A stretch of 64,000 bases of DNA from a virus (IMGVR_UViG_3300023174_000089:1-64000); one strand, 5' to 3'. Counted from the stretch's first letter, positions 1 to 64,000 are shown. Made by a program: numbers and translations. Notes: generated by a model from the letters alone, not told the origin.

Positions 1-670
1 TAGAAGGATTTGATGTTACTAATGATCCTGTGTTTGCAAGAGAATTATTTGCTTGATTGAAAGCAGCTTGTGCTTTAGTATCTGCTGCAGTAATATTTGT
101 ATTCTGAGTTAGGTCAACACCTTCAGCGACTGTGATTCTAGCATTGGCAGTTGTAAGTCCACCAGCAGTTGCATTGGCTTGAGCAAAGGCTGCTGTAGCT
201 GCATTGGTTGCTATGGTGATATTGGTATTTTGAGTTGTATCCACACCCTCAATGATTGTCATGCGAGTGTTCTGCCAAACATCTACACCTTCAGCAATTG
301 TAATTCTAGTATTCTGTGCTGTATCCACACCCTCAATGATTGTCATGCGGGTGTTTTGGCCAACATCAACACCTTCTGCAATTGTAATTCTGGTGTTTTG
401 ATCCGTATTTACACCTTGTAATATTGTTATGTTATTACTATTGGTGTTGGCTGTCGACCTAGCAAATGAATCAATATTTGTTGGTGCTGATGTTTGTGAA
501 GTACCATCAGAAAATATAATAGAACTTAATACTTGAAATGTATTTGATGTGATTACATTGGCACTTCCATCACCATAGCGGTACCATGCACCTTTACTAG
601 CATACCAATAGTATTCAATACCATTTACTAATGCTATTTGATTGTTTGACGGTGATAACGGAAATGACAT
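1..670 (-). CDS. Tail-fibre-like protein with 14-aa coiled-coil repeats (3' end runs off the window; absent from ORF track)
   Basis: ATG at 670 reads MSFPLSPSNNQIALVNGIEYYW..., paralogous to the N-terminus of 2130..3920. Contains IxEGVDxxQNTRxT repeats and has AGGA RBS and ATAAATA upstream. Confidence 0.8.
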   Translation of the reverse strand, partial: MSFPLSPSNNQIALVNGIEYYWYASKGAWYRYGDGSANVITSNTFQVLSSIIFSDGTSQTSAPTNIDSFARSTANTNSNNITILQGVNTDQNTRITIAEGVDVGQNTRMTIIEGVDTAQNTRITIAEGVDVWQNTRMTIIEGVDTTQNTNITIATNAATAAFAQANATAGGLTTANARITVAEGVDLTQNTNITAADTKAQAAFNQANNSLANTGSLVTSNPS

Positions 671-693
671 GAAATATTCCTAAATTTATTTTA

Positions 694-701
694 TATTTAT
701 T
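694..701 (-). promoter_or_regulatory. T4-type late promoter-like motif (AATAAATA)
   Basis: Near-match to TATAAATA in the short spacer before the fibre gene. The spacer is duplicated at 3921-3954. Confidence 0.55.
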
Positions 702-2120
702 CTATGTATTGGTAATTGCATGAGTTTTTCGATAGCCCATACTGACTAAACTCCAATTTGTTGATGTTCCCACTTGAACTGGACTGGACCTATATGTTCT
801 GTTATTTTGTCCCAATTGACCATTCCAATTATTTCCCCACATCCATAGTGTACCATCACTTTTAACAGCTGCGGCTGTCCTTTGGTCATCAAATGCTATA
901 CTAGTCCAAGTGTTTGTTCCTAATTGAGTTGGGCTAGATTTGTGAGTTCCGTCAGCTGCGTTATTAAATCCTAATTGACCCTCTTGATTATTCCCCCATA
1001 TCCACAAAGTTCCATCGGTTCTTAGAGCAATACAATTGTTGCTAAATCTATTCAATTGATTAACGACTGCTTCACTCCATGTTGTGAGTGATCCCACTTG
1101 TGTTGGACTGGATCTATAACCATAGTTAATATTTAATCCCATTGCTCTGCCTGTTCCCCATGTCCATAAAGTTCCATCGGTTTTAATTGCCATAGCAACT
1201 GATACACCAATATTTACTTTACTCCATGTAGTGTTTGTTCCCACTTGAACGGGGCTGGATCTGCTTATATAAGTATCACCAGGCCGAGCCAACATAGGAA
1301 CAGGATTTGTTCCAGGACGATCACGGCCCCATGTCCATAAAGTACCATCAGTTTTAATGGCTGCTGTTATAGTTTCAGCAGCACTTACTGACATCCAATT
1401 CGTTGATGTTCCTACTTGTGTCGGACTAGATCTGCCACGATATGATGGAGTAAGTATGTTATTCAGTCCTAATTGACCATAATCATTTTTTCCCCAAGCC
1501 CATAATGTACCATCGGTTTTAATGGCTAATGCATGTGTTCCACTATGGCTCACTTTACTCCAATTGGTATCTGTTCCTACTTGAACGGGACTGGATTTGT
1601 AAGAATAAACATCATCGTTTAGGCCCAATACACCTTGATAACTTCTACCCCAAGCCCATAATGTACCATCGGTTTTAATAGCGAGTGTGCTAAGTCCTTT
1701 GGTGCTCAATACACTCCAATTTATACCTGTTCCTACTTGAACTGGACTAGATCGATCAATCGTGTCATTAAGTGCTAATTCTCCGGCGCCATTATAACCC
1801 CAAGTGTATAGTTTTGCTGTTGGTGGTACCGAAGTATCTTCAACTGTGATCGGATTTGTAGTTTGTCCTACTGTTGGTCCGTTTACTGAACCTGTAGACA
1901 AAGCAATACCTAATGTTTTGGTTCCGTCTAATGTCACATCTAAAGAAGTAGTAACATTGAATGTTGCTTGATTATTTGTAATTGTAATCGATCCAGTATT
2001 GCCACCAACGATATCTGAATTGGTTGTATTGCCTGTGGTTTTCCAATACAACACCGTGCCATCAGCCACTCTGGTTGTGATTACTGTATATTGAACTGTT
2101 TGACCTTCATTTAATGGCAT
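702..2120 (-). CDS. RCC1/BLIP-II-repeat beta-propeller protein with N-terminal Ig/Calx-beta-like domain; putative adhesin
   Basis: About 7 repeats of AIKTDGTLWxWGxNxxGQLGxN...SSPVQVG; N-terminal NEGQTVQYTV...GTVLYW domain. Confidence 0.8.
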   Translation of the reverse strand: MPLNEGQTVQYTVITTRVADGTVLYWKTTGNTTNSDIVGGNTGSITITNNQATFNVTTSLDVTLDGTKTLGIALSTGSVNGPTVGQTTNPITVEDTSVPPTAKLYTWGYNGAGELALNDTIDRSSPVQVGTGINWSVLSTKGLSTLAIKTDGTLWAWGRSYQGVLGLNDDVYSYKSSPVQVGTDTNWSKVSHSGTHALAIKTDGTLWAWGKNDYGQLGLNNILTPSYRGRSSPTQVGTSTNWMSVSAAETITAAIKTDGTLWTWGRDRPGTNPVPMLARPGDTYISRSSPVQVGTNTTWSKVNIGVSVAMAIKTDGTLWTWGTGRAMGLNINYGYRSSPTQVGSLTTWSEAVVNQLNRFSNNCIALRTDGTLWIWGNNQEGQLGFNNAADGTHKSSPTQLGTNTWTSIAFDDQRTAAAVKSDGTLWMWGNNWNGQLGQNNRTYRSSPVQVGTSTNWSLVSMGYRKTHAITNT

Positions 2121-2129
2121 TTTTAATCC

Positions 2130-3920
2130 TTATGCTACGTTAGCTGATATTAGATACGTTGGTCGTATGTATGATGATCTACCAATTGTTGGTCCAGTAA
2201 TATCAACCCAATTGTTTGCTGTGCCGTCATTTGTGTATCGGAGTAACACATCGATATCAGTATCATACCATAAATCACCAACTGTTGGATTGGCTGGTGC
2301 AGTTGTGCCTCCAGTCATTCTTAAATTTACGGCTGTTGCTTGAACTGTGCCATCCGGAAATGCTACGTTACCTTTAAAGTAATCTGCATTGACGTTTGCT
2401 TTGGCAAATGAAGCATGATTGATGTTGATGTTATTGTTTGCAACTACTTCTTGTGTATAACCTTTAAAAACATACCATTCTTTTGTTCCTACATCACGAA
2501 TAAATCCTGTATGTGCATTGGTACCATCATTGTAATGTCCTACTACACCAATATCCAATAGATCAGATGTATAATTTCCTACTCCTAATTGTATCAGAGA
2601 ATCATTGACTGTGAATGAAGATGTATTAATTGTTGTTGATGTACCTAATACAGTTAAATTTCCTGTAACGGCTAAATTCTGTGATACGTTGAGTGATCCA
2701 GTAATTGAACCACCAGATGTGGTGATTGCTGTATTTGCTAAATTAAAAGCAGCTTGTGCTTTAGTATCTGCTGCAGTAATGTTGGTGTTTTGTGTAAGGT
2801 CAACACCTTCAGCAACTGTAATTCTGGCATTAGCAGTTGTCAATCCGCCTGCTGTAGCATTTGCTTGAGCAAAGGCTGCTGTAGCTGCATTGGTTGAAAT
2901 TGTAATATTAGTATTCTGTGTTGCATCGACTGCTTCAGCATTTGTTAATCTGGTGTTTTGTGCCGCATCAACACCCTCGATGATTGACATACGAGTATTT
3001 TGTGCCGTATCCACACCTTGAATAATCGTAATATTGTTTGTTGCTGTATTAGCTTGAGTGAAGGCCGCATTGGCTGTTTGTCGAGCAAATGTATCAGCAC
3101 CACTCGCTGTATTGGCTGCATTAAAAGCAGCTTGTGCTTTGGTGTCTGCCGCAGTAATTTGTGTATTTTGCCAAAGGTCTACACCTTCAATAATTGTCAT
3201 GCGGGTGTTTTGGCCTACATCCACACCTTCAGCAATCGTTAATCTGGTGTTTGCTGATGTCAAGCCGCCAGCAGTCGCATTTGCTTGAGCAAAGGCTGCC
3301 GTAGCTGCATTGGTTGCTATGGTAATATTGGTGTTTTGGGTAACATCAACACCTTCTATAATTGTCATGCGGGTGTTTTGGCCTACATCTACACCTTCAA
3401 TGATTGACATACGAGTATTTTGACCTACATCAACACCTTCTGCTATCGTCAATCTTGTATTAGCACTTGTCAGACCACCAGCAGTTGCATTCGCTTGAGC
3501 AAAGGCAGCCTGTGCGGCATTGTTGGCTATAGTAATATTGGTGTTTTGAGTATCATCTACACCTTGAAGAACTACTGTGTTTGATGAAGCAGAGTTTGCC
3601 GTGCTTCTTGCAAACGCATCAACAGCAACACCAGCAGTTGTTTGAACTGTACCATCAGGAAATGTAATACCGTTGGCAGAACCAGTAATAAAAATTCCAC
3701 CAGTATAAACGTTACCTGTGATACCGGCACCACCAGAAACGATTAAAGTTCCTGAACCATTGGTTGTTGATTGTTGTGCAGAAGTTAAAAGTAATTGACC
3801 AATTGTTGCAGAGTTAATTGAACCATTTCTTTTCCAAACTCCAAGCACATTATTCCATTGATAAACAATGCCGTTTACAAGGGCAGTTTGGTTATTTGCT
3901 GGTGATAATGGGAAGGGCAT
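2130..3920 (-). CDS. Tail-fibre-like protein with 14-aa coiled-coil repeats
   Basis: Tandem IIEGVDVGQNTRMT repeats, GNLTVLGT...DSLIQLG fibre module, C-terminal PTVGDLWYD...NWVDI module. Confidence 0.8.
   Translation of the reverse strand: MPFPLSPANNQTALVNGIVYQWNNVLGVWKRNGSINSATIGQLLLTSAQQSTTNGSGTLIVSGGAGITGNVYTGGIFITGSANGITFPDGTVQTTAGVAVDAFARSTANSASSNTVVLQGVDDTQNTNITIANNAAQAAFAQANATAGGLTSANTRLTIAEGVDVGQNTRMSIIEGVDVGQNTRMTIIEGVDVTQNTNITIATNAATAAFAQANATAGGLTSANTRLTIAEGVDVGQNTRMTIIEGVDLWQNTQITAADTKAQAAFNAANTASGADTFARQTANAAFTQANTATNNITIIQGVDTAQNTRMSIIEGVDAAQNTRLTNAEAVDATQNTNITISTNAATAAFAQANATAGGLTTANARITVAEGVDLTQNTNITAADTKAQAAFNLANTAITTSGGSITGSLNVSQNLAVTGNLTVLGTSTTINTSSFTVNDSLIQLGVGNYTSDLLDIGVVGHYNDGTNAHTGFIRDVGTKEWYVFKGYTQEVVANNNININHASFAKANVNADYFKGNVAFPDGTVQATAVNLRMTGGTTAPANPTVGDLWYDTDIDVLLRYTNDGTANNWVDITGPTIGRSSYIRPTYLISANVA
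2750..3560 (-). repeat. 42-bp (14-aa) tandem coding repeats shared among paralogous fibre genes
   Basis: Units like ACACCTTCAATGATTGTCATGCGGGTGTTTTGGCC recur here, at about 60-420 and at about 5600-5850. Confidence 0.85.
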
Positions 3921-3943
3921 GTAATGTTCCTAAATTTATTCTA

Positions 3944-3951
3944 TATTTATT
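3944..3951 (-). promoter_or_regulatory. T4-type late promoter-like motif (AATAAATA)
   Basis: Same spacer as 671-701, upstream of the fibre gene. Confidence 0.55.
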
Positions 3952-3954
3952 CTG

Positions 3955-5349
3955 TTACGAGGACTTGAGTGCTAAAATATGAGCAGGTCCGCTCACCACT
4001 TTCAACCAATTGGTTGCTGTTCCTACTTGTACTGGACTGGATCTATTAACTCTATCATTTTGTCCTAATGATCCATATTCATTGATTCCCCACAACCATA
4101 GTGTGCCATCTGTTTTAATTGCTGAAGATTGGCCAATATGAGCACCAACATCACTCCAAGTTGTGTCTGAACCTATTTGTGTTGGACTGGATTTATAGGT
4201 TGAGTTATTGAGTCCTAATTGGCCATTACCATCCGCACCGGTCGAAAATATACGTCCATCTGTTCTAACCATAATTGAGTGTAGATAACCATTAGCAACT
4301 TTGCTCCATGTTGTAAGTGCTCCCACTTGTGTTGGAGATAAAATATAGTTACCACCGGCACCATTTAATCCAACAGAAGCTCGATTGGTACCCCACACCC
4401 ATAGTGTGCCATCCGTTTTAATTGCGCTAGCGTGAAATCCGATATCATTACCAAAAACTTTGTTCCAATTTGTTGAAGAACCTATTTGAACTGGACTAGA
4501 TTTATCGAGATTGGAAAATGCTCCAGCGCCATTACCTAATGTACCAAAAATTTCTCGGCCACAAGCCCATAGTGTACCATCCGTTTTAATTGCGTGCCAA
4601 AAAATACTACAATGTTGTTCACTCAATTTACTCCAATTAGTTGACGTTCCCACCTGAGTTGGACTGGAGCTAGTGATTGCATTATTGTTTCCTGAAACAC
4701 CATACGCACCATTACCCCATAACCACAAAGTACCATTGGTTTTAATAGCCATGCTATATCTTCTACCTTGGCATATCTCAGACCAATCTGTTCCTGATCC
4801 CACTTGAACTGGAGAGGATCTACTAACCATATCATTTTGTCCTAATTCACCATAACCATTATAACCCCAAGTCCATAGTGTACCATTGGTTTTGAGTCCC
4901 ATGCTGCTCCATTGATTTGCGGATATTTTACTCCATGTGGCATCCGATCCTACTTGTACTGGACTGGATCTACTAACTCTATCATTGAGTCCTAATTGGC
5001 CATGACTAGGATAATCTGAATTTGAACCCCATGCATACAAATATACTGCTGGAGAATTTGAAGTATCATTAACTGTAATTAGATTGGTTGTTGATACTAC
5101 AGTTGGTCCATTTATTGAACCTGTAGATATGGAAATACCTAATGTTTTTGTTCCATCAAGGCTTTCGTCAGAAAAAACAGTAACATTAAATGTTGCACGA
5201 TTGTTTGTAATTGTAATTGATCCAGTATTACCACCTACAATATCAGAGTTAGTAGTATTACCTGTGGTTTTCCAATATAATACAGTACCATCAGCTGTAT
5301 TAGTTGTAGTTACTGTATATTGGACTGTTTGACCTTCATTTAATGGCAT
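3955..5349 (-). CDS. RCC1/BLIP-II-repeat beta-propeller protein, paralog of 702..2120
   Basis: Same repeat consensus; first ~95 aa nearly identical to 702..2120. Confidence 0.8.
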   Translation of the reverse strand: MPLNEGQTVQYTVTTTNTADGTVLYWKTTGNTTNSDIVGGNTGSITITNNRATFNVTVFSDESLDGTKTLGISISTGSINGPTVVSTTNLITVNDTSNSPAVYLYAWGSNSDYPSHGQLGLNDRVSRSSPVQVGSDATWSKISANQWSSMGLKTNGTLWTWGYNGYGELGQNDMVSRSSPVQVGSGTDWSEICQGRRYSMAIKTNGTLWLWGNGAYGVSGNNNAITSSSPTQVGTSTNWSKLSEQHCSIFWHAIKTDGTLWACGREIFGTLGNGAGAFSNLDKSSPVQIGSSTNWNKVFGNDIGFHASAIKTDGTLWVWGTNRASVGLNGAGGNYILSPTQVGALTTWSKVANGYLHSIMVRTDGRIFSTGADGNGQLGLNNSTYKSSPTQIGSDTTWSDVGAHIGQSSAIKTDGTLWLWGINEYGSLGQNDRVNRSSPVQVGTATNWLKVVSGPAHILALKSS

Positions 5350-5358
5350 TTTTAATCC

Positions 5359-6648
5359 TTAACTTACATTAGATGTGATGGTGTATTGAACAACAATATT
5401 AGTTGATATTAATATTGGTCCTGATATATCGATCCAATTGTTGCTCACACCATCATATGAATACATATACAATGTTTCATCTGTTAAACTTAACCATAAA
5501 TCACCAACAGTATTGCTTGTTGGAGCTGTGTTACTTGTTGTTGCTCGAGCACCAGAGTTTGCTCTGTTGAATGCACCTTGTGCTAAAGAATTAATACTTG
5601 TAATCTGTGTATTTTGCCAAAGGTCAACACCTTCAATAATAGACATACGAGTATTTTGACCAACATCCACACCTTCAGCAATCGTTAATCTGGTATTCTG
5701 AGTGGCATCAACACCTTCTGCAATTGTAATTCTGGCATTAGCAGTTGTTAAACCACCTGCTGTAGCATTGGCTTGAGCAAAAGCTGCCGTAGCTGCATTG
5801 GTTGCTATGGTGATGTTACTATTCTGAGTAGCGTCAACGCCTTGAGTATAAACAGTATTTGAAGATGCAGTGTTTGCTGTGTTTCTAGCAAACGAATCTA
5901 TATTTGTTGCTGCGGTTGTTTGTGTAGTACCATCAGGAAACGCTACGTTGCCTTTAAAATAATCCGCATTAACATTAGCCTTAGTAAATGAAGCATGGTT
6001 AATATTGATATTATTATTTGCGGTAAGTTCTGGAGTGTAACCTTTAAAAACATACCATTCTTTTGTTCCAGGATCTCTTATGAATCCTGTATGTGCATTG
6101 GTACCATCATTATAATGTGCACTAATACCAATGTCTAATAAATCTGATGTGTAGTTTCCAACACCTAATTGTATTAAAGAATCAGTAACAGTAAAAGAAG
6201 TTGTATTAATTGTTGTGGATGTGCCTAATACAGTCAAGTTTCCTGTAACGGCTAAATCTTGTGATACATTTAATGATCCAGTAATTGTACCACCTGAAGT
6301 TGACAACTTTGTATTGGCAGCATTAAAGGCTGCCTGAGCATTAGTTTCTACGGCAGTAAGTCTATTGTTTTGTGCAAGATCAACACCAGAAAGATATAAC
6401 GTATTTGCTGAAGCGGTGTTTGCCTCAACGTATGCCGATTCACCTATTGAACCACGAATATCTCCTTGTGGTATCCATTTACGGCCACCTGGATACGAAC
6501 TGTTATAAGTCAATACATCACCAACATTAGCTGTACCTAAATTCGGTTCAGCAGAACTTAGGTCTAAGTATTGATATCGGTCAGCTGTAACATTTGCTGC
6601 AGTAGTAACTGGTACACGACCGCTAATTAATTGATTTTTGATTGACAT
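5359..6648 (-). CDS. Tail-fibre-like protein
   Basis: Shares the GNLTVLGT...NADYFKGNVAFPDGT module, 14-aa repeats and C-terminal GDLW module with 2130..3920, but has a different N-terminus (SGRV...DRYQYLDL...EPNLG). Confidence 0.75.
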   Translation of the reverse strand: MSIKNQLISGRVPVTTAANVTADRYQYLDLSSAEPNLGTANVGDVLTYNSSYPGGRKWIPQGDIRGSIGESAYVEANTASANTLYLSGVDLAQNNRLTAVETNAQAAFNAANTKLSTSGGTITGSLNVSQDLAVTGNLTVLGTSTTINTTSFTVTDSLIQLGVGNYTSDLLDIGISAHYNDGTNAHTGFIRDPGTKEWYVFKGYTPELTANNNININHASFTKANVNADYFKGNVAFPDGTTQTTAATNIDSFARNTANTASSNTVYTQGVDATQNSNITIATNAATAAFAQANATAGGLTTANARITIAEGVDATQNTRLTIAEGVDVGQNTRMSIIEGVDLWQNTQITSINSLAQGAFNRANSGARATTSNTAPTSNTVGDLWLSLTDETLYMYSYDGVSNNWIDISGPILISTNIVVQYTITSNVS

Positions 6649-6656
6649 ATTTGTTA

Positions 6657-6998
6657 TTAAGCGTTAGCAGTTTCAAGATAAGATAATACTAATTGTGCTC
6701 TATTATTTGCATTTGCACTAATTGTAAAAGAATCACCAGTTTGTAATATTAATTTACCCGATAACAAATTAACGGCATCATTAATTGGTATTGTTACATT
6801 TTTAATAATTGATGTGGAATTACCACCACGAACATGACTAGCAGAAATAGTTACAGAATTGGTGTCATCAATGTTTGAAACCTGTGTTAACAATACAACA
6901 GTTGTTACGCCAGCAGGTGTGGTGTATACGTTTGTGGTTGTTGTAGTAACATTAGCCGTTGTTGTTTTAAATGTATTTAATGGAATTTGTGTTGCCAT
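6657..6998 (-). CDS. Small virion/fibre connector protein
   Basis: 113-aa beta-rich ORF tightly packed between fibre genes. Confidence 0.55.
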   Translation of the reverse strand: MATQIPLNTFKTTTANVTTTTTNVYTTPAGVTTVVLLTQVSNIDDTNSVTISASHVRGGNSTSIIKNVTIPINDAVNLLSGKLILQTGDSFTISANANNRAQLVLSYLETANA

Positions 6999-7002
6999 TT
7001 TA

Positions 7003-8874
7003 TTAACCTTCTAGAGCGAGTATGTAAGGAGTCATTTCAGCAAAAAGGCTTTTCGAGAAAGTTCTTCCTGAAATTGTTGATGTTGATTGATTAATTGTTA
7101 AATCAGATACAACAAAATTACCACTTTGGTCTGTTGAAGTAGCAAACACAGCACCTTCACCTATACCAATAATTTGTGCAGTCGAGTTAGCAATACCACC
7201 TAACCTTGGCAAAGCATTGATTGATGTTCCGGCACCGACATATTCAAATGTTTGACCAGAAGCTCTCAACTGGCTTTGTTGATAGAATTTTACCGTTGTT
7301 CCATTTGGCCACGAATTTGCAATTGAGTTTTGGAATGTTACAGTTGTTACACCGCCACTCAAAGTTGTGGCTTCAACAACAGAGTAATAATTCTCAGCTG
7401 CATCACCATCTATTTTCATAATTAATCCTGCATATGGAATCGTTGCTGTAATACCTAATGAACTGTTTGCTGTAACACTATTTAGATTCATGGTGAAACC
7501 AGCTTCATCACTTGTTACATCAACTGTTGCAGTCATCGCTAATTTACCTTTACCGTTGGCAACTAGACCTTTATTACCAAAGTTTACGGTACAGTTACCC
7601 ATCGAAGCACTACCACCACTTTCGGCTAAGAATGCTGTATCACAGAAGATACCATAGATAGAAACTAACTGAGCATATCCATCATTTAAAATATGAACGC
7701 CAGTACCACCAGAATTAACTTGGGTAAACTGTGCAGAGATCATACTCTTGTTGCCTGTCACCAAATCCCCATCAATCTTAATGCCTGTTCCTGTTGTTGT
7801 TATAGAAGAACTATTGTAGATGTATGGACTGCCTGTGATATATGTCGTATAACGAGAAGAAGAAGATGCTGGTGATGTTCTGAGTGGTATGCCTATAGAG
7901 TAAACGGAAGTATTGTTTGGTTGTGTTGACCAGCTTGCATCTACTGTGGCCACTTTTGTTGTGCCATTGTATGATGTTACATTGGCTGATTGACCTGAAC
8001 CTGTACCACTAGTGATGGTTACTCTCATACTCTTATAATAATCAGTATATGTTGAGGCACCAGAATTTAATGTGATTGTATTTGTACCGCCTGCTTGTGC
8101 TGTACCTGTTTCTAGTGTTGAAGGTGGGAAAGAAACAGCAGCACCAGTATAATCAATAAATTTAAATCCTGTTATGTAACTATTATTATTTACATAGAAA
8201 ACATTGTTTGAACTGGTTTGTGGTTTAATGATACAAGTTCTTTCACCAGAACCTTGCACTTGAACATTTTGTGGAATAATAATTGGTGTAATCTCTGTAT
8301 ATGTTCCTGAATGAACTATAACAGAATCACCAGGATTTGCTGCAGCAACAGCAGCACGAATGGTTCTTTTTGCTGAACTAGGTGTGTCACCTTTAAAGTT
8401 ATCATTACCATTCATTGCCACATGCCATGTATTACCTGTTGGTGTAGAAGAAATATCAACAATTTGTCCGTTGTTCAACTGAATGAACATTCTACCATCA
8501 TTTAAATTGATTGATGGTTCACCTGGTTTTAATGTATTGGTTGCTGGTATAGCACCGGAAGCAGTATTAGAATATGTTAATGCTACATTTGAAACTGCAC
8601 CAAGTGCAACAGAGTTTGCTTTATCAAAGGCGGCATTGGCATGTGTGTAAGCTAATTGTCCAACAGTACCAGCTGCTGTATTGGCAGCGTCAAAGGCTGC
8701 TTGAGTAAAAGCTTTAGTTGAAAGTGCTGTACCACCGGCTGTTACGCCATCATGAACAACAACTGTTTTTTGATCTGTATCTACCGTGAGTTCGGCCAGA
8801 GCACCAGTAAATGATGCTGTCTGTGCCGTAGTACCTCTACGAATTTGAACTATAGTAGAATTATTAGCTGCCAT
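7003..8874 (-). CDS. Tail fibre/spike with Mtd-N-like N-terminal domain and pectin-lyase-like beta-helix
   Basis: N-terminus VQIRRGTTAQ..FTGALAELTVDTD.KTVVVHDGVTAGG; WHVAMNGND...KRTIRAAV...GDSVIVHSGTYTE beta-helix entry motif. Confidence 0.7.
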   Translation of the reverse strand: MAANNSTIVQIRRGTTAQTASFTGALAELTVDTDQKTVVVHDGVTAGGTALSTKAFTQAAFDAANTAAGTVGQLAYTHANAAFDKANSVALGAVSNVALTYSNTASGAIPATNTLKPGEPSINLNDGRMFIQLNNGQIVDISSTPTGNTWHVAMNGNDNFKGDTPSSAKRTIRAAVAAANPGDSVIVHSGTYTEITPIIIPQNVQVQGSGERTCIIKPQTSSNNVFYVNNNSYITGFKFIDYTGAAVSFPPSTLETGTAQAGGTNTITLNSGASTYTDYYKSMRVTITSGTGSGQSANVTSYNGTTKVATVDASWSTQPNNTSVYSIGIPLRTSPASSSSRYTTYITGSPYIYNSSSITTTGTGIKIDGDLVTGNKSMISAQFTQVNSGGTGVHILNDGYAQLVSIYGIFCDTAFLAESGGSASMGNCTVNFGNKGLVANGKGKLAMTATVDVTSDEAGFTMNLNSVTANSSLGITATIPYAGLIMKIDGDAAENYYSVVEATTLSGGVTTVTFQNSIANSWPNGTTVKFYQQSQLRASGQTFEYVGAGTSINALPRLGGIANSTAQIIGIGEGAVFATSTDQSGNFVVSDLTINQSTSTISGRTFSKSLFAEMTPYILALEG

Positions 8875-8897
8875 ATTTTTTCCAAATTATATAGTGT

Positions 8898-8905
8898 TAT
8901 TTATA
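8898..8905 (-). promoter_or_regulatory. T4 late promoter TATAAATA
   Basis: Perfect consensus ~25 nt upstream of the 8874 start; gp33 is encoded in this window. Confidence 0.7.
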
Positions 8906-9392
8906 GTGTTCCGTAATCGAATAATATTGGACCTGGTGTTTGAGGTATCCAACCATGATCAACATATTGTGCGCCAGTTATTGTATAAGTTCCCGTTCCA
9001 GTATTGGCTCTATCAAAAGCGGCTTGTGCTAGAACATTGGCCGAGTTGGCTTTGGTTCTAGCATAATTATCAATCGAATCTCCTACGCCTGCGGCAGTAG
9101 AATTAATAACAATTGTTTTATTAAATGTGTCTGTTGTTATGGTAATATTATTACCAGGAACAATGGATAGTGTATCTGAGGGAGAAGTTGCTAATATTAA
9201 AGATGAATTAGCATTGATTGTGGCAAACGATTGTGTTGATGAGCCAGTAGAAATACTAGCAATAGAACCATTTGCATGGCGATAAAACAGTCTACCATCG
9301 GCATAGTTTAACGCCAACTCACCATAAGATAGTGAAGATGGTACGTTACCTGACTGTCCTGATTTCTTTAACTGTAATGTTGTATTTGCCAT
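8901..9392 (-). CDS. Fibre-associated structural protein
   Basis: N-terminus LQLKKSG...PSSLSYGELALNYADG shared with neighbouring genes. Confidence 0.6.
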   Translation of the reverse strand: MANTTLQLKKSGQSGNVPSSLSYGELALNYADGRLFYRHANGSIASISTGSSTQSFATINANSSLILATSPSDTLSIVPGNNITITTDTFNKTIVINSTAAGVGDSIDNYARTKANSANVLAQAAFDRANTGTGTYTITGAQYVDHGWIPQTPGPILFDYGTL

Positions 9393-9397
9393 TTACC

Positions 9398-10003
9398 CTA
9401 AAAACTTCCGCCATCCTTTGTTATATCGGATTTAGTAAATACTTCAAGAGTATTCTCTATTGGTGTCACACTCACTTTCTCATCATCTAACTTTTTTCTT
9501 TTGGCAGGAGTTAATTGTAAATAGTCAATTTTATCACTCAATTCTTTAATGGTTTTTTCGTAACCATTTTTCAAATCATTAATTTGATTTTCATAATCTC
9601 TTTTACTTCTTTCAAATTCTTCACGAGTTTTTGATAGTTCATTTCTAAACGTATCAACGTGTTGAACCTGATGTTTTACATTTTCATATTCATTTTTAAG
9701 TTTGTCCGCTTCAGCAATTCGTTCATTTAGATTTTTAATGGTATCTAAATGTTCTTTAATACTATTTTCCAGGTTTTGGTATTTTTCTTGATCAGAAACC
9801 TGTTTACTATCTTTTAAAGATTGATTTTCTTTTTGCAAAGAATCAATAGTATTTTTTAATTCACCAATTGCTTTAACTTGATCCTCAGTTGTTTCTTTAC
9901 TAATTCTTTCGTTTGTTTGTAATGATATGTTCCTAAGCAAACAATCATTCATTGTGGCGATTAAATTTTCAATATAATAATTAACAAACTTTTCATTTCC
10001 CAT
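9398..10003 (-). CDS. Coiled-coil protein with C-terminal DGGSF
   Basis: Long E/K-rich heptad pattern; AGGAG RBS. Confidence 0.6.
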   Translation of the reverse strand: MGNEKFVNYYIENLIATMNDCLLRNISLQTNERISKETTEDQVKAIGELKNTIDSLQKENQSLKDSKQVSDQEKYQNLENSIKEHLDTIKNLNERIAEADKLKNEYENVKHQVQHVDTFRNELSKTREEFERSKRDYENQINDLKNGYEKTIKELSDKIDYLQLTPAKRKKLDDEKVSVTPIENTLEVFTKSDITKDGGSF

Positions 10004-10023
10004 TTCAAACTCCTAAATTGTAG

Positions 10024-10041
10024 GGCCACCCGAAGGTGGCC
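10024..10041 (-). terminator. cUUCGg tetraloop hairpin (terminator or RNA-stability element)
   Basis: Minus strand GGCCACC-TTCG-GGTGGCC, intergenic. UUCG hairpins are typical of T4-like intergenic regions, but the U-tract is weak. Confidence 0.55.
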
Positions 10042-10073
10042 ACATAAAAAATAATATAGATTACAAAACTACT

Positions 10074-11873
10074 TTAGAATGTACCACCATCTAAAGCAGT
10101 AGACCAAACTGGAACACCAGCATTTGTAACGGTGAGAATTTGGTTAGTCCATGTTTGATCAGCAGTACCTGCGGCAGCAGTTACGAGTAGACCATCAGTA
10201 GAATTACCATATATGATACCGTTAGTGGTAAATGTTGAACGACCTGTACCGCCTTGGCCAACAGTTAAACCAGAAATTGCTTGTTGTGTAAATGTTGTTA
10301 CACGGCCATAGGCATCGGTAGCAATTGAACCAACTGTATTTGCAGAAGTAACACTAACAGAAATTGTCGATACGTTAGCAACAGTTTGTAAAGCACCTGT
10401 TCCATTTCCAACGACCATTTGGCCAGAAGTAAACGTTGAAGCTCCTGTACCACCACGAGTTACACCTAATGTACCAGCAGTAATCTGCGAAGCATCAATT
10501 GCAATGTCAGCACCAGTAGCAGCAGTTACACGACCATAAGCATCAACTGTGAGTGATGTAATAGTCTTAGAAGCAGATAAAGAGCCAGTTAATGAATAAG
10601 AAGCATTTGCAAGGCTCTTTAATGAACTGTTTCCATCAGCAACAACCATTTGGCCAAAAGTAAAGCTTGATGAGGCTTGGACGGATCCGTTCGCCTTATC
10701 AAAAGCAGCTTGTGCCTTGGTGTCAGCATGAGTAATATTAGTATTTTGTGTTGCATCTACGCCTTGTGTGTAGATGGTGTTAGCATTTGCATTACTTGCT
10801 GTTGTTGATGTTGTATTGGCAAGGTTATAAAGACCTTGAATGTGTGTATTTAAGTTGTATCCGTTATTAATAATGCCAGCGGATTTAACATAACCAACAT
10901 TAATGTTTGCTGTATTAAAGCTTGCGTTGGCTACGTCAATACTATTACCAGTTAATTCTGGTGTATATCCATCAAATACGTAATATTCTTTTGTGCCTGC
11001 ATCACGGAATATACCAGTATGTCTTGCAACACTAGAACCGTCCGTGTAATGTGCAGCAAAACCGATATCAACAGAATCAGCTGTATTGTTTGCCGCTAAG
11101 ATGATTAATGGGTCAGCAACGTTTAAGGTATTTGTATTGGTTACAGTTTGTGTACCTTGAACGATTAAGTTACCAGCAATTGTTACAGAACCATCAATTG
11201 TTTGACTTGTGATTGCTGTATTAGAACGAACAACAGTTGTATCAACATCTAACGTGATGGTGTTAGCTGTGATGGCTGAAGTAATACCAGCACCACCAAC
11301 TACATATAGTGTTTCGCCACCATCAATAGCTGTTGTACCGGAATCACCAGCGATACCAAATGAAGTGGAAATCGACTGTGTTGAAATGGCTGTAACACGA
11401 CCGTTAGCAGCAACAGTTACAACTGGAATGGCAGTAGAAGAACCGTAAGTTCCACCACTTAGACCGGGAATAGAGTTCAGACTAGCACTTAAAACAACAC
11501 CAGCTGTACCATCAAATCCAACGGCGGCCGATGTAATATCACCACCTGAAATTTCAAAGTTTCTAGGATTGGTTAATTTATTGGCTTGTTCTGCTGTACC
11601 AGCAATTGTACCAACAATATTGGCAAAAATGTAATTGAACGAAGCATTACCCGTAGGATCTCGTTTAACTAGGGTTCCGCCTGTGGCAGCACTAGTAGCA
11701 TTATCAATAGTTTGTGTATATAATATACCACCAACGTTGATAACACCATTACCAGCGGCTGTGCCTAAGAATAATGTGTTTGATAGATACGAATACGCTA
11801 ATTCACCGGCTGCCAGCGAACTTGGCTTACTTGTGCTCGATGAGCGTTTAATTAAAATATTTGTATTTGCCAT
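10074..11873 (-). CDS. Tail-fibre-like protein
   Basis: ILIKRS...GELAYSY head, GNLIVQGT...DPLIILA module, VDAYGRVT and GGTG repeats; ends in LDGGTF. Confidence 0.75.
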   Translation of the reverse strand: MANTNILIKRSSSTSKPSSLAAGELAYSYLSNTLFLGTAAGNGVINVGGILYTQTIDNATSAATGGTLVKRDPTGNASFNYIFANIVGTIAGTAEQANKLTNPRNFEISGGDITSAAVGFDGTAGVVLSASLNSIPGLSGGTYGSSTAIPVVTVAANGRVTAISTQSISTSFGIAGDSGTTAIDGGETLYVVGGAGITSAITANTITLDVDTTVVRSNTAITSQTIDGSVTIAGNLIVQGTQTVTNTNTLNVADPLIILAANNTADSVDIGFAAHYTDGSSVARHTGIFRDAGTKEYYVFDGYTPELTGNSIDVANASFNTANINVGYVKSAGIINNGYNLNTHIQGLYNLANTTSTTASNANANTIYTQGVDATQNTNITHADTKAQAAFDKANGSVQASSSFTFGQMVVADGNSSLKSLANASYSLTGSLSASKTITSLTVDAYGRVTAATGADIAIDASQITAGTLGVTRGGTGASTFTSGQMVVGNGTGALQTVANVSTISVSVTSANTVGSIATDAYGRVTTFTQQAISGLTVGQGGTGRSTFTTNGIIYGNSTDGLLVTAAAGTADQTWTNQILTVTNAGVPVWSTALDGGTF

Positions 11874-11916
11874 TTCTTTTTCCTTATTATTAGGCTAAAT
11901 TATCCACTACTACTAT

Positions 11917-12153
11917 TTAGAAATTTCCACCGTCTACTGTGGCTACATTAATGTTACCATTTTGATCTCTAAGAACTACTGTATTTGCTACACTTTCCGT
12001 TGTGGTCAAACCACCAATTGTAATAATTTGACCGTTTCTGTCACCAATAAAAAACGTATTGGATACAAAAGAGTATGCTAATTCACCATCATCTAAAGTA
12101 GATGGCCGTGTATTTGCATATGAACGGAGTATCTGTATGGTCGTATTGGCCAT
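11917..12153 (-). CDS. Small fibre adaptor (head domain plus DGGNF tail only)
   Basis: IQILRS...GELAYSF head; ends in VDGGNF. Confidence 0.6.
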   Translation of the reverse strand: MANTTIQILRSYANTRPSTLDDGELAYSFVSNTFFIGDRNGQIITIGGLTTTESVANTVVLRDQNGNINVATVDGGNF

Positions 12154-12377
12154 CAGAACTCTCCGGCATCTAAACTTGCTGCAGCTCCAGAAACGGGAGC
12201 CAACTTAAATGTGTTTGTATTTGCTTGATAAACCATAACGTCACCATCAGCTGCACCAGTTATTGACAGGTCAGTAGCACTTTTTAATGTTCTACCACCA
12301 TAAGTAATTGACCTAACTGAATTGGTTTTTTGAGTATTAACTTGCACATTGACTGTGCCTATAGTTTGTCCTGGCAT
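12153..12377 (-). CDS. Small virion protein
   Basis: Translationally coupled ORF ending in LDAGEF. Confidence 0.55.
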   Translation of the reverse strand: MPGQTIGTVNVQVNTQKTNSVRSITYGGRTLKSATDLSITGAADGDVMVYQANTNTFKLAPVSGAAASLDAGEF

Positions 12378-12379
12378 GT

Positions 12380-12721
12380 CTAAAACCTAGTTACTTGTGG
12401 AAGAACGCTAACAGTACCTTCCAATACTCTAGTAATCGTGTTAGCGGCATCTTTAATTGCCACATCATATACGTATCTACCTGCAGCAATATTGGCTGTT
12501 GTGTTTGCAGCTAGATTTAAAATAATACCACCTTCAGTTGGTGTAGGAATAGTCACTACAAATGTTGCCGTTGCATTGGCTGAGTAGTAAGACCTTCTTA
12601 TTTGTCCTTTTGCTGTAACACCAGTTAGGTCATAGGCCACACCATCTATATCATCTAAAGTGATGGTCGTGGTGAAGGTTGTACCTTGTTCTAAAAATAA
12701 GTCCTGATAACCTGCTGGCAT
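12380..12721 (-). CDS. Ig-like virion structural/adaptor protein
   Basis: EQGTTF...YDLTG..AKGQIR...GRYVYDV...RVLEG pattern common in phage tail regions. Confidence 0.6.
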   Translation of the reverse strand: MPAGYQDLFLEQGTTFTTTITLDDIDGVAYDLTGVTAKGQIRRSYYSANATATFVVTIPTPTEGGIILNLAANTTANIAAGRYVYDVAIKDAANTITRVLEGTVSVLPQVTRF

Positions 12722-12746
12722 TCTCTATCCTATATGGTATTTAGTT

Positions 12747-14942
12747 TTACTCTTGTTTGGATTTGAGTAAATCCACTTCAGCTTTTAGTTCTTTTATTGC
12801 TTCAACCAATAAAGGTACCAACCTTTCATATCGAATCGTTAAATACTGTTCATCAATAGGTGCTGGCGCCACAACTTCAGGCATAACTTTTTGAACATCT
12901 TGAGCCGAAAGACCTACTTCTCTAACAGGTTTATATCCTAATTGCTGAGCAGTTTCATTGGCTTCATGATAGAAACCAGTTAATGTATTAAGTTTATCGA
13001 GAGCATTTTCTATATGACCCAATCGAGTTTTCAATCGATCATCTGAGAAATAGGCAGTAATATTACCAATTGCACGGAGGTCACCAGCAGTATTGGCTGG
13101 GTTGGTACCAACACCGACAGAGAAGAATCGAACATTGCTTCCTATACCAAGACTTTGATCTATGGTTAAACCAGTTATACCTCCAGCCGTTCCTGAAATA
13201 GCACCGGTAATTTTTGAACCAGCCAGAGATGTGATGAAAGAAGGATTGGCATACGAACCAGTCGTGTATACACCATTGGTAACTGTGTTGGCATTTCCTG
13301 TGATATTAATGCTAGCGGTACCACCACCAGTTCCACCCAAAGCTAAACCAATTGCTGTGTTTACGAATGCTGTTGTAGCGATTTGTGTTGAGTTTGTACC
13401 ATTGGCTGCTGTAGGAGCAGCTGGCACACCTGTGAATGTTGGGCTAGCAATCGTGGCTTTTCTTGTTTCTAAATCTTGTATCGCTAATTGAATTGTATTT
13501 TGACTAGCAATAATACCACCAAATGGTGCCGTAAATGTTATATTGTTAGCAAAGAAAGGACCACGAGTTGTCCAATATATGGTGTTTGCATTAGCCGCTA
13601 ATACTGATCCGTTGGCCACACCTACAGTAGAAGGTAGTAAGTTAATTAAACCTTGAACTTTATCAGATGCACCAATACCACCATTGTCGATTGAGAGTGG
13701 GTTGCCTAAACTATAGATACTATTGAATGTTGGATTAGAGAGTGTACCTAAATCTTGTGGTGTATTAACAAATACTGTATTTCCTGTGGCTGAAATAACA
13801 ACGCCATTATTACTGCTAAATGACATTCTTCCGTTAGTGGCTACAGCAGAAGAACCTGTTGTGCCTGTAAATACATTTGCAGAAGTGTTTGCACGAGCAA
13901 AAGATGTATTGGAATAATTACTTACAGCTGCAAGATTAGTTGTTAATGTGTTTACGTTTTCTGTAAATGTATTTGTGTTGGCTTGTAACTGTAATTGTAA
14001 ATTATTAATTGCTGCTGATGTGGCCACATTTGAAGAACTATTTAAATTTGTATTATCACTCAGATGCATATTGGTTAACAGTCTGAAGTGTTGACCATTC
14101 TGAACATCTAACGTTTCCCAATATTTAAGAGATTCATTCCAACGGAAAGAAGCATTTGCACCACTAACACCACGATCAACACCTAATGTGCTCGTTTGAC
14201 CTGCTCCACCTCCAGCATTTAATATAAAGGTGTTGGAGGAATATACAGTTGGTGAACTAACTACAAAGTTTCCAGATACAGTTAAACTACCAGCTACAAA
14301 ACTATCAAAGTTTCCAACTCGACCAAAGAAATCTCTGCCTCGAACATCTGTTGTTACATTTAAATCAGATGTGACGTTGGATGTCAAATTCAAATATGTG
14401 GTTGTTATCTGGTTATTAGCAGTGATGTCTTGAAAATAACCTCTTGTTGTTGCATTAATAACAGGAGCCGTTACGGCATTATTTGCTCTTAGATTATTAA
14501 CGAAAGCGGAGCCAGTTGTGTTTAATGTAGAAGTTAAAACAACATTGTTTGATGTTAAATTATTAACAAATGCTGTGCCGGTAACATTAAGTGTTGATGT
14601 TCTTACTAGTGTATTTGCTGTAATATTATCAGTAACTATTTGTCTGTGTATGATTGCATTGTTTGCAACTTGTAACGTGAATCCAGGAGCATCCAAATAA
14701 ACGTTTGCAAGTAATGTTGCGTCACCACCAACGGCCAAAGTTGTTGAAATTATTCCTGCACCAAGAGATGCTGTGTTTGTTACAGATAAACCAGTACCAA
14801 TACCGTTTAGGTAGAGTGTTCCACTATCTTTAGTATAATTATTAGCGCCAAGATTGTTTAATTCCTTGGCCATAATATTCTCTTGGGTGAGTAAATCACC
14901 AAAGGTATTTGTGAAGTTTAAAACGGATACGGTATTAGCCAT
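12747..14942 (-). CDS. Tail fibre with C-terminal intramolecular chaperone (peptidase S74-like)
   Basis: GNITAYFSDDRLK...GLSAQDVQKVMPEVV...IRYERLVPLLVEAIKEL autocleaving chaperone signature. Confidence 0.85.
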   Translation of the reverse strand: MANTVSVLNFTNTFGDLLTQENIMAKELNNLGANNYTKDSGTLYLNGIGTGLSVTNTASLGAGIISTTLAVGGDATLLANVYLDAPGFTLQVANNAIIHRQIVTDNITANTLVRTSTLNVTGTAFVNNLTSNNVVLTSTLNTTGSAFVNNLRANNAVTAPVINATTRGYFQDITANNQITTTYLNLTSNVTSDLNVTTDVRGRDFFGRVGNFDSFVAGSLTVSGNFVVSSPTVYSSNTFILNAGGGAGQTSTLGVDRGVSGANASFRWNESLKYWETLDVQNGQHFRLLTNMHLSDNTNLNSSSNVATSAAINNLQLQLQANTNTFTENVNTLTTNLAAVSNYSNTSFARANTSANVFTGTTGSSAVATNGRMSFSSNNGVVISATGNTVFVNTPQDLGTLSNPTFNSIYSLGNPLSIDNGGIGASDKVQGLINLLPSTVGVANGSVLAANANTIYWTTRGPFFANNITFTAPFGGIIASQNTIQLAIQDLETRKATIASPTFTGVPAAPTAANGTNSTQIATTAFVNTAIGLALGGTGGGTASINITGNANTVTNGVYTTGSYANPSFITSLAGSKITGAISGTAGGITGLTIDQSLGIGSNVRFFSVGVGTNPANTAGDLRAIGNITAYFSDDRLKTRLGHIENALDKLNTLTGFYHEANETAQQLGYKPVREVGLSAQDVQKVMPEVVAPAPIDEQYLTIRYERLVPLLVEAIKELKAEVDLLKSKQE

Positions 14943-14944
14943 TA

Positions 14945-15163
14945 TTATTTCCTGGATGATAACTGAAGTAACATTTCTTTGATGACTTTGATATCATCTT
15001 TCACTTCGTTAATTTCATTTTTAATTTTATTTATTTCTTCTTTTTGGTTGCCCATCAGTTGTTTTTTAAAGTTATATTCTTCCAAACCAGCATTATCAAC
15101 ATTGATTAATGCCATTGTTTTGGTATCTCTTATAAAGGTCGTACCAGGAACTTTAACTAACAT
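14945..15163 (-). CDS. Conserved small coiled-coil protein (likely start MLVKVPG at 15163)
   Basis: ATG sits right after the stop of the upstream gene; RD..T.ALIN.D motif plus C-terminal coiled coil. Confidence 0.6.
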   Translation of the reverse strand: MLVKVPGTTFIRDTKTMALINVDNAGLEEYNFKKQLMGNQKEEINKIKNEINEVKDDIKVIKEMLLQLSSRK

Positions 15164-15164
15164 A

Positions 15165-18100
15165 TTAGACCGCCGATGGTAGAGCGATAGCACGAATGTC
15201 CGATAGATACGGAACAAAGGTGTTATCTGATGTTGCTAAAACAATCTTAATGGCAAATTGGCTAAAATTATTATACGTCTGGTTTGTTACGCCACTTGTA
15301 TAAGAAACATAGTTTTGTGGTTTACTTAATGTTCCTGGAGCAGCAACAAATTCATACGTATTATCTCTTGTTTGAGAATATAATGAATCACTATTATTGA
15401 TCAATGTCATTAATTGCCAATTTCCATCTTCGAATTTCTGTGTATCGTTTCTCGAAAGTATCTTATAGTAAACATAGATGTTTGTATTCACAGGACGATA
15501 AGCGGTGAAGTAAACTCTTAAATCACCAGAATCAAAGCCTTGATTCAAAACAACTTTCTTGGTAAAGTATTTTGCTAAGGCATTACCACCAGACTTAGAT
15601 GTTTCTCCTGCTACAATAATAGAAGCATTTGAATTTCCTGAACGTGTGGCATTATCTGTAACTGTGATTGTAGGTGTTGTCAAGTAACCAGAACCAGAAT
15701 TTGTAATGTAAACATTATCAATAACTCCACCAACTACATTGGCTACAGCCGTAGCACCTGTTCCATAGCCATCGGTTGAATTTACAGTTACAGAAACAGT
15801 TTGTGCATTGTATCCTGTTCCACCTGAAGCAACTGTTATAACATTATTGGACAATCCAAGATTGTTAATATTCCATGTAATACTATACACACTTAAACCA
15901 TCATCTGAAATTACAGGAGAAACTGCATCGTTTACAGAACTCATTGTTGCAAATAGTGAGAACGAGGTATTCGAATTTGCATCCAATACACGTTGACCCA
16001 ATCCATCATTCAAATAAATGTCATCATAGGTTGGTGTACCAAATTTTCCTGGTGTTACACTTGCTGCAGGTGCACCCGTGTAGGATGATTTTACTGTTGA
16101 AGAATATTGGTAACTTAGAGCGGTTGTACCAGGTATAAAATCAGTTGTTGATACGTTAAAAGCATCAACAGAGATATCTGTATTTGCAAATGAAGTACCT
16201 AGATTTGAGATTGTGTTTGCATTCAAGTAATAGTCAATCTCTTGACCAACAAACTTTCTATATGGTAGTTTCTTAGGTACAACAAACTGTATCTGTGGTT
16301 GTGTACCAACATTAAACTTACAACGTTCAACCACAAACATCATTGATTCATTTTGATCTGCTGTCCATGTTTGTGAATTTTGTGACAAGAATAAAGAACC
16401 AACATATGGAGCTGAACTAATTTTGGTAATAGTTGATGGTGTTGGATCTGTTGGTAAGTTTTTAACGGAAGAAGAAATAGCCGTATCACCATTCTGTGCT
16501 GTATAAATTGTATACTCATTGGATGTAGGACATTTCAAAATGAATGCATACAATTTGTTTGGTTCCAAATAAACTGGTGTTGGGAACTTGAATACAGTAT
16601 ATGTATTAGAATCTAAGTAATGTGGATTATTAGATGTCTTGATATGTTCAGATGTTAATGTTACCTGAGAATGATCTAATGTTTCTCCACTAGGATATCC
16701 ATTAACTGTACCTACAATCGATAAAGTTACTGGTGCAAATCCTGTAGAAGGTTTGGTAGCAAAGAAAAACTTCACAGAATCAATAAAGCATCCATTTGGA
16801 TAGTTATCTTTATCAATAATGAATGTTTGTGCTACAGGATCCCAAACTGTTGTATAGTTATAACTTGTTTGGTTTGTCTTGGTTGATGTTTGTGTAAATG
16901 TATTCTTAGCTGAATCGATAGAAGAAGCGTAGTTTACACCTTGTTTAGTTGTCTGTAAACCAGAAGCATAGAATGTGGCTTCTGAGAATGTTGTAGCTGA
17001 ATCTAAATTGCCAGCAATTCTATTATCAATTCTGAATGCTCTTTGACCTGTATGGAAAGTAGCACCAGGTATTGCAAAGATGCCTGACAACATACCAACT
17101 TCATTTGTTGTTAATTTACCAATCGAGTAAATATCTCCTGCTGTAGTTGTGATTGCACTTGATAGTGTTGCAGTCTTAGTTGTTGTATTAAAGGCACTAA
17201 TTACTGCTGACTGGCCTGCACCAGTTCCGTTGATGATGTAGACTGTGTTACCGGTGTAAATATCGGTAGTTGCTGATGATGCAGACAACTGAATAGATGT
17301 TGTTGAGTTTGCACTTCTCAGTATTCCGGATATGCTGGTGTATGAAGATATTTTACCACTGGCTGTTGTTGATTGATACTGACCCGAACTATTAAATTTA
17401 GAGTTTTGTAATGTTACACCAGCTGTAAATGTCATTCCCTCTAAACCAATAACATATAAACGAACATCAGTAGTTCCTGGATAAGCATAGTAGGAAATTA
17501 CTTTTGCATAAGGAGTAAAATTGCCTCCAGCATATACACCAATAATATCACCATCAACAAACGATCCAGTGACGTTAATCAATTCTAATATGTTTGGTCT
17601 ACGAACATACTTATCAACCAATATGCCATCAAAGTAGGCATGAACATCGGTATTAACCAACATACCATATGTATTGAATTGTAAGAACTGTTTACGAATG
17701 TATGGCAGAATACTAACGTCAGTAATGTAGCCCGCAGTTTCAAGATAACTAGAATTTAATTTATCGTATTTACCTAATACAGTTTTTTGTTGTTGTTCTG
17801 TGTAAGTTGTAACTTGATTTACACGCCAGTTTCTACCAGAAGCAATAACATTATCTGTTGTGGTTGAAACTGTAGTTTTCCAATCACCCACCTGTAATAC
17901 GTTTACTTGATCACTTGCTCTATAGACTTGTAAATTGGGATCAACAATCAATAAGTCTGGAGCTTTCTCTGTGTCAACCCAATTGTCCATTGGAGGAGTT
18001 AAATCCATTACACCAGAATTTAATGTAACAGCAAACGGATTTAAATTAACGGTACGAGAAGCAATTTGTTGAGTAATTACATTTGCTGTTGTATATGATA

Positions 18101-21100
18101 GGGTGAAGAAATTAGATTTACCAGAAGTTGAAATATTATATCCTAGATTGTTTGCACTTGTAGAATCTAATTGTCCCATATTGTATATCAAAGAAATTGA
18201 TTGCAATGGGAAATTTTTGACTACTTGTGATGCAGTCATCTGTTTGGTTCTACGATTAACAGTAACCAAATAGTCAAGATTAGAAGTATCAGAAGATGCA
18301 TAACTAGAAAAATCATCAACTAAAATTCCATTTTTGAAACGATTCAATCCGTTACTATCAGGAATTTGTAATGATGCTGCACCTTTTTCTAATACATTCA
18401 ATGCTGTATAGTATTCAATGTTGTTAACACGACTTTCTAAATCAGAAATATCTCGCATCAACCAACGTTTATGTTTAACTCTTTCAATCGAAAGGTTAGG
18501 TAATTTGCCTGTTGCTTCACCTGGAATGTATGCTGTATATGGATCATGTGTCAAATTTGCAATCACCAATGCACCATCAGGTTCATTAGGAGAAATTGGA
18601 TTAGAAGATGGTGTACCTTGAATGATCTCAAAAGAACGGTCTTTGGTTAAAATTAATTTATCTTTTCTAGCCAAATAATATCCAAAATCAGATTCAAATA
18701 CAGATAGGTCGACTGGAATATAAGCACCTAAAGCACCAGAGCCAGAAGAACTTGCTCTGATTGTGAAGTTAGTTTGAGCATTAACTAATGATGGTCTGAA
18801 ATCTAAACAATCTCTTAGTTGATATAAATTACCTGTTGAACTTGTATATGATGGTATCTGTGCATAGTTTTCAGGTGAAGAAGAAATTGGTGCCAAGTAT
18901 GACATTACAGAATAATATCCATCACCACCTGTTGTTGCATAGTAATCTAATACAACAAGTAAGTTACCTTTGATTGCTGGTTGACCTATGCCTAATGTAA
19001 CTGTGGCAAAATCATAGTGTGAATCTCTTTGACCATTATCAAAAGTAAATCGATTGGTAACATCATATGAAGGGTCAGATAACATGGCGTTTGTTGGGAA
19101 TGTTCCTTGAGCCTTAGTATCAATGATCTTTACAATTCGTTTTACATCAGTAATGTATAATTTTTGTGGTGATCCAGGATTAACAATTCCTTGCCAAGTA
19201 ATATAAACCTGACCATTATTAGTATCAACAGATGTGTAACTATTTACCGTGGTGCCAGAAAGATTAACACCAGTTGTATTACCTGTTACCAAGTTTTTAG
19301 CTTTGATGATATAACTGGTATCATTACCAGCTTTAACAAAAGCCTTTGCAATAATTGTTCCAGTAAATGCAGTTAAATCAGATGTTGGTGTTGTGAACGT
19401 TGCTGTTGATCCTGCACCAGTGATAGCACAAGTCCTGGATAATATGTTCCAAGGAACGACTTGACCAACTTTTAATCCTGCATTTGAACCAGGATTTGTA
19501 ACTATAATTTGAAAGTTTTGGGAAACAGCGTCAGCCGATAAAGTTCCAGAACCTAAAAATGCCAGTGTGGAAACTGGTGCCGAACCAAAAGTTAATGTTG
19601 CAACAATATTTCCACCAGAAATACCAAATGCAACGTTTCTAAACACTTGTGTTGTAACATAAGAAGTGTTGTTTGCATAACTTACATACTCATTACCTAA
19701 ATTAAACAATAATTCAGGTGCATTTGGATTTTGAAGTACCGTATCAGCAAGAACATCATTAGTTGCTTTGCTTGATGTATCAATTGTTGCATTAGCTGTA
19801 ACTGTGTATGGTGTTCCAGATGTTGCCTTGACAATAGTTTCTATATCTGTTACATCAAATCTCAAAGTAAACTGTGAAGATGTCGTTGGTGATAATGTAA
19901 ATGGACGGTCAACATAGGCCACTTTTGCTGCAGCATCGTAACTCGTAATTACACGAAAATCTCCAGCAGAGGTGCCTTTATCAATACTTACTGTTACATT
20001 ATAGTAAGCATTGGCCACATTTGAAAACTGATTTGTATTTGGTAATGTTATATAAGTATTATTCGCTGAGTTGCTAGCAACGTTTGCAGTCAGAGTTTGA
20101 TTTTGTAAACCAAAAACGTATGCTTTATACACGTAAGCCGAACCATTGGCTGTATTAGATGTGCTAGAATATACCATATTTCTGATATATCCTGTTGCTG
20201 CTTTGGTTGAATTATATGACGCTTCGTTGGTTAAAACAATACTTGATTTATCTACTGTATGAAAATCAACAGAAGGCAAAGTTGTTACATCAAATACACC
20301 GTTAGCGGAGTTTACAAAAAAGTAATTTCCATAATCAATAAATGTAGGATTATTTGAAACAGAATCTTGTGCTCTTGCTCGGTCGTTGGTTAACTTTACT
20401 TCACTTTGATTTTCTAATCTATAACCACGAACATAAGAAATGCCTTTAGAAATACCAAGGTCATATTTGCTTGAATTAACTGTATTTGCTTTTGGTGTTA
20501 ATGTATAATCATTGACAATGAAATCACCATTGGTGTCATTGGTTCTTTTAGCAAAGTAATCATCAATAACTGAATAGACAGTTCCATTAACTTGTTTTTG
20601 AACTGTGCCTTCAGATAAACGAACTAATTCAATAAAACTATCATCATCACCTAAGGTCAATGGTCGTGTTTCAAGTGCCAATGTAATTTGATAACGATCA
20701 GCACCAGGTGCTTGATAGTTAGTGGCGTTTAAAGCAGGATCCAATAATGTAGTATCATCATTCGAATCAATGATTGTTTCGGTTGAATTTAAACCTACTC
20801 TTAAAGATGGGTTTGCACTATATTTTGAAAGTATAATTGTATCTTCAGAAACAGTTACAAAGTTTCCACGAACATAAAAAATACCTTTTGAAATTGATGC
20901 TACTGATCCTTTTCCTGTTGCTTCGTTACCTATGGATGATGTAATGATTGTTGCAACATAGTTTGAACCATTTAAGTATACTGTATCACCACTAGCAAAT
21001 TGACTACCAGTGATGTATGTTACCATCAATGTGGGTAAATCACCGGCAACTCCAGCGGCTGTTGATGTTGCTTCAGCATAGGCTACAACCTTTGCAACGA

Positions 21101-21410
21101 TTGAACCGCTTTGATTTCTAATTATTCCATTGTCAAATGTGGCCGCAGAAGTTGTAACTCCAGCAGGAGTCGTGGCGTTTAACTTTAAGAAATATACATT
21201 CTGATTGATAGTTACTTTACCACCAGAAACAGGAGTATTTTGTGCAAAAATGGCATCAGCAAAACTTGTGATTTGATTTTGCAGAATGGTTTGTGATTGT
21301 GTTAATTCACGGGCTTGAACAGAATAACCTGGTTTAAAAAGAATTCGATGGTAGTTTTTAGTTACATCAAAGTCATCATAGTATGGGTCTACGTTAAAGT
21401 TAAGTGCCAT
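15165..21410 (-). CDS. Large virion structural protein, VrlC/DUF4815 type
   Basis: N-terminus FNVDPYYDDFD..KNYHRILFKPG.SVQARELTQ.Q; RFKNGILVDDF and DPVAQTF motifs; 2081 aa. Confidence 0.8.
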   Translation of the reverse strand: MALNFNVDPYYDDFDVTKNYHRILFKPGYSVQARELTQSQTILQNQITSFADAIFAQNTPVSGGKVTINQNVYFLKLNATTPAGVTTSAATFDNGIIRNQSGSIVAKVVAYAEATSTAAGVAGDLPTLMVTYITGSQFASGDTVYLNGSNYVATIITSSIGNEATGKGSVASISKGIFYVRGNFVTVSEDTIILSKYSANPSLRVGLNSTETIIDSNDDTTLLDPALNATNYQAPGADRYQITLALETRPLTLGDDDSFIELVRLSEGTVQKQVNGTVYSVIDDYFAKRTNDTNGDFIVNDYTLTPKANTVNSSKYDLGISKGISYVRGYRLENQSEVKLTNDRARAQDSVSNNPTFIDYGNYFFVNSANGVFDVTTLPSVDFHTVDKSSIVLTNEASYNSTKAATGYIRNMVYSSTSNTANGSAYVYKAYVFGLQNQTLTANVASNSANNTYITLPNTNQFSNVANAYYNVTVSIDKGTSAGDFRVITSYDAAAKVAYVDRPFTLSPTTSSQFTLRFDVTDIETIVKATSGTPYTVTANATIDTSSKATNDVLADTVLQNPNAPELLFNLGNEYVSYANNTSYVTTQVFRNVAFGISGGNIVATLTFGSAPVSTLAFLGSGTLSADAVSQNFQIIVTNPGSNAGLKVGQVVPWNILSRTCAITGAGSTATFTTPTSDLTAFTGTIIAKAFVKAGNDTSYIIKAKNLVTGNTTGVNLSGTTVNSYTSVDTNNGQVYITWQGIVNPGSPQKLYITDVKRIVKIIDTKAQGTFPTNAMLSDPSYDVTNRFTFDNGQRDSHYDFATVTLGIGQPAIKGNLLVVLDYYATTGGDGYYSVMSYLAPISSSPENYAQIPSYTSSTGNLYQLRDCLDFRPSLVNAQTNFTIRASSSGSGALGAYIPVDLSVFESDFGYYLARKDKLILTKDRSFEIIQGTPSSNPISPNEPDGALVIANLTHDPYTAYIPGEATGKLPNLSIERVKHKRWLMRDISDLESRVNNIEYYTALNVLEKGAASLQIPDSNGLNRFKNGILVDDFSSYASSDTSNLDYLVTVNRRTKQMTASQVVKNFPLQSISLIYNMGQLDSTSANNLGYNISTSGKSNFFTLSYTTANVITQQIASRTVNLNPFAVTLNSGVMDLTPPMDNWVDTEKAPDLLIVDPNLQVYRASDQVNVLQVGDWKTTVSTTTDNVIASGRNWRVNQVTTYTEQQQKTVLGKYDKLNSSYLETAGYITDVSILPYIRKQFLQFNTYGMLVNTDVHAYFDGILVDKYVRRPNILELINVTGSFVDGDIIGVYAGGNFTPYAKVISYYAYPGTTDVRLYVIGLEGMTFTAGVTLQNSKFNSSGQYQSTTASGKISSYTSISGILRSANSTTSIQLSASSATTDIYTGNTVYIINGTGAGQSAVISAFNTTTKTATLSSAITTTAGDIYSIGKLTTNEVGMLSGIFAIPGATFHTGQRAFRIDNRIAGNLDSATTFSEATFYASGLQTTKQGVNYASSIDSAKNTFTQTSTKTNQTSYNYTTVWDPVAQTFIIDKDNYPNGCFIDSVKFFFATKPSTGFAPVTLSIVGTVNGYPSGETLDHSQVTLTSEHIKTSNNPHYLDSNTYTVFKFPTPVYLEPNKLYAFILKCPTSNEYTIYTAQNGDTAISSSVKNLPTDPTPSTITKISSAPYVGSLFLSQNSQTWTADQNESMMFVVERCKFNVGTQPQIQFVVPKKLPYRKFVGQEIDYYLNANTISNLGTSFANTDISVDAFNVSTTDFIPGTTALSYQYSSTVKSSYTGAPAASVTPGKFGTPTYDDIYLNDGLGQRVLDANSNTSFSLFATMSSVNDAVSPVISDDGLSVYSITWNINNLGLSNNVITVASGGTGYNAQTVSVTVNSTDGYGTGATAVANVVGGVIDNVYITNSGSGYLTTPTITVTDNATRSGNSNASIIVAGETSKSGGNALAKYFTKKVVLNQGFDSGDLRVYFTAYRPVNTNIYVYYKILSRNDTQKFEDGNWQLMTLINNSDSLYSQTRDNTYEFVAAPGTLSKPQNYVSYTSGVTNQTYNNFSQFAIKIVLATSDNTFVPYLSDIRAIALPSAV

Positions 21411-21422
21411 TTTTTCTTTCCA

Positions 21423-22832
21423 TTAAAATCTTAACACAACACGGAATTGTTCAGTAGCATCACCACTTCTCTCAACTCCTGTTCTATTTTCTATGTAGGT
21501 CATATAACCGGAGTATATGATAAAGTCTGGTTCTGTTACTTGTAATAGGGTTCTAATGATAGCTTGTCCAGTCGATACACTTTCTTGCACAAGAACTTCA
21601 TTTAAAGATGGTGTTCCTGTTGTATTTATGACCTTTAGTATATTGGTTGCTGGGTTGAAACTAACAATTTTTGCTTTAAAGGTTGCTCGAGCCAGAGATG
21701 GTCCTTGATATAACACCTCACCACTACTATACGAACCTAGTCCAGAGGAAACAAATAGATGAATAGTGGCATCATATACCGTTTCTGTGGCATATGGAAT
21801 TCGTTTAGTCAAATTACTCTTAGAAAATGGATCTAATATCATTCCTAATTGTCTATAGGTAATATCGGTTGGTATTAAACCACCTTCACTACCATTAAAA
21901 TCTAGAGCCGTCATAACATGACTACATCCTAACTCTGATATAGGATCGAATCCGTGACCTCCTACTGGCGAAACAGGACTGATCGCAGTAGCAACTACAT
22001 TGGGTGTTGGATAACCTATCTCCGTTGTTATTACCGTTTCAGCATAGGTATACCCTTGACCAGTATTTGCCACAACGATATCGGTAATATATCCAGCCGA
22101 ATTAACTGTGGCGGTACCGTTGGCATTCTGGCCATCACCATTGATTGTGATTTTAACTCCGCCAGAAAAGTATCCACGACCAGTATTCGTCACATTAATA
22201 ACTTCTATATCACCATGAGTTGCATAAGTATCTACTGGATTTGGAATTCGTTCTCCAATAGGAACAGGCATCCAGTTTGCATCTAAAAACTTTTGCTTCT
22301 GACCAATGTTGATGGTATACATAAATTTCCATTTGTAACCATCAGCTGTTTTAACCAAGAATGTTTTATCGAATGTTCCAGGCAAAAATTCTGGTTCTAC
22401 TGTCGATGCTCCGTTATTATTGTTCCATAAACACTTAAACACCTGGTCAAAACGATTACGAATATAAAAATTCTTAGTTAGGATACCATTCGAATCAACA
22501 GTAAACATATCTTCTGTATCAGAATAAACATCATAAACTGTACCTGTTTTCCAGTCCCTTCTTGGTATTACTGGAGATATATCAGAAGATGTTACTTTTT
22601 TGGCTGCAATTATATTTTTAAAAACTTGTTTTAATGAATATTGATCCTGTTCAGGTACAGGAGGAGATTCTTCATCTGGCCAAGGATCAACCTGTCCAAT
22701 GAAAGCATACAAAGCATTCTGTAAAGAATTAAAAGAATTGGCTGTTGATGCTGGTGCATAGTAATATTGTAACACTTCATATATCTTACTGCCGTATATG
22801 AGTTGTGATGAGTTTGCTGTATAATTTGCCAT
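21423..22832 (-). CDS. gp8: Baseplate wedge subunit, T4 gp8-like
   Basis: IPRRDW..G.VYD, VFKCLWN, DGYKWKFMYTI, GGHGFD, SG...YIENR motifs; synteny. Confidence 0.8.
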   Translation of the reverse strand: MANYTANSSQLIYGSKIYEVLQYYYAPASTANSFNSLQNALYAFIGQVDPWPDEESPPVPEQDQYSLKQVFKNIIAAKKVTSSDISPVIPRRDWKTGTVYDVYSDTEDMFTVDSNGILTKNFYIRNRFDQVFKCLWNNNNGASTVEPEFLPGTFDKTFLVKTADGYKWKFMYTINIGQKQKFLDANWMPVPIGERIPNPVDTYATHGDIEVINVTNTGRGYFSGGVKITINGDGQNANGTATVNSAGYITDIVVANTGQGYTYAETVITTEIGYPTPNVVATAISPVSPVGGHGFDPISELGCSHVMTALDFNGSEGGLIPTDITYRQLGMILDPFSKSNLTKRIPYATETVYDATIHLFVSSGLGSYSSGEVLYQGPSLARATFKAKIVSFNPATNILKVINTTGTPSLNEVLVQESVSTGQAIIRTLLQVTEPDFIIYSGYMTYIENRTGVERSGDATEQFRVVLRF

Positions 22833-22842
22833 GATTTATTTA

Positions 22843-24885
22843 TTAAGCGTGTTGAACAGTAACAAAAGTATTTGCTAAATCACCATCAATGCTAAAGTAT
22901 CTTAGGTAAGCAGAACTTGTTGCTGGCATGGTAAACGTTGTAGAGTTTATGGTTGAATTTAGTGCTGAACAACCATGTGTAACTGTTCTTTGTGTGCCGC
23001 CAGTATTTGTTAACCAAACCTCAACAACTTTACCGTAAACAAAATTAGAAAGAGTAAATGTTAAATCTGCGGTAAGTGTGGCTCTAATTAATGATGTTGT
23101 TGAGAAGTTAATTGTAATAGCTGTTTGAGCACCTTGATAAATTGTTGGTACATAAATGAACCCTTTACTTGGTTGAATTGTACCAGTAAATTCAACGGAA
23201 TCAGCATTGAACGAAGCAATCTTTTGTATTGTATTCGAACCTGTCGGTGTATTCCAGAATTCGATACGGGTGCCACGGTTCGTATTACTAAAATTCTCAG
23301 CAGCCACCATATCAATCTTTGATGGGCTCGATGCTGGAAATTGTGTGCCAGTATAACCATTACCAGCAAAACGTAACAAAACATCATTGTTGGCTACAGC
23401 TGTAGGTGTGGCAGCTGACCCACGACCCATCCTACCTGTGTATAATGGATACGTATTTGTACCAAAGGAATCAGCAACAATTCGTGTTACAGAATTTGCT
23501 TTGCCTGTAACATGCAGCATGTAATTTGTATTTGATGGAGGTACTGTAACAAAACCATCACTGGCTGTAATACTAATTAAAGGAACACTTGTTGAGAAAG
23601 TGGAATTATTAACATGTAACCCACCTGTTGCATGTATTACACCTGGTGTAGTAAAACTTCCATCTAATCCAAATAAAAAATCTTGTGTATTTGCTTGAAT
23701 TCCAAAAGCATAATTAGATGAAATCATAAAAACGGCAGGACTTGCCATTGGTGCCGAATTAAATTCTGTATTTGCTATTGTGATACTAACAGGAACAGAT
23801 AAACTTCCATCTTCTCCAAAATTGAATTGTTTTTGAACACCATCTGTATCAGTTTGTATTTGAACACCGGCAACCGATCCAATAAAGAGGTCATCAGTTG
23901 CCTGTATAGAAGCAGTACCATCAAAATTTAAATCACCAGTAATGGTTAATGTGCCACCAAAAATGCCTGTTGTGTTGGCTAAAGCATTGTTTGCTTTGTT
24001 GAATGCAGCCCAAGCATGATTATTGGCGGTTGTAATATTAGTATTTTGAGTGGTATTTACACCTTGAATAATGGTAATATTACCAGAGTTTGTGTTGGCT
24101 AAATTAAAAGCCGCCTGAGATTTAACATTGGCTGCTGTAATTTCTGTATTTTGTTTAACATCAACACCTTGAATTACAGTTATGTTATTACCATGTGTGT
24201 TGGCTTGATTGTAAATGGTTGCAACATAATTGTTCAAATCAATGGCAAAATTGTATGCTGAATTGGCTTGATTGAATATGACTTGTGAATGTGCTGCAGA
24301 AACGGCTGCTGTATTTTGTGTTGTTGCATCAGCAAATGTAAGTGGTTTTGATTTGAGAGCAAATCCATTTTTATTAAAACGTGCTGCCTCATTTGCTCTT
24401 AATGTACCACCTAAAAATACAACAACATCAGTATTGGCTTGACCTGTACCTATCCATAAATTTCCATTTGGTGAACCTGGTTTACCTTGAACATACAAAT
24501 AACCATCATTGTTTGCCAAATTGAAGTCGTTACAAGCCGCCATGGCTGAACCTTGAATACCCAAATCAATGTAGTTATTAGCATTATCACCATTATCAGA
24601 AGTAATTACGAAATCACCAGATCCTTTTTCATTAATATTTTGAACCCAAATTTGAGAGTATTGTGCCGTATTTGAAATAAACTGTGCAACAACATTTGGG
24701 TTTAAATTTTCTTGAGAAGTTCCGACATTTAATACATTATCTTCATAGAGAGCACCAGCAAGAGTAGTCGTAGAAAACTGTCCTGTTGTATTGGTTGTTT
24801 TATCTACCGCAACAAATATGGTATTGGCATTATTAGCCGATAGATGTGTGATAATAGGAAGTTGTGATATTTTTACTGTTGCCAT
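22843..24885 (-). CDS. Baseplate-attached fibre-like protein
   Basis: MATVKISQLP N-terminus, IQGVNTTQNTNIT repeats, beta-rich C-terminus; lies between gp7 and gp8. Confidence 0.6.
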   Translation of the reverse strand: MATVKISQLPIITHLSANNANTIFVAVDKTTNTTGQFSTTTLAGALYEDNVLNVGTSQENLNPNVVAQFISNTAQYSQIWVQNINEKGSGDFVITSDNGDNANNYIDLGIQGSAMAACNDFNLANNDGYLYVQGKPGSPNGNLWIGTGQANTDVVVFLGGTLRANEAARFNKNGFALKSKPLTFADATTQNTAAVSAAHSQVIFNQANSAYNFAIDLNNYVATIYNQANTHGNNITVIQGVDVKQNTEITAANVKSQAAFNLANTNSGNITIIQGVNTTQNTNITTANNHAWAAFNKANNALANTTGIFGGTLTITGDLNFDGTASIQATDDLFIGSVAGVQIQTDTDGVQKQFNFGEDGSLSVPVSITIANTEFNSAPMASPAVFMISSNYAFGIQANTQDFLFGLDGSFTTPGVIHATGGLHVNNSTFSTSVPLISITASDGFVTVPPSNTNYMLHVTGKANSVTRIVADSFGTNTYPLYTGRMGRGSAATPTAVANNDVLLRFAGNGYTGTQFPASSPSKIDMVAAENFSNTNRGTRIEFWNTPTGSNTIQKIASFNADSVEFTGTIQPSKGFIYVPTIYQGAQTAITINFSTTSLIRATLTADLTFTLSNFVYGKVVEVWLTNTGGTQRTVTHGCSALNSTINSTTFTMPATSSAYLRYFSIDGDLANTFVTVQHA

Positions 24886-24888
24886 TTT

Positions 24889-27798
24889 TTACCCTATGAT
24901 TAGATAAGTTCCTTGTTCTGTAATAATATTATCGCCGGTTTCTGTTGCCAATAATGGATAATCATATACAAATACTTGGCCATATATTATTGCAACTTGC
25001 GTATTAGCATTCTTGTTTACTGTTATTCTAGAATTACCTGATGGTCCAAATGAACTATTGGCCACAGATATATTACCGTTGGCAAATACTCTGGTGACCT
25101 TATAATATGGCCCACCATTCAATGAAACTTGGTCTCCAACGTAAATGATATTATTTGCTGGTGTTTTTCTGTCAAAATTACCATCATATTGGCCTGTAAC
25201 TGATGTTATATTTATGACGTTTGAGGACGCATTTGCATACCCAAAAGCTACATTTGCAAAAGTTAGGAATACATTGTCATCAATTGTCAGTTTGTTATTT
25301 ACATAATCAACGTCAGTAATTAAAGAATATACTTTCACGTTATTACTGGCATCAAATTTTATATAATCATTAGCAAATATAGTATTACCAATGTTACCAG
25401 ATATAACATTGTTGACTTTAATAACATTTGTGCTGATGATATTGGTAGATGTATTAACTTCCAAAGTCAAATAAGCTGCTCCGCCAGCTACATATTCTAA
25501 TGTATATCCTTTTTGAAGTCCTGTGTCCGTACCAAGGTTAAATGAATTGGAAGTTCTTATTAAGTTTCTGCCAATCAACTTTGAACCAGACGGATGTAAT
25601 AAGTTCAGTATTAAATCTTTATATGACTTTAGAGCTTTTTCTACAGACAGAACGTAAGTATACTTGTTATAATTCAAACTCTGTAATACGAGGCCGAGAG
25701 AAGAAGGTTGACCATCTTCGTTTAGATATACACCTTGACCAACAATGAGGCCATTTAAAAATGAAGCATTTGCCTTGGCATTTCCATCACCATACTGAAT
25801 AAAACTAGAAGAAACTCCTGCCTTATTGATTAATACTGGTTGAGGAGTAAAACTCAATTGTGTTGTTGTGTTACCAACCTCTCGATCAACTTTTAAATCT
25901 ACACTTTCTGTAAAATTTCCAGAATAGTCATATACTCTTAACCTATAGATATCATTTTGTGTATTTCCTGTAACGTCAAAAGATGTTCGAGTGAAAGAAT
26001 AGACATTAGCAGAATAAGTTGAAGATAAGTATGTATTACCTTGATAGATAATGTCACCAGGAACAATTGAATTTGATCCCGATACATTACTTAGAGCCAA
26101 ATCTTGAACATTCAAATATACTTTTGGTGCAGAAATGTAATCTTCACCTGGATTTATAATGTTGATTGTTGATATTTGTCCAATACGGTCTGTCGTAGGT
26201 GATAAAATAGCTCCGTCACCCATAATTCCTGTGATTGACAATTCAGCATCTGTTCCGTATTGTGTATTTATTATAACTTTTGGTAAATCTCTAGTAACAT
26301 ATCCACATCCACCTAAAGGATAAGTTACTTTTGTATTATTATTGGCAAAAACATAAGGCACACTAACGATTGTTCCTGTTGCATTGACTACGATGTTTGC
26401 GAATGCTCCCTCTCCTGTGCCACCAACAATTGTAATCGTATCATTATTTCCATAACCAGTTCCACCATTTACAATTTTAATTGGCTGTAAAATGCCAAGA
26501 TTTTTCAAGTCACTTTGACCAACATCTGTTGTGTATAGTGATATTGCTGTTACGTTTGGTGTCTTAGTATATCCAGCACCTTGATTTGTAATCTTCACAG
26601 AACCTATTGGTCCAACTGTGAAAGAAGTGAATGTGAAAGCATCAACTAATCTTGAATTAGTATTAGTTACACCAGGATTGGCAAAAATTGAATATGTTTG
26701 TGCTGATGTTGAATTACCAATCACCACATTCTTGGCAATACCTATAGAATTATTTACAATATAAGAAACGTTTGATAACTTTTCATTATCTAATAAATTA
26801 ATTTCTGCTCGTGCCGATGCATCAGCTGTACCTGTGAAAACGATACTAGAATTTGGTGGCAATCGATAACCATTTGAACCATCTGTAACAACAATAGTTG
26901 CAATACTACCTTTAGTGGTTTGACCAACCAAAGCTTCTGCACCAACAGGATTTTGTACATCAGTATTCAATCCACCAAAAACAATAACTGGATCACCAGT
27001 TTCATAGAATTGTCCACGATCTTTAGAGTTTATTCTTATTGATGAAACGACACCAATAATTTTTCCTCTTAATGTTGTGGCACTTTCTGGTATGGATACA
27101 CCTTGATTTTGAATGTATACTTTATTATTATAAAAATAAACATCCAAATTATTGTTATCGACTACACGAACAAATTCTCCAGAATTGAATAGTCGTTGTA
27201 TATTTGATATAAAGACTTCAGTTTTTGAACCAGTAACACTTGAATAGTCGATTGTTGCATATGATTTTGTAGTTTCACCAAAAATTCTTAGATTGTTAAT
27301 TAACAACCAATTTGGATTTAAAGAATCTATTCTTAGTGATTTCGTAATAACCCATTTACCATCTGATGCTTTTAAAATGGTATCAGATGTATTGAATATC
27401 TCTGCACTTGAATTATATAAGGCTCTGAATAAAAATTTGTAAGAATTTTCTGTGCCTTTGGTGTTGTATAACTCTTTTGATATTTTTAATAATTTTCTCT
27501 TATCAGTTAAGGCTTCTTTTGGCACATAAGGTAGAAAATCATTAATAAAATAATCAACAAACTCATCTAGTGTATTGTCTACATCAGAATAGTTTAATAA
27601 ATTTTTAGATGCATGGGTTACACCTTGATTGGTTGAAGTAACCATAGTGTTGGAAGCATTAGCACTATATGACGCTTCCATCCATTGATAATATGCTTCT
27701 ATAAAAGCAACAAAATTTTGATAGCTCGCTTCATCCTGAATAAATTCAGGAAGTTGTTTGACTATTTGTAATGATGTTTTATAATTATTAGAAATCAT
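24889..27798 (-). CDS. gp7: Baseplate wedge subunit, T4 gp7-like
   Basis: QLPEFI...F..FIEAYYQWME, LY..KGT..SYKFLFR.LY, LLHPSG motifs; follows gp6. Confidence 0.7.
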   Translation of the reverse strand: MISNNYKTSLQIVKQLPEFIQDEASYQNFVAFIEAYYQWMEASYSANASNTMVTSTNQGVTHASKNLLNYSDVDNTLDEFVDYFINDFLPYVPKEALTDKRKLLKISKELYNTKGTENSYKFLFRALYNSSAEIFNTSDTILKASDGKWVITKSLRIDSLNPNWLLINNLRIFGETTKSYATIDYSSVTGSKTEVFISNIQRLFNSGEFVRVVDNNNLDVYFYNNKVYIQNQGVSIPESATTLRGKIIGVVSSIRINSKDRGQFYETGDPVIVFGGLNTDVQNPVGAEALVGQTTKGSIATIVVTDGSNGYRLPPNSSIVFTGTADASARAEINLLDNEKLSNVSYIVNNSIGIAKNVVIGNSTSAQTYSIFANPGVTNTNSRLVDAFTFTSFTVGPIGSVKITNQGAGYTKTPNVTAISLYTTDVGQSDLKNLGILQPIKIVNGGTGYGNNDTITIVGGTGEGAFANIVVNATGTIVSVPYVFANNNTKVTYPLGGCGYVTRDLPKVIINTQYGTDAELSITGIMGDGAILSPTTDRIGQISTINIINPGEDYISAPKVYLNVQDLALSNVSGSNSIVPGDIIYQGNTYLSSTYSANVYSFTRTSFDVTGNTQNDIYRLRVYDYSGNFTESVDLKVDREVGNTTTQLSFTPQPVLINKAGVSSSFIQYGDGNAKANASFLNGLIVGQGVYLNEDGQPSSLGLVLQSLNYNKYTYVLSVEKALKSYKDLILNLLHPSGSKLIGRNLIRTSNSFNLGTDTGLQKGYTLEYVAGGAAYLTLEVNTSTNIISTNVIKVNNVISGNIGNTIFANDYIKFDASNNVKVYSLITDVDYVNNKLTIDDNVFLTFANVAFGYANASSNVINITSVTGQYDGNFDRKTPANNIIYVGDQVSLNGGPYYKVTRVFANGNISVANSSFGPSGNSRITVNKNANTQVAIIYGQVFVYDYPLLATETGDNIITEQGTYLIIG

Positions 27799-27801
27799 TT
27801 A

Positions 27802-29874
27802 TTAGCTTTTTGCTATAATGTTTACTTCTACTGCTGACTGGTCTGTATTATCTAGTGTGATAATTTTATCTCTATCAGAAGAAATGATAGTAGAATTTGG
27901 AATAGCCTGTAGAGTTAATATACCTAATGGGTTATTTACCTGAGAAGGATTGAAATCTGTCAGTTCTACTATTCCGTTTTCATAATCTACAGTACCAGCA
28001 TTGGCATTTAAAATTGTTTTAACACCATCACTAAAATAATATGTTCTTAGTGTTCCTTTATTACCAGCTAACACAGCTAAAGCAGAACACAAAGCACCAT
28101 TACCATCAGCCGATGTAATTTCTATTAAGGCCTGAGTGTAGTTTATACCAGGATTAGTTATTGTAATTTTATTAACTTGACCATTTACAACAGTTGCTTT
28201 TGCTGTTGCACCTGAACCATCACCAATAATTGTAACTATGGGTGCCGATGTATAACCAAATCCAGGATTAACAATCGTAATAGAATCTAAGAATGTTGTT
28301 CCTGATGGAGTTTCTTCCAAATATACAGAATTTCTAACGATGCTATTATTTTTTACATCAATTACTTGAAAGGTAGGAGTAATACTAATACTTTTTGAGA
28401 AAATATCTTTCTTTAAGGCTGTACCAAATTTAAATGTATATGTTGTCGAATTGAATAGATTAGGTGCAAATCGTTTTTGTAAAACAAGTGAAGCATCATT
28501 TGTTATAAATGATTGATTTACTGATTGAACTGTTGTTATAAGTGATGACAATTGAAACGTTGAATTAAATTTATTCAAGGTATTGGTTGCAAATGATTGT
28601 ATGCCATTAAATACCTGTGTTTTCAATTGTGCCGTCGACAATGATGTGAGTTTTGGATTATAATAAACATTTGATATAATTTTCAAATAAGTATAGTCGA
28701 CATCTATAATTTTTGGTTTGATTGTCAATACCGATATTGGTTTAATAATTCTTTCTTCAATAATATTTTTCTGTGTTTGTGTTAATGTATAACCACCTTT
28801 TGGTTTAATGGCAATAAAGATGGTACCGTAAACAGGAGGATCATTTTCTTCTCCACCCCACACATTAACAGCATCTACTGGAAATATACCAGCATTATTT
28901 TGAATCAAATAAATGTAATCTTCTTTTGTTACTGCACGACCTTGTGCTGAGTATGATTTTGGTGCGGTGTATTTAATTGATTCGATACTTTCTCTGGCTG
29001 AACCTTGAGTTGCAGATGTTAGAGGAAATACTGTTGTGTTTGAGTATCCAGAAACAGCATCCATCAATACGAAATTGTTGGCTCCTGTTGAACTGGTGCC
29101 ACTTGTTACAATGTATGAAACAGTTACAATATTACCATCAGTGATTGCTTTACCTAAAATACCATCACCAAAATAAACTTGATAATAACCATTGATACCT
29201 TCTTGTAAGAAATATACAGCAGAAGTTGAATCAAGGCTCAAGTAGTCGGTTGCTAGATTGTAAATTTCAAAAGCAGTATTCGAACCACTTTGTTGAACCG
29301 ATACTGTGAGAGATGATGTGTCGATGTTTGTATCTGGTAATTCAAATATTGCTGATGGATTGGCAGCAGAATCATAAGTATAATTTAAAGTAATTGGCTC
29401 ACCTTGTTTGATTACTAGATTTGAAAATGTTATCGAGTTAGAAAAGGTATTTGTATTTTCTGTGGTTGAATTAACAGTTACAAATTTGTAATTCACACCA
29501 TCAATAGCTTCAGACATGAATGTGGTAAATTTGGGTATTGTTAAAGACGAATCAGTTACCTGATTAAATCTGATATTAATCGTGGCTGAAGGAGCTGATG
29601 CTGATTTAGGAACATAGTTTAAAAGTTTTGCATGAGAAACAACTGATGACCTCTGTAATGCTGAATCTAAAAACATTTCATTAGCAACCATGTTCAAATA
29701 ATAAGCATTATATTGAGTATTGTAGGCAAGAACATCTAACAAAGTAGAAAGAGCTGAACCTTCATAGTTGTAATCTTTTAATGTGTCTTGAGATTGCAGA
29801 TATTTTTTAAGATTTGTTTTGATTGTATTGAAATCTAAATCTGTAATCTGAATATTGGATTTATTTCCAGCCAT
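27802..29874 (-). CDS. gp6: Baseplate wedge subunit gp6
   Basis: LDFNTIK.NL..YL, DYNYEGS.LS.LLDVLAYNT.YNA, QGRAVT..DY, WGGEENDPP.YG motifs. Confidence 0.92.
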   Translation of the reverse strand: MAGNKSNIQITDLDFNTIKTNLKKYLQSQDTLKDYNYEGSALSTLLDVLAYNTQYNAYYLNMVANEMFLDSALQRSSVVSHAKLLNYVPKSASAPSATINIRFNQVTDSSLTIPKFTTFMSEAIDGVNYKFVTVNSTTENTNTFSNSITFSNLVIKQGEPITLNYTYDSAANPSAIFELPDTNIDTSSLTVSVQQSGSNTAFEIYNLATDYLSLDSTSAVYFLQEGINGYYQVYFGDGILGKAITDGNIVTVSYIVTSGTSSTGANNFVLMDAVSGYSNTTVFPLTSATQGSARESIESIKYTAPKSYSAQGRAVTKEDYIYLIQNNAGIFPVDAVNVWGGEENDPPVYGTIFIAIKPKGGYTLTQTQKNIIEERIIKPISVLTIKPKIIDVDYTYLKIISNVYYNPKLTSLSTAQLKTQVFNGIQSFATNTLNKFNSTFQLSSLITTVQSVNQSFITNDASLVLQKRFAPNLFNSTTYTFKFGTALKKDIFSKSISITPTFQVIDVKNNSIVRNSVYLEETPSGTTFLDSITIVNPGFGYTSAPIVTIIGDGSGATAKATVVNGQVNKITITNPGINYTQALIEITSADGNGALCSALAVLAGNKGTLRTYYFSDGVKTILNANAGTVDYENGIVELTDFNPSQVNNPLGILTLQAIPNSTIISSDRDKIITLDNTDQSAVEVNIIAKS

Positions 29875-29875
29875 T

Positions 29876-30268
29876 TTATCTATTTCTTTCTAGAAGTAAT
29901 GTTACTGATGTTGGTAATGTAGCATTTTCAATATAAAAGCTAATGGTAACATCATAGGAATTTTTATCAGGATAAGGAACTATTGTAATTTCTTTAAGTT
30001 TAGCTCTCTTTTCATAATTCTTTATTACCAATTCAACCTCTTTTTCTAAACTGGTTGCAGTTACAGGTGTTATTGGTTCAAATAGTATTGCATCGATATT
30101 TGATCCAATTTCTGGATTGAAAGGTCTTTCGTAATGCTTAGTTAATAAGAGGTTGCGAATGGAACGAACAACAGCTAATTCATCATAACTAAGAGCAACG
30201 TCACCAACTACCGGCTTTTTGGTAAATGTGAAGTCGATGTCGGAGTATATCTTTGTTAGGTTTGCCAT
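29876..30268 (-). CDS. gp25: Baseplate wedge subunit gp25
   Basis: YSDIDF.F, AV.RSIRNLLLT..YERPF.P.IGS, LFE, I.NYE.R motifs. Confidence 0.9.
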   Translation of the reverse strand: MANLTKIYSDIDFTFTKKPVVGDVALSYDELAVVRSIRNLLLTKHYERPFNPEIGSNIDAILFEPITPVTATSLEKEVELVIKNYEKRAKLKEITIVPYPDKNSYDVTISFYIENATLPTSVTLLLERNR

Positions 30269-30369
30269 CTTTTATTTATTACGCTTCAGGAGTAAAATGC
30301 GCAATTTGGAATTTGAAAAGCGCAGGAAAAAATTTTTGGGCCGGATTGCAAAATTTCAAATTTTTCATT

Positions 30370-31173
30370 TTATGATATCCATACACAGGCTTGTTGTGTA
30401 CCAGAGGGCTCATACGTAATTCTTACAACACCATTATTTCCAGGTAAAGCATTTTTTGTGACTTGGGCCGGATCAATCCCACCTGTTGTGCCAAATCGAT
30501 TACCATACACAATATAATTATTAACAAGTGTTTGGGCTTGGCCACCTCTACCATAAGCTAAAAATCCTGGTCCTCCTGCTGCACCACCAAATGAAATTGG
30601 GTCAGAAGTGTCTATTCTAAAATCTGGATCACCAACAAAACCAAGATATCTTTTATCTTCACCTTTACCTGTAATGAGATTGGTATATGATCCTGCTGGC
30701 CAGTTATTAAAATTCAAATCTCCACCAATGTGACTATAGAGTTTTGAGAAAAAGCTCTCAGAAAGATATCTTCCACCATAAACACTCATATAACTTCCAA
30801 AAGTTGTTGTTCCTGTTGAAAAAAATGTAGGATGAAAATGAAATCCAGTAACTCTAAGTATATCTCTAACATAAGTTGGACTACTTAAAAGTGTAGGCAT
30901 AAACCATTCATCCGCAGCTGCACCACCTTGACCAATAGTAACACTTATTTGTTGTTTAACTTGTAATACACTAACATTTTCTACTTTTACATATCCTCCA
31001 CCAGCACCAGCTCGACTATAATTACGCCATTGTCTAGTTTGAGTTGGATAACTATCTCTGGCTATGGCATTTCCTCCGCCACCACCGCCACCGATAATTT
31101 CAATGGCATTAACTGATGACCAATCATCGGGAACAGTCCATGTTTGACTGGACGTTAATATAATTTCAATCAA
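30370..31173 (-). CDS. Glycine-rich putative adhesin/fibre-tip protein
   Basis: TWTVP...IEIIGGGGGGG, GAGGG, G..GVVRITY glycine-rich domain signature. Confidence 0.6.
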   Translation of the reverse strand: MIEIILTSSQTWTVPDDWSSVNAIEIIGGGGGGGNAIARDSYPTQTRQWRNYSRAGAGGGYVKVENVSVLQVKQQISVTIGQGGAAADEWFMPTLLSSPTYVRDILRVTGFHFHPTFFSTGTTTFGSYMSVYGGRYLSESFFSKLYSHIGGDLNFNNWPAGSYTNLITGKGEDKRYLGFVGDPDFRIDTSDPISFGGAAGGPGFLAYGRGGQAQTLVNNYIVYGNRFGTTGGIDPAQVTKNALPGNNGVVRITYEPSGTQQACVWIS

Positions 31174-31174
31174 T

Positions 31175-31774
31175 TTAAGAAAATCCTAAAGTAACCACTA
31201 AAACTGTATTTGAAGTGGTAACATTATAACTGTTGACTACAACATAAACTGAGTTTCCTGTTGCAACATTGAAGTTTGAACTGGGTATATTAAAAGTTCC
31301 TAATACGGAAACAGGAATGTTTAATAAACTACCAACAAAATTTGTTCCATTGTAAATTGTTACAACAGCACTACCTGAACCATTTACTACTCTAGATGAC
31401 AAATACTGTAACGTTAAATTTCTTGGAGAATAATTAGTAAAATAGTATGTGTTTGAAGTGATGACACCTGTAATATTTAAAGTTGCTGTTGTGTTTGCAA
31501 ATGGACCTGTTGCACCAATAGGTCCGGTGGCACCAGTTGAACCTACCGGTCCTGTTGCACCAGTTGAACCAATAGGTCCTGTTGATCCGGTTGCACCTTG
31601 AGGTCCAGTAGGACCAGTAGCGCCAGTAGTTCCTGCACCAGTAGATCCTACAGGTCCTGTTGCACCAGTAGAACCAATAGGTCCAGTAGAACCGGTTGCA
31701 CCAATTGGCCCAATTGGTCCTGTTGCACCACGGCCTAACCCACTATTTGCAAGTTCACTTTGTTTTAATGGCAT
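31175..31774 (-). CDS. Short collagen-like protein
   Basis: Gly-X-Y run (GATGPIGST...) followed by a beta-rich C-terminal domain. Confidence 0.8.
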
Positions 31775-31784
31775 TTAAAACCTT

Positions 31785-39261
<7,477 letters not shown>

Positions 39262-39300
39262 GGTTCACTATCCCCTTTGATTTAAAACATACTTCTATAA

Positions 39301-40461
39301 CTAAGTATTTAGTTTAATAGTTTGAGGCAAATCGTGAGGATAATTTTTCTTTAACCAATTCAATTGAAGTCTTGCATCATTTCTTTCATACCAACCATTA
39401 CCAGTGTAAACATTTAAAACGGATTGAAAATATTCCTCATACATTTTGCCAACTTTCTCCAATGTAAAGTTTTCAGCAAAAGCACGACAATTTTTAGGAT
39501 TTATATTGTGTATATTTTGTGCAGCCCACATAAATTGTTCAAAAGTTCTACAACGATAACCGGTAATACCATGAATATTATTTTCTGTAAATGAACCCCA
39601 ATCGGTTGTAATAGTAGGAGTTCCAGAGAACAACATTTCTACCTGAACACCGCCAAAAGGTTCAACATACATTGATGGCACAAAGGCTGCTTTTGCACCA
39701 GACATTAATTTTCTTCGTGTTTCAACGTCAGCATAACCAATTTCAGTAACATGAGCTGGTATTTCTTTGTAACCCATTTGTGTCAATGAGTTTTGACCAG
39801 CAATAACTAATTTTGCACCTATTGCTTCAGTCGCTTGAACGGCAACATTAACACCTTTGCCATCATACACACGACCTAAGAATAGAAAGTAATCTTCTTT
39901 TTTCTCCTGAAAAGTAAAATCATCAGGATCGAAATAGTTTGGAATTACTGCATCATACCAATCTTGTTTACAACTGCCAACTGCTGTCATTCCATAATAA
40001 GCGTGATAGATTGCATATGATTCAAATATTTTCCAACGAGCCCAATGGCCACCAGCATAACCAATTCCTGGTTCTACACAGATCATATCAGAGTGTGCAT
40101 CACAAACTGGACGAACACCAGAACCCCAAAATGGAAGAATGAAATCGTGTTTTTGTTTTCTTAGACCAACTTCACGGATGGCATTTTTATAAAATGTTTG
40201 ATAAGCGTGGTCATTGACATCAAACTTATAGAAGTTCTTCCGCCAGTCATAATCACCATAAGCAATTTCTAAATCTTTATTGGTGGTTACTGTAACGTGT
40301 TCATCACAAACTAAATTTGAATCTTCGTGACCATAGTGAATGATGGTATGGCCAAGAGCCTTCATCATTTTACCAAACTTAACTACCTTTTGTGTATAAG
40401 CACAGGCATTATATTCTTTTGAAGATACTGTATGTGGTAAACCTAAAATATGAAAACGCAT
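39301..40461 (-). CDS. Glycosyltransferase, GT-B fold (GT4-like)
   Basis: FLFLGRV...[25 protein letters not shown] donor-binding motif. Confidence 0.88.
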
Positions 40462-40482
40462 AATAAAATCACCTTTTAAAAA

Positions 40483-41859
40483 TTATATCGTGATTAGCCT
40501 TCTAATCATTTTAACAGTATTTATTGCTTGTGTGGGACGGAAATATAGGTTGACCAAATTGTTGTTTACGTCAGCATCAAACTGACCTAAAGTAATATCA
40601 CTTACCAATTCACCATATTGTGTCATAAAGGCACAGATACCATTGTGCATGACTCTCAATTCAATTACTTGATAATAAGAACCTGAAGTAATCTGAATTT
40701 CATACTTAGCACTTCGATAAGTATAAATGTCAAAATTGTCAACGGCAATAGGATTTGTGGTAGTTGTATCGAACTGTATAATTGAAACTCCACCACCAGC
40801 AGCTTCTAGTGCTGTTGCTGATGTGATGCGACCAAAACGATCAACCGTTATAATTGGAATTCGATTGGCTGAACCGTAAGTTCCAGGACTTACACCAGTT
40901 TCAGTTAATGCAAATGTACCAGTACCGCCAGTCCCACCAGTTCCACCGGTTATGATTGTTGTTGCTGTGCCTGTACCTGATGTTAATCCTGAGGCATACG
41001 GGTTACTATACAACACAGATGAAACATTTGTTGTTACTGCTAACGGTCTTGCAGTTGCTAAATCTGTTTTTAGTTTTGTTGTTCCAACTATTTGTAATAA
41101 AGAGTTTTGTGTATCACCTACACTTGAAAAAGTGAGAACAGTTTGGTAATCTTTTACGATAGCCAATGAGTTTTGATAGAAATTGATATCACCATTACGT
41201 CTAACATTTAATAAAGATTCTAAGGCATTGACATCAGTTATAATTGTATTGATACTAGAAACAGAAATATTACTGTAAGTATTTCCATCAAATTCATATA
41301 AAGAATTGCCTAAAGTTATTGCATCCTGAATTATTGAATTGCTTGTTGAATTAACATCATCACGAATATAAAGACTGGTGAAATTACCTAGTATAGGTAC
41401 ATTATTCTGTGTTTGGTCCGCTTTATTCGTTAATGCTAAAACCTGTCGACCTATCGATAAGGCAGTATTTAAATCTGGATACAAAACCGTATTTGCTGAG
41501 CGTTCAACACCAGAGATATAATCTGTATGTGTTTTAAAATTTGAAACTGCTGTAAGTGTATTGATGACAGATGTGTATAGAGTATTTGCTTGAGTTGGTG
41601 CAGCATTAAATGTTATATTACTTGTATTACAATTAGCAGCCATGCCATTTAAAACGATTGTAATATTATTCAATACTGATGTGTAAGGATTTTGATAATA
41701 TCCTGTGGCTGTGGCAGATGCAATGTCATCAACCTGCCATTGGCTTAAATTGATTGAAGAATTATTAAGAAAGTTATTTGCACCAGGAGCTAAATCAACA
41801 TCATCACCAAATTTGGTGGTATCAAAATTATAACCTAGTCGATTGTATATGCTAGACAT
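40483..41859 (-). CDS. Virion structural protein (helical N-terminus; fibre-type C-terminal domain)
   Basis: GTYGSA..IP.ITVD.FGRIT motif and C-terminal YRSAKY.IQI...E..V.H.G domain; follows gp5. Confidence 0.55.
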   Translation of the reverse strand: MSSIYNRLGYNFDTTKFGDDVDLAPGANNFLNNSSINLSQWQVDDIASATATGYYQNPYTSVLNNITIVLNGMAANCNTSNITFNAAPTQANTLYTSVINTLTAVSNFKTHTDYISGVERSANTVLYPDLNTALSIGRQVLALTNKADQTQNNVPILGNFTSLYIRDDVNSTSNSIIQDAITLGNSLYEFDGNTYSNISVSSINTIITDVNALESLLNVRRNGDINFYQNSLAIVKDYQTVLTFSSVGDTQNSLLQIVGTTKLKTDLATARPLAVTTNVSSVLYSNPYASGLTSGTGTATTIITGGTGGTGGTGTFALTETGVSPGTYGSANRIPIITVDRFGRITSATALEAAGGGVSIIQFDTTTTNPIAVDNFDIYTYRSAKYEIQITSGSYYQVIELRVMHNGICAFMTQYGELVSDITLGQFDADVNNNLVNLYFRPTQAINTVKMIRRLITI

Positions 41860-41860
41860 A

Positions 41861-42604
41861 TTATGATTCCATTGGTGCGTTTAGAGGTGGCGATGTTGGG
41901 AATCCACGGTTACCAATATGTGTATGCATGTTTACTTTGATTCTGAACATTTCTACTGAACCAAACATATCAGAAACCATTGGTGCAAACATTGATACAC
42001 CTGCATCGATAGTTGTTCCTGCAATCATGTAACCTAAAGTTTCAACAGATTTGTTACCAGATACAGAAAGACCTGCTGTTATATTACCATCAGCCTGAAT
42101 AGACTGTGATGTGCCTATATCACCACGAACATATAGATCAGCATTAACATTAACTGTTGATGCACCTAGTGTAATATCACCTGAAGAATTAATTTCTACA
42201 TCACCATCAACAGATTGTATTGCATCACCGGAGATGGCTTGATTGACATCACCTTTGATATTTTGAAAAGCTGATCCATCAATTTGTGTGTAAGCATCAC
42301 CTTTTACATGAAGCACCGAATTACCTTCAATCGTTATATTACATATGCCTTTAATTAATACATTTTTATCAGAGGCAATAATCTCATAACCTTTGCCAAC
42401 AATTTTGTGAACTTCATCACCATTTGGGTGCATCTCAATGAATGAACCAGAACGGTGTTGTATGCGCACACGTTCCCGTGTTGGTGTATCATCCATTTCA
42501 AATGAATGACCAGATTCAGTTTGTTGTATATTATTATATGAATATATTGGCTGGTAATCAGTATTGGCTGCTGATTCCGGTTCGGTCCATGACATATCTG
42601 GCAT
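41861..42604 (-). CDS. Central spike, gp5 C-terminal beta-helix portion
   Basis: TESGH.FE.DDTP..ER....HRSG.F.E.HP.G motif; ends in HTH.GN.G.PTSPP. Confidence 0.8.
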   Translation of the reverse strand: MPDMSWTEPESAANTDYQPIYSYNNIQQTESGHSFEMDDTPTRERVRIQHRSGSFIEMHPNGDEVHKIVGKGYEIIASDKNVLIKGICNITIEGNSVLHVKGDAYTQIDGSAFQNIKGDVNQAISGDAIQSVDGDVEINSSGDITLGASTVNVNADLYVRGDIGTSQSIQADGNITAGLSVSGNKSVETLGYMIAGTTIDAGVSMFAPMVSDMFGSVEMFRIKVNMHTHIGNRGFPTSPPLNAPMES

Positions 42605-43539
42605 TATGGCTTCACAATCGTTTTTTGAGTTGGCACAATAGTTTCTTTATCGGTCAATGCCTTTTCAGCTGCAATTGCAGATGAGTTGGCTAAAGAAACA
42701 TTACCTTCTAAAATATTTTTCTGTATTTCTTGGCCAACAGCAATTGCTCCCGAAATTCCACTAACCGCTTCATTTAAACATTGTTGTAAAAGTTTAGCAA
42801 TTCTAGTTGGTAATGTGGCAATATAATTAACTAATTTTTGTAATTCATCTATTAAATCTTTTGCTGCTTTAATATTATCTTGCACCTTTTTAATAAATTT
42901 TTGTACCACTTTAATTTGTGATTTAATTGTTTTCACTGCACTTCTTATCTCATCAGCAAAAGGACTCGATGATGCACTAGCCCAAAGTGCTTTAAGTTCT
43001 GTTCTAATTACTTCTACAAGTTCACTTACTTTAAATGACATCTTGGCGATTTCAAATTTCATACTCATAGATATATCACATACGTGAGCAACTTTTGAAT
43101 TTGATTCTGCAATAGCCGTTTTATCAACTACACCTCTTGATAAAGGTGAAAGTGTTGGTTTTCCAACTTCATATTGAACCTGACCTTTAGGTGGCGTTGC
43201 AGGTTTTAAATCACTTTGAGGTGAAAATCCTTTACTTTTATCTGGTGAGGCTTCAAGACCAGGAAAAACACCCATCATTACTGGCGCTTGAGAAGAACTA
43301 CCATCTGAAAAGAAACCCATCACATAATCACCCAATCTAGGTGCACTAAATGATTTTGAGTTATTAACAGGATTAACCGCTGCAGCCCAAGGCAAATCTT
43401 TAGTTGGCAATTCGGCTAGATTATCTGTATGGTGACCAAAGATACGAACCTTTGCACGACCTAGTTTGGCAGGATCATTAACATCCTCCACTACACCATA
43501 CCACCAATTAAATCCGTCTTTTCCTATAAAATTGTTCAT
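42604..43539 (-). CDS. gp5: Baseplate hub/spike, gp5 N-terminal OB-fold portion plus helical domain
   Basis: F.WW.GVVED..DP..LGR.KVRIFG.H, LPWA, G..V.GFF.DG...Q.P..MG motifs; no lysozyme domain seen. Confidence 0.85.
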   Translation of the reverse strand: MNNFIGKDGFNWWYGVVEDVNDPAKLGRAKVRIFGHHTDNLAELPTKDLPWAAAVNPVNNSKSFSAPRLGDYVMGFFSDGSSSQAPVMMGVFPGLEASPDKSKGFSPQSDLKPATPPKGQVQYEVGKPTLSPLSRGVVDKTAIAESNSKVAHVCDISMSMKFEIAKMSFKVSELVEVIRTELKALWASASSSPFADEIRSAVKTIKSQIKVVQKFIKKVQDNIKAAKDLIDELQKLVNYIATLPTRIAKLLQQCLNEAVSGISGAIAVGQEIQKNILEGNVSLANSSAIAAEKALTDKETIVPTQKTIVKP

Positions 43540-44912
43540 TCTTCTACTGCCTCTTTAAATTCAGCTGTGTTGATATTTTGATAATTACTTGGTACACTAT
43601 CTTTACTAATCTCAACAACGGTTTGATATTTGTTTGGCTGTATGATATGCCTTACTGCTGTGACCAAATATTTACCTGAATAAAATTTATCTAATTGTTT
43701 CTCTCTTGTTTCTGGTTTCAATGACATCAAATTAAATTCAATCGTTCTTCCTACTGTGAGGCCTGGATCTCCAGGTATCGTTATCTTAACTACAGTATAG
43801 TTTGCCAATGCTATTTGTGCTGTTCTATTCGGTACGTAAGTTTCTACTGCAATATTTTTTGCAACTGATCCTGGTATTTCTTTGAAATAAGCTGCATCAT
43901 TTTGTCCTGAGTTTGATAATGCCACTTTTAAAGTAGCGTCATATGTTTCATACTGTGTCAAACCTAATCTATTTTTTAGTGCATTACTGACATCACCATC
44001 ATTTAATGAAACAGCCTGATCTTTGTATTTTGAATAATTGAAATCAGTTATTTTGTATGTTCTTGTTAATGGATCGATAGATATCAATCGGTTTGCAAAT
44101 GTACCGGAACTTATTTCATTTACCGAATCATATGTCTTAACGAACTCATAATCCAAAACACTTATTGTTTTTTCTTTGAACGATTGTTTGTCCATTTCAA
44201 TGTTTTGTGCCTGATATTTATAGGTGGCATATGGTTTTTCTTTAAACATTGATTGTAATGATCTATAATTATAACCTTCTTTTGTTTCAAAAAACAACAT
44301 ATCAGCACCAATTGAACCATTACCAGCAGGCCGAGCATATGTTGATAACCAACTAATTGCTTCAAATGGTTTTAATCTTGGTATTACAAAATCATATAAA
44401 CCTGTTGTGGGTTCAATAATATTAATTTTATCTTTCGATACTCTTAATCTATCAACTAATATATTTTCAACTATATCTGATATTTTATAACCAGTATATG
44501 ACTTACTAATTTTAATTTGTTCAGATAACAATAATTCTTCAGAACAAAAATATAATGTATATGTTTCTGTGTTTAAATTGCCAGAAGGTTTTTTATCACC
44601 AATTTTATATACACGAAATAATTGAATATTGTTATTTGGCCCATTCTTTACTTTGCCAAAGTTAACTTCAATAAATTCATTACCAGTTAATTGAAAGAGT
44701 TCAATGAAACCTTGAGAGTCGGTAATTGTAATATAACCAGATGCTGTAAAACTATACAAATCTTCATAGTATGACATATCGACCAATAATTTCTTTAACT
44801 CAAACCTTTGACCACTAGCAGTCAAAAAATTTAGAGTTTCTAAAGAAAAATCTTGTGCGTAGTAGGCGCCAGGAGATTCTACACCTACAGATGATTGATC
44901 AATTTCTGCCAT
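43536..44912 (-). CDS. Putative baseplate hub protein (gp27-like)
   Basis: Located between gp53 and gp5; YED...SG.I.I.DS, FFET, IPGD..L.VG..I and SGKYLVTAVRH motifs of hub proteins. Confidence 0.6.
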   Translation of the reverse strand: MAEIDQSSVGVESPGAYYAQDFSLETLNFLTASGQRFELKKLLVDMSYYEDLYSFTASGYITITDSQGFIELFQLTGNEFIEVNFGKVKNGPNNNIQLFRVYKIGDKKPSGNLNTETYTLYFCSEELLLSEQIKISKSYTGYKISDIVENILVDRLRVSKDKINIIEPTTGLYDFVIPRLKPFEAISWLSTYARPAGNGSIGADMLFFETKEGYNYRSLQSMFKEKPYATYKYQAQNIEMDKQSFKEKTISVLDYEFVKTYDSVNEISSGTFANRLISIDPLTRTYKITDFNYSKYKDQAVSLNDGDVSNALKNRLGLTQYETYDATLKVALSNSGQNDAAYFKEIPGSVAKNIAVETYVPNRTAQIALANYTVVKITIPGDPGLTVGRTIEFNLMSLKPETREKQLDKFYSGKYLVTAVRHIIQPNKYQTVVEISKDSVPSNYQNINTAEFKEAVEE

Positions 44913-44913
44913 G

Positions 44914-45507
44914 TTATGCCATCAATTTTTTAAACTGCTTTTCTAATTCACCTACGTAACTTGAATTTAATAGTTTTATGTTTCTGTATGATTCATTTAA
45001 ATCAGATTCATAATCATAATAAGAAACAGTTCTTTTACTTGTAGTGATACTAAAAGGTCCAGTGGCCATACTACGTTCAAATATACCTGTGCTCATTGTA
45101 TTGTATGTGTTTTGATCGATTGTGTATTTTTCTACCGTGGTCGTATTTGTATTTAAATCAATTTTTGTAATTACTTTTTCATAGTGATGTATTGTTGACT
45201 TTGTATTAAAAGTATATTTGTCCGCCAAATAGGATTCAAACACACTTGATTGTAGCGGCCAATGCCATTGTGGATCTAATATTTCATTAACATATAAAAC
45301 AATCCAGTAACGATAAGAATCACCATAATACTTATAAGCAATAATTTCTGGTGTATCACCTTCTTGTATATCATAAGCATAATATACTAAAGGATTTTTT
45401 AATATTTCTGGAATAATACTACATCTTGCCATCAGGTTAACCATTAAAGATGATTGACCATTTGGCTCCGTTTTTATAATTTTAGGAAGTGTGTCGAAGT
45501 ATTGCAT
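44914..45507 (-). CDS. gp53: Baseplate wedge protein gp53
   Basis: YF..LP, Y.I.EGDTPE.IA.KYYGD...YWIVL..N.I.DP...WP LysM-like motif. Confidence 0.88.
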   Translation of the reverse strand: MQYFDTLPKIIKTEPNGQSSLMVNLMARCSIIPEILKNPLVYYAYDIQEGDTPEIIAYKYYGDSYRYWIVLYVNEILDPQWHWPLQSSVFESYLADKYTFNTKSTIHHYEKVITKIDLNTNTTTVEKYTIDQNTYNTMSTGIFERSMATGPFSITTSKRTVSYYDYESDLNESYRNIKLLNSSYVGELEKQFKKLMA

Positions 45508-46514
45508 TAATAACCTTGATTTTCTATTTTTTCTCTTGTAATGAGTTCGATTTCTTTAAAATTGATTGTTACTGTTGTTTGCACTGGTGCACCATCACCG
45601 AATGTGGAGAATCCATTAGGTGAATAATTGACATCAATACTTTCAATCACACTTTCTGCAACACGACCAACATTCTGGTTTCTTTTACCGTCAAATAAAA
45701 AATCTAAATTAAATGTCGATGGAGGAATAAAAAACATTCCTGCTGTGCCTTCTACCAACCTTGGTGCCGCATGCATCTTTAACATTTTTACAATTTTTGC
45801 AACTGTTTCGGCTTCTTTTTTAGAATATGGTGTAAATGTAAATGCCATTTGATATGTTCTGAAATCGATGCCATCAAATAGTAATTGTTGTTGTGGGTTG
45901 AAAGCGATACCAGCACCTTTAGCCAACAATCTTGCTGGCCCACTATTTGCTATAGAAGCAAGTGCACCAACTGCTTTTCCTGCCAAAGGTACTTGTGAAG
46001 CAGCATCAACTAAACTTAATTGACCATATGAGGCATTGTATGTAAATGCCATTGTGTCTGGTATATACAAAGAAATTGTTGCAACTGATCTTTTTGTTGG
46101 ACTTTTAATATTAATATTTTCATTGCCCAAAAATTCTTTTACGCCAGCAACACCTTTATCTAAAGCAGACTCGATTGTAAAATTTTCAAGTGGATTCTCT
46201 ATTTTTCCGTTTCTTACATTGTCGACAAAGGTGCCTACATTTTTTTTGGCGGTTTCTAAAGATTCACCAGCTGAACCGAGTATTTTATCTTTAGCTTTGA
46301 TGAATGAACTTTTTACTGATTCATAGGTTGCTGGTTCTACTTCATTGACATTGATTACTACAACATGGCCTCTCGTAGATGTTTGTAAATCTCTTGGATA
46401 TTGTAAGTCTGTTCGACCAAACTTGTTTCCAAACAGAGCACCCAATGGTCCTTCAACCACAGCACCAGGTATAGAAACACCACCTATGGAATTTGGTATG
46501 GTAATGATAGCCAT
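45507..46514 (-). CDS. gp48: Baseplate tail-tube cap gp48 (likely start MAIITIP at 46514)
   Basis: LQYP.DL, ISLYIP, NP....LF.G.DFR...F.F.P.S..EA, F.EIE..TR motifs; late promoter just upstream of 46514. Confidence 0.8.
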   Translation of the reverse strand: MAIITIPNSIGGVSIPGAVVEGPLGALFGNKFGRTDLQYPRDLQTSTRGHVVVINVNEVEPATYESVKSSFIKAKDKILGSAGESLETAKKNVGTFVDNVRNGKIENPLENFTIESALDKGVAGVKEFLGNENINIKSPTKRSVATISLYIPDTMAFTYNASYGQLSLVDAASQVPLAGKAVGALASIANSGPARLLAKGAGIAFNPQQQLLFDGIDFRTYQMAFTFTPYSKKEAETVAKIVKMLKMHAAPRLVEGTAGMFFIPPSTFNLDFLFDGKRNQNVGRVAESVIESIDVNYSPNGFSTFGDGAPVQTTVTINFKEIELITREKIENQGY

Positions 46515-46543
46515 TAAGTCCTCTGTAAAAAAGTTATACATAG

Positions 46544-46551
46544 TATTTATA
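46544..46551 (-). promoter_or_regulatory. T4 late promoter TATAAATA for the gp48-gp53-gp5 operon
   Basis: Perfect consensus at the divergence point. A TATACATA variant at about 46535-46542 on the plus strand may drive gp4. Confidence 0.7.
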
Positions 46552-46985
46552 TGGCTTATAATGGACGTTTCACACCTTCTAATCCTCAAAAATACGTTGG
46601 GGACCCTAAAAATATCATCTATCGCTCATCTTGGGAGTGTAAGATGATGAACTGGCTCGACAAAAATCCAGATATTATATCGTGGGCTTCTGAAGAATTG
46701 ACTATTCCATACAAATCTCCGTCAGATGGCCGTTGGCATCGTTACTTTCCAGACTTCTTGGTTAAAGTAAAGACTAAAAACGGAACACTAAAAACCATGT
46801 TACTTGAAGTGAAACCAAAGAAACAAACGGTTACTCCTGAACCTAGAAAACGTGTTACCAAACAATATGTAAACGAGGTAGTTACATATGGAGTCAATCA
46901 GGCTAAGTGGAAAGCAGCAACCGAATACTGTTTAGACCGTGGTTGGGAGTTCAAGATTATAACAGAGGAACATCTAGGACTCTAG
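46551..46985 (+). CDS. gp4: Head completion protein gp4 (TnsA-like nuclease fold)
   Basis: Y.G.F.P.NP.KY.GD..NIIYRSSWE, W.SEE..IPY, HRYFPDF, EVKP.KQT, NQAKW.AA motifs. Confidence 0.92.
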   Translation: MAYNGRFTPSNPQKYVGDPKNIIYRSSWECKMMNWLDKNPDIISWASEELTIPYKSPSDGRWHRYFPDFLVKVKTKNGTLKTMLLEVKPKKQTVTPEPRKRVTKQYVNEVVTYGVNQAKWKAATEYCLDRGWEFKIITEEHLGL

Positions 46986-46998
46986 ACTAAATAATCCA

Positions 46999-47595
46999 AT
47001 GGGATCAAAACTTACACAACTGGCTAAAGAAAGAACCACTGCTCAACTACAAGTAATGGGCCGTGAGTCAATTAAATGGTTAACTGCAAAGATTGCTGAT
47101 TTAAGAAATCCATCTGGAATAGCATCAACAATCAATAATGAGGCCTTTCGAAAAAGAAATAGATTTGTAACTGGTGGTTTGTATTATTTTTACTATGACC
47201 CCAAAACAAAAAAAGATATGCCATACTATGATAGATTTCCTCTGGTATTGGTATTAGAAAGATATAAAGATGGTTTTCTTGGTTTGAACCTACATTATTT
47301 ACCGGTAAAATACCGAATTGCACTTTTGGATAAATTGATGGATTACGCCATCCTTGACGGCAATAATGACATTATGCGTATGAGAGTCAGCTACGATATT
47401 TTAAACGCCTCCAAGCGTTACAGAGAGTTTCGGCCATGCCTTAAAAAGTATTTACATGGTCACATACAATCAAAAATACTTGCCGTCCAACCAAATGAGT
47501 GGGATATTGCGGCATACTTACCAATTCAACAGTTTAAAAAGGCAACTGTAAATGAAGTTTGGCAAGATTCATTAGACGAAATAAGGAAACACTAA
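46999..47595 (+). CDS. gp2: DNA end protector protein gp2
   Basis: Y.YDPKTK..MPYYD.FPLV, GF.GLNLHYLP motifs; CTAAATA upstream at 46987. Confidence 0.88.
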   Translation: MGSKLTQLAKERTTAQLQVMGRESIKWLTAKIADLRNPSGIASTINNEAFRKRNRFVTGGLYYFYYDPKTKKDMPYYDRFPLVLVLERYKDGFLGLNLHYLPVKYRIALLDKLMDYAILDGNNDIMRMRVSYDILNASKRYREFRPCLKKYLHGHIQSKILAVQPNEWDIAAYLPIQQFKKATVNEVWQDSLDEIRKH

Positions 47596-48264
47596 ATGCC
47601 TCGTACCATTAACGACTTTAAATCCACTTTCACAAAAGACCTAGCCAGAGCAAATAGGTTTGATGTAAACATTCCCATTCCTTTAACTTTAATACCATAC
47701 ATCAAATCTGCCAAAAATTTGACATACCGTTGTGAGAATGCTCATTTACCTGGCAGAAGTTTAATGACTGTAGAGCAAAAGATTGGATCAAATCCAGTTG
47801 AAAAGTATCCATATCTAACTGGTTACAACGATATCGATTTAACATTTATTGTTGACGGCGATATGCAACAGAAAATATTTTTTGATGCATGGATAAACTT
47901 TATCAATCCAACATACAATTATAATTTTAGATACAAAGGTGATTATGCAACAACAATGCAAGTTAATCAATATGATTTAGAAAATAAAATATCATATTCG
48001 GTTAATTTGTTTGATGCTTTTCCGATTTCAATGAACCAATTAGATTTGGATTGGTCATCAGACAATCCACATAAACTTTCAGTAACTTTTGCATACACCC
48101 GTTGGAGTAATAATTCGTTACAAGCATTTGGTATGGAATTGGTCGATGCAGGTTTGGCCAATTTCTCAGATATAGTTGGCGGATTAGGCGGAAATGCTCA
48201 AGGTGCTTTGAGTAATGCTGGTCAATCAATAATAAACAAGGTGCAAAATACTATATTCAAGTGA
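47596..48264 (+). CDS. gp54: Baseplate tail-tube initiator, gp54-like (tube-protein fold)
   Basis: LAR.NRF.V.I, C....LPG, F..W...I, L..AFP, L.V.F.Y..W motifs; lies between gp2 and gp26. Confidence 0.7.
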   Translation: MPRTINDFKSTFTKDLARANRFDVNIPIPLTLIPYIKSAKNLTYRCENAHLPGRSLMTVEQKIGSNPVEKYPYLTGYNDIDLTFIVDGDMQQKIFFDAWINFINPTYNYNFRYKGDYATTMQVNQYDLENKISYSVNLFDAFPISMNQLDLDWSSDNPHKLSVTFAYTRWSNNSLQAFGMELVDAGLANFSDIVGGLGGNAQGALSNAGQSIINKVQNTIFK

Positions 48265-48283
48265 TTTTATAAGGAGATAAATT

Positions 48284-56167: not shown

Positions 56168-56827
56168 TTAATATTTACCACTTTTCTCATAATATGAAAT
56201 GGCGTTGACTAGACCTGTGATGTGGTCCTCGGTCTTTTGTTTGAATACGATTGGATGGTTATTCTCAACGGCCATAATGATTACTAGGTCGTGGATAGGT
56301 TCACCTATCAACTCCTCATACATCAACGCATAGGCGCTTGTTTGCCAAAAATAATCTTCAATATCTTCATGGCTTTTAACTTTTTTGGATGTTTTGAAAT
56401 CAATTACCGAAAGCACACCATCAAATTCGGCAATACAATCTACACGACCTGCCATATTCAATTGTTTTGACCAAAGTGCCTGTTCTTGGTAATGAATGTT
56501 ATTAATACGATTCAGGTGTGGTTTAATTGATAAGAACATTTCATGTGCATCAGGCATCACATTACCCAAATCTTCATTATTCAAATATCGTTCACATAGT
56601 GTATGAACATTTGTACCACGAGAAGTTGCTTTCTTGGTAATTGCATTAGCAACATCATCACCTACTTTATTACGCCATGCTTGAAAGATGTGTTTCTTTT
56701 GAGCACCAATCACTGTAGTGACTGATGGTAATTTTGTACCATCAGGCAGTTTGTAGAATCGTCTACCATCAGGAAAAGTTTCTGATTGTAAATCTTGTAA
56801 TTGTTTTGGTGGGCAGTAATTAAACAT
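56168..56827 (-). CDS. PD-(D/E)xK exonuclease of T4-like phages
   Basis: R.Y..PDG...PSVTTV, RGT.VH...E.YL, AGRVDCIAE.DG.L.VIDFKTS, YF.Q..AYA.M. Confidence 0.85.
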   Translation of the reverse strand: MFNYCPPKQLQDLQSETFPDGRRFYKLPDGTKLPSVTTVIGAQKKHIFQAWRNKVGDDVANAITKKATSRGTNVHTLCERYLNNEDLGNVMPDAHEMFLSIKPHLNRINNIHYQEQALWSKQLNMAGRVDCIAEFDGVLSVIDFKTSKKVKSHEDIEDYFWQTSAYALMYEELIGEPIHDLVIIMAVENNHPIVFKQKTEDHITGLVNAISYYEKSGKY

Positions 56828-57599
56828 TTTTTTTCGTCAAAAACTTTTCTTTTAATCTATCAAATAATGCTATATCTTCTGGTGTAAGAGTAACAGCATC
56901 TACATTTTTTCTATATTCTTTTGCTTGATTCTCAACTTGAAAGATATTCCCATAATATTTGAAATTTTTGGTGATTTGCCTTGTGTCATAGGCATCCATA
57001 ATTATATGATAACGATCTTCATCTGAATCATTTCTAATTTGGTGCCACAAATTCACCCACAGAATATAAACTGAACCATCAGCTGGCATATGTAGATTTT
57101 CACCTTGGCAGATATGCACACATTTCTTATTTGTAATTAATGGAATATGAATTCTTGCCATATAGTTATTTGTGTCTGAATCTTTATGAACCAAAGATTT
57201 TGAATGTGCCTGTAAACAAGATACCCTTGCTCGTCTAGGATAAAACCCTAATGATTCCAAATCATCCAACACTTCTTTAATATAACCAACACATCCTGCT
57301 GTTGGATTTTTATGTTCAAATCCTTCTGCGACATTCATATATTTCATGGCTTTATAATTATATTGGCCATTTGGAAAAAATACATCATTTGTTTCTTTAT
57401 CATCAGAATGATAAACTTCCCAACCATCTCGCCAATCACCAGTTCTAGACAATAATGTCCAACCACCAAAGCCATGGTATTCTAGTGTTTCAAATTCTTC
57501 ACCTTGAATCTGTTGTTTACCAAGAGTGAATACATTATTCTCAACCTCTTTTCTCAATCGGTCGATATCAACTTTATAATCCAACTTTTCATACCACAT
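56820..57599 (-). CDS. 2OG-Fe(II) oxygenase, Asp/Asn beta-hydroxylase-like (likely start MWYEK at 57599)
   Basis: R.R...L.......HKD...RIHIPLITN...HMPADG.VY......HQ.RN.S..DRYHI: HxD...H triad and 2OG-binding Arg. Confidence 0.75.
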   Translation of the reverse strand: MWYEKLDYKVDIDRLRKEVENNVFTLGKQQIQGEEFETLEYHGFGGWTLLSRTGDWRDGWEVYHSDDKETNDVFFPNGQYNYKAMKYMNVAEGFEHKNPTAGCVGYIKEVLDDLESLGFYPRRARVSCLQAHSKSLVHKDSDTNNYMARIHIPLITNKKCVHICQGENLHMPADGSVYILWVNLWHQIRNDSDEDRYHIIMDAYDTRQITKNFKYYGNIFQVENQAKEYRKNVDAVTLTPEDIALFDRLKEKFLTKKNV

Positions 57600-58162
57600 T
57601 ATAAGTTTCCTGTTTCTTTTAAAATTTGACACACATCTTGATAATAATACTGTGTACCTAGAGTAATGGCAAGCCTTTCACTCAAAACATTATTTGGTTT
57701 TACTGCGTGTGGTCGTGTTACATCAAGTAACCACACTTCATTATCTTTTGCGATGAATGATTCTGTTTTTTCCAAATCGTCCTCTTGGTAGATAAATCCA
57801 TTGGTTTGATTATCTATCTGATAGGTATTTGGTTGTTCATCTTTAAACTTATAAAACTGTGTTAAGCAATTTTCAGTTTTTATATAGAAGTTAATTGTTG
57901 AATTTATACCACTATCGGTGTGAGGAGGTATTGAATGGTTCACTTTCATTAAAGACATGAAGAAGTCTTTACGACATCTTTCCGGCAAAACAGAATATAT
58001 TTGTGGATGTAATAATGAATTCAAGTTTAAATATTGTATGCCTTTAAATTGGCCATCAATATTTACACCGTAAGATATTTGAACATCAAGTGGTTCATAA
58101 CCAGGAACAATGAAATTGTTTTTTAATTTAACAAAACTACTTCTTTGATTTCCATTCTTCAT
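57599..58162 (-). CDS. 2OG-Fe(II) oxygenase-like protein
   Basis: IPPHTDS....INFY...WLLDV..PHAV......R.AITL: HxD...H...R. Confidence 0.65.
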   Translation of the reverse strand: MKNGNQRSSFVKLKNNFIVPGYEPLDVQISYGVNIDGQFKGIQYLNLNSLLHPQIYSVLPERCRKDFFMSLMKVNHSIPPHTDSGINSTINFYIKTENCLTQFYKFKDEQPNTYQIDNQTNGFIYQEDDLEKTESFIAKDNEVWLLDVTRPHAVKPNNVLSERLAITLGTQYYYQDVCQILKETGNL

Positions 58163-58499
58163 ATTGTTTCACGATTTGACATTCATAATCCCAATTAATA
58201 CCTTCATGTGGATTATCCTTAGCGGCTTGCCAAGGTTTACCCAAAATATGTTCGAGAATAGGAATGCCAGGATGTAATATTTTTTCTAATACATCAGCAT
58301 AATCAGTAAACATTTGAAACAACCGCTCTTTATCGGGTTGTTGTAGATTTAAAATGTCGCTGTTCAATTGAGTATCGAAATATTTTACGATATGTTTACG
58401 ATATAACTCAATTTCTTCTTCTGTAACAATACCATCACGGTTGATGTCGGCGTCTGCTACACCATCGTTATTTAAATCAATATCTTTAATATCAGACAT
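58137..58499 (-). CDS. EF-hand-like Ca2+-binding protein
   Basis: DLNNDG and DINRDGIVTEEE (DxNxDG...E) loops. Confidence 0.55.
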   Translation of the reverse strand: MSDIKDIDLNNDGVADADINRDGIVTEEEIELYRKHIVKYFDTQLNSDILNLQQPDKERLFQMFTDYADVLEKILHPGIPILEHILGKPWQAAKDNPHEGINWDYECQIVKQYEEWKSKK

Positions 58500-59475
58500 T
58501 TTCTAATTTCCCCTGAAACAGTTTTTCTTTAAATTCTATTAATTTACTTAGATATAGAGCTGTGTAATAAGTAAAAAATACAAGAGCCCAAATTGTGTAT
58601 ACGGCCAAGACTTGTTGTTTTCTATTTGATTTTGGTTTTGGTGGTATATAACTGACCACTCTACAGATAACTGTACCAATTTTCATAATGATACGACCCA
58701 TGGTGTTATCTTGTTTCAAAACACCCATCTTATAAGCCATATGTTCAGACCAAGGTGTTCCAATCTTAACAGCCATTTCAGTTGCAACAATCTTTTGTTC
58801 AATTTTACGGCGTGATTCTTTTTTGATCCAGAACATAAAATCTGGACCTTTAGCATTCATCCATGATGTAACGATACGAGCCCAACGGATATAACCACGA
58901 TAAACCCTCTTATCTGTTTTACGTAACATCTGGCCATATGCCTGATCAGCTGCCCATATTGTAGAACTCATTAGGCCTTTATCATACAAATCAGCACAAA
59001 CGATCTTAGAACAGTTACATGCACAGTTACAATTAAATGTTGCTGAAGCTGCGGCGCCACAATTGTAGCCTACAGTTGCATTACAGTTACAATTATATCC
59101 AGAAGAACAGTTACAATTGGCTTGAAGATACGATTGTGTATCACAGTTTGTGCAATTTATACCAGAACAATTTGTGCACTGAGATTCAAAGGCACCAAAA
59201 GGTAAACACTGCTGACATTGAATGTTTCCACAGTTACAGTTACAGTTTGTGCAATTTGTAGGAGGACAATTGGTATTTGAACAGTTACCATTATCACAGT
59301 TTCCGTCCATATTTCTCTGATAGTATGCTTTATCTTTAAAAGCATCCATGTTTGGACTGGCTGGAGGATTCTTTAAATAACCATTTAAAAACTGCAAAGA
59401 TGCAGAATATGTTGCACCTAAACCTAGTTCGGTCGTTACATCAGATGTCGATATTTGGCCACTTGGTGTTGTCAT
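58492..59475 (-). CDS. Asn-Cys-repeat protein; putative substrate of the adjacent radical SAM enzyme and oxygenases
   Basis: 22 Cys in residues 60-155, 18 of them as Asn-Cys. Virion-type N-terminus (PSGQIS.SDV..ELG), KIVC...GY..WA domain and a C-terminal hydrophobic helix. Confidence 0.7.
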   Translation of the reverse strand: MTTPSGQISTSDVTTELGLGATYSASLQFLNGYLKNPPASPNMDAFKDKAYYQRNMDGNCDNGNCSNTNCPPTNCTNCNCNCGNIQCQQCLPFGAFESQCTNCSGINCTNCDTQSYLQANCNCSSGYNCNCNATVGYNCGAAASATFNCNCACNCSKIVCADLYDKGLMSSTIWAADQAYGQMLRKTDKRVYRGYIRWARIVTSWMNAKGPDFMFWIKKESRRKIEQKIVATEMAVKIGTPWSEHMAYKMGVLKQDNTMGRIIMKIGTVICRVVSYIPPKPKSNRKQQVLAVYTIWALVFFTYYTALYLSKLIEFKEKLFQGKLENV

Positions 59476-59502
59476 TTTACTGTCCGTTACAATTTATTGT
59501 AG

Positions 59503-59510
59503 TATTTATG
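59503..59510 (-). promoter_or_regulatory. Late promoter-like motif (CATAAATA) upstream of the Cys-rich gene
   Basis: ATAAATA ~28 nt before the ATG, the same spacing as before structural genes. It overlaps the rSAM stop codon, so a chance match is possible. Confidence 0.45.
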
Positions 59511-60951
59511 TTGTTTCCAACCGTGATTTTCCATATACTTCAATACCTTCTACCTGACCTATTTTTTCACTTACGACCTTGATGGGTATAACCTTTTTCT
59601 TTGGTTCCTCTTTGTGTTCATAGATTGTACCAAAAATATCTTGGCGTTCTAGGGGTAGACCTTCCGCCTTAATTAAAGTTGGAATGTAACCACCAGTAAT
59701 TTTCTCAATGGCCAAGGCAAACAATGGTACATTATCTGAATATGAGTTTGCACAAGATATATCCCAAAACTTTTCATCTAGGAACATACAAGCACCTTTA
59801 CATAGGTGTAAAACTGGACAACCGCTACATTCTTTACGATTACTCCAATGTGTAGAACTTTTGATTCGAACATTATCAAAATCATCTAGTGTTCCACTAT
59901 GGTGACTTTCACCATTTTTACCCATTTCTAAAGAACTTACGTTTTGACAGGTCATAACATTACCACGCAGGTCAACAGCAAGGGTGTGTTCATCATCCAT
60001 GCCACACTTTTGACCTAAGAATTTAGAATTTGTGTGTGTTAATACTGAACCAATAAACCCATCGATTTTGGCCAACTGGCCAAAGAATCCTATTTTACCT
60101 TGTGTGGTGAATATATCAGCAAATGCTGTTCTACGATATTCAAAGTGTTCTTGTTTTGTTTGTAATGAATTAACGATACCATCTTCATCATAAGCGTCAA
60201 CAATACCACCTTCACCCAATACAACATTTGGATCACCGGTTAGTTTAACAAACCATTCATAAATTTCTTTACGTGATTTGTTTTTCGAATTCATCATTGG
60301 GTTGAAACTAAATGATTTACCCAATCTACTCATCATACGGTGAAATCCAAGAATTCTTTTCTTGGCTTCTGGATCATCAAATGGATCTGGCCCACGAACT
60401 GATTGTCCTGGTCCATCATGTGATATTGATACGGAGAAATCCATCATCATCAACCAATCAATGATATCATCAGTTAGAATTGACCCGTTGGTAATGATAG
60501 AGAATTGTGGTTTTCTTTTCCAATCAGAAAACTTTTCTGCAATAGTTTCGGCCAAAGGTTTTAATGTTTTCCAATATACAAGTGGTTCACCACCCCAAAA
60601 CTCAACTCTTAAGCCAGACTGTTCATCAAATTCTAGTTTGTTAAATTTTTCCATAAAAGAATCGATATCTTTTTTGGATGTTTCTGGCATTCTTTCAACA
60701 AATTTCTGTGAACAATAATCGCAGGAGTAGTTACAACTCAAACCTAATTGAATTTTAATATGTTTAACTAATCTAGATTTTTTGAGTGGATTATTCTTGT
60801 CGAATGGGACATAAGGTTTTAAACCATGTGGTTGAATATTATTGTATTGTAATATGTTTCCATTTTCATCAGACAATATGTTGGTCATATTATCATAATA
60901 AAAAATCCTCTTATCGTCTTTTGACTTCTCGGTGTGTATTTCAAATAACAT
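59506..60951 (-). CDS. Radical SAM enzyme with SPASM domain (peptide/protein maturase class)
   Basis: CNYSCDYC (CxxxCxxC), FWGGEPL, ITNG, SISHDG; SPASM C...G....C...CxxC-x5-C-x3-C...C. Confidence 0.92.
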   Translation of the reverse strand: MLFEIHTEKSKDDKRIFYYDNMTNILSDENGNILQYNNIQPHGLKPYVPFDKNNPLKKSRLVKHIKIQLGLSCNYSCDYCSQKFVERMPETSKKDIDSFMEKFNKLEFDEQSGLRVEFWGGEPLVYWKTLKPLAETIAEKFSDWKRKPQFSIITNGSILTDDIIDWLMMMDFSVSISHDGPGQSVRGPDPFDDPEAKKRILGFHRMMSRLGKSFSFNPMMNSKNKSRKEIYEWFVKLTGDPNVVLGEGGIVDAYDEDGIVNSLQTKQEHFEYRRTAFADIFTTQGKIGFFGQLAKIDGFIGSVLTHTNSKFLGQKCGMDDEHTLAVDLRGNVMTCQNVSSLEMGKNGESHHSGTLDDFDNVRIKSSTHWSNRKECSGCPVLHLCKGACMFLDEKFWDISCANSYSDNVPLFALAIEKITGGYIPTLIKAEGLPLERQDIFGTIYEHKEEPKKKVIPIKVVSEKIGQVEGIEVYGKSRLETT

Positions 60952-61214
60952 TATTTTTCCTGTAGTCCTTTAGTTGTTCTACTTCTCTTTGTTGTTTTAT
61001 ATATTCTATTAGTTCCTGTCGAACTCTTTCCTTGTTGTGATATTCGTAATATAGCCGCTGTTGTTTTGACATCATTCTTTTTTTGCTCATTAAAACTCCT
61101 ATCGTTATTATTGTATTTTGGAATTTTAGAAGCAGGTTCTACAGGATTAACTTTGCCATTATCTGACCTCCTGATATTAAGTAGATGGGGAATTTGACTA
61201 TTCACTGTTACCAT
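60951..61214 (-). CDS. Hypothetical basic protein
   Basis: ORF coupled to both neighbours; no recognisable motif. Confidence 0.4.
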   Translation of the reverse strand: MVTVNSQIPHLLNIRRSDNGKVNPVEPASKIPKYNNNDRSFNEQKKNDVKTTAAILRISQQGKSSTGTNRIYKTTKRSRTTKGLQEK

Positions 61215-61483
61215 TCTCTAGGCATCTTTGTTTTGTGACCGTGTTTAACAGTATTTTGTGGAACTTTTTCTTTGATACGACCAATAATCTCACGTTCAAA
61301 TCTTGCATCAGGTTGACCAATACCTGGTACTGACATACGCATGCCGTCACCAAACATTGGTACATCTGTAATGTGTCGTTCTAAATGGGGATTATTTTGT
61401 TTGAAACCATCCAACTCCGATATCTTCATCGTGTGGGTTTCTATTTCGTTTGTTGTTTTATTTAAAAAATCATAGGTTGGCAT
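61208..61483 (-). CDS. Conserved T4-like small protein (FmdB-like MPTY N-terminus)
   Basis: MPTYDF.N..T.E......ISE.D.F...NPHL pattern. Confidence 0.6.
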   Translation of the reverse strand: MPTYDFLNKTTNEIETHTMKISELDGFKQNNPHLERHITDVPMFGDGMRMSVPGIGQPDARFEREIIGRIKEKVPQNTVKHGHKTKMPREW

Positions 61484-62085
61484 TAACTATACTCATAGGA
61501 AAGTGATTCACGAACATTTTGTGACCACTCTTTCATAAAAGGTGGCACCTCTCTCTTATTTATCTTACCTTTCCATGACCACATTCTCTGTTTTTCCATG
61601 ATATAGTAATTGCGATAAGACTTCAATGAATCACCTGGTACCTTACAAGCATCAGGCATGGCAGGTGTAGGACCAGTAAAACTTACTGCCTTTGGTATGT
61701 TGTTTGGTAGATTCCAAAATAAAGCTTTGACCAAACCATCAGATTCACATTTGTGAACTTTACCATAACGATAGGTGTATTCTTTACATAACTCATTTAA
61801 CAATTTGCTTAACCAAATGTAATTTGAATCTGATTGGCGGCACCATACGGCTGATGGATGATTTACATGAGTGGCTGAATAAAGAATCGTTTCTCTTTCA
61901 TCAGGTAAAATCCAGCGTTTCACTTTACGACCAGTTTTCGATTCAGCAATGGTTTCTTTGCCGTCAATGATACGGTGTGCCGTTGATAATAGTTGGCAAT
62001 ATTCTAGAATCATTTTTACAACGTGCTTATCAACATGATATTGAGCACATTTCACAGGATCATAATCAAGATAAAAAATATTCAT
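61483..62085 (-). CDS. Pyrimidine-dimer DNA glycosylase/DenV-related protein
   Basis: MNIFYLD.DP..CA..H.DKHVVKMILE..QLLSTAH, H.NHPS..W.R, L..EYT.RYGK.H, AMPD, YR.YY. Confidence 0.75.
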   Translation of the reverse strand: MNIFYLDYDPVKCAQYHVDKHVVKMILEYCQLLSTAHRIIDGKETIAESKTGRKVKRWILPDERETILYSATHVNHPSAVWCRQSDSNYIWLSKLLNELCKEYTYRYGKVHKCESDGLVKALFWNLPNNIPKAVSFTGPTPAMPDACKVPGDSLKSYRNYYIMEKQRMWSWKGKINKREVPPFMKEWSQNVRESLSYEYS

Positions 62086-62366
62086 AGCATTCTAATTAAG
62101 CCGATTGTATCAATAGTAGTAAGTAAAACGTAATTAGCAACCATGCCAAATGATTTACGAGTATAAGCAGCCCAACCATACATAGCACAACCAAGGATCC
62201 AAATAGGGTATAGAATAAGTAGGGGCGGGTTTGGTACTGTAAGAGCCATTGTGATAGAGCATCCAATAGAGATTGCCCATGCCAAGAGCTCCACAACAAA
62301 GCGGAACTTACCAGATTTCCAATCATCACGAATCCAATCAAATAAATTATAAAATAAATCGTTCAC
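62082..62366 (-). CDS. Small membrane protein
   Basis: Three hydrophobic segments. Confidence 0.6.
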   Translation of the reverse strand: MNDLFYNLFDWIRDDWKSGKFRFVVELLAWAISIGCSITMALTVPNPPLLILYPIWILGCAMYGWAAYTRKSFGMVANYVLLTTIDTIGLIRML

Positions 62367-62633
62367 TTAACACTCATCAGACCTGATTATACTCTTTCTG
62401 CCAGAAAAAATAGAATCCAAATCATCTAAATCATCATCTTCAACAATTTTTTGATCAGGCTTTACAACTTCTAAGTAACCGTCTAAATGAAAACCACAAC
62501 CACGCAGAAAGGTTTCAAACTCACCAACCACACCATCTAGTGTATCAGCATTGAATTCAAATGTTCTTTTAGTAACGATTGTGTCACCAAATGGTGATGG
62601 TTCATCTTCACAGACAAATGTAAATTTACTCAT
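62367..62633 (-). CDS. Hypothetical phage protein
   Basis: EF.A..L..V...FE.FLRGCGF motif; coupled ORF. Confidence 0.6.
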   Translation of the reverse strand: MSKFTFVCEDEPSPFGDTIVTKRTFEFNADTLDGVVGEFETFLRGCGFHLDGYLEVVKPDQKIVEDDDLDDLDSIFSGRKSIIRSDEC

Positions 62634-62884
62634 AGTTTTGGAATTTCCAATTCAGCAGGTTTCTTTTTTGGTGGAAAACGTTTTGCAATATCTTCGGCTG
62701 ATACAGTTTGCATTGCAAATTGTTTGAATTGGTCATATGAATCTTTTACTTTCATAATACTACCATGTGTCATAAACAATGCACAACCACCATCAACTAG
62801 AGGAGCAATTTCACCAACCCTATCTAAATTGATAATAATTTTACACGATTTTTCTACTGATTCAACTTCAACAAATAATGCCAT
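62630..62884 (-). CDS. Hypothetical protein
   Basis: AAGGAG RBS; coupled ORF. Confidence 0.55.
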   Translation of the reverse strand: MALFVEVESVEKSCKIIINLDRVGEIAPLVDGGCALFMTHGSIMKVKDSYDQFKQFAMQTVSAEDIAKRFPPKKKPAELEIPKL

Positions 62885-63054
62885 CACTCATCTCCTTTAT
62901 CAGACTTCATAGTTAACTTGGCCATCTTGGCACGTTTTTCGGATACTTCTGCTTCAATCATCATATTCTTCCAATGTCCACGTTTATCTGCCGGCATAAG
63001 TGCCAATATTCTTTTGGACGATTTACTTAATTTAAAATCTTTGTTGGTTTTCAT
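62884..63054 (-). CDS. 56-aa hypothetical protein (absent from ORF track)
   Basis: MKTNKDFKLSKSSKRILALMPADKRGHWKNMMIEAEVSEKRAKMAKLTMKSDKGDE; fills the gap with start/stop overlaps. Confidence 0.6.
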   Translation of the reverse strand: MKTNKDFKLSKSSKRILALMPADKRGHWKNMMIEAEVSEKRAKMAKLTMKSDKGDE

Positions 63055-63317
63055 TTACCTGCCTTTTGAACTAATTCAACTTTATCACAATCTTTTACAC
63101 GAACTAACAGCGTATCAGTTTGATTCAATGGTCGAACAAAAAAACATTCGCCTTTAACTGACCAAACCAATTTATTCTGTATGCCGCCATCAAAATTACC
63201 GTTGACTGGCAAATTCATAAAATATGGTGTGTAGTAAAATGTTAAACCAAACACAACAACAGCTACAAAAAATAAAGTTTTATTTAATTGTAACCATTCA
63301 TTAATTTTTTTAAACAT
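63051..63317 (-). CDS. Hypothetical protein with N-terminal transmembrane helix
   Basis: Hydrophobic segment followed by a small Cys-pair domain. Confidence 0.55.
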   Translation of the reverse strand: MFKKINEWLQLNKTLFFVAVVVFGLTFYYTPYFMNLPVNGNFDGGIQNKLVWSVKGECFFVRPLNQTDTLLVRVKDCDKVELVQKAGK

Positions 63318-63546
63318 GAATCAATCCTTGAGTATATAATACTAACATTATACTAGCAAATACTGCCAATGTCAATAGAATTAAGGTAAACTTCTGTGAT
63401 TCTTCTTGGTAATATTCCATTTCTCTTTGAATCATTTCGTGTTGAGCTAGAACCATATTAGGCACATCTGGTTCCATCATATTGATTGTTTTTTGTGATG
63501 ATTCGAAACGCTTCAATGCCTGCCAATAACGATAATATGATATCAT
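63310..63546 (-). CDS. Hypothetical membrane-anchored protein (likely start MISYY)
   Basis: ATG follows the upstream stop; C-terminal transmembrane helix. Confidence 0.5.
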   Translation of the reverse strand: MISYYRYWQALKRFESSQKTINMMEPDVPNMVLAQHEMIQREMEYYQEESQKFTLILLTLAVFASIMLVLYTQGLIHV

Positions 63547-63547
63547 A

Positions 63548-64000
63548 TCAATCCCAAAGGTTTTCGTAATACTTTCCAAATAGTCTAAATGCGTTACGCT
63601 TTCTTTCATTGTGTGCGTTGAGGCCGTCCCAATCTACTTTTGGTCCAACATAATCTTCATGCCATGGCAACTTGCCTTTACTTTCAGAGTGGTCAAAGAA
63701 CTTACTTTCTGCATCATCAATTACTTTCTGTTCAAATGCCCAAATCATTTCATCTAACACATATTGCCAGCGTTGGTGAATCATGTCATCTTCACTTGAT
63801 TCTAAAGCTTGAATAGAAGGATCAACCATCTTTTTACTTTTCTTTTTGCCACTACGCATTTCAGCCGGCACATCTTCTTCATCAACAAAAGGTGAACCAT
63901 GAGATTCTGCTTTGAGTTGCTTCAGCATTGGTAGAATGATATAAGCCAAAGTGTGATCCATCGACCATGTATCCCAACGGTCAATCTTTACATAATCAAT
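63548..64000 (-). CDS. Conserved hypothetical phage protein (5' end outside the window)
   Basis: IDRWDTWSMDHTLA.II.PML.QLK...HG.P, W..VLDEMIWAF, FRLFGKY...LWD. Confidence 0.7.
   Translation of the reverse strand: MDYVKIDRWDTWSMDHTLAYIILPMLKQLKAESHGSPFVDEEDVPAEMRSGKKKSKKMVDPSIQALESSEDDMIHQRWQYVLDEMIWAFEQKVIDDAESKFFDHSESKGKLPWHEDYVGPKVDWDGLNAHNERKRNAFRLFGKYYENLWD

Follow-up and report, generated by a model that had tools for sequence, protein, structure and literature searches.

The installation of ranthionines on whole proteins by SPASM radical SAM (rSAM) enzymes has been shown experimentally for CrpC/CrpA and QhpD/QhpC (PMC13692751). In Methanococcus voltae, the SPASM rSAM enzyme CrpC is encoded beside a Cys-rich protein, carries three [4Fe-4S] clusters, and installs ranthionine thioethers on that protein, CrpA, rather than on a short peptide (Dieter et al. 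2026, PMC13692751). The peptide maturase NxxcB links Cys to the beta-carbon of Asn and tolerates Ala, Gln, and Asp (PMC9389541). In the maturation of the quinohemoprotein amine dehydrogenase gamma-subunit, QhpD introduces several thioethers between Cys and Asp/Glu within one small structural protein, QhpC. Our literature search found no paper describing an rSAM/Asn-Cys (NC)-repeat system, or its reaction, in phages.

The window, by which we mean the whole stretch of 64,000 nucleotides that was analysed, comes from a freshwater, T4-like phage. ORF calls on it recovered the five tightly packed genes that a preliminary description of this DNA had reported, all on the minus strand at 56820-60951, and the whole block was seen again, intact, in independent freshwater metagenomes. 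Its features are as follows.

56820..57632, minus strand: Asp/Asn beta-hydroxylase (AspH)-like 2OG oxygenase, 270-aa ORF (PF05118, 7v4f)
57599..58162, minus strand: 187-aa DSBH protein, putative Fe(II)/2OG oxygenase (H81-x-D83...H152, AF2 fold)
58137..58499, minus strand: small helical protein, 120 aa, with an EF-hand-type loop at aa 18-29; partner of the C-terminal module
58492-59475, minus strand: NC-rich protein, 327 aa (Cys and NC counts)
58495..58995, minus strand: C-terminal helical module of the NC protein, aa 161-327 (AF2 pLDDT 80-93)
58996..59310, minus strand: Asn/Cys-rich domain of the NC protein, aa 56-160, ending in FNCNCACNC (23 Cys, 18 NC pairs)
59311..59475, minus strand: N-terminal conserved domain of the NC protein, about aa 1-55 (conserved in 24-90 homologs)
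59503..59510, minus strand: T4-late-promoter-like motif CATAAATA, overlapping the rSAM stop codon
59506..60951, minus strand: rSAM/SPASM enzyme, 481 aa (PF04055, phrog_1802, TIGR04085, 10 Cys)

The block consists of three parts: a core formed by the rSAM enzyme and the NC domain, the C-terminal module with its small partner, and the accessory 2OG oxygenases. We consider it reasonably probable that it is a phage protein-maturation system, linked to tail fibres, in which the rSAM enzyme acts on the NC-repeat domain, most likely by thioether formation. This reading keeps the rSAM/NC pair, the protein substrate, and the oxygenases of the preliminary description but gives up its single pathway and moves away from EF-hand and NxxC as defining features.

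The 481-aa protein is predicted to be a complete SPASM radical SAM enzyme, as had been proposed. It falls within the radical SAM superfamily (PF04055, 1.5e-8, 35.5 bits against a cut-off of 29.5), scores above the cut-off of the SPASM model TIGR04085 (33.9 versus 27 bits), and matches phrog_1802 at 2e-64. The SAM-cluster motif CX3CX2C corresponds to C73/C77/C80, and a seven-Cys SPASM motif (CX9-15GX4C ... CX2CX5CX3C ... C) to C316, C335, C375, C378, C384, C388, and C400; all 10 of these Cys are invariant among 17 relatives. Seven rather than eight SPASM Cys fits an open auxiliary-cluster site such as that in the CteB structure. A canonical RRE is not accommodated, because only about 60 residues lie ahead of the core, and a Pfam search gave no PqqD-type match in the enzyme. 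The nearest solved enzymes are 8vpo (an RS-SPASM RiPP enzyme), CteB as the second-best, and anSME. The best NCBIfam likenesses, all of them sub-threshold, are PapB, QhpD, CcpM, SCIFF, and TIGR04463, which are peptide or protein thioether maturases; among the NCBIfam-type models scored, the enzyme stays far under every curated maturase cut-off. Its "catalytic proximity" residues (S81, W119, T154, S177, Q336, and N337) match those of CteB (F/F/T/S/H/Q) only partly, with two of six identical, and by a comparison made without a reference scoring matrix they are nearer to CteB than to anSME (F/Q/T/S/D/F).

The second member of the core is defined by its Cys. The NC protein has 24 Cys in total, and the counts given in the preliminary description were reproduced: 22 Cys fall in the 96 residues from 60 to 155, with 18 NC dipeptides. 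Shuffling the same residues 20,000 times gave 4.8 +/- 1.7 NC pairs and never more than 13. No DNA tandem repeat was found underlying the Asn/Cys-rich region. Across 87 such domains, the residue preceding Cys is N in 75%, A in 12%, Q in 7%, and D in 4%, exactly the acceptor residues taken by NxxcB (PMC9389541). At -3, N occurs in 35%, so the NxxC arrangement that had been pointed out earlier for several Cys is not the dominant one. The same 87 domains hold from 11 to 29 Cys, and odd counts are common. Each of the 44 distinct prophage fibre tails ends in an NCNC(A/N/D)C(N/D)C-type run, and 17 of them, like 59 of 78 NC-domain ends, show the narrower [YFW]NC[NDA]C form. The Asn/Cys-rich domain has an AF2 pLDDT below 50 and is thus without a usable model, and we propose it as the rSAM substrate. 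The N-terminal domain, kept in 24-90 homologs, stand-alone proteins of 127-160 aa among them, may be a docking or recognition part. Partners of the rSAM relatives are proteins of 127-340 aa or C-terminal tails of 190-620-aa fibres, in line with the earlier view that the substrate is a protein and not a leader-core peptide.

The pairing of the two genes extends well beyond the window. Of 80 viral loci in which an rSAM homolog was identified, 77 also encode an NC protein. Among bacterial or prophage loci, 51 had 3.5 kb or more of sequence upstream, and 50 of these carried an ([NDQA]C)>=3 run on the rSAM strand, ending 0-4 residues short of the ORF C-terminus; on the opposite strand the count was 0 of 80. 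Homologs without a Cys-rich neighbour had been named beforehand as the observation that would speak against the pairing, and among relatives with enough flank only one locus (L183) lacks an (N/D)-C-repeat neighbour. The coupling spans 36-80% identity and several phage types. Because such near-obligate, strand-specific coupling is hard to explain otherwise than by an enzyme-substrate relation, the rSAM enzyme and the NC-repeat protein are, from comparative sequence evidence, strongly supported as a conserved functional pair. Wherever the flank sufficed, stand-alone NC proteins of 127-160 aa were followed by the rSAM gene, and the other three genes were absent. These minimal loci, of NC protein and rSAM only, do not agree with the earlier picture of five genes forming a self-contained pathway; the other parts are separable.

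In hundreds of other phages and prophages, the rSAM/NC pairing lies inside or at the end of tail-fibre genes, a connection absent from the preliminary description that appears to be the main biological context of the pair. Fibre proteins with NC runs beside an rSAM gene include gp028 of Achromobacter phage JWF and ORF048 of Ralstonia phage RSP15, and prophage fibres terminate in NCNC tails. Small stand-alone NC proteins are encoded immediately behind Peptidase_S74 fibre genes: in all 10 distinct non-T4 loci, the end of the fibre gene and the start of the NC gene are -4 to +10 nt apart. In relatives, NC domains either make up the C-terminus of a fibre or are translated in coupling with an S74 fibre gene. 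Because of this position, the part modified by these viruses is probably a host-binding part of the fibre. In the window phage, the ATAAATA core of CATAAATA begins 34 nt upstream of the NC-gene ATG. Of 54 distinct regions preceding NC genes, 28 have the same core 34-40 nt before the gene, while the background is 1.4% per 80 nt. In this set the core was never found ahead of the downstream genes. The block of the window phage has DNA-metabolism genes as neighbours. Some 20 kb separate it from the fibre genes, and because of this location, in the region of the replication genes, virion association of its NC protein is suggested by homology only.

The C-terminal module begins at SKIVC-ADL and is all helical in its AF2 model, with a hydrophobic helix at about aa 289-313; it had no Pfam match and no PDB fold match. 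Many phage proteins, 150-1859 aa long and with DUF4815, Gly-rich, and Ig-like ones among them, end in this module, which also tops structural-type proteins within fibre modules. A Hint domain replaces it in some NC proteins. The 120-aa protein encoded next to the module had been described as an EF-hand protein. The window's copy does carry a canonical 12-residue EF-hand-type Ca loop, DINRDGIVTEEE, but we rejected the loop as a family feature: it is absent from most members, most of 16 relatives either lack the N-terminal segment or have another one, and the protein gave no match in Pfam (EF-hand included), PHROG, or PDB. Members of its family were found in 69 loci, also behind C-module proteins in the absence of the NC domain, the rSAM gene, and the oxygenases. 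It is the C-terminal module that the 120-aa protein accompanies, also in loci lacking both the rSAM gene and the NC domain.

Both HxD...H oxygenases of the preliminary description were recovered, one of them AspH-like. This one matches PF05118 (3.3e-10, 40.5 bits against a cut-off of 22.6), its family profile matches the beta-hydroxylase 7v4f at 1.9e-7, and its iron triad (H138, D140, and H186) is invariant. Judged from its relatives, its true start is probably the ATG at 57599, which gives 259 aa and overlaps the upstream stop. The 187-aa protein matched no Pfam or NCBIfam 2OG model and no sequence-level family, hhalign of its family against the AspH-like family returned nothing, and an Atlas search gave only 0.89 leads. 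Its AF2 model (pLDDT 93.6) has Fe(II)/2OG oxygenases as all of its best structural matches (Foldseek, VIA), with VIA Z-scores of 10.2-8.6 for YcfD (Z 10.2), proline 3-hydroxylase, ALKBH6, SnoN, and PHD2, and P80, H81, D83, and H152 are invariant in the family alignment. We thus consider it a newly fold-assigned DSBH protein and a putative Fe(II)/2OG oxygenase. In relatives, the two genes swap with Oxy_5, B12-rSAM, desaturase-like, halogenase, and methyltransferase genes, and both appear to be accessory and interchangeable with other tailoring enzymes. The AspH-like enzyme may have some other target, because AspH-like genes are also reported to be core genes of pelagimyophages, including those without the rSAM gene (PMC7029224).

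We propose that the SPASM rSAM enzyme would act on the NC-repeat domain of the 327-aa protein and most likely link the sulfur of a Cys to a carbon atom in a neighbouring residue, for which an Asn, either just before the Cys or close by, is a plausible choice. The product would be thioether cross-links of the ranthionine or sactionine type, by which a small Cys-rich domain could be hardened even though the cytoplasm is reducing. Relatives suggest that the NC domain is part of the tail-fibre apparatus, either its distal tip or a protein docked there. In the T4-like lineage, the NC gene would be transcribed from a late-type promoter. In the window phage, the domain is fused to a helical, presumably membrane-anchoring C-terminal module that comes with its own small partner protein; we suspect this module to be a removable assembly or anchoring device. 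The two oxygenases would be accessory tailoring enzymes, probably hydroxylating side chains of the same protein.

By analogy with characterised enzymes, thioether cross-linking is the most likely chemistry. Another reaction by the same enzyme on the same substrate, such as formylglycine formation, an Asn-Cys thiomorpholine ring, epimerisation, or C-C coupling, is unlikely but deserves weighing. Because the best PDB sequence match, 8vpo, stems from a cyclopropyl-synthase study, sequence similarity does not fix the chemistry. The anSME alignment spans the whole core and the SPASM domain (4k37, 4.7e-6), and the rSAM homolog of phage JWF carried an anSME annotation; the anSME motif C/S-x-P/A-x-R is, however, absent from the NC protein sequence, in its C-x-(P/A)-x-R form as well, and the auxiliary Cys number seven, not eight. 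TqqB makes a morpholine, of which a thiomorpholine would be the analogue for an Asn-Cys ring. The strict N-C adjacency (75% at -1) would suit such a reaction between adjacent residues, as in the Thr-Gln ether of TqqB (PMC9389541), but up to now thioethers have been the outcome where SPASM enzymes act on Cys-rich substrates (PMC13692751, PMC9389541).

It is distinctly improbable that the NC repeats serve chiefly as a structural element, metal-binding or of disulfide type, in a trimeric fibre tip, with the rSAM enzyme in some other fibre-related role. Parallels would be the iron sites with His-x-His in T4 gp37, or Cys-laddered beta-helices, and small Cys-rich beta-solenoids have a composition like that seen here (N, C, T, A, G, and S). 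The variable Cys number would agree with such an element, as would the alternating x-C-x-C runs in which presumably trimeric fibres end. Against it stand the near-obligate, strand-specific coupling to a SPASM rSAM enzyme, the common odd Cys counts, and the assembly of phages in a reducing cytoplasm. A viral RiPP-like or host-takeover cassette with a non-virion product, for example a membrane-anchored or released Cys-rich factor against host or competitors, would suit the DNA-metabolism surroundings far from fibre genes, the C-terminal membrane helix, and the cluster-like variety of tailoring enzymes (halogenase, methyltransferase, B12-rSAM), but it is very improbable given the fibre-coupled NC domains of relatives, the structural-type proteins capped by the same module, the late-type promoter, and a block that contains no protease or exporter gene.

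With thioether cross-linking of a fibre-linked NC domain as the preferred reading, a broader one is possible, which we put forward only tentatively: many phage lineages may covalently remodel their receptor-binding fibre tips by a private rSAM enzyme, through thioether staples (possibly inter-chain) or thiomorpholine-type rings, to which T4-like freshwater phages may add hydroxylases and a C-terminal module that anchors in the membrane, can be removed, and comes with a dedicated partner. If true, these virions would carry a class of post-translational modification that is not known from any virus.

Among known fibre proteins, the T2/T6-type gp38 adhesin and the Tfa-type tip proteins are small, encoded behind the fibre gene, and placed on its tip, and they are not known to be enzyme-modified. 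NC proteins resemble them in lying right behind a tail-fibre gene, in small size, and in having a conserved N-terminal and a variable, low-complexity distal part, a comparison made by gene position and description alone, with no sequence or fold relation found. Among known maturases, PapB (NF047865) is the best NCBIfam likeness of our enzyme (1.4e-21), at 77 bits against a cut-off of 340, and SCIFF (TIGR03974) reaches 54 bits against 425. PapA, CteA, and NxxcA are leader-core peptides, 40-60 aa long, to which an RRE binds, unlike the proteins and fibre tails paired with the rSAM enzyme here, and the acceptor Asn of NxxcB lies at -3 rather than at the -1 position that prevails in NC domains. 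The anSME enzymes share with our system a protein substrate, but their family (TIGR03942) is matched at 49.2 bits, where the cut-off is 349. The QhpD family (TIGR03906) matches at 1.6e-19 and 69.9 bits against 453, and QhpC differs in its RRE-bound leader, its role as a periplasmic enzyme subunit, and its only three cross-links. The CrpC family (TIGR04463) matches at 2.7e-13, with 49.5 bits where the cut-off is 525. CrpC is a cellular enzyme of an archaeon, uses N-terminal domains or an RRE, and works on CAGM and CPLV motifs, not N-C, and the CrpC/CrpA pair is without a fibre context, C-terminal module, or oxygenases. What the two systems share is a Cys-rich protein substrate adjoining a SPASM rSAM enzyme, a likeness of functional analogy only.

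The decisive evidence for the system is comparative in kind: it is the coupling of rSAM, a 481-aa SPASM radical SAM enzyme, to an Asn-Cys (NC) repeat protein encoded in the same block.

56820-60951, minus strand: five tightly packed ORFs (the block), encoding rSAM, the NC protein, a small protein, a 187-aa protein and an AspH-like protein

The preliminary description had paired rSAM with a Cys-rich neighbour, and rSAM homologs were not routinely found alone. The NC protein was present in 77 of the 80 IMG/VR loci with rSAM at 61-80% identity, and the three loci lacking it were contig-end cases. Every stand-alone NC ORF with enough flank was followed by an rSAM homolog (54-66% identity) within 1.6 kb, and none of the block's three other genes (small, 187-aa and AspH-like) was present in these loci. 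A further 80 loci, with rSAM at 36-78% identity, came from bacterial genomes, most of them freshwater Burkholderiales (e.g., Limnohabitans and Polynucleobacter), where the surroundings resemble a prophage and include genes for tail and lysis functions. For these we used a strand-controlled search for a run of at least three [NDQA]C dipeptides, comparing the rSAM strand with the opposite strand; the run was found on the rSAM strand in 61 of the 80 loci and on the opposite strand in none. Where at least 3.5 kb of upstream flank was available, the pairing held in 50 of 51 bacterial loci. The run lay 0.8-3.1 kb upstream, nearly always 0-4 residues from the C-terminus of a 190-620-aa ORF. The rSAM homologs at 40-59% identity (L159-L238) cluster in the freshwater Burkholderiales genera Limnohabitans, Polynucleobacter, Rhodoferax and Polaromonas, a pattern that may point to the host range of these phages.

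Matches to PF04055, phrog_1802 (2e-64) and TIGR04085, above cut-off, indicate that rSAM (481 aa) has a complete SPASM domain. Ten Cys were invariant across 17 relatives with identity down to 55%:

C73, C77 and C80 of rSAM: CX3CX2C motif, invariant in the 17 relatives
316, 335, 375, 378, 384, 388 and 400 of rSAM: seven SPASM Cys, invariant in the 17 relatives

The best curated families were all peptide or protein maturases (PapB, geopeptide, QhpD, CcpM, SCIFF, CefB, and TIGR04463), and rSAM scored far below the equivalog cut-off in every curated maturase family matched. The nearest solved enzymes were 8vpo, which comes from an RS-SPASM cyclopropyl-synthase study, CteB, and anSME. The "proximity residues" of CteB correspond to S81, W119, T154, S177, Q336, and N337 of rSAM; judged by these positions, rSAM appears nearer to CteB than to anSME, a resemblance that is not decisive. 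The main rival to thioether formation is that rSAM carries out a different reaction on the same NC substrate.

The NC protein, the putative substrate for thioether cross-linking, has three parts:

N-terminal segment, ~55 aa: conserved
Middle part: NC-rich and variable, closing with a conserved FNCNCACNC
C-terminal module: all-helical, well conserved, pLDDT 80-93, with a terminal hydrophobic helix

Searches of Pfam, PHROG, and NCBIfam gave nothing for this protein, and in the AF2 model of all 327 aa the N-terminal and NC parts had pLDDT <50, leaving the substrate domain without a fold. An exhaustive profile search also found the N-terminal and NC parts as a stand-alone protein (~125-135 aa) and fused to a Hint domain. 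The protein contains 24 Cys in total, 22 of them in residues 60-155, and 18 Asn-Cys dipeptides, compared with 4.8 +/- 1.7 (maximum 13) expected from 20,000 trials in which the same residues were shuffled. Because the DNA of this region holds only one 18-bp micro-repeat, this excess shows that the NC pattern was selected at the protein level. Among 87 distinct homologous domains, the residue preceding Cys was Asn in 75% of cases, Ala in 12%, Gln in 7%, and Asp in 4%, while Asn occupied the -3 position in just 35%. The grammar is therefore "N-C" and not primarily "NxxC". A metal-binding role for these repeats ranks after a different rSAM reaction as an alternative to thioether cross-linking.

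Related loci connect the NC repeat to tail fibres. In the cultured Ralstonia phage RSP15 and Achromobacter phage JWF, rSAM has tail-fibre genes around it. The JWF record describes gp028 as T4-gp36-like with a Hint domain; in this protein NCNCDCNCNCSC stands immediately ahead of the Hint cysteine, and RSP15 ORF048, a "side tail fiber", has NTNCQCGN at its C-terminal end. In 10 of 10 distinct non-T4-type loci, a Peptidase_S74 tail-fibre gene ends -4 to +10 nt from the start of the NC gene; one of these ten fibres also has a Gp34 trimerisation domain. The prophage-type gene order runs from tail proteins through an NCNC-tailed fibre, a ~270-aa protein, one or two small oxygenases (2OG, Oxy_5 or Oxy_3), and rSAM to lysis genes. 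All 44 distinct fibre tails close with a run of the type NCNC(A/N/D)C(N/D)C, resembling the end of the NC domain, and the narrower form [YFW]NC[NDA]C was found in 17 of the 44 tails and 59 of 78 NC-domain ends. A pelagimyophage study likewise placed rSAM cassettes within a "host recognition cluster" (PMC7029224). A non-virion product ranks last of the three rivals to thioether cross-linking. The ~270-aa conserved protein of the prophage-type loci, whose family is unknown and whose C-terminus resembles "GFK(Y/W)FSG..." (L185:4483-5340, L171:3128-3955, and L001:4314-5129, the last being RSP15 ORF047), always has the NC-tailed fibre on one side and the genes for oxygenase and rSAM on the other; it could serve as an assembly factor for the fibre or be another component of the system.

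The C-terminal module is a generic, un-named cap found at the end of phage proteins 150-1859 aa long (DUF4815, Gly-rich, Ig-like); poly-Gly and a Cys usually come before it. Proteins that carry it without an NC domain are located in fibre modules, and examples in related loci can be compared with the window copy:

58495-58995, minus strand: C-terminal module in the window
L239:5564-7480, L242:6761-7507 and L241:6989-8077: C-module proteins in related loci

A Foldseek search of the PDB with the AF2 model gave no fold match for the module, and BFVD gave only uncharacterised phage proteins. At ~165 aa, with its terminal hydrophobic helix, it caps many otherwise unrelated structural-type phage proteins and merits a family description of its own. 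In homologs of the NC protein the module is sometimes missing or has a Hint domain in its stead, and NC runs otherwise lie at the extreme C-terminus; we therefore suspect that the module is removed, or used during assembly only. The small protein pairs with this module and not with rSAM, because in L239 and L242 a member of its family directly follows the C-module protein with no rSAM or oxygenase nearby. It had been described as an EF-hand protein; an EF-hand-type loop is real in the window copy but is absent from most relatives. Pfam, PHROG, and NCBIfam gave nothing for the small protein, and a PDB profile search with its family gave chance-level matches only.

The AspH-like gene, earlier called Asp/Asn beta-hydroxylase-like, is a bona fide PF05118 member. 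The 187-aa protein had no sequence family in Pfam, PHROG or NCBIfam, and a PDB profile search with its family gave chance-level matches only. Its assignment as an HxD...H oxygenase stands as a prediction from a confident double-stranded beta-helix model, whose best structural matches were all Fe(II)/2OG oxygenases, and from the invariant HxD...H kept in its family. There was no similarity between the 187-aa and AspH-like families by hhalign, and the ESM Atlas returned viral hypothetical clusters and 0.89 leads, nothing more. Both predicted oxygenases are accessory genes. Relatives exchange or add Oxy_5 oxygenases (in 68 related loci but none in this contig), B12-rSAM, desaturase-like proteins, a Trp-halogenase-family enzyme, and a methyltransferase. 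In one T4-like variant cassette (L110:6379-12340), the genes flanking a stand-alone NC protein and rSAM encode three 2OG-FeII_Oxy_5 proteins, a Trp-halogenase-family flavoenzyme (6e-93), and a SAM methyltransferase. The block of L015 (12824-14338) and of 21 other loci has an inserted gene for a B12-binding radical-SAM protein (504 aa), and one or two fatty-acid-desaturase-like membrane di-iron proteins are inserted in that of some relatives (L005:8446-9884).

The contig to which the window belongs is 114.9 kb long and comes from a T4-like phage. In this lineage the block lies outside the fibre module, between denV-like and exonuclease genes; its surroundings in the window include genes for a gp59 helicase loader, a PD-(D/E)XK exonuclease, and a DenV-like protein, while the fibre genes (S74, DUF4815, and collagen-like) are found at 7-39 kb. 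The 32000-40000 stretch has 44-50% GC, compared with 35% in the rest of the genome, and matches the position of two giant ORFs that look fibre-like (31785-35201 and 35203-38946); the latter starts with collagen-like G-x-x repeats. In the ORF-free gap directly downstream of the block, ARAGORN called a permuted (two-piece) tmRNA gene (55540-55924, minus strand; tag ANDNKFALAA*) in this phage genome. The block had no megablast match in the phage collection, and near-identical copies were found in lake and river metagenomes from several studies. Of seven ~150-nt contigs (depth 2-5) in metatranscriptome run X20, three fell in the NC gene and two in rSAM; we do not take these contigs as evidence of transcription because DNA carry-over is possible.

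The core of the T4 late promoter is ATAAATA. The exact promoter, TATAAATA, was absent from the block, and only the looser ATAAATA test was informative. Of 54 distinct regions upstream of the NC gene, 28 had this motif 34-40 nt before the gene (background 1.4% per 80 nt); it also stood ahead of rSAM in 14 of 54, and never ahead of the downstream genes.

59503-59510: CATAAATA, window copy of the late-promoter-like motif

The host range of a phage and the robustness of its particle depend on the tail-fibre tips. If rSAM rewires these tips, fibre structure and receptor binding would not be predictable from sequence alone, and heterologous fibres, or engineered phages without rSAM, could be inactive. 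It would also provide hundreds of natural enzyme-substrate pairs with a simple (N/D)-C repeat for enzymology and protein stapling. Our literature search found no paper describing a phage fibre/rSAM system of this kind, and RSP15 and JWF, as cultured carriers, make the finding open to direct test.

By analogy, we consider it most likely that rSAM would cross-link the NC domain through thioethers. SPASM enzymes beside Cys-rich substrates have so far formed thioethers (PMC13692751, PMC9389541). The reaction occurs on whole proteins in CrpC/CrpA (2026) and QhpD/QhpC (PMC13692751), and the chemistry here would add virus particles to the small peptides and two cellular proteins that carry RiPP-type thioethers. 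NxxcB attaches Cys at the beta-carbon of Asn and also accepts Ala, Gln, and Asp (PMC9389541), and these four acceptors are the residues that precede Cys in the NC domains described here.
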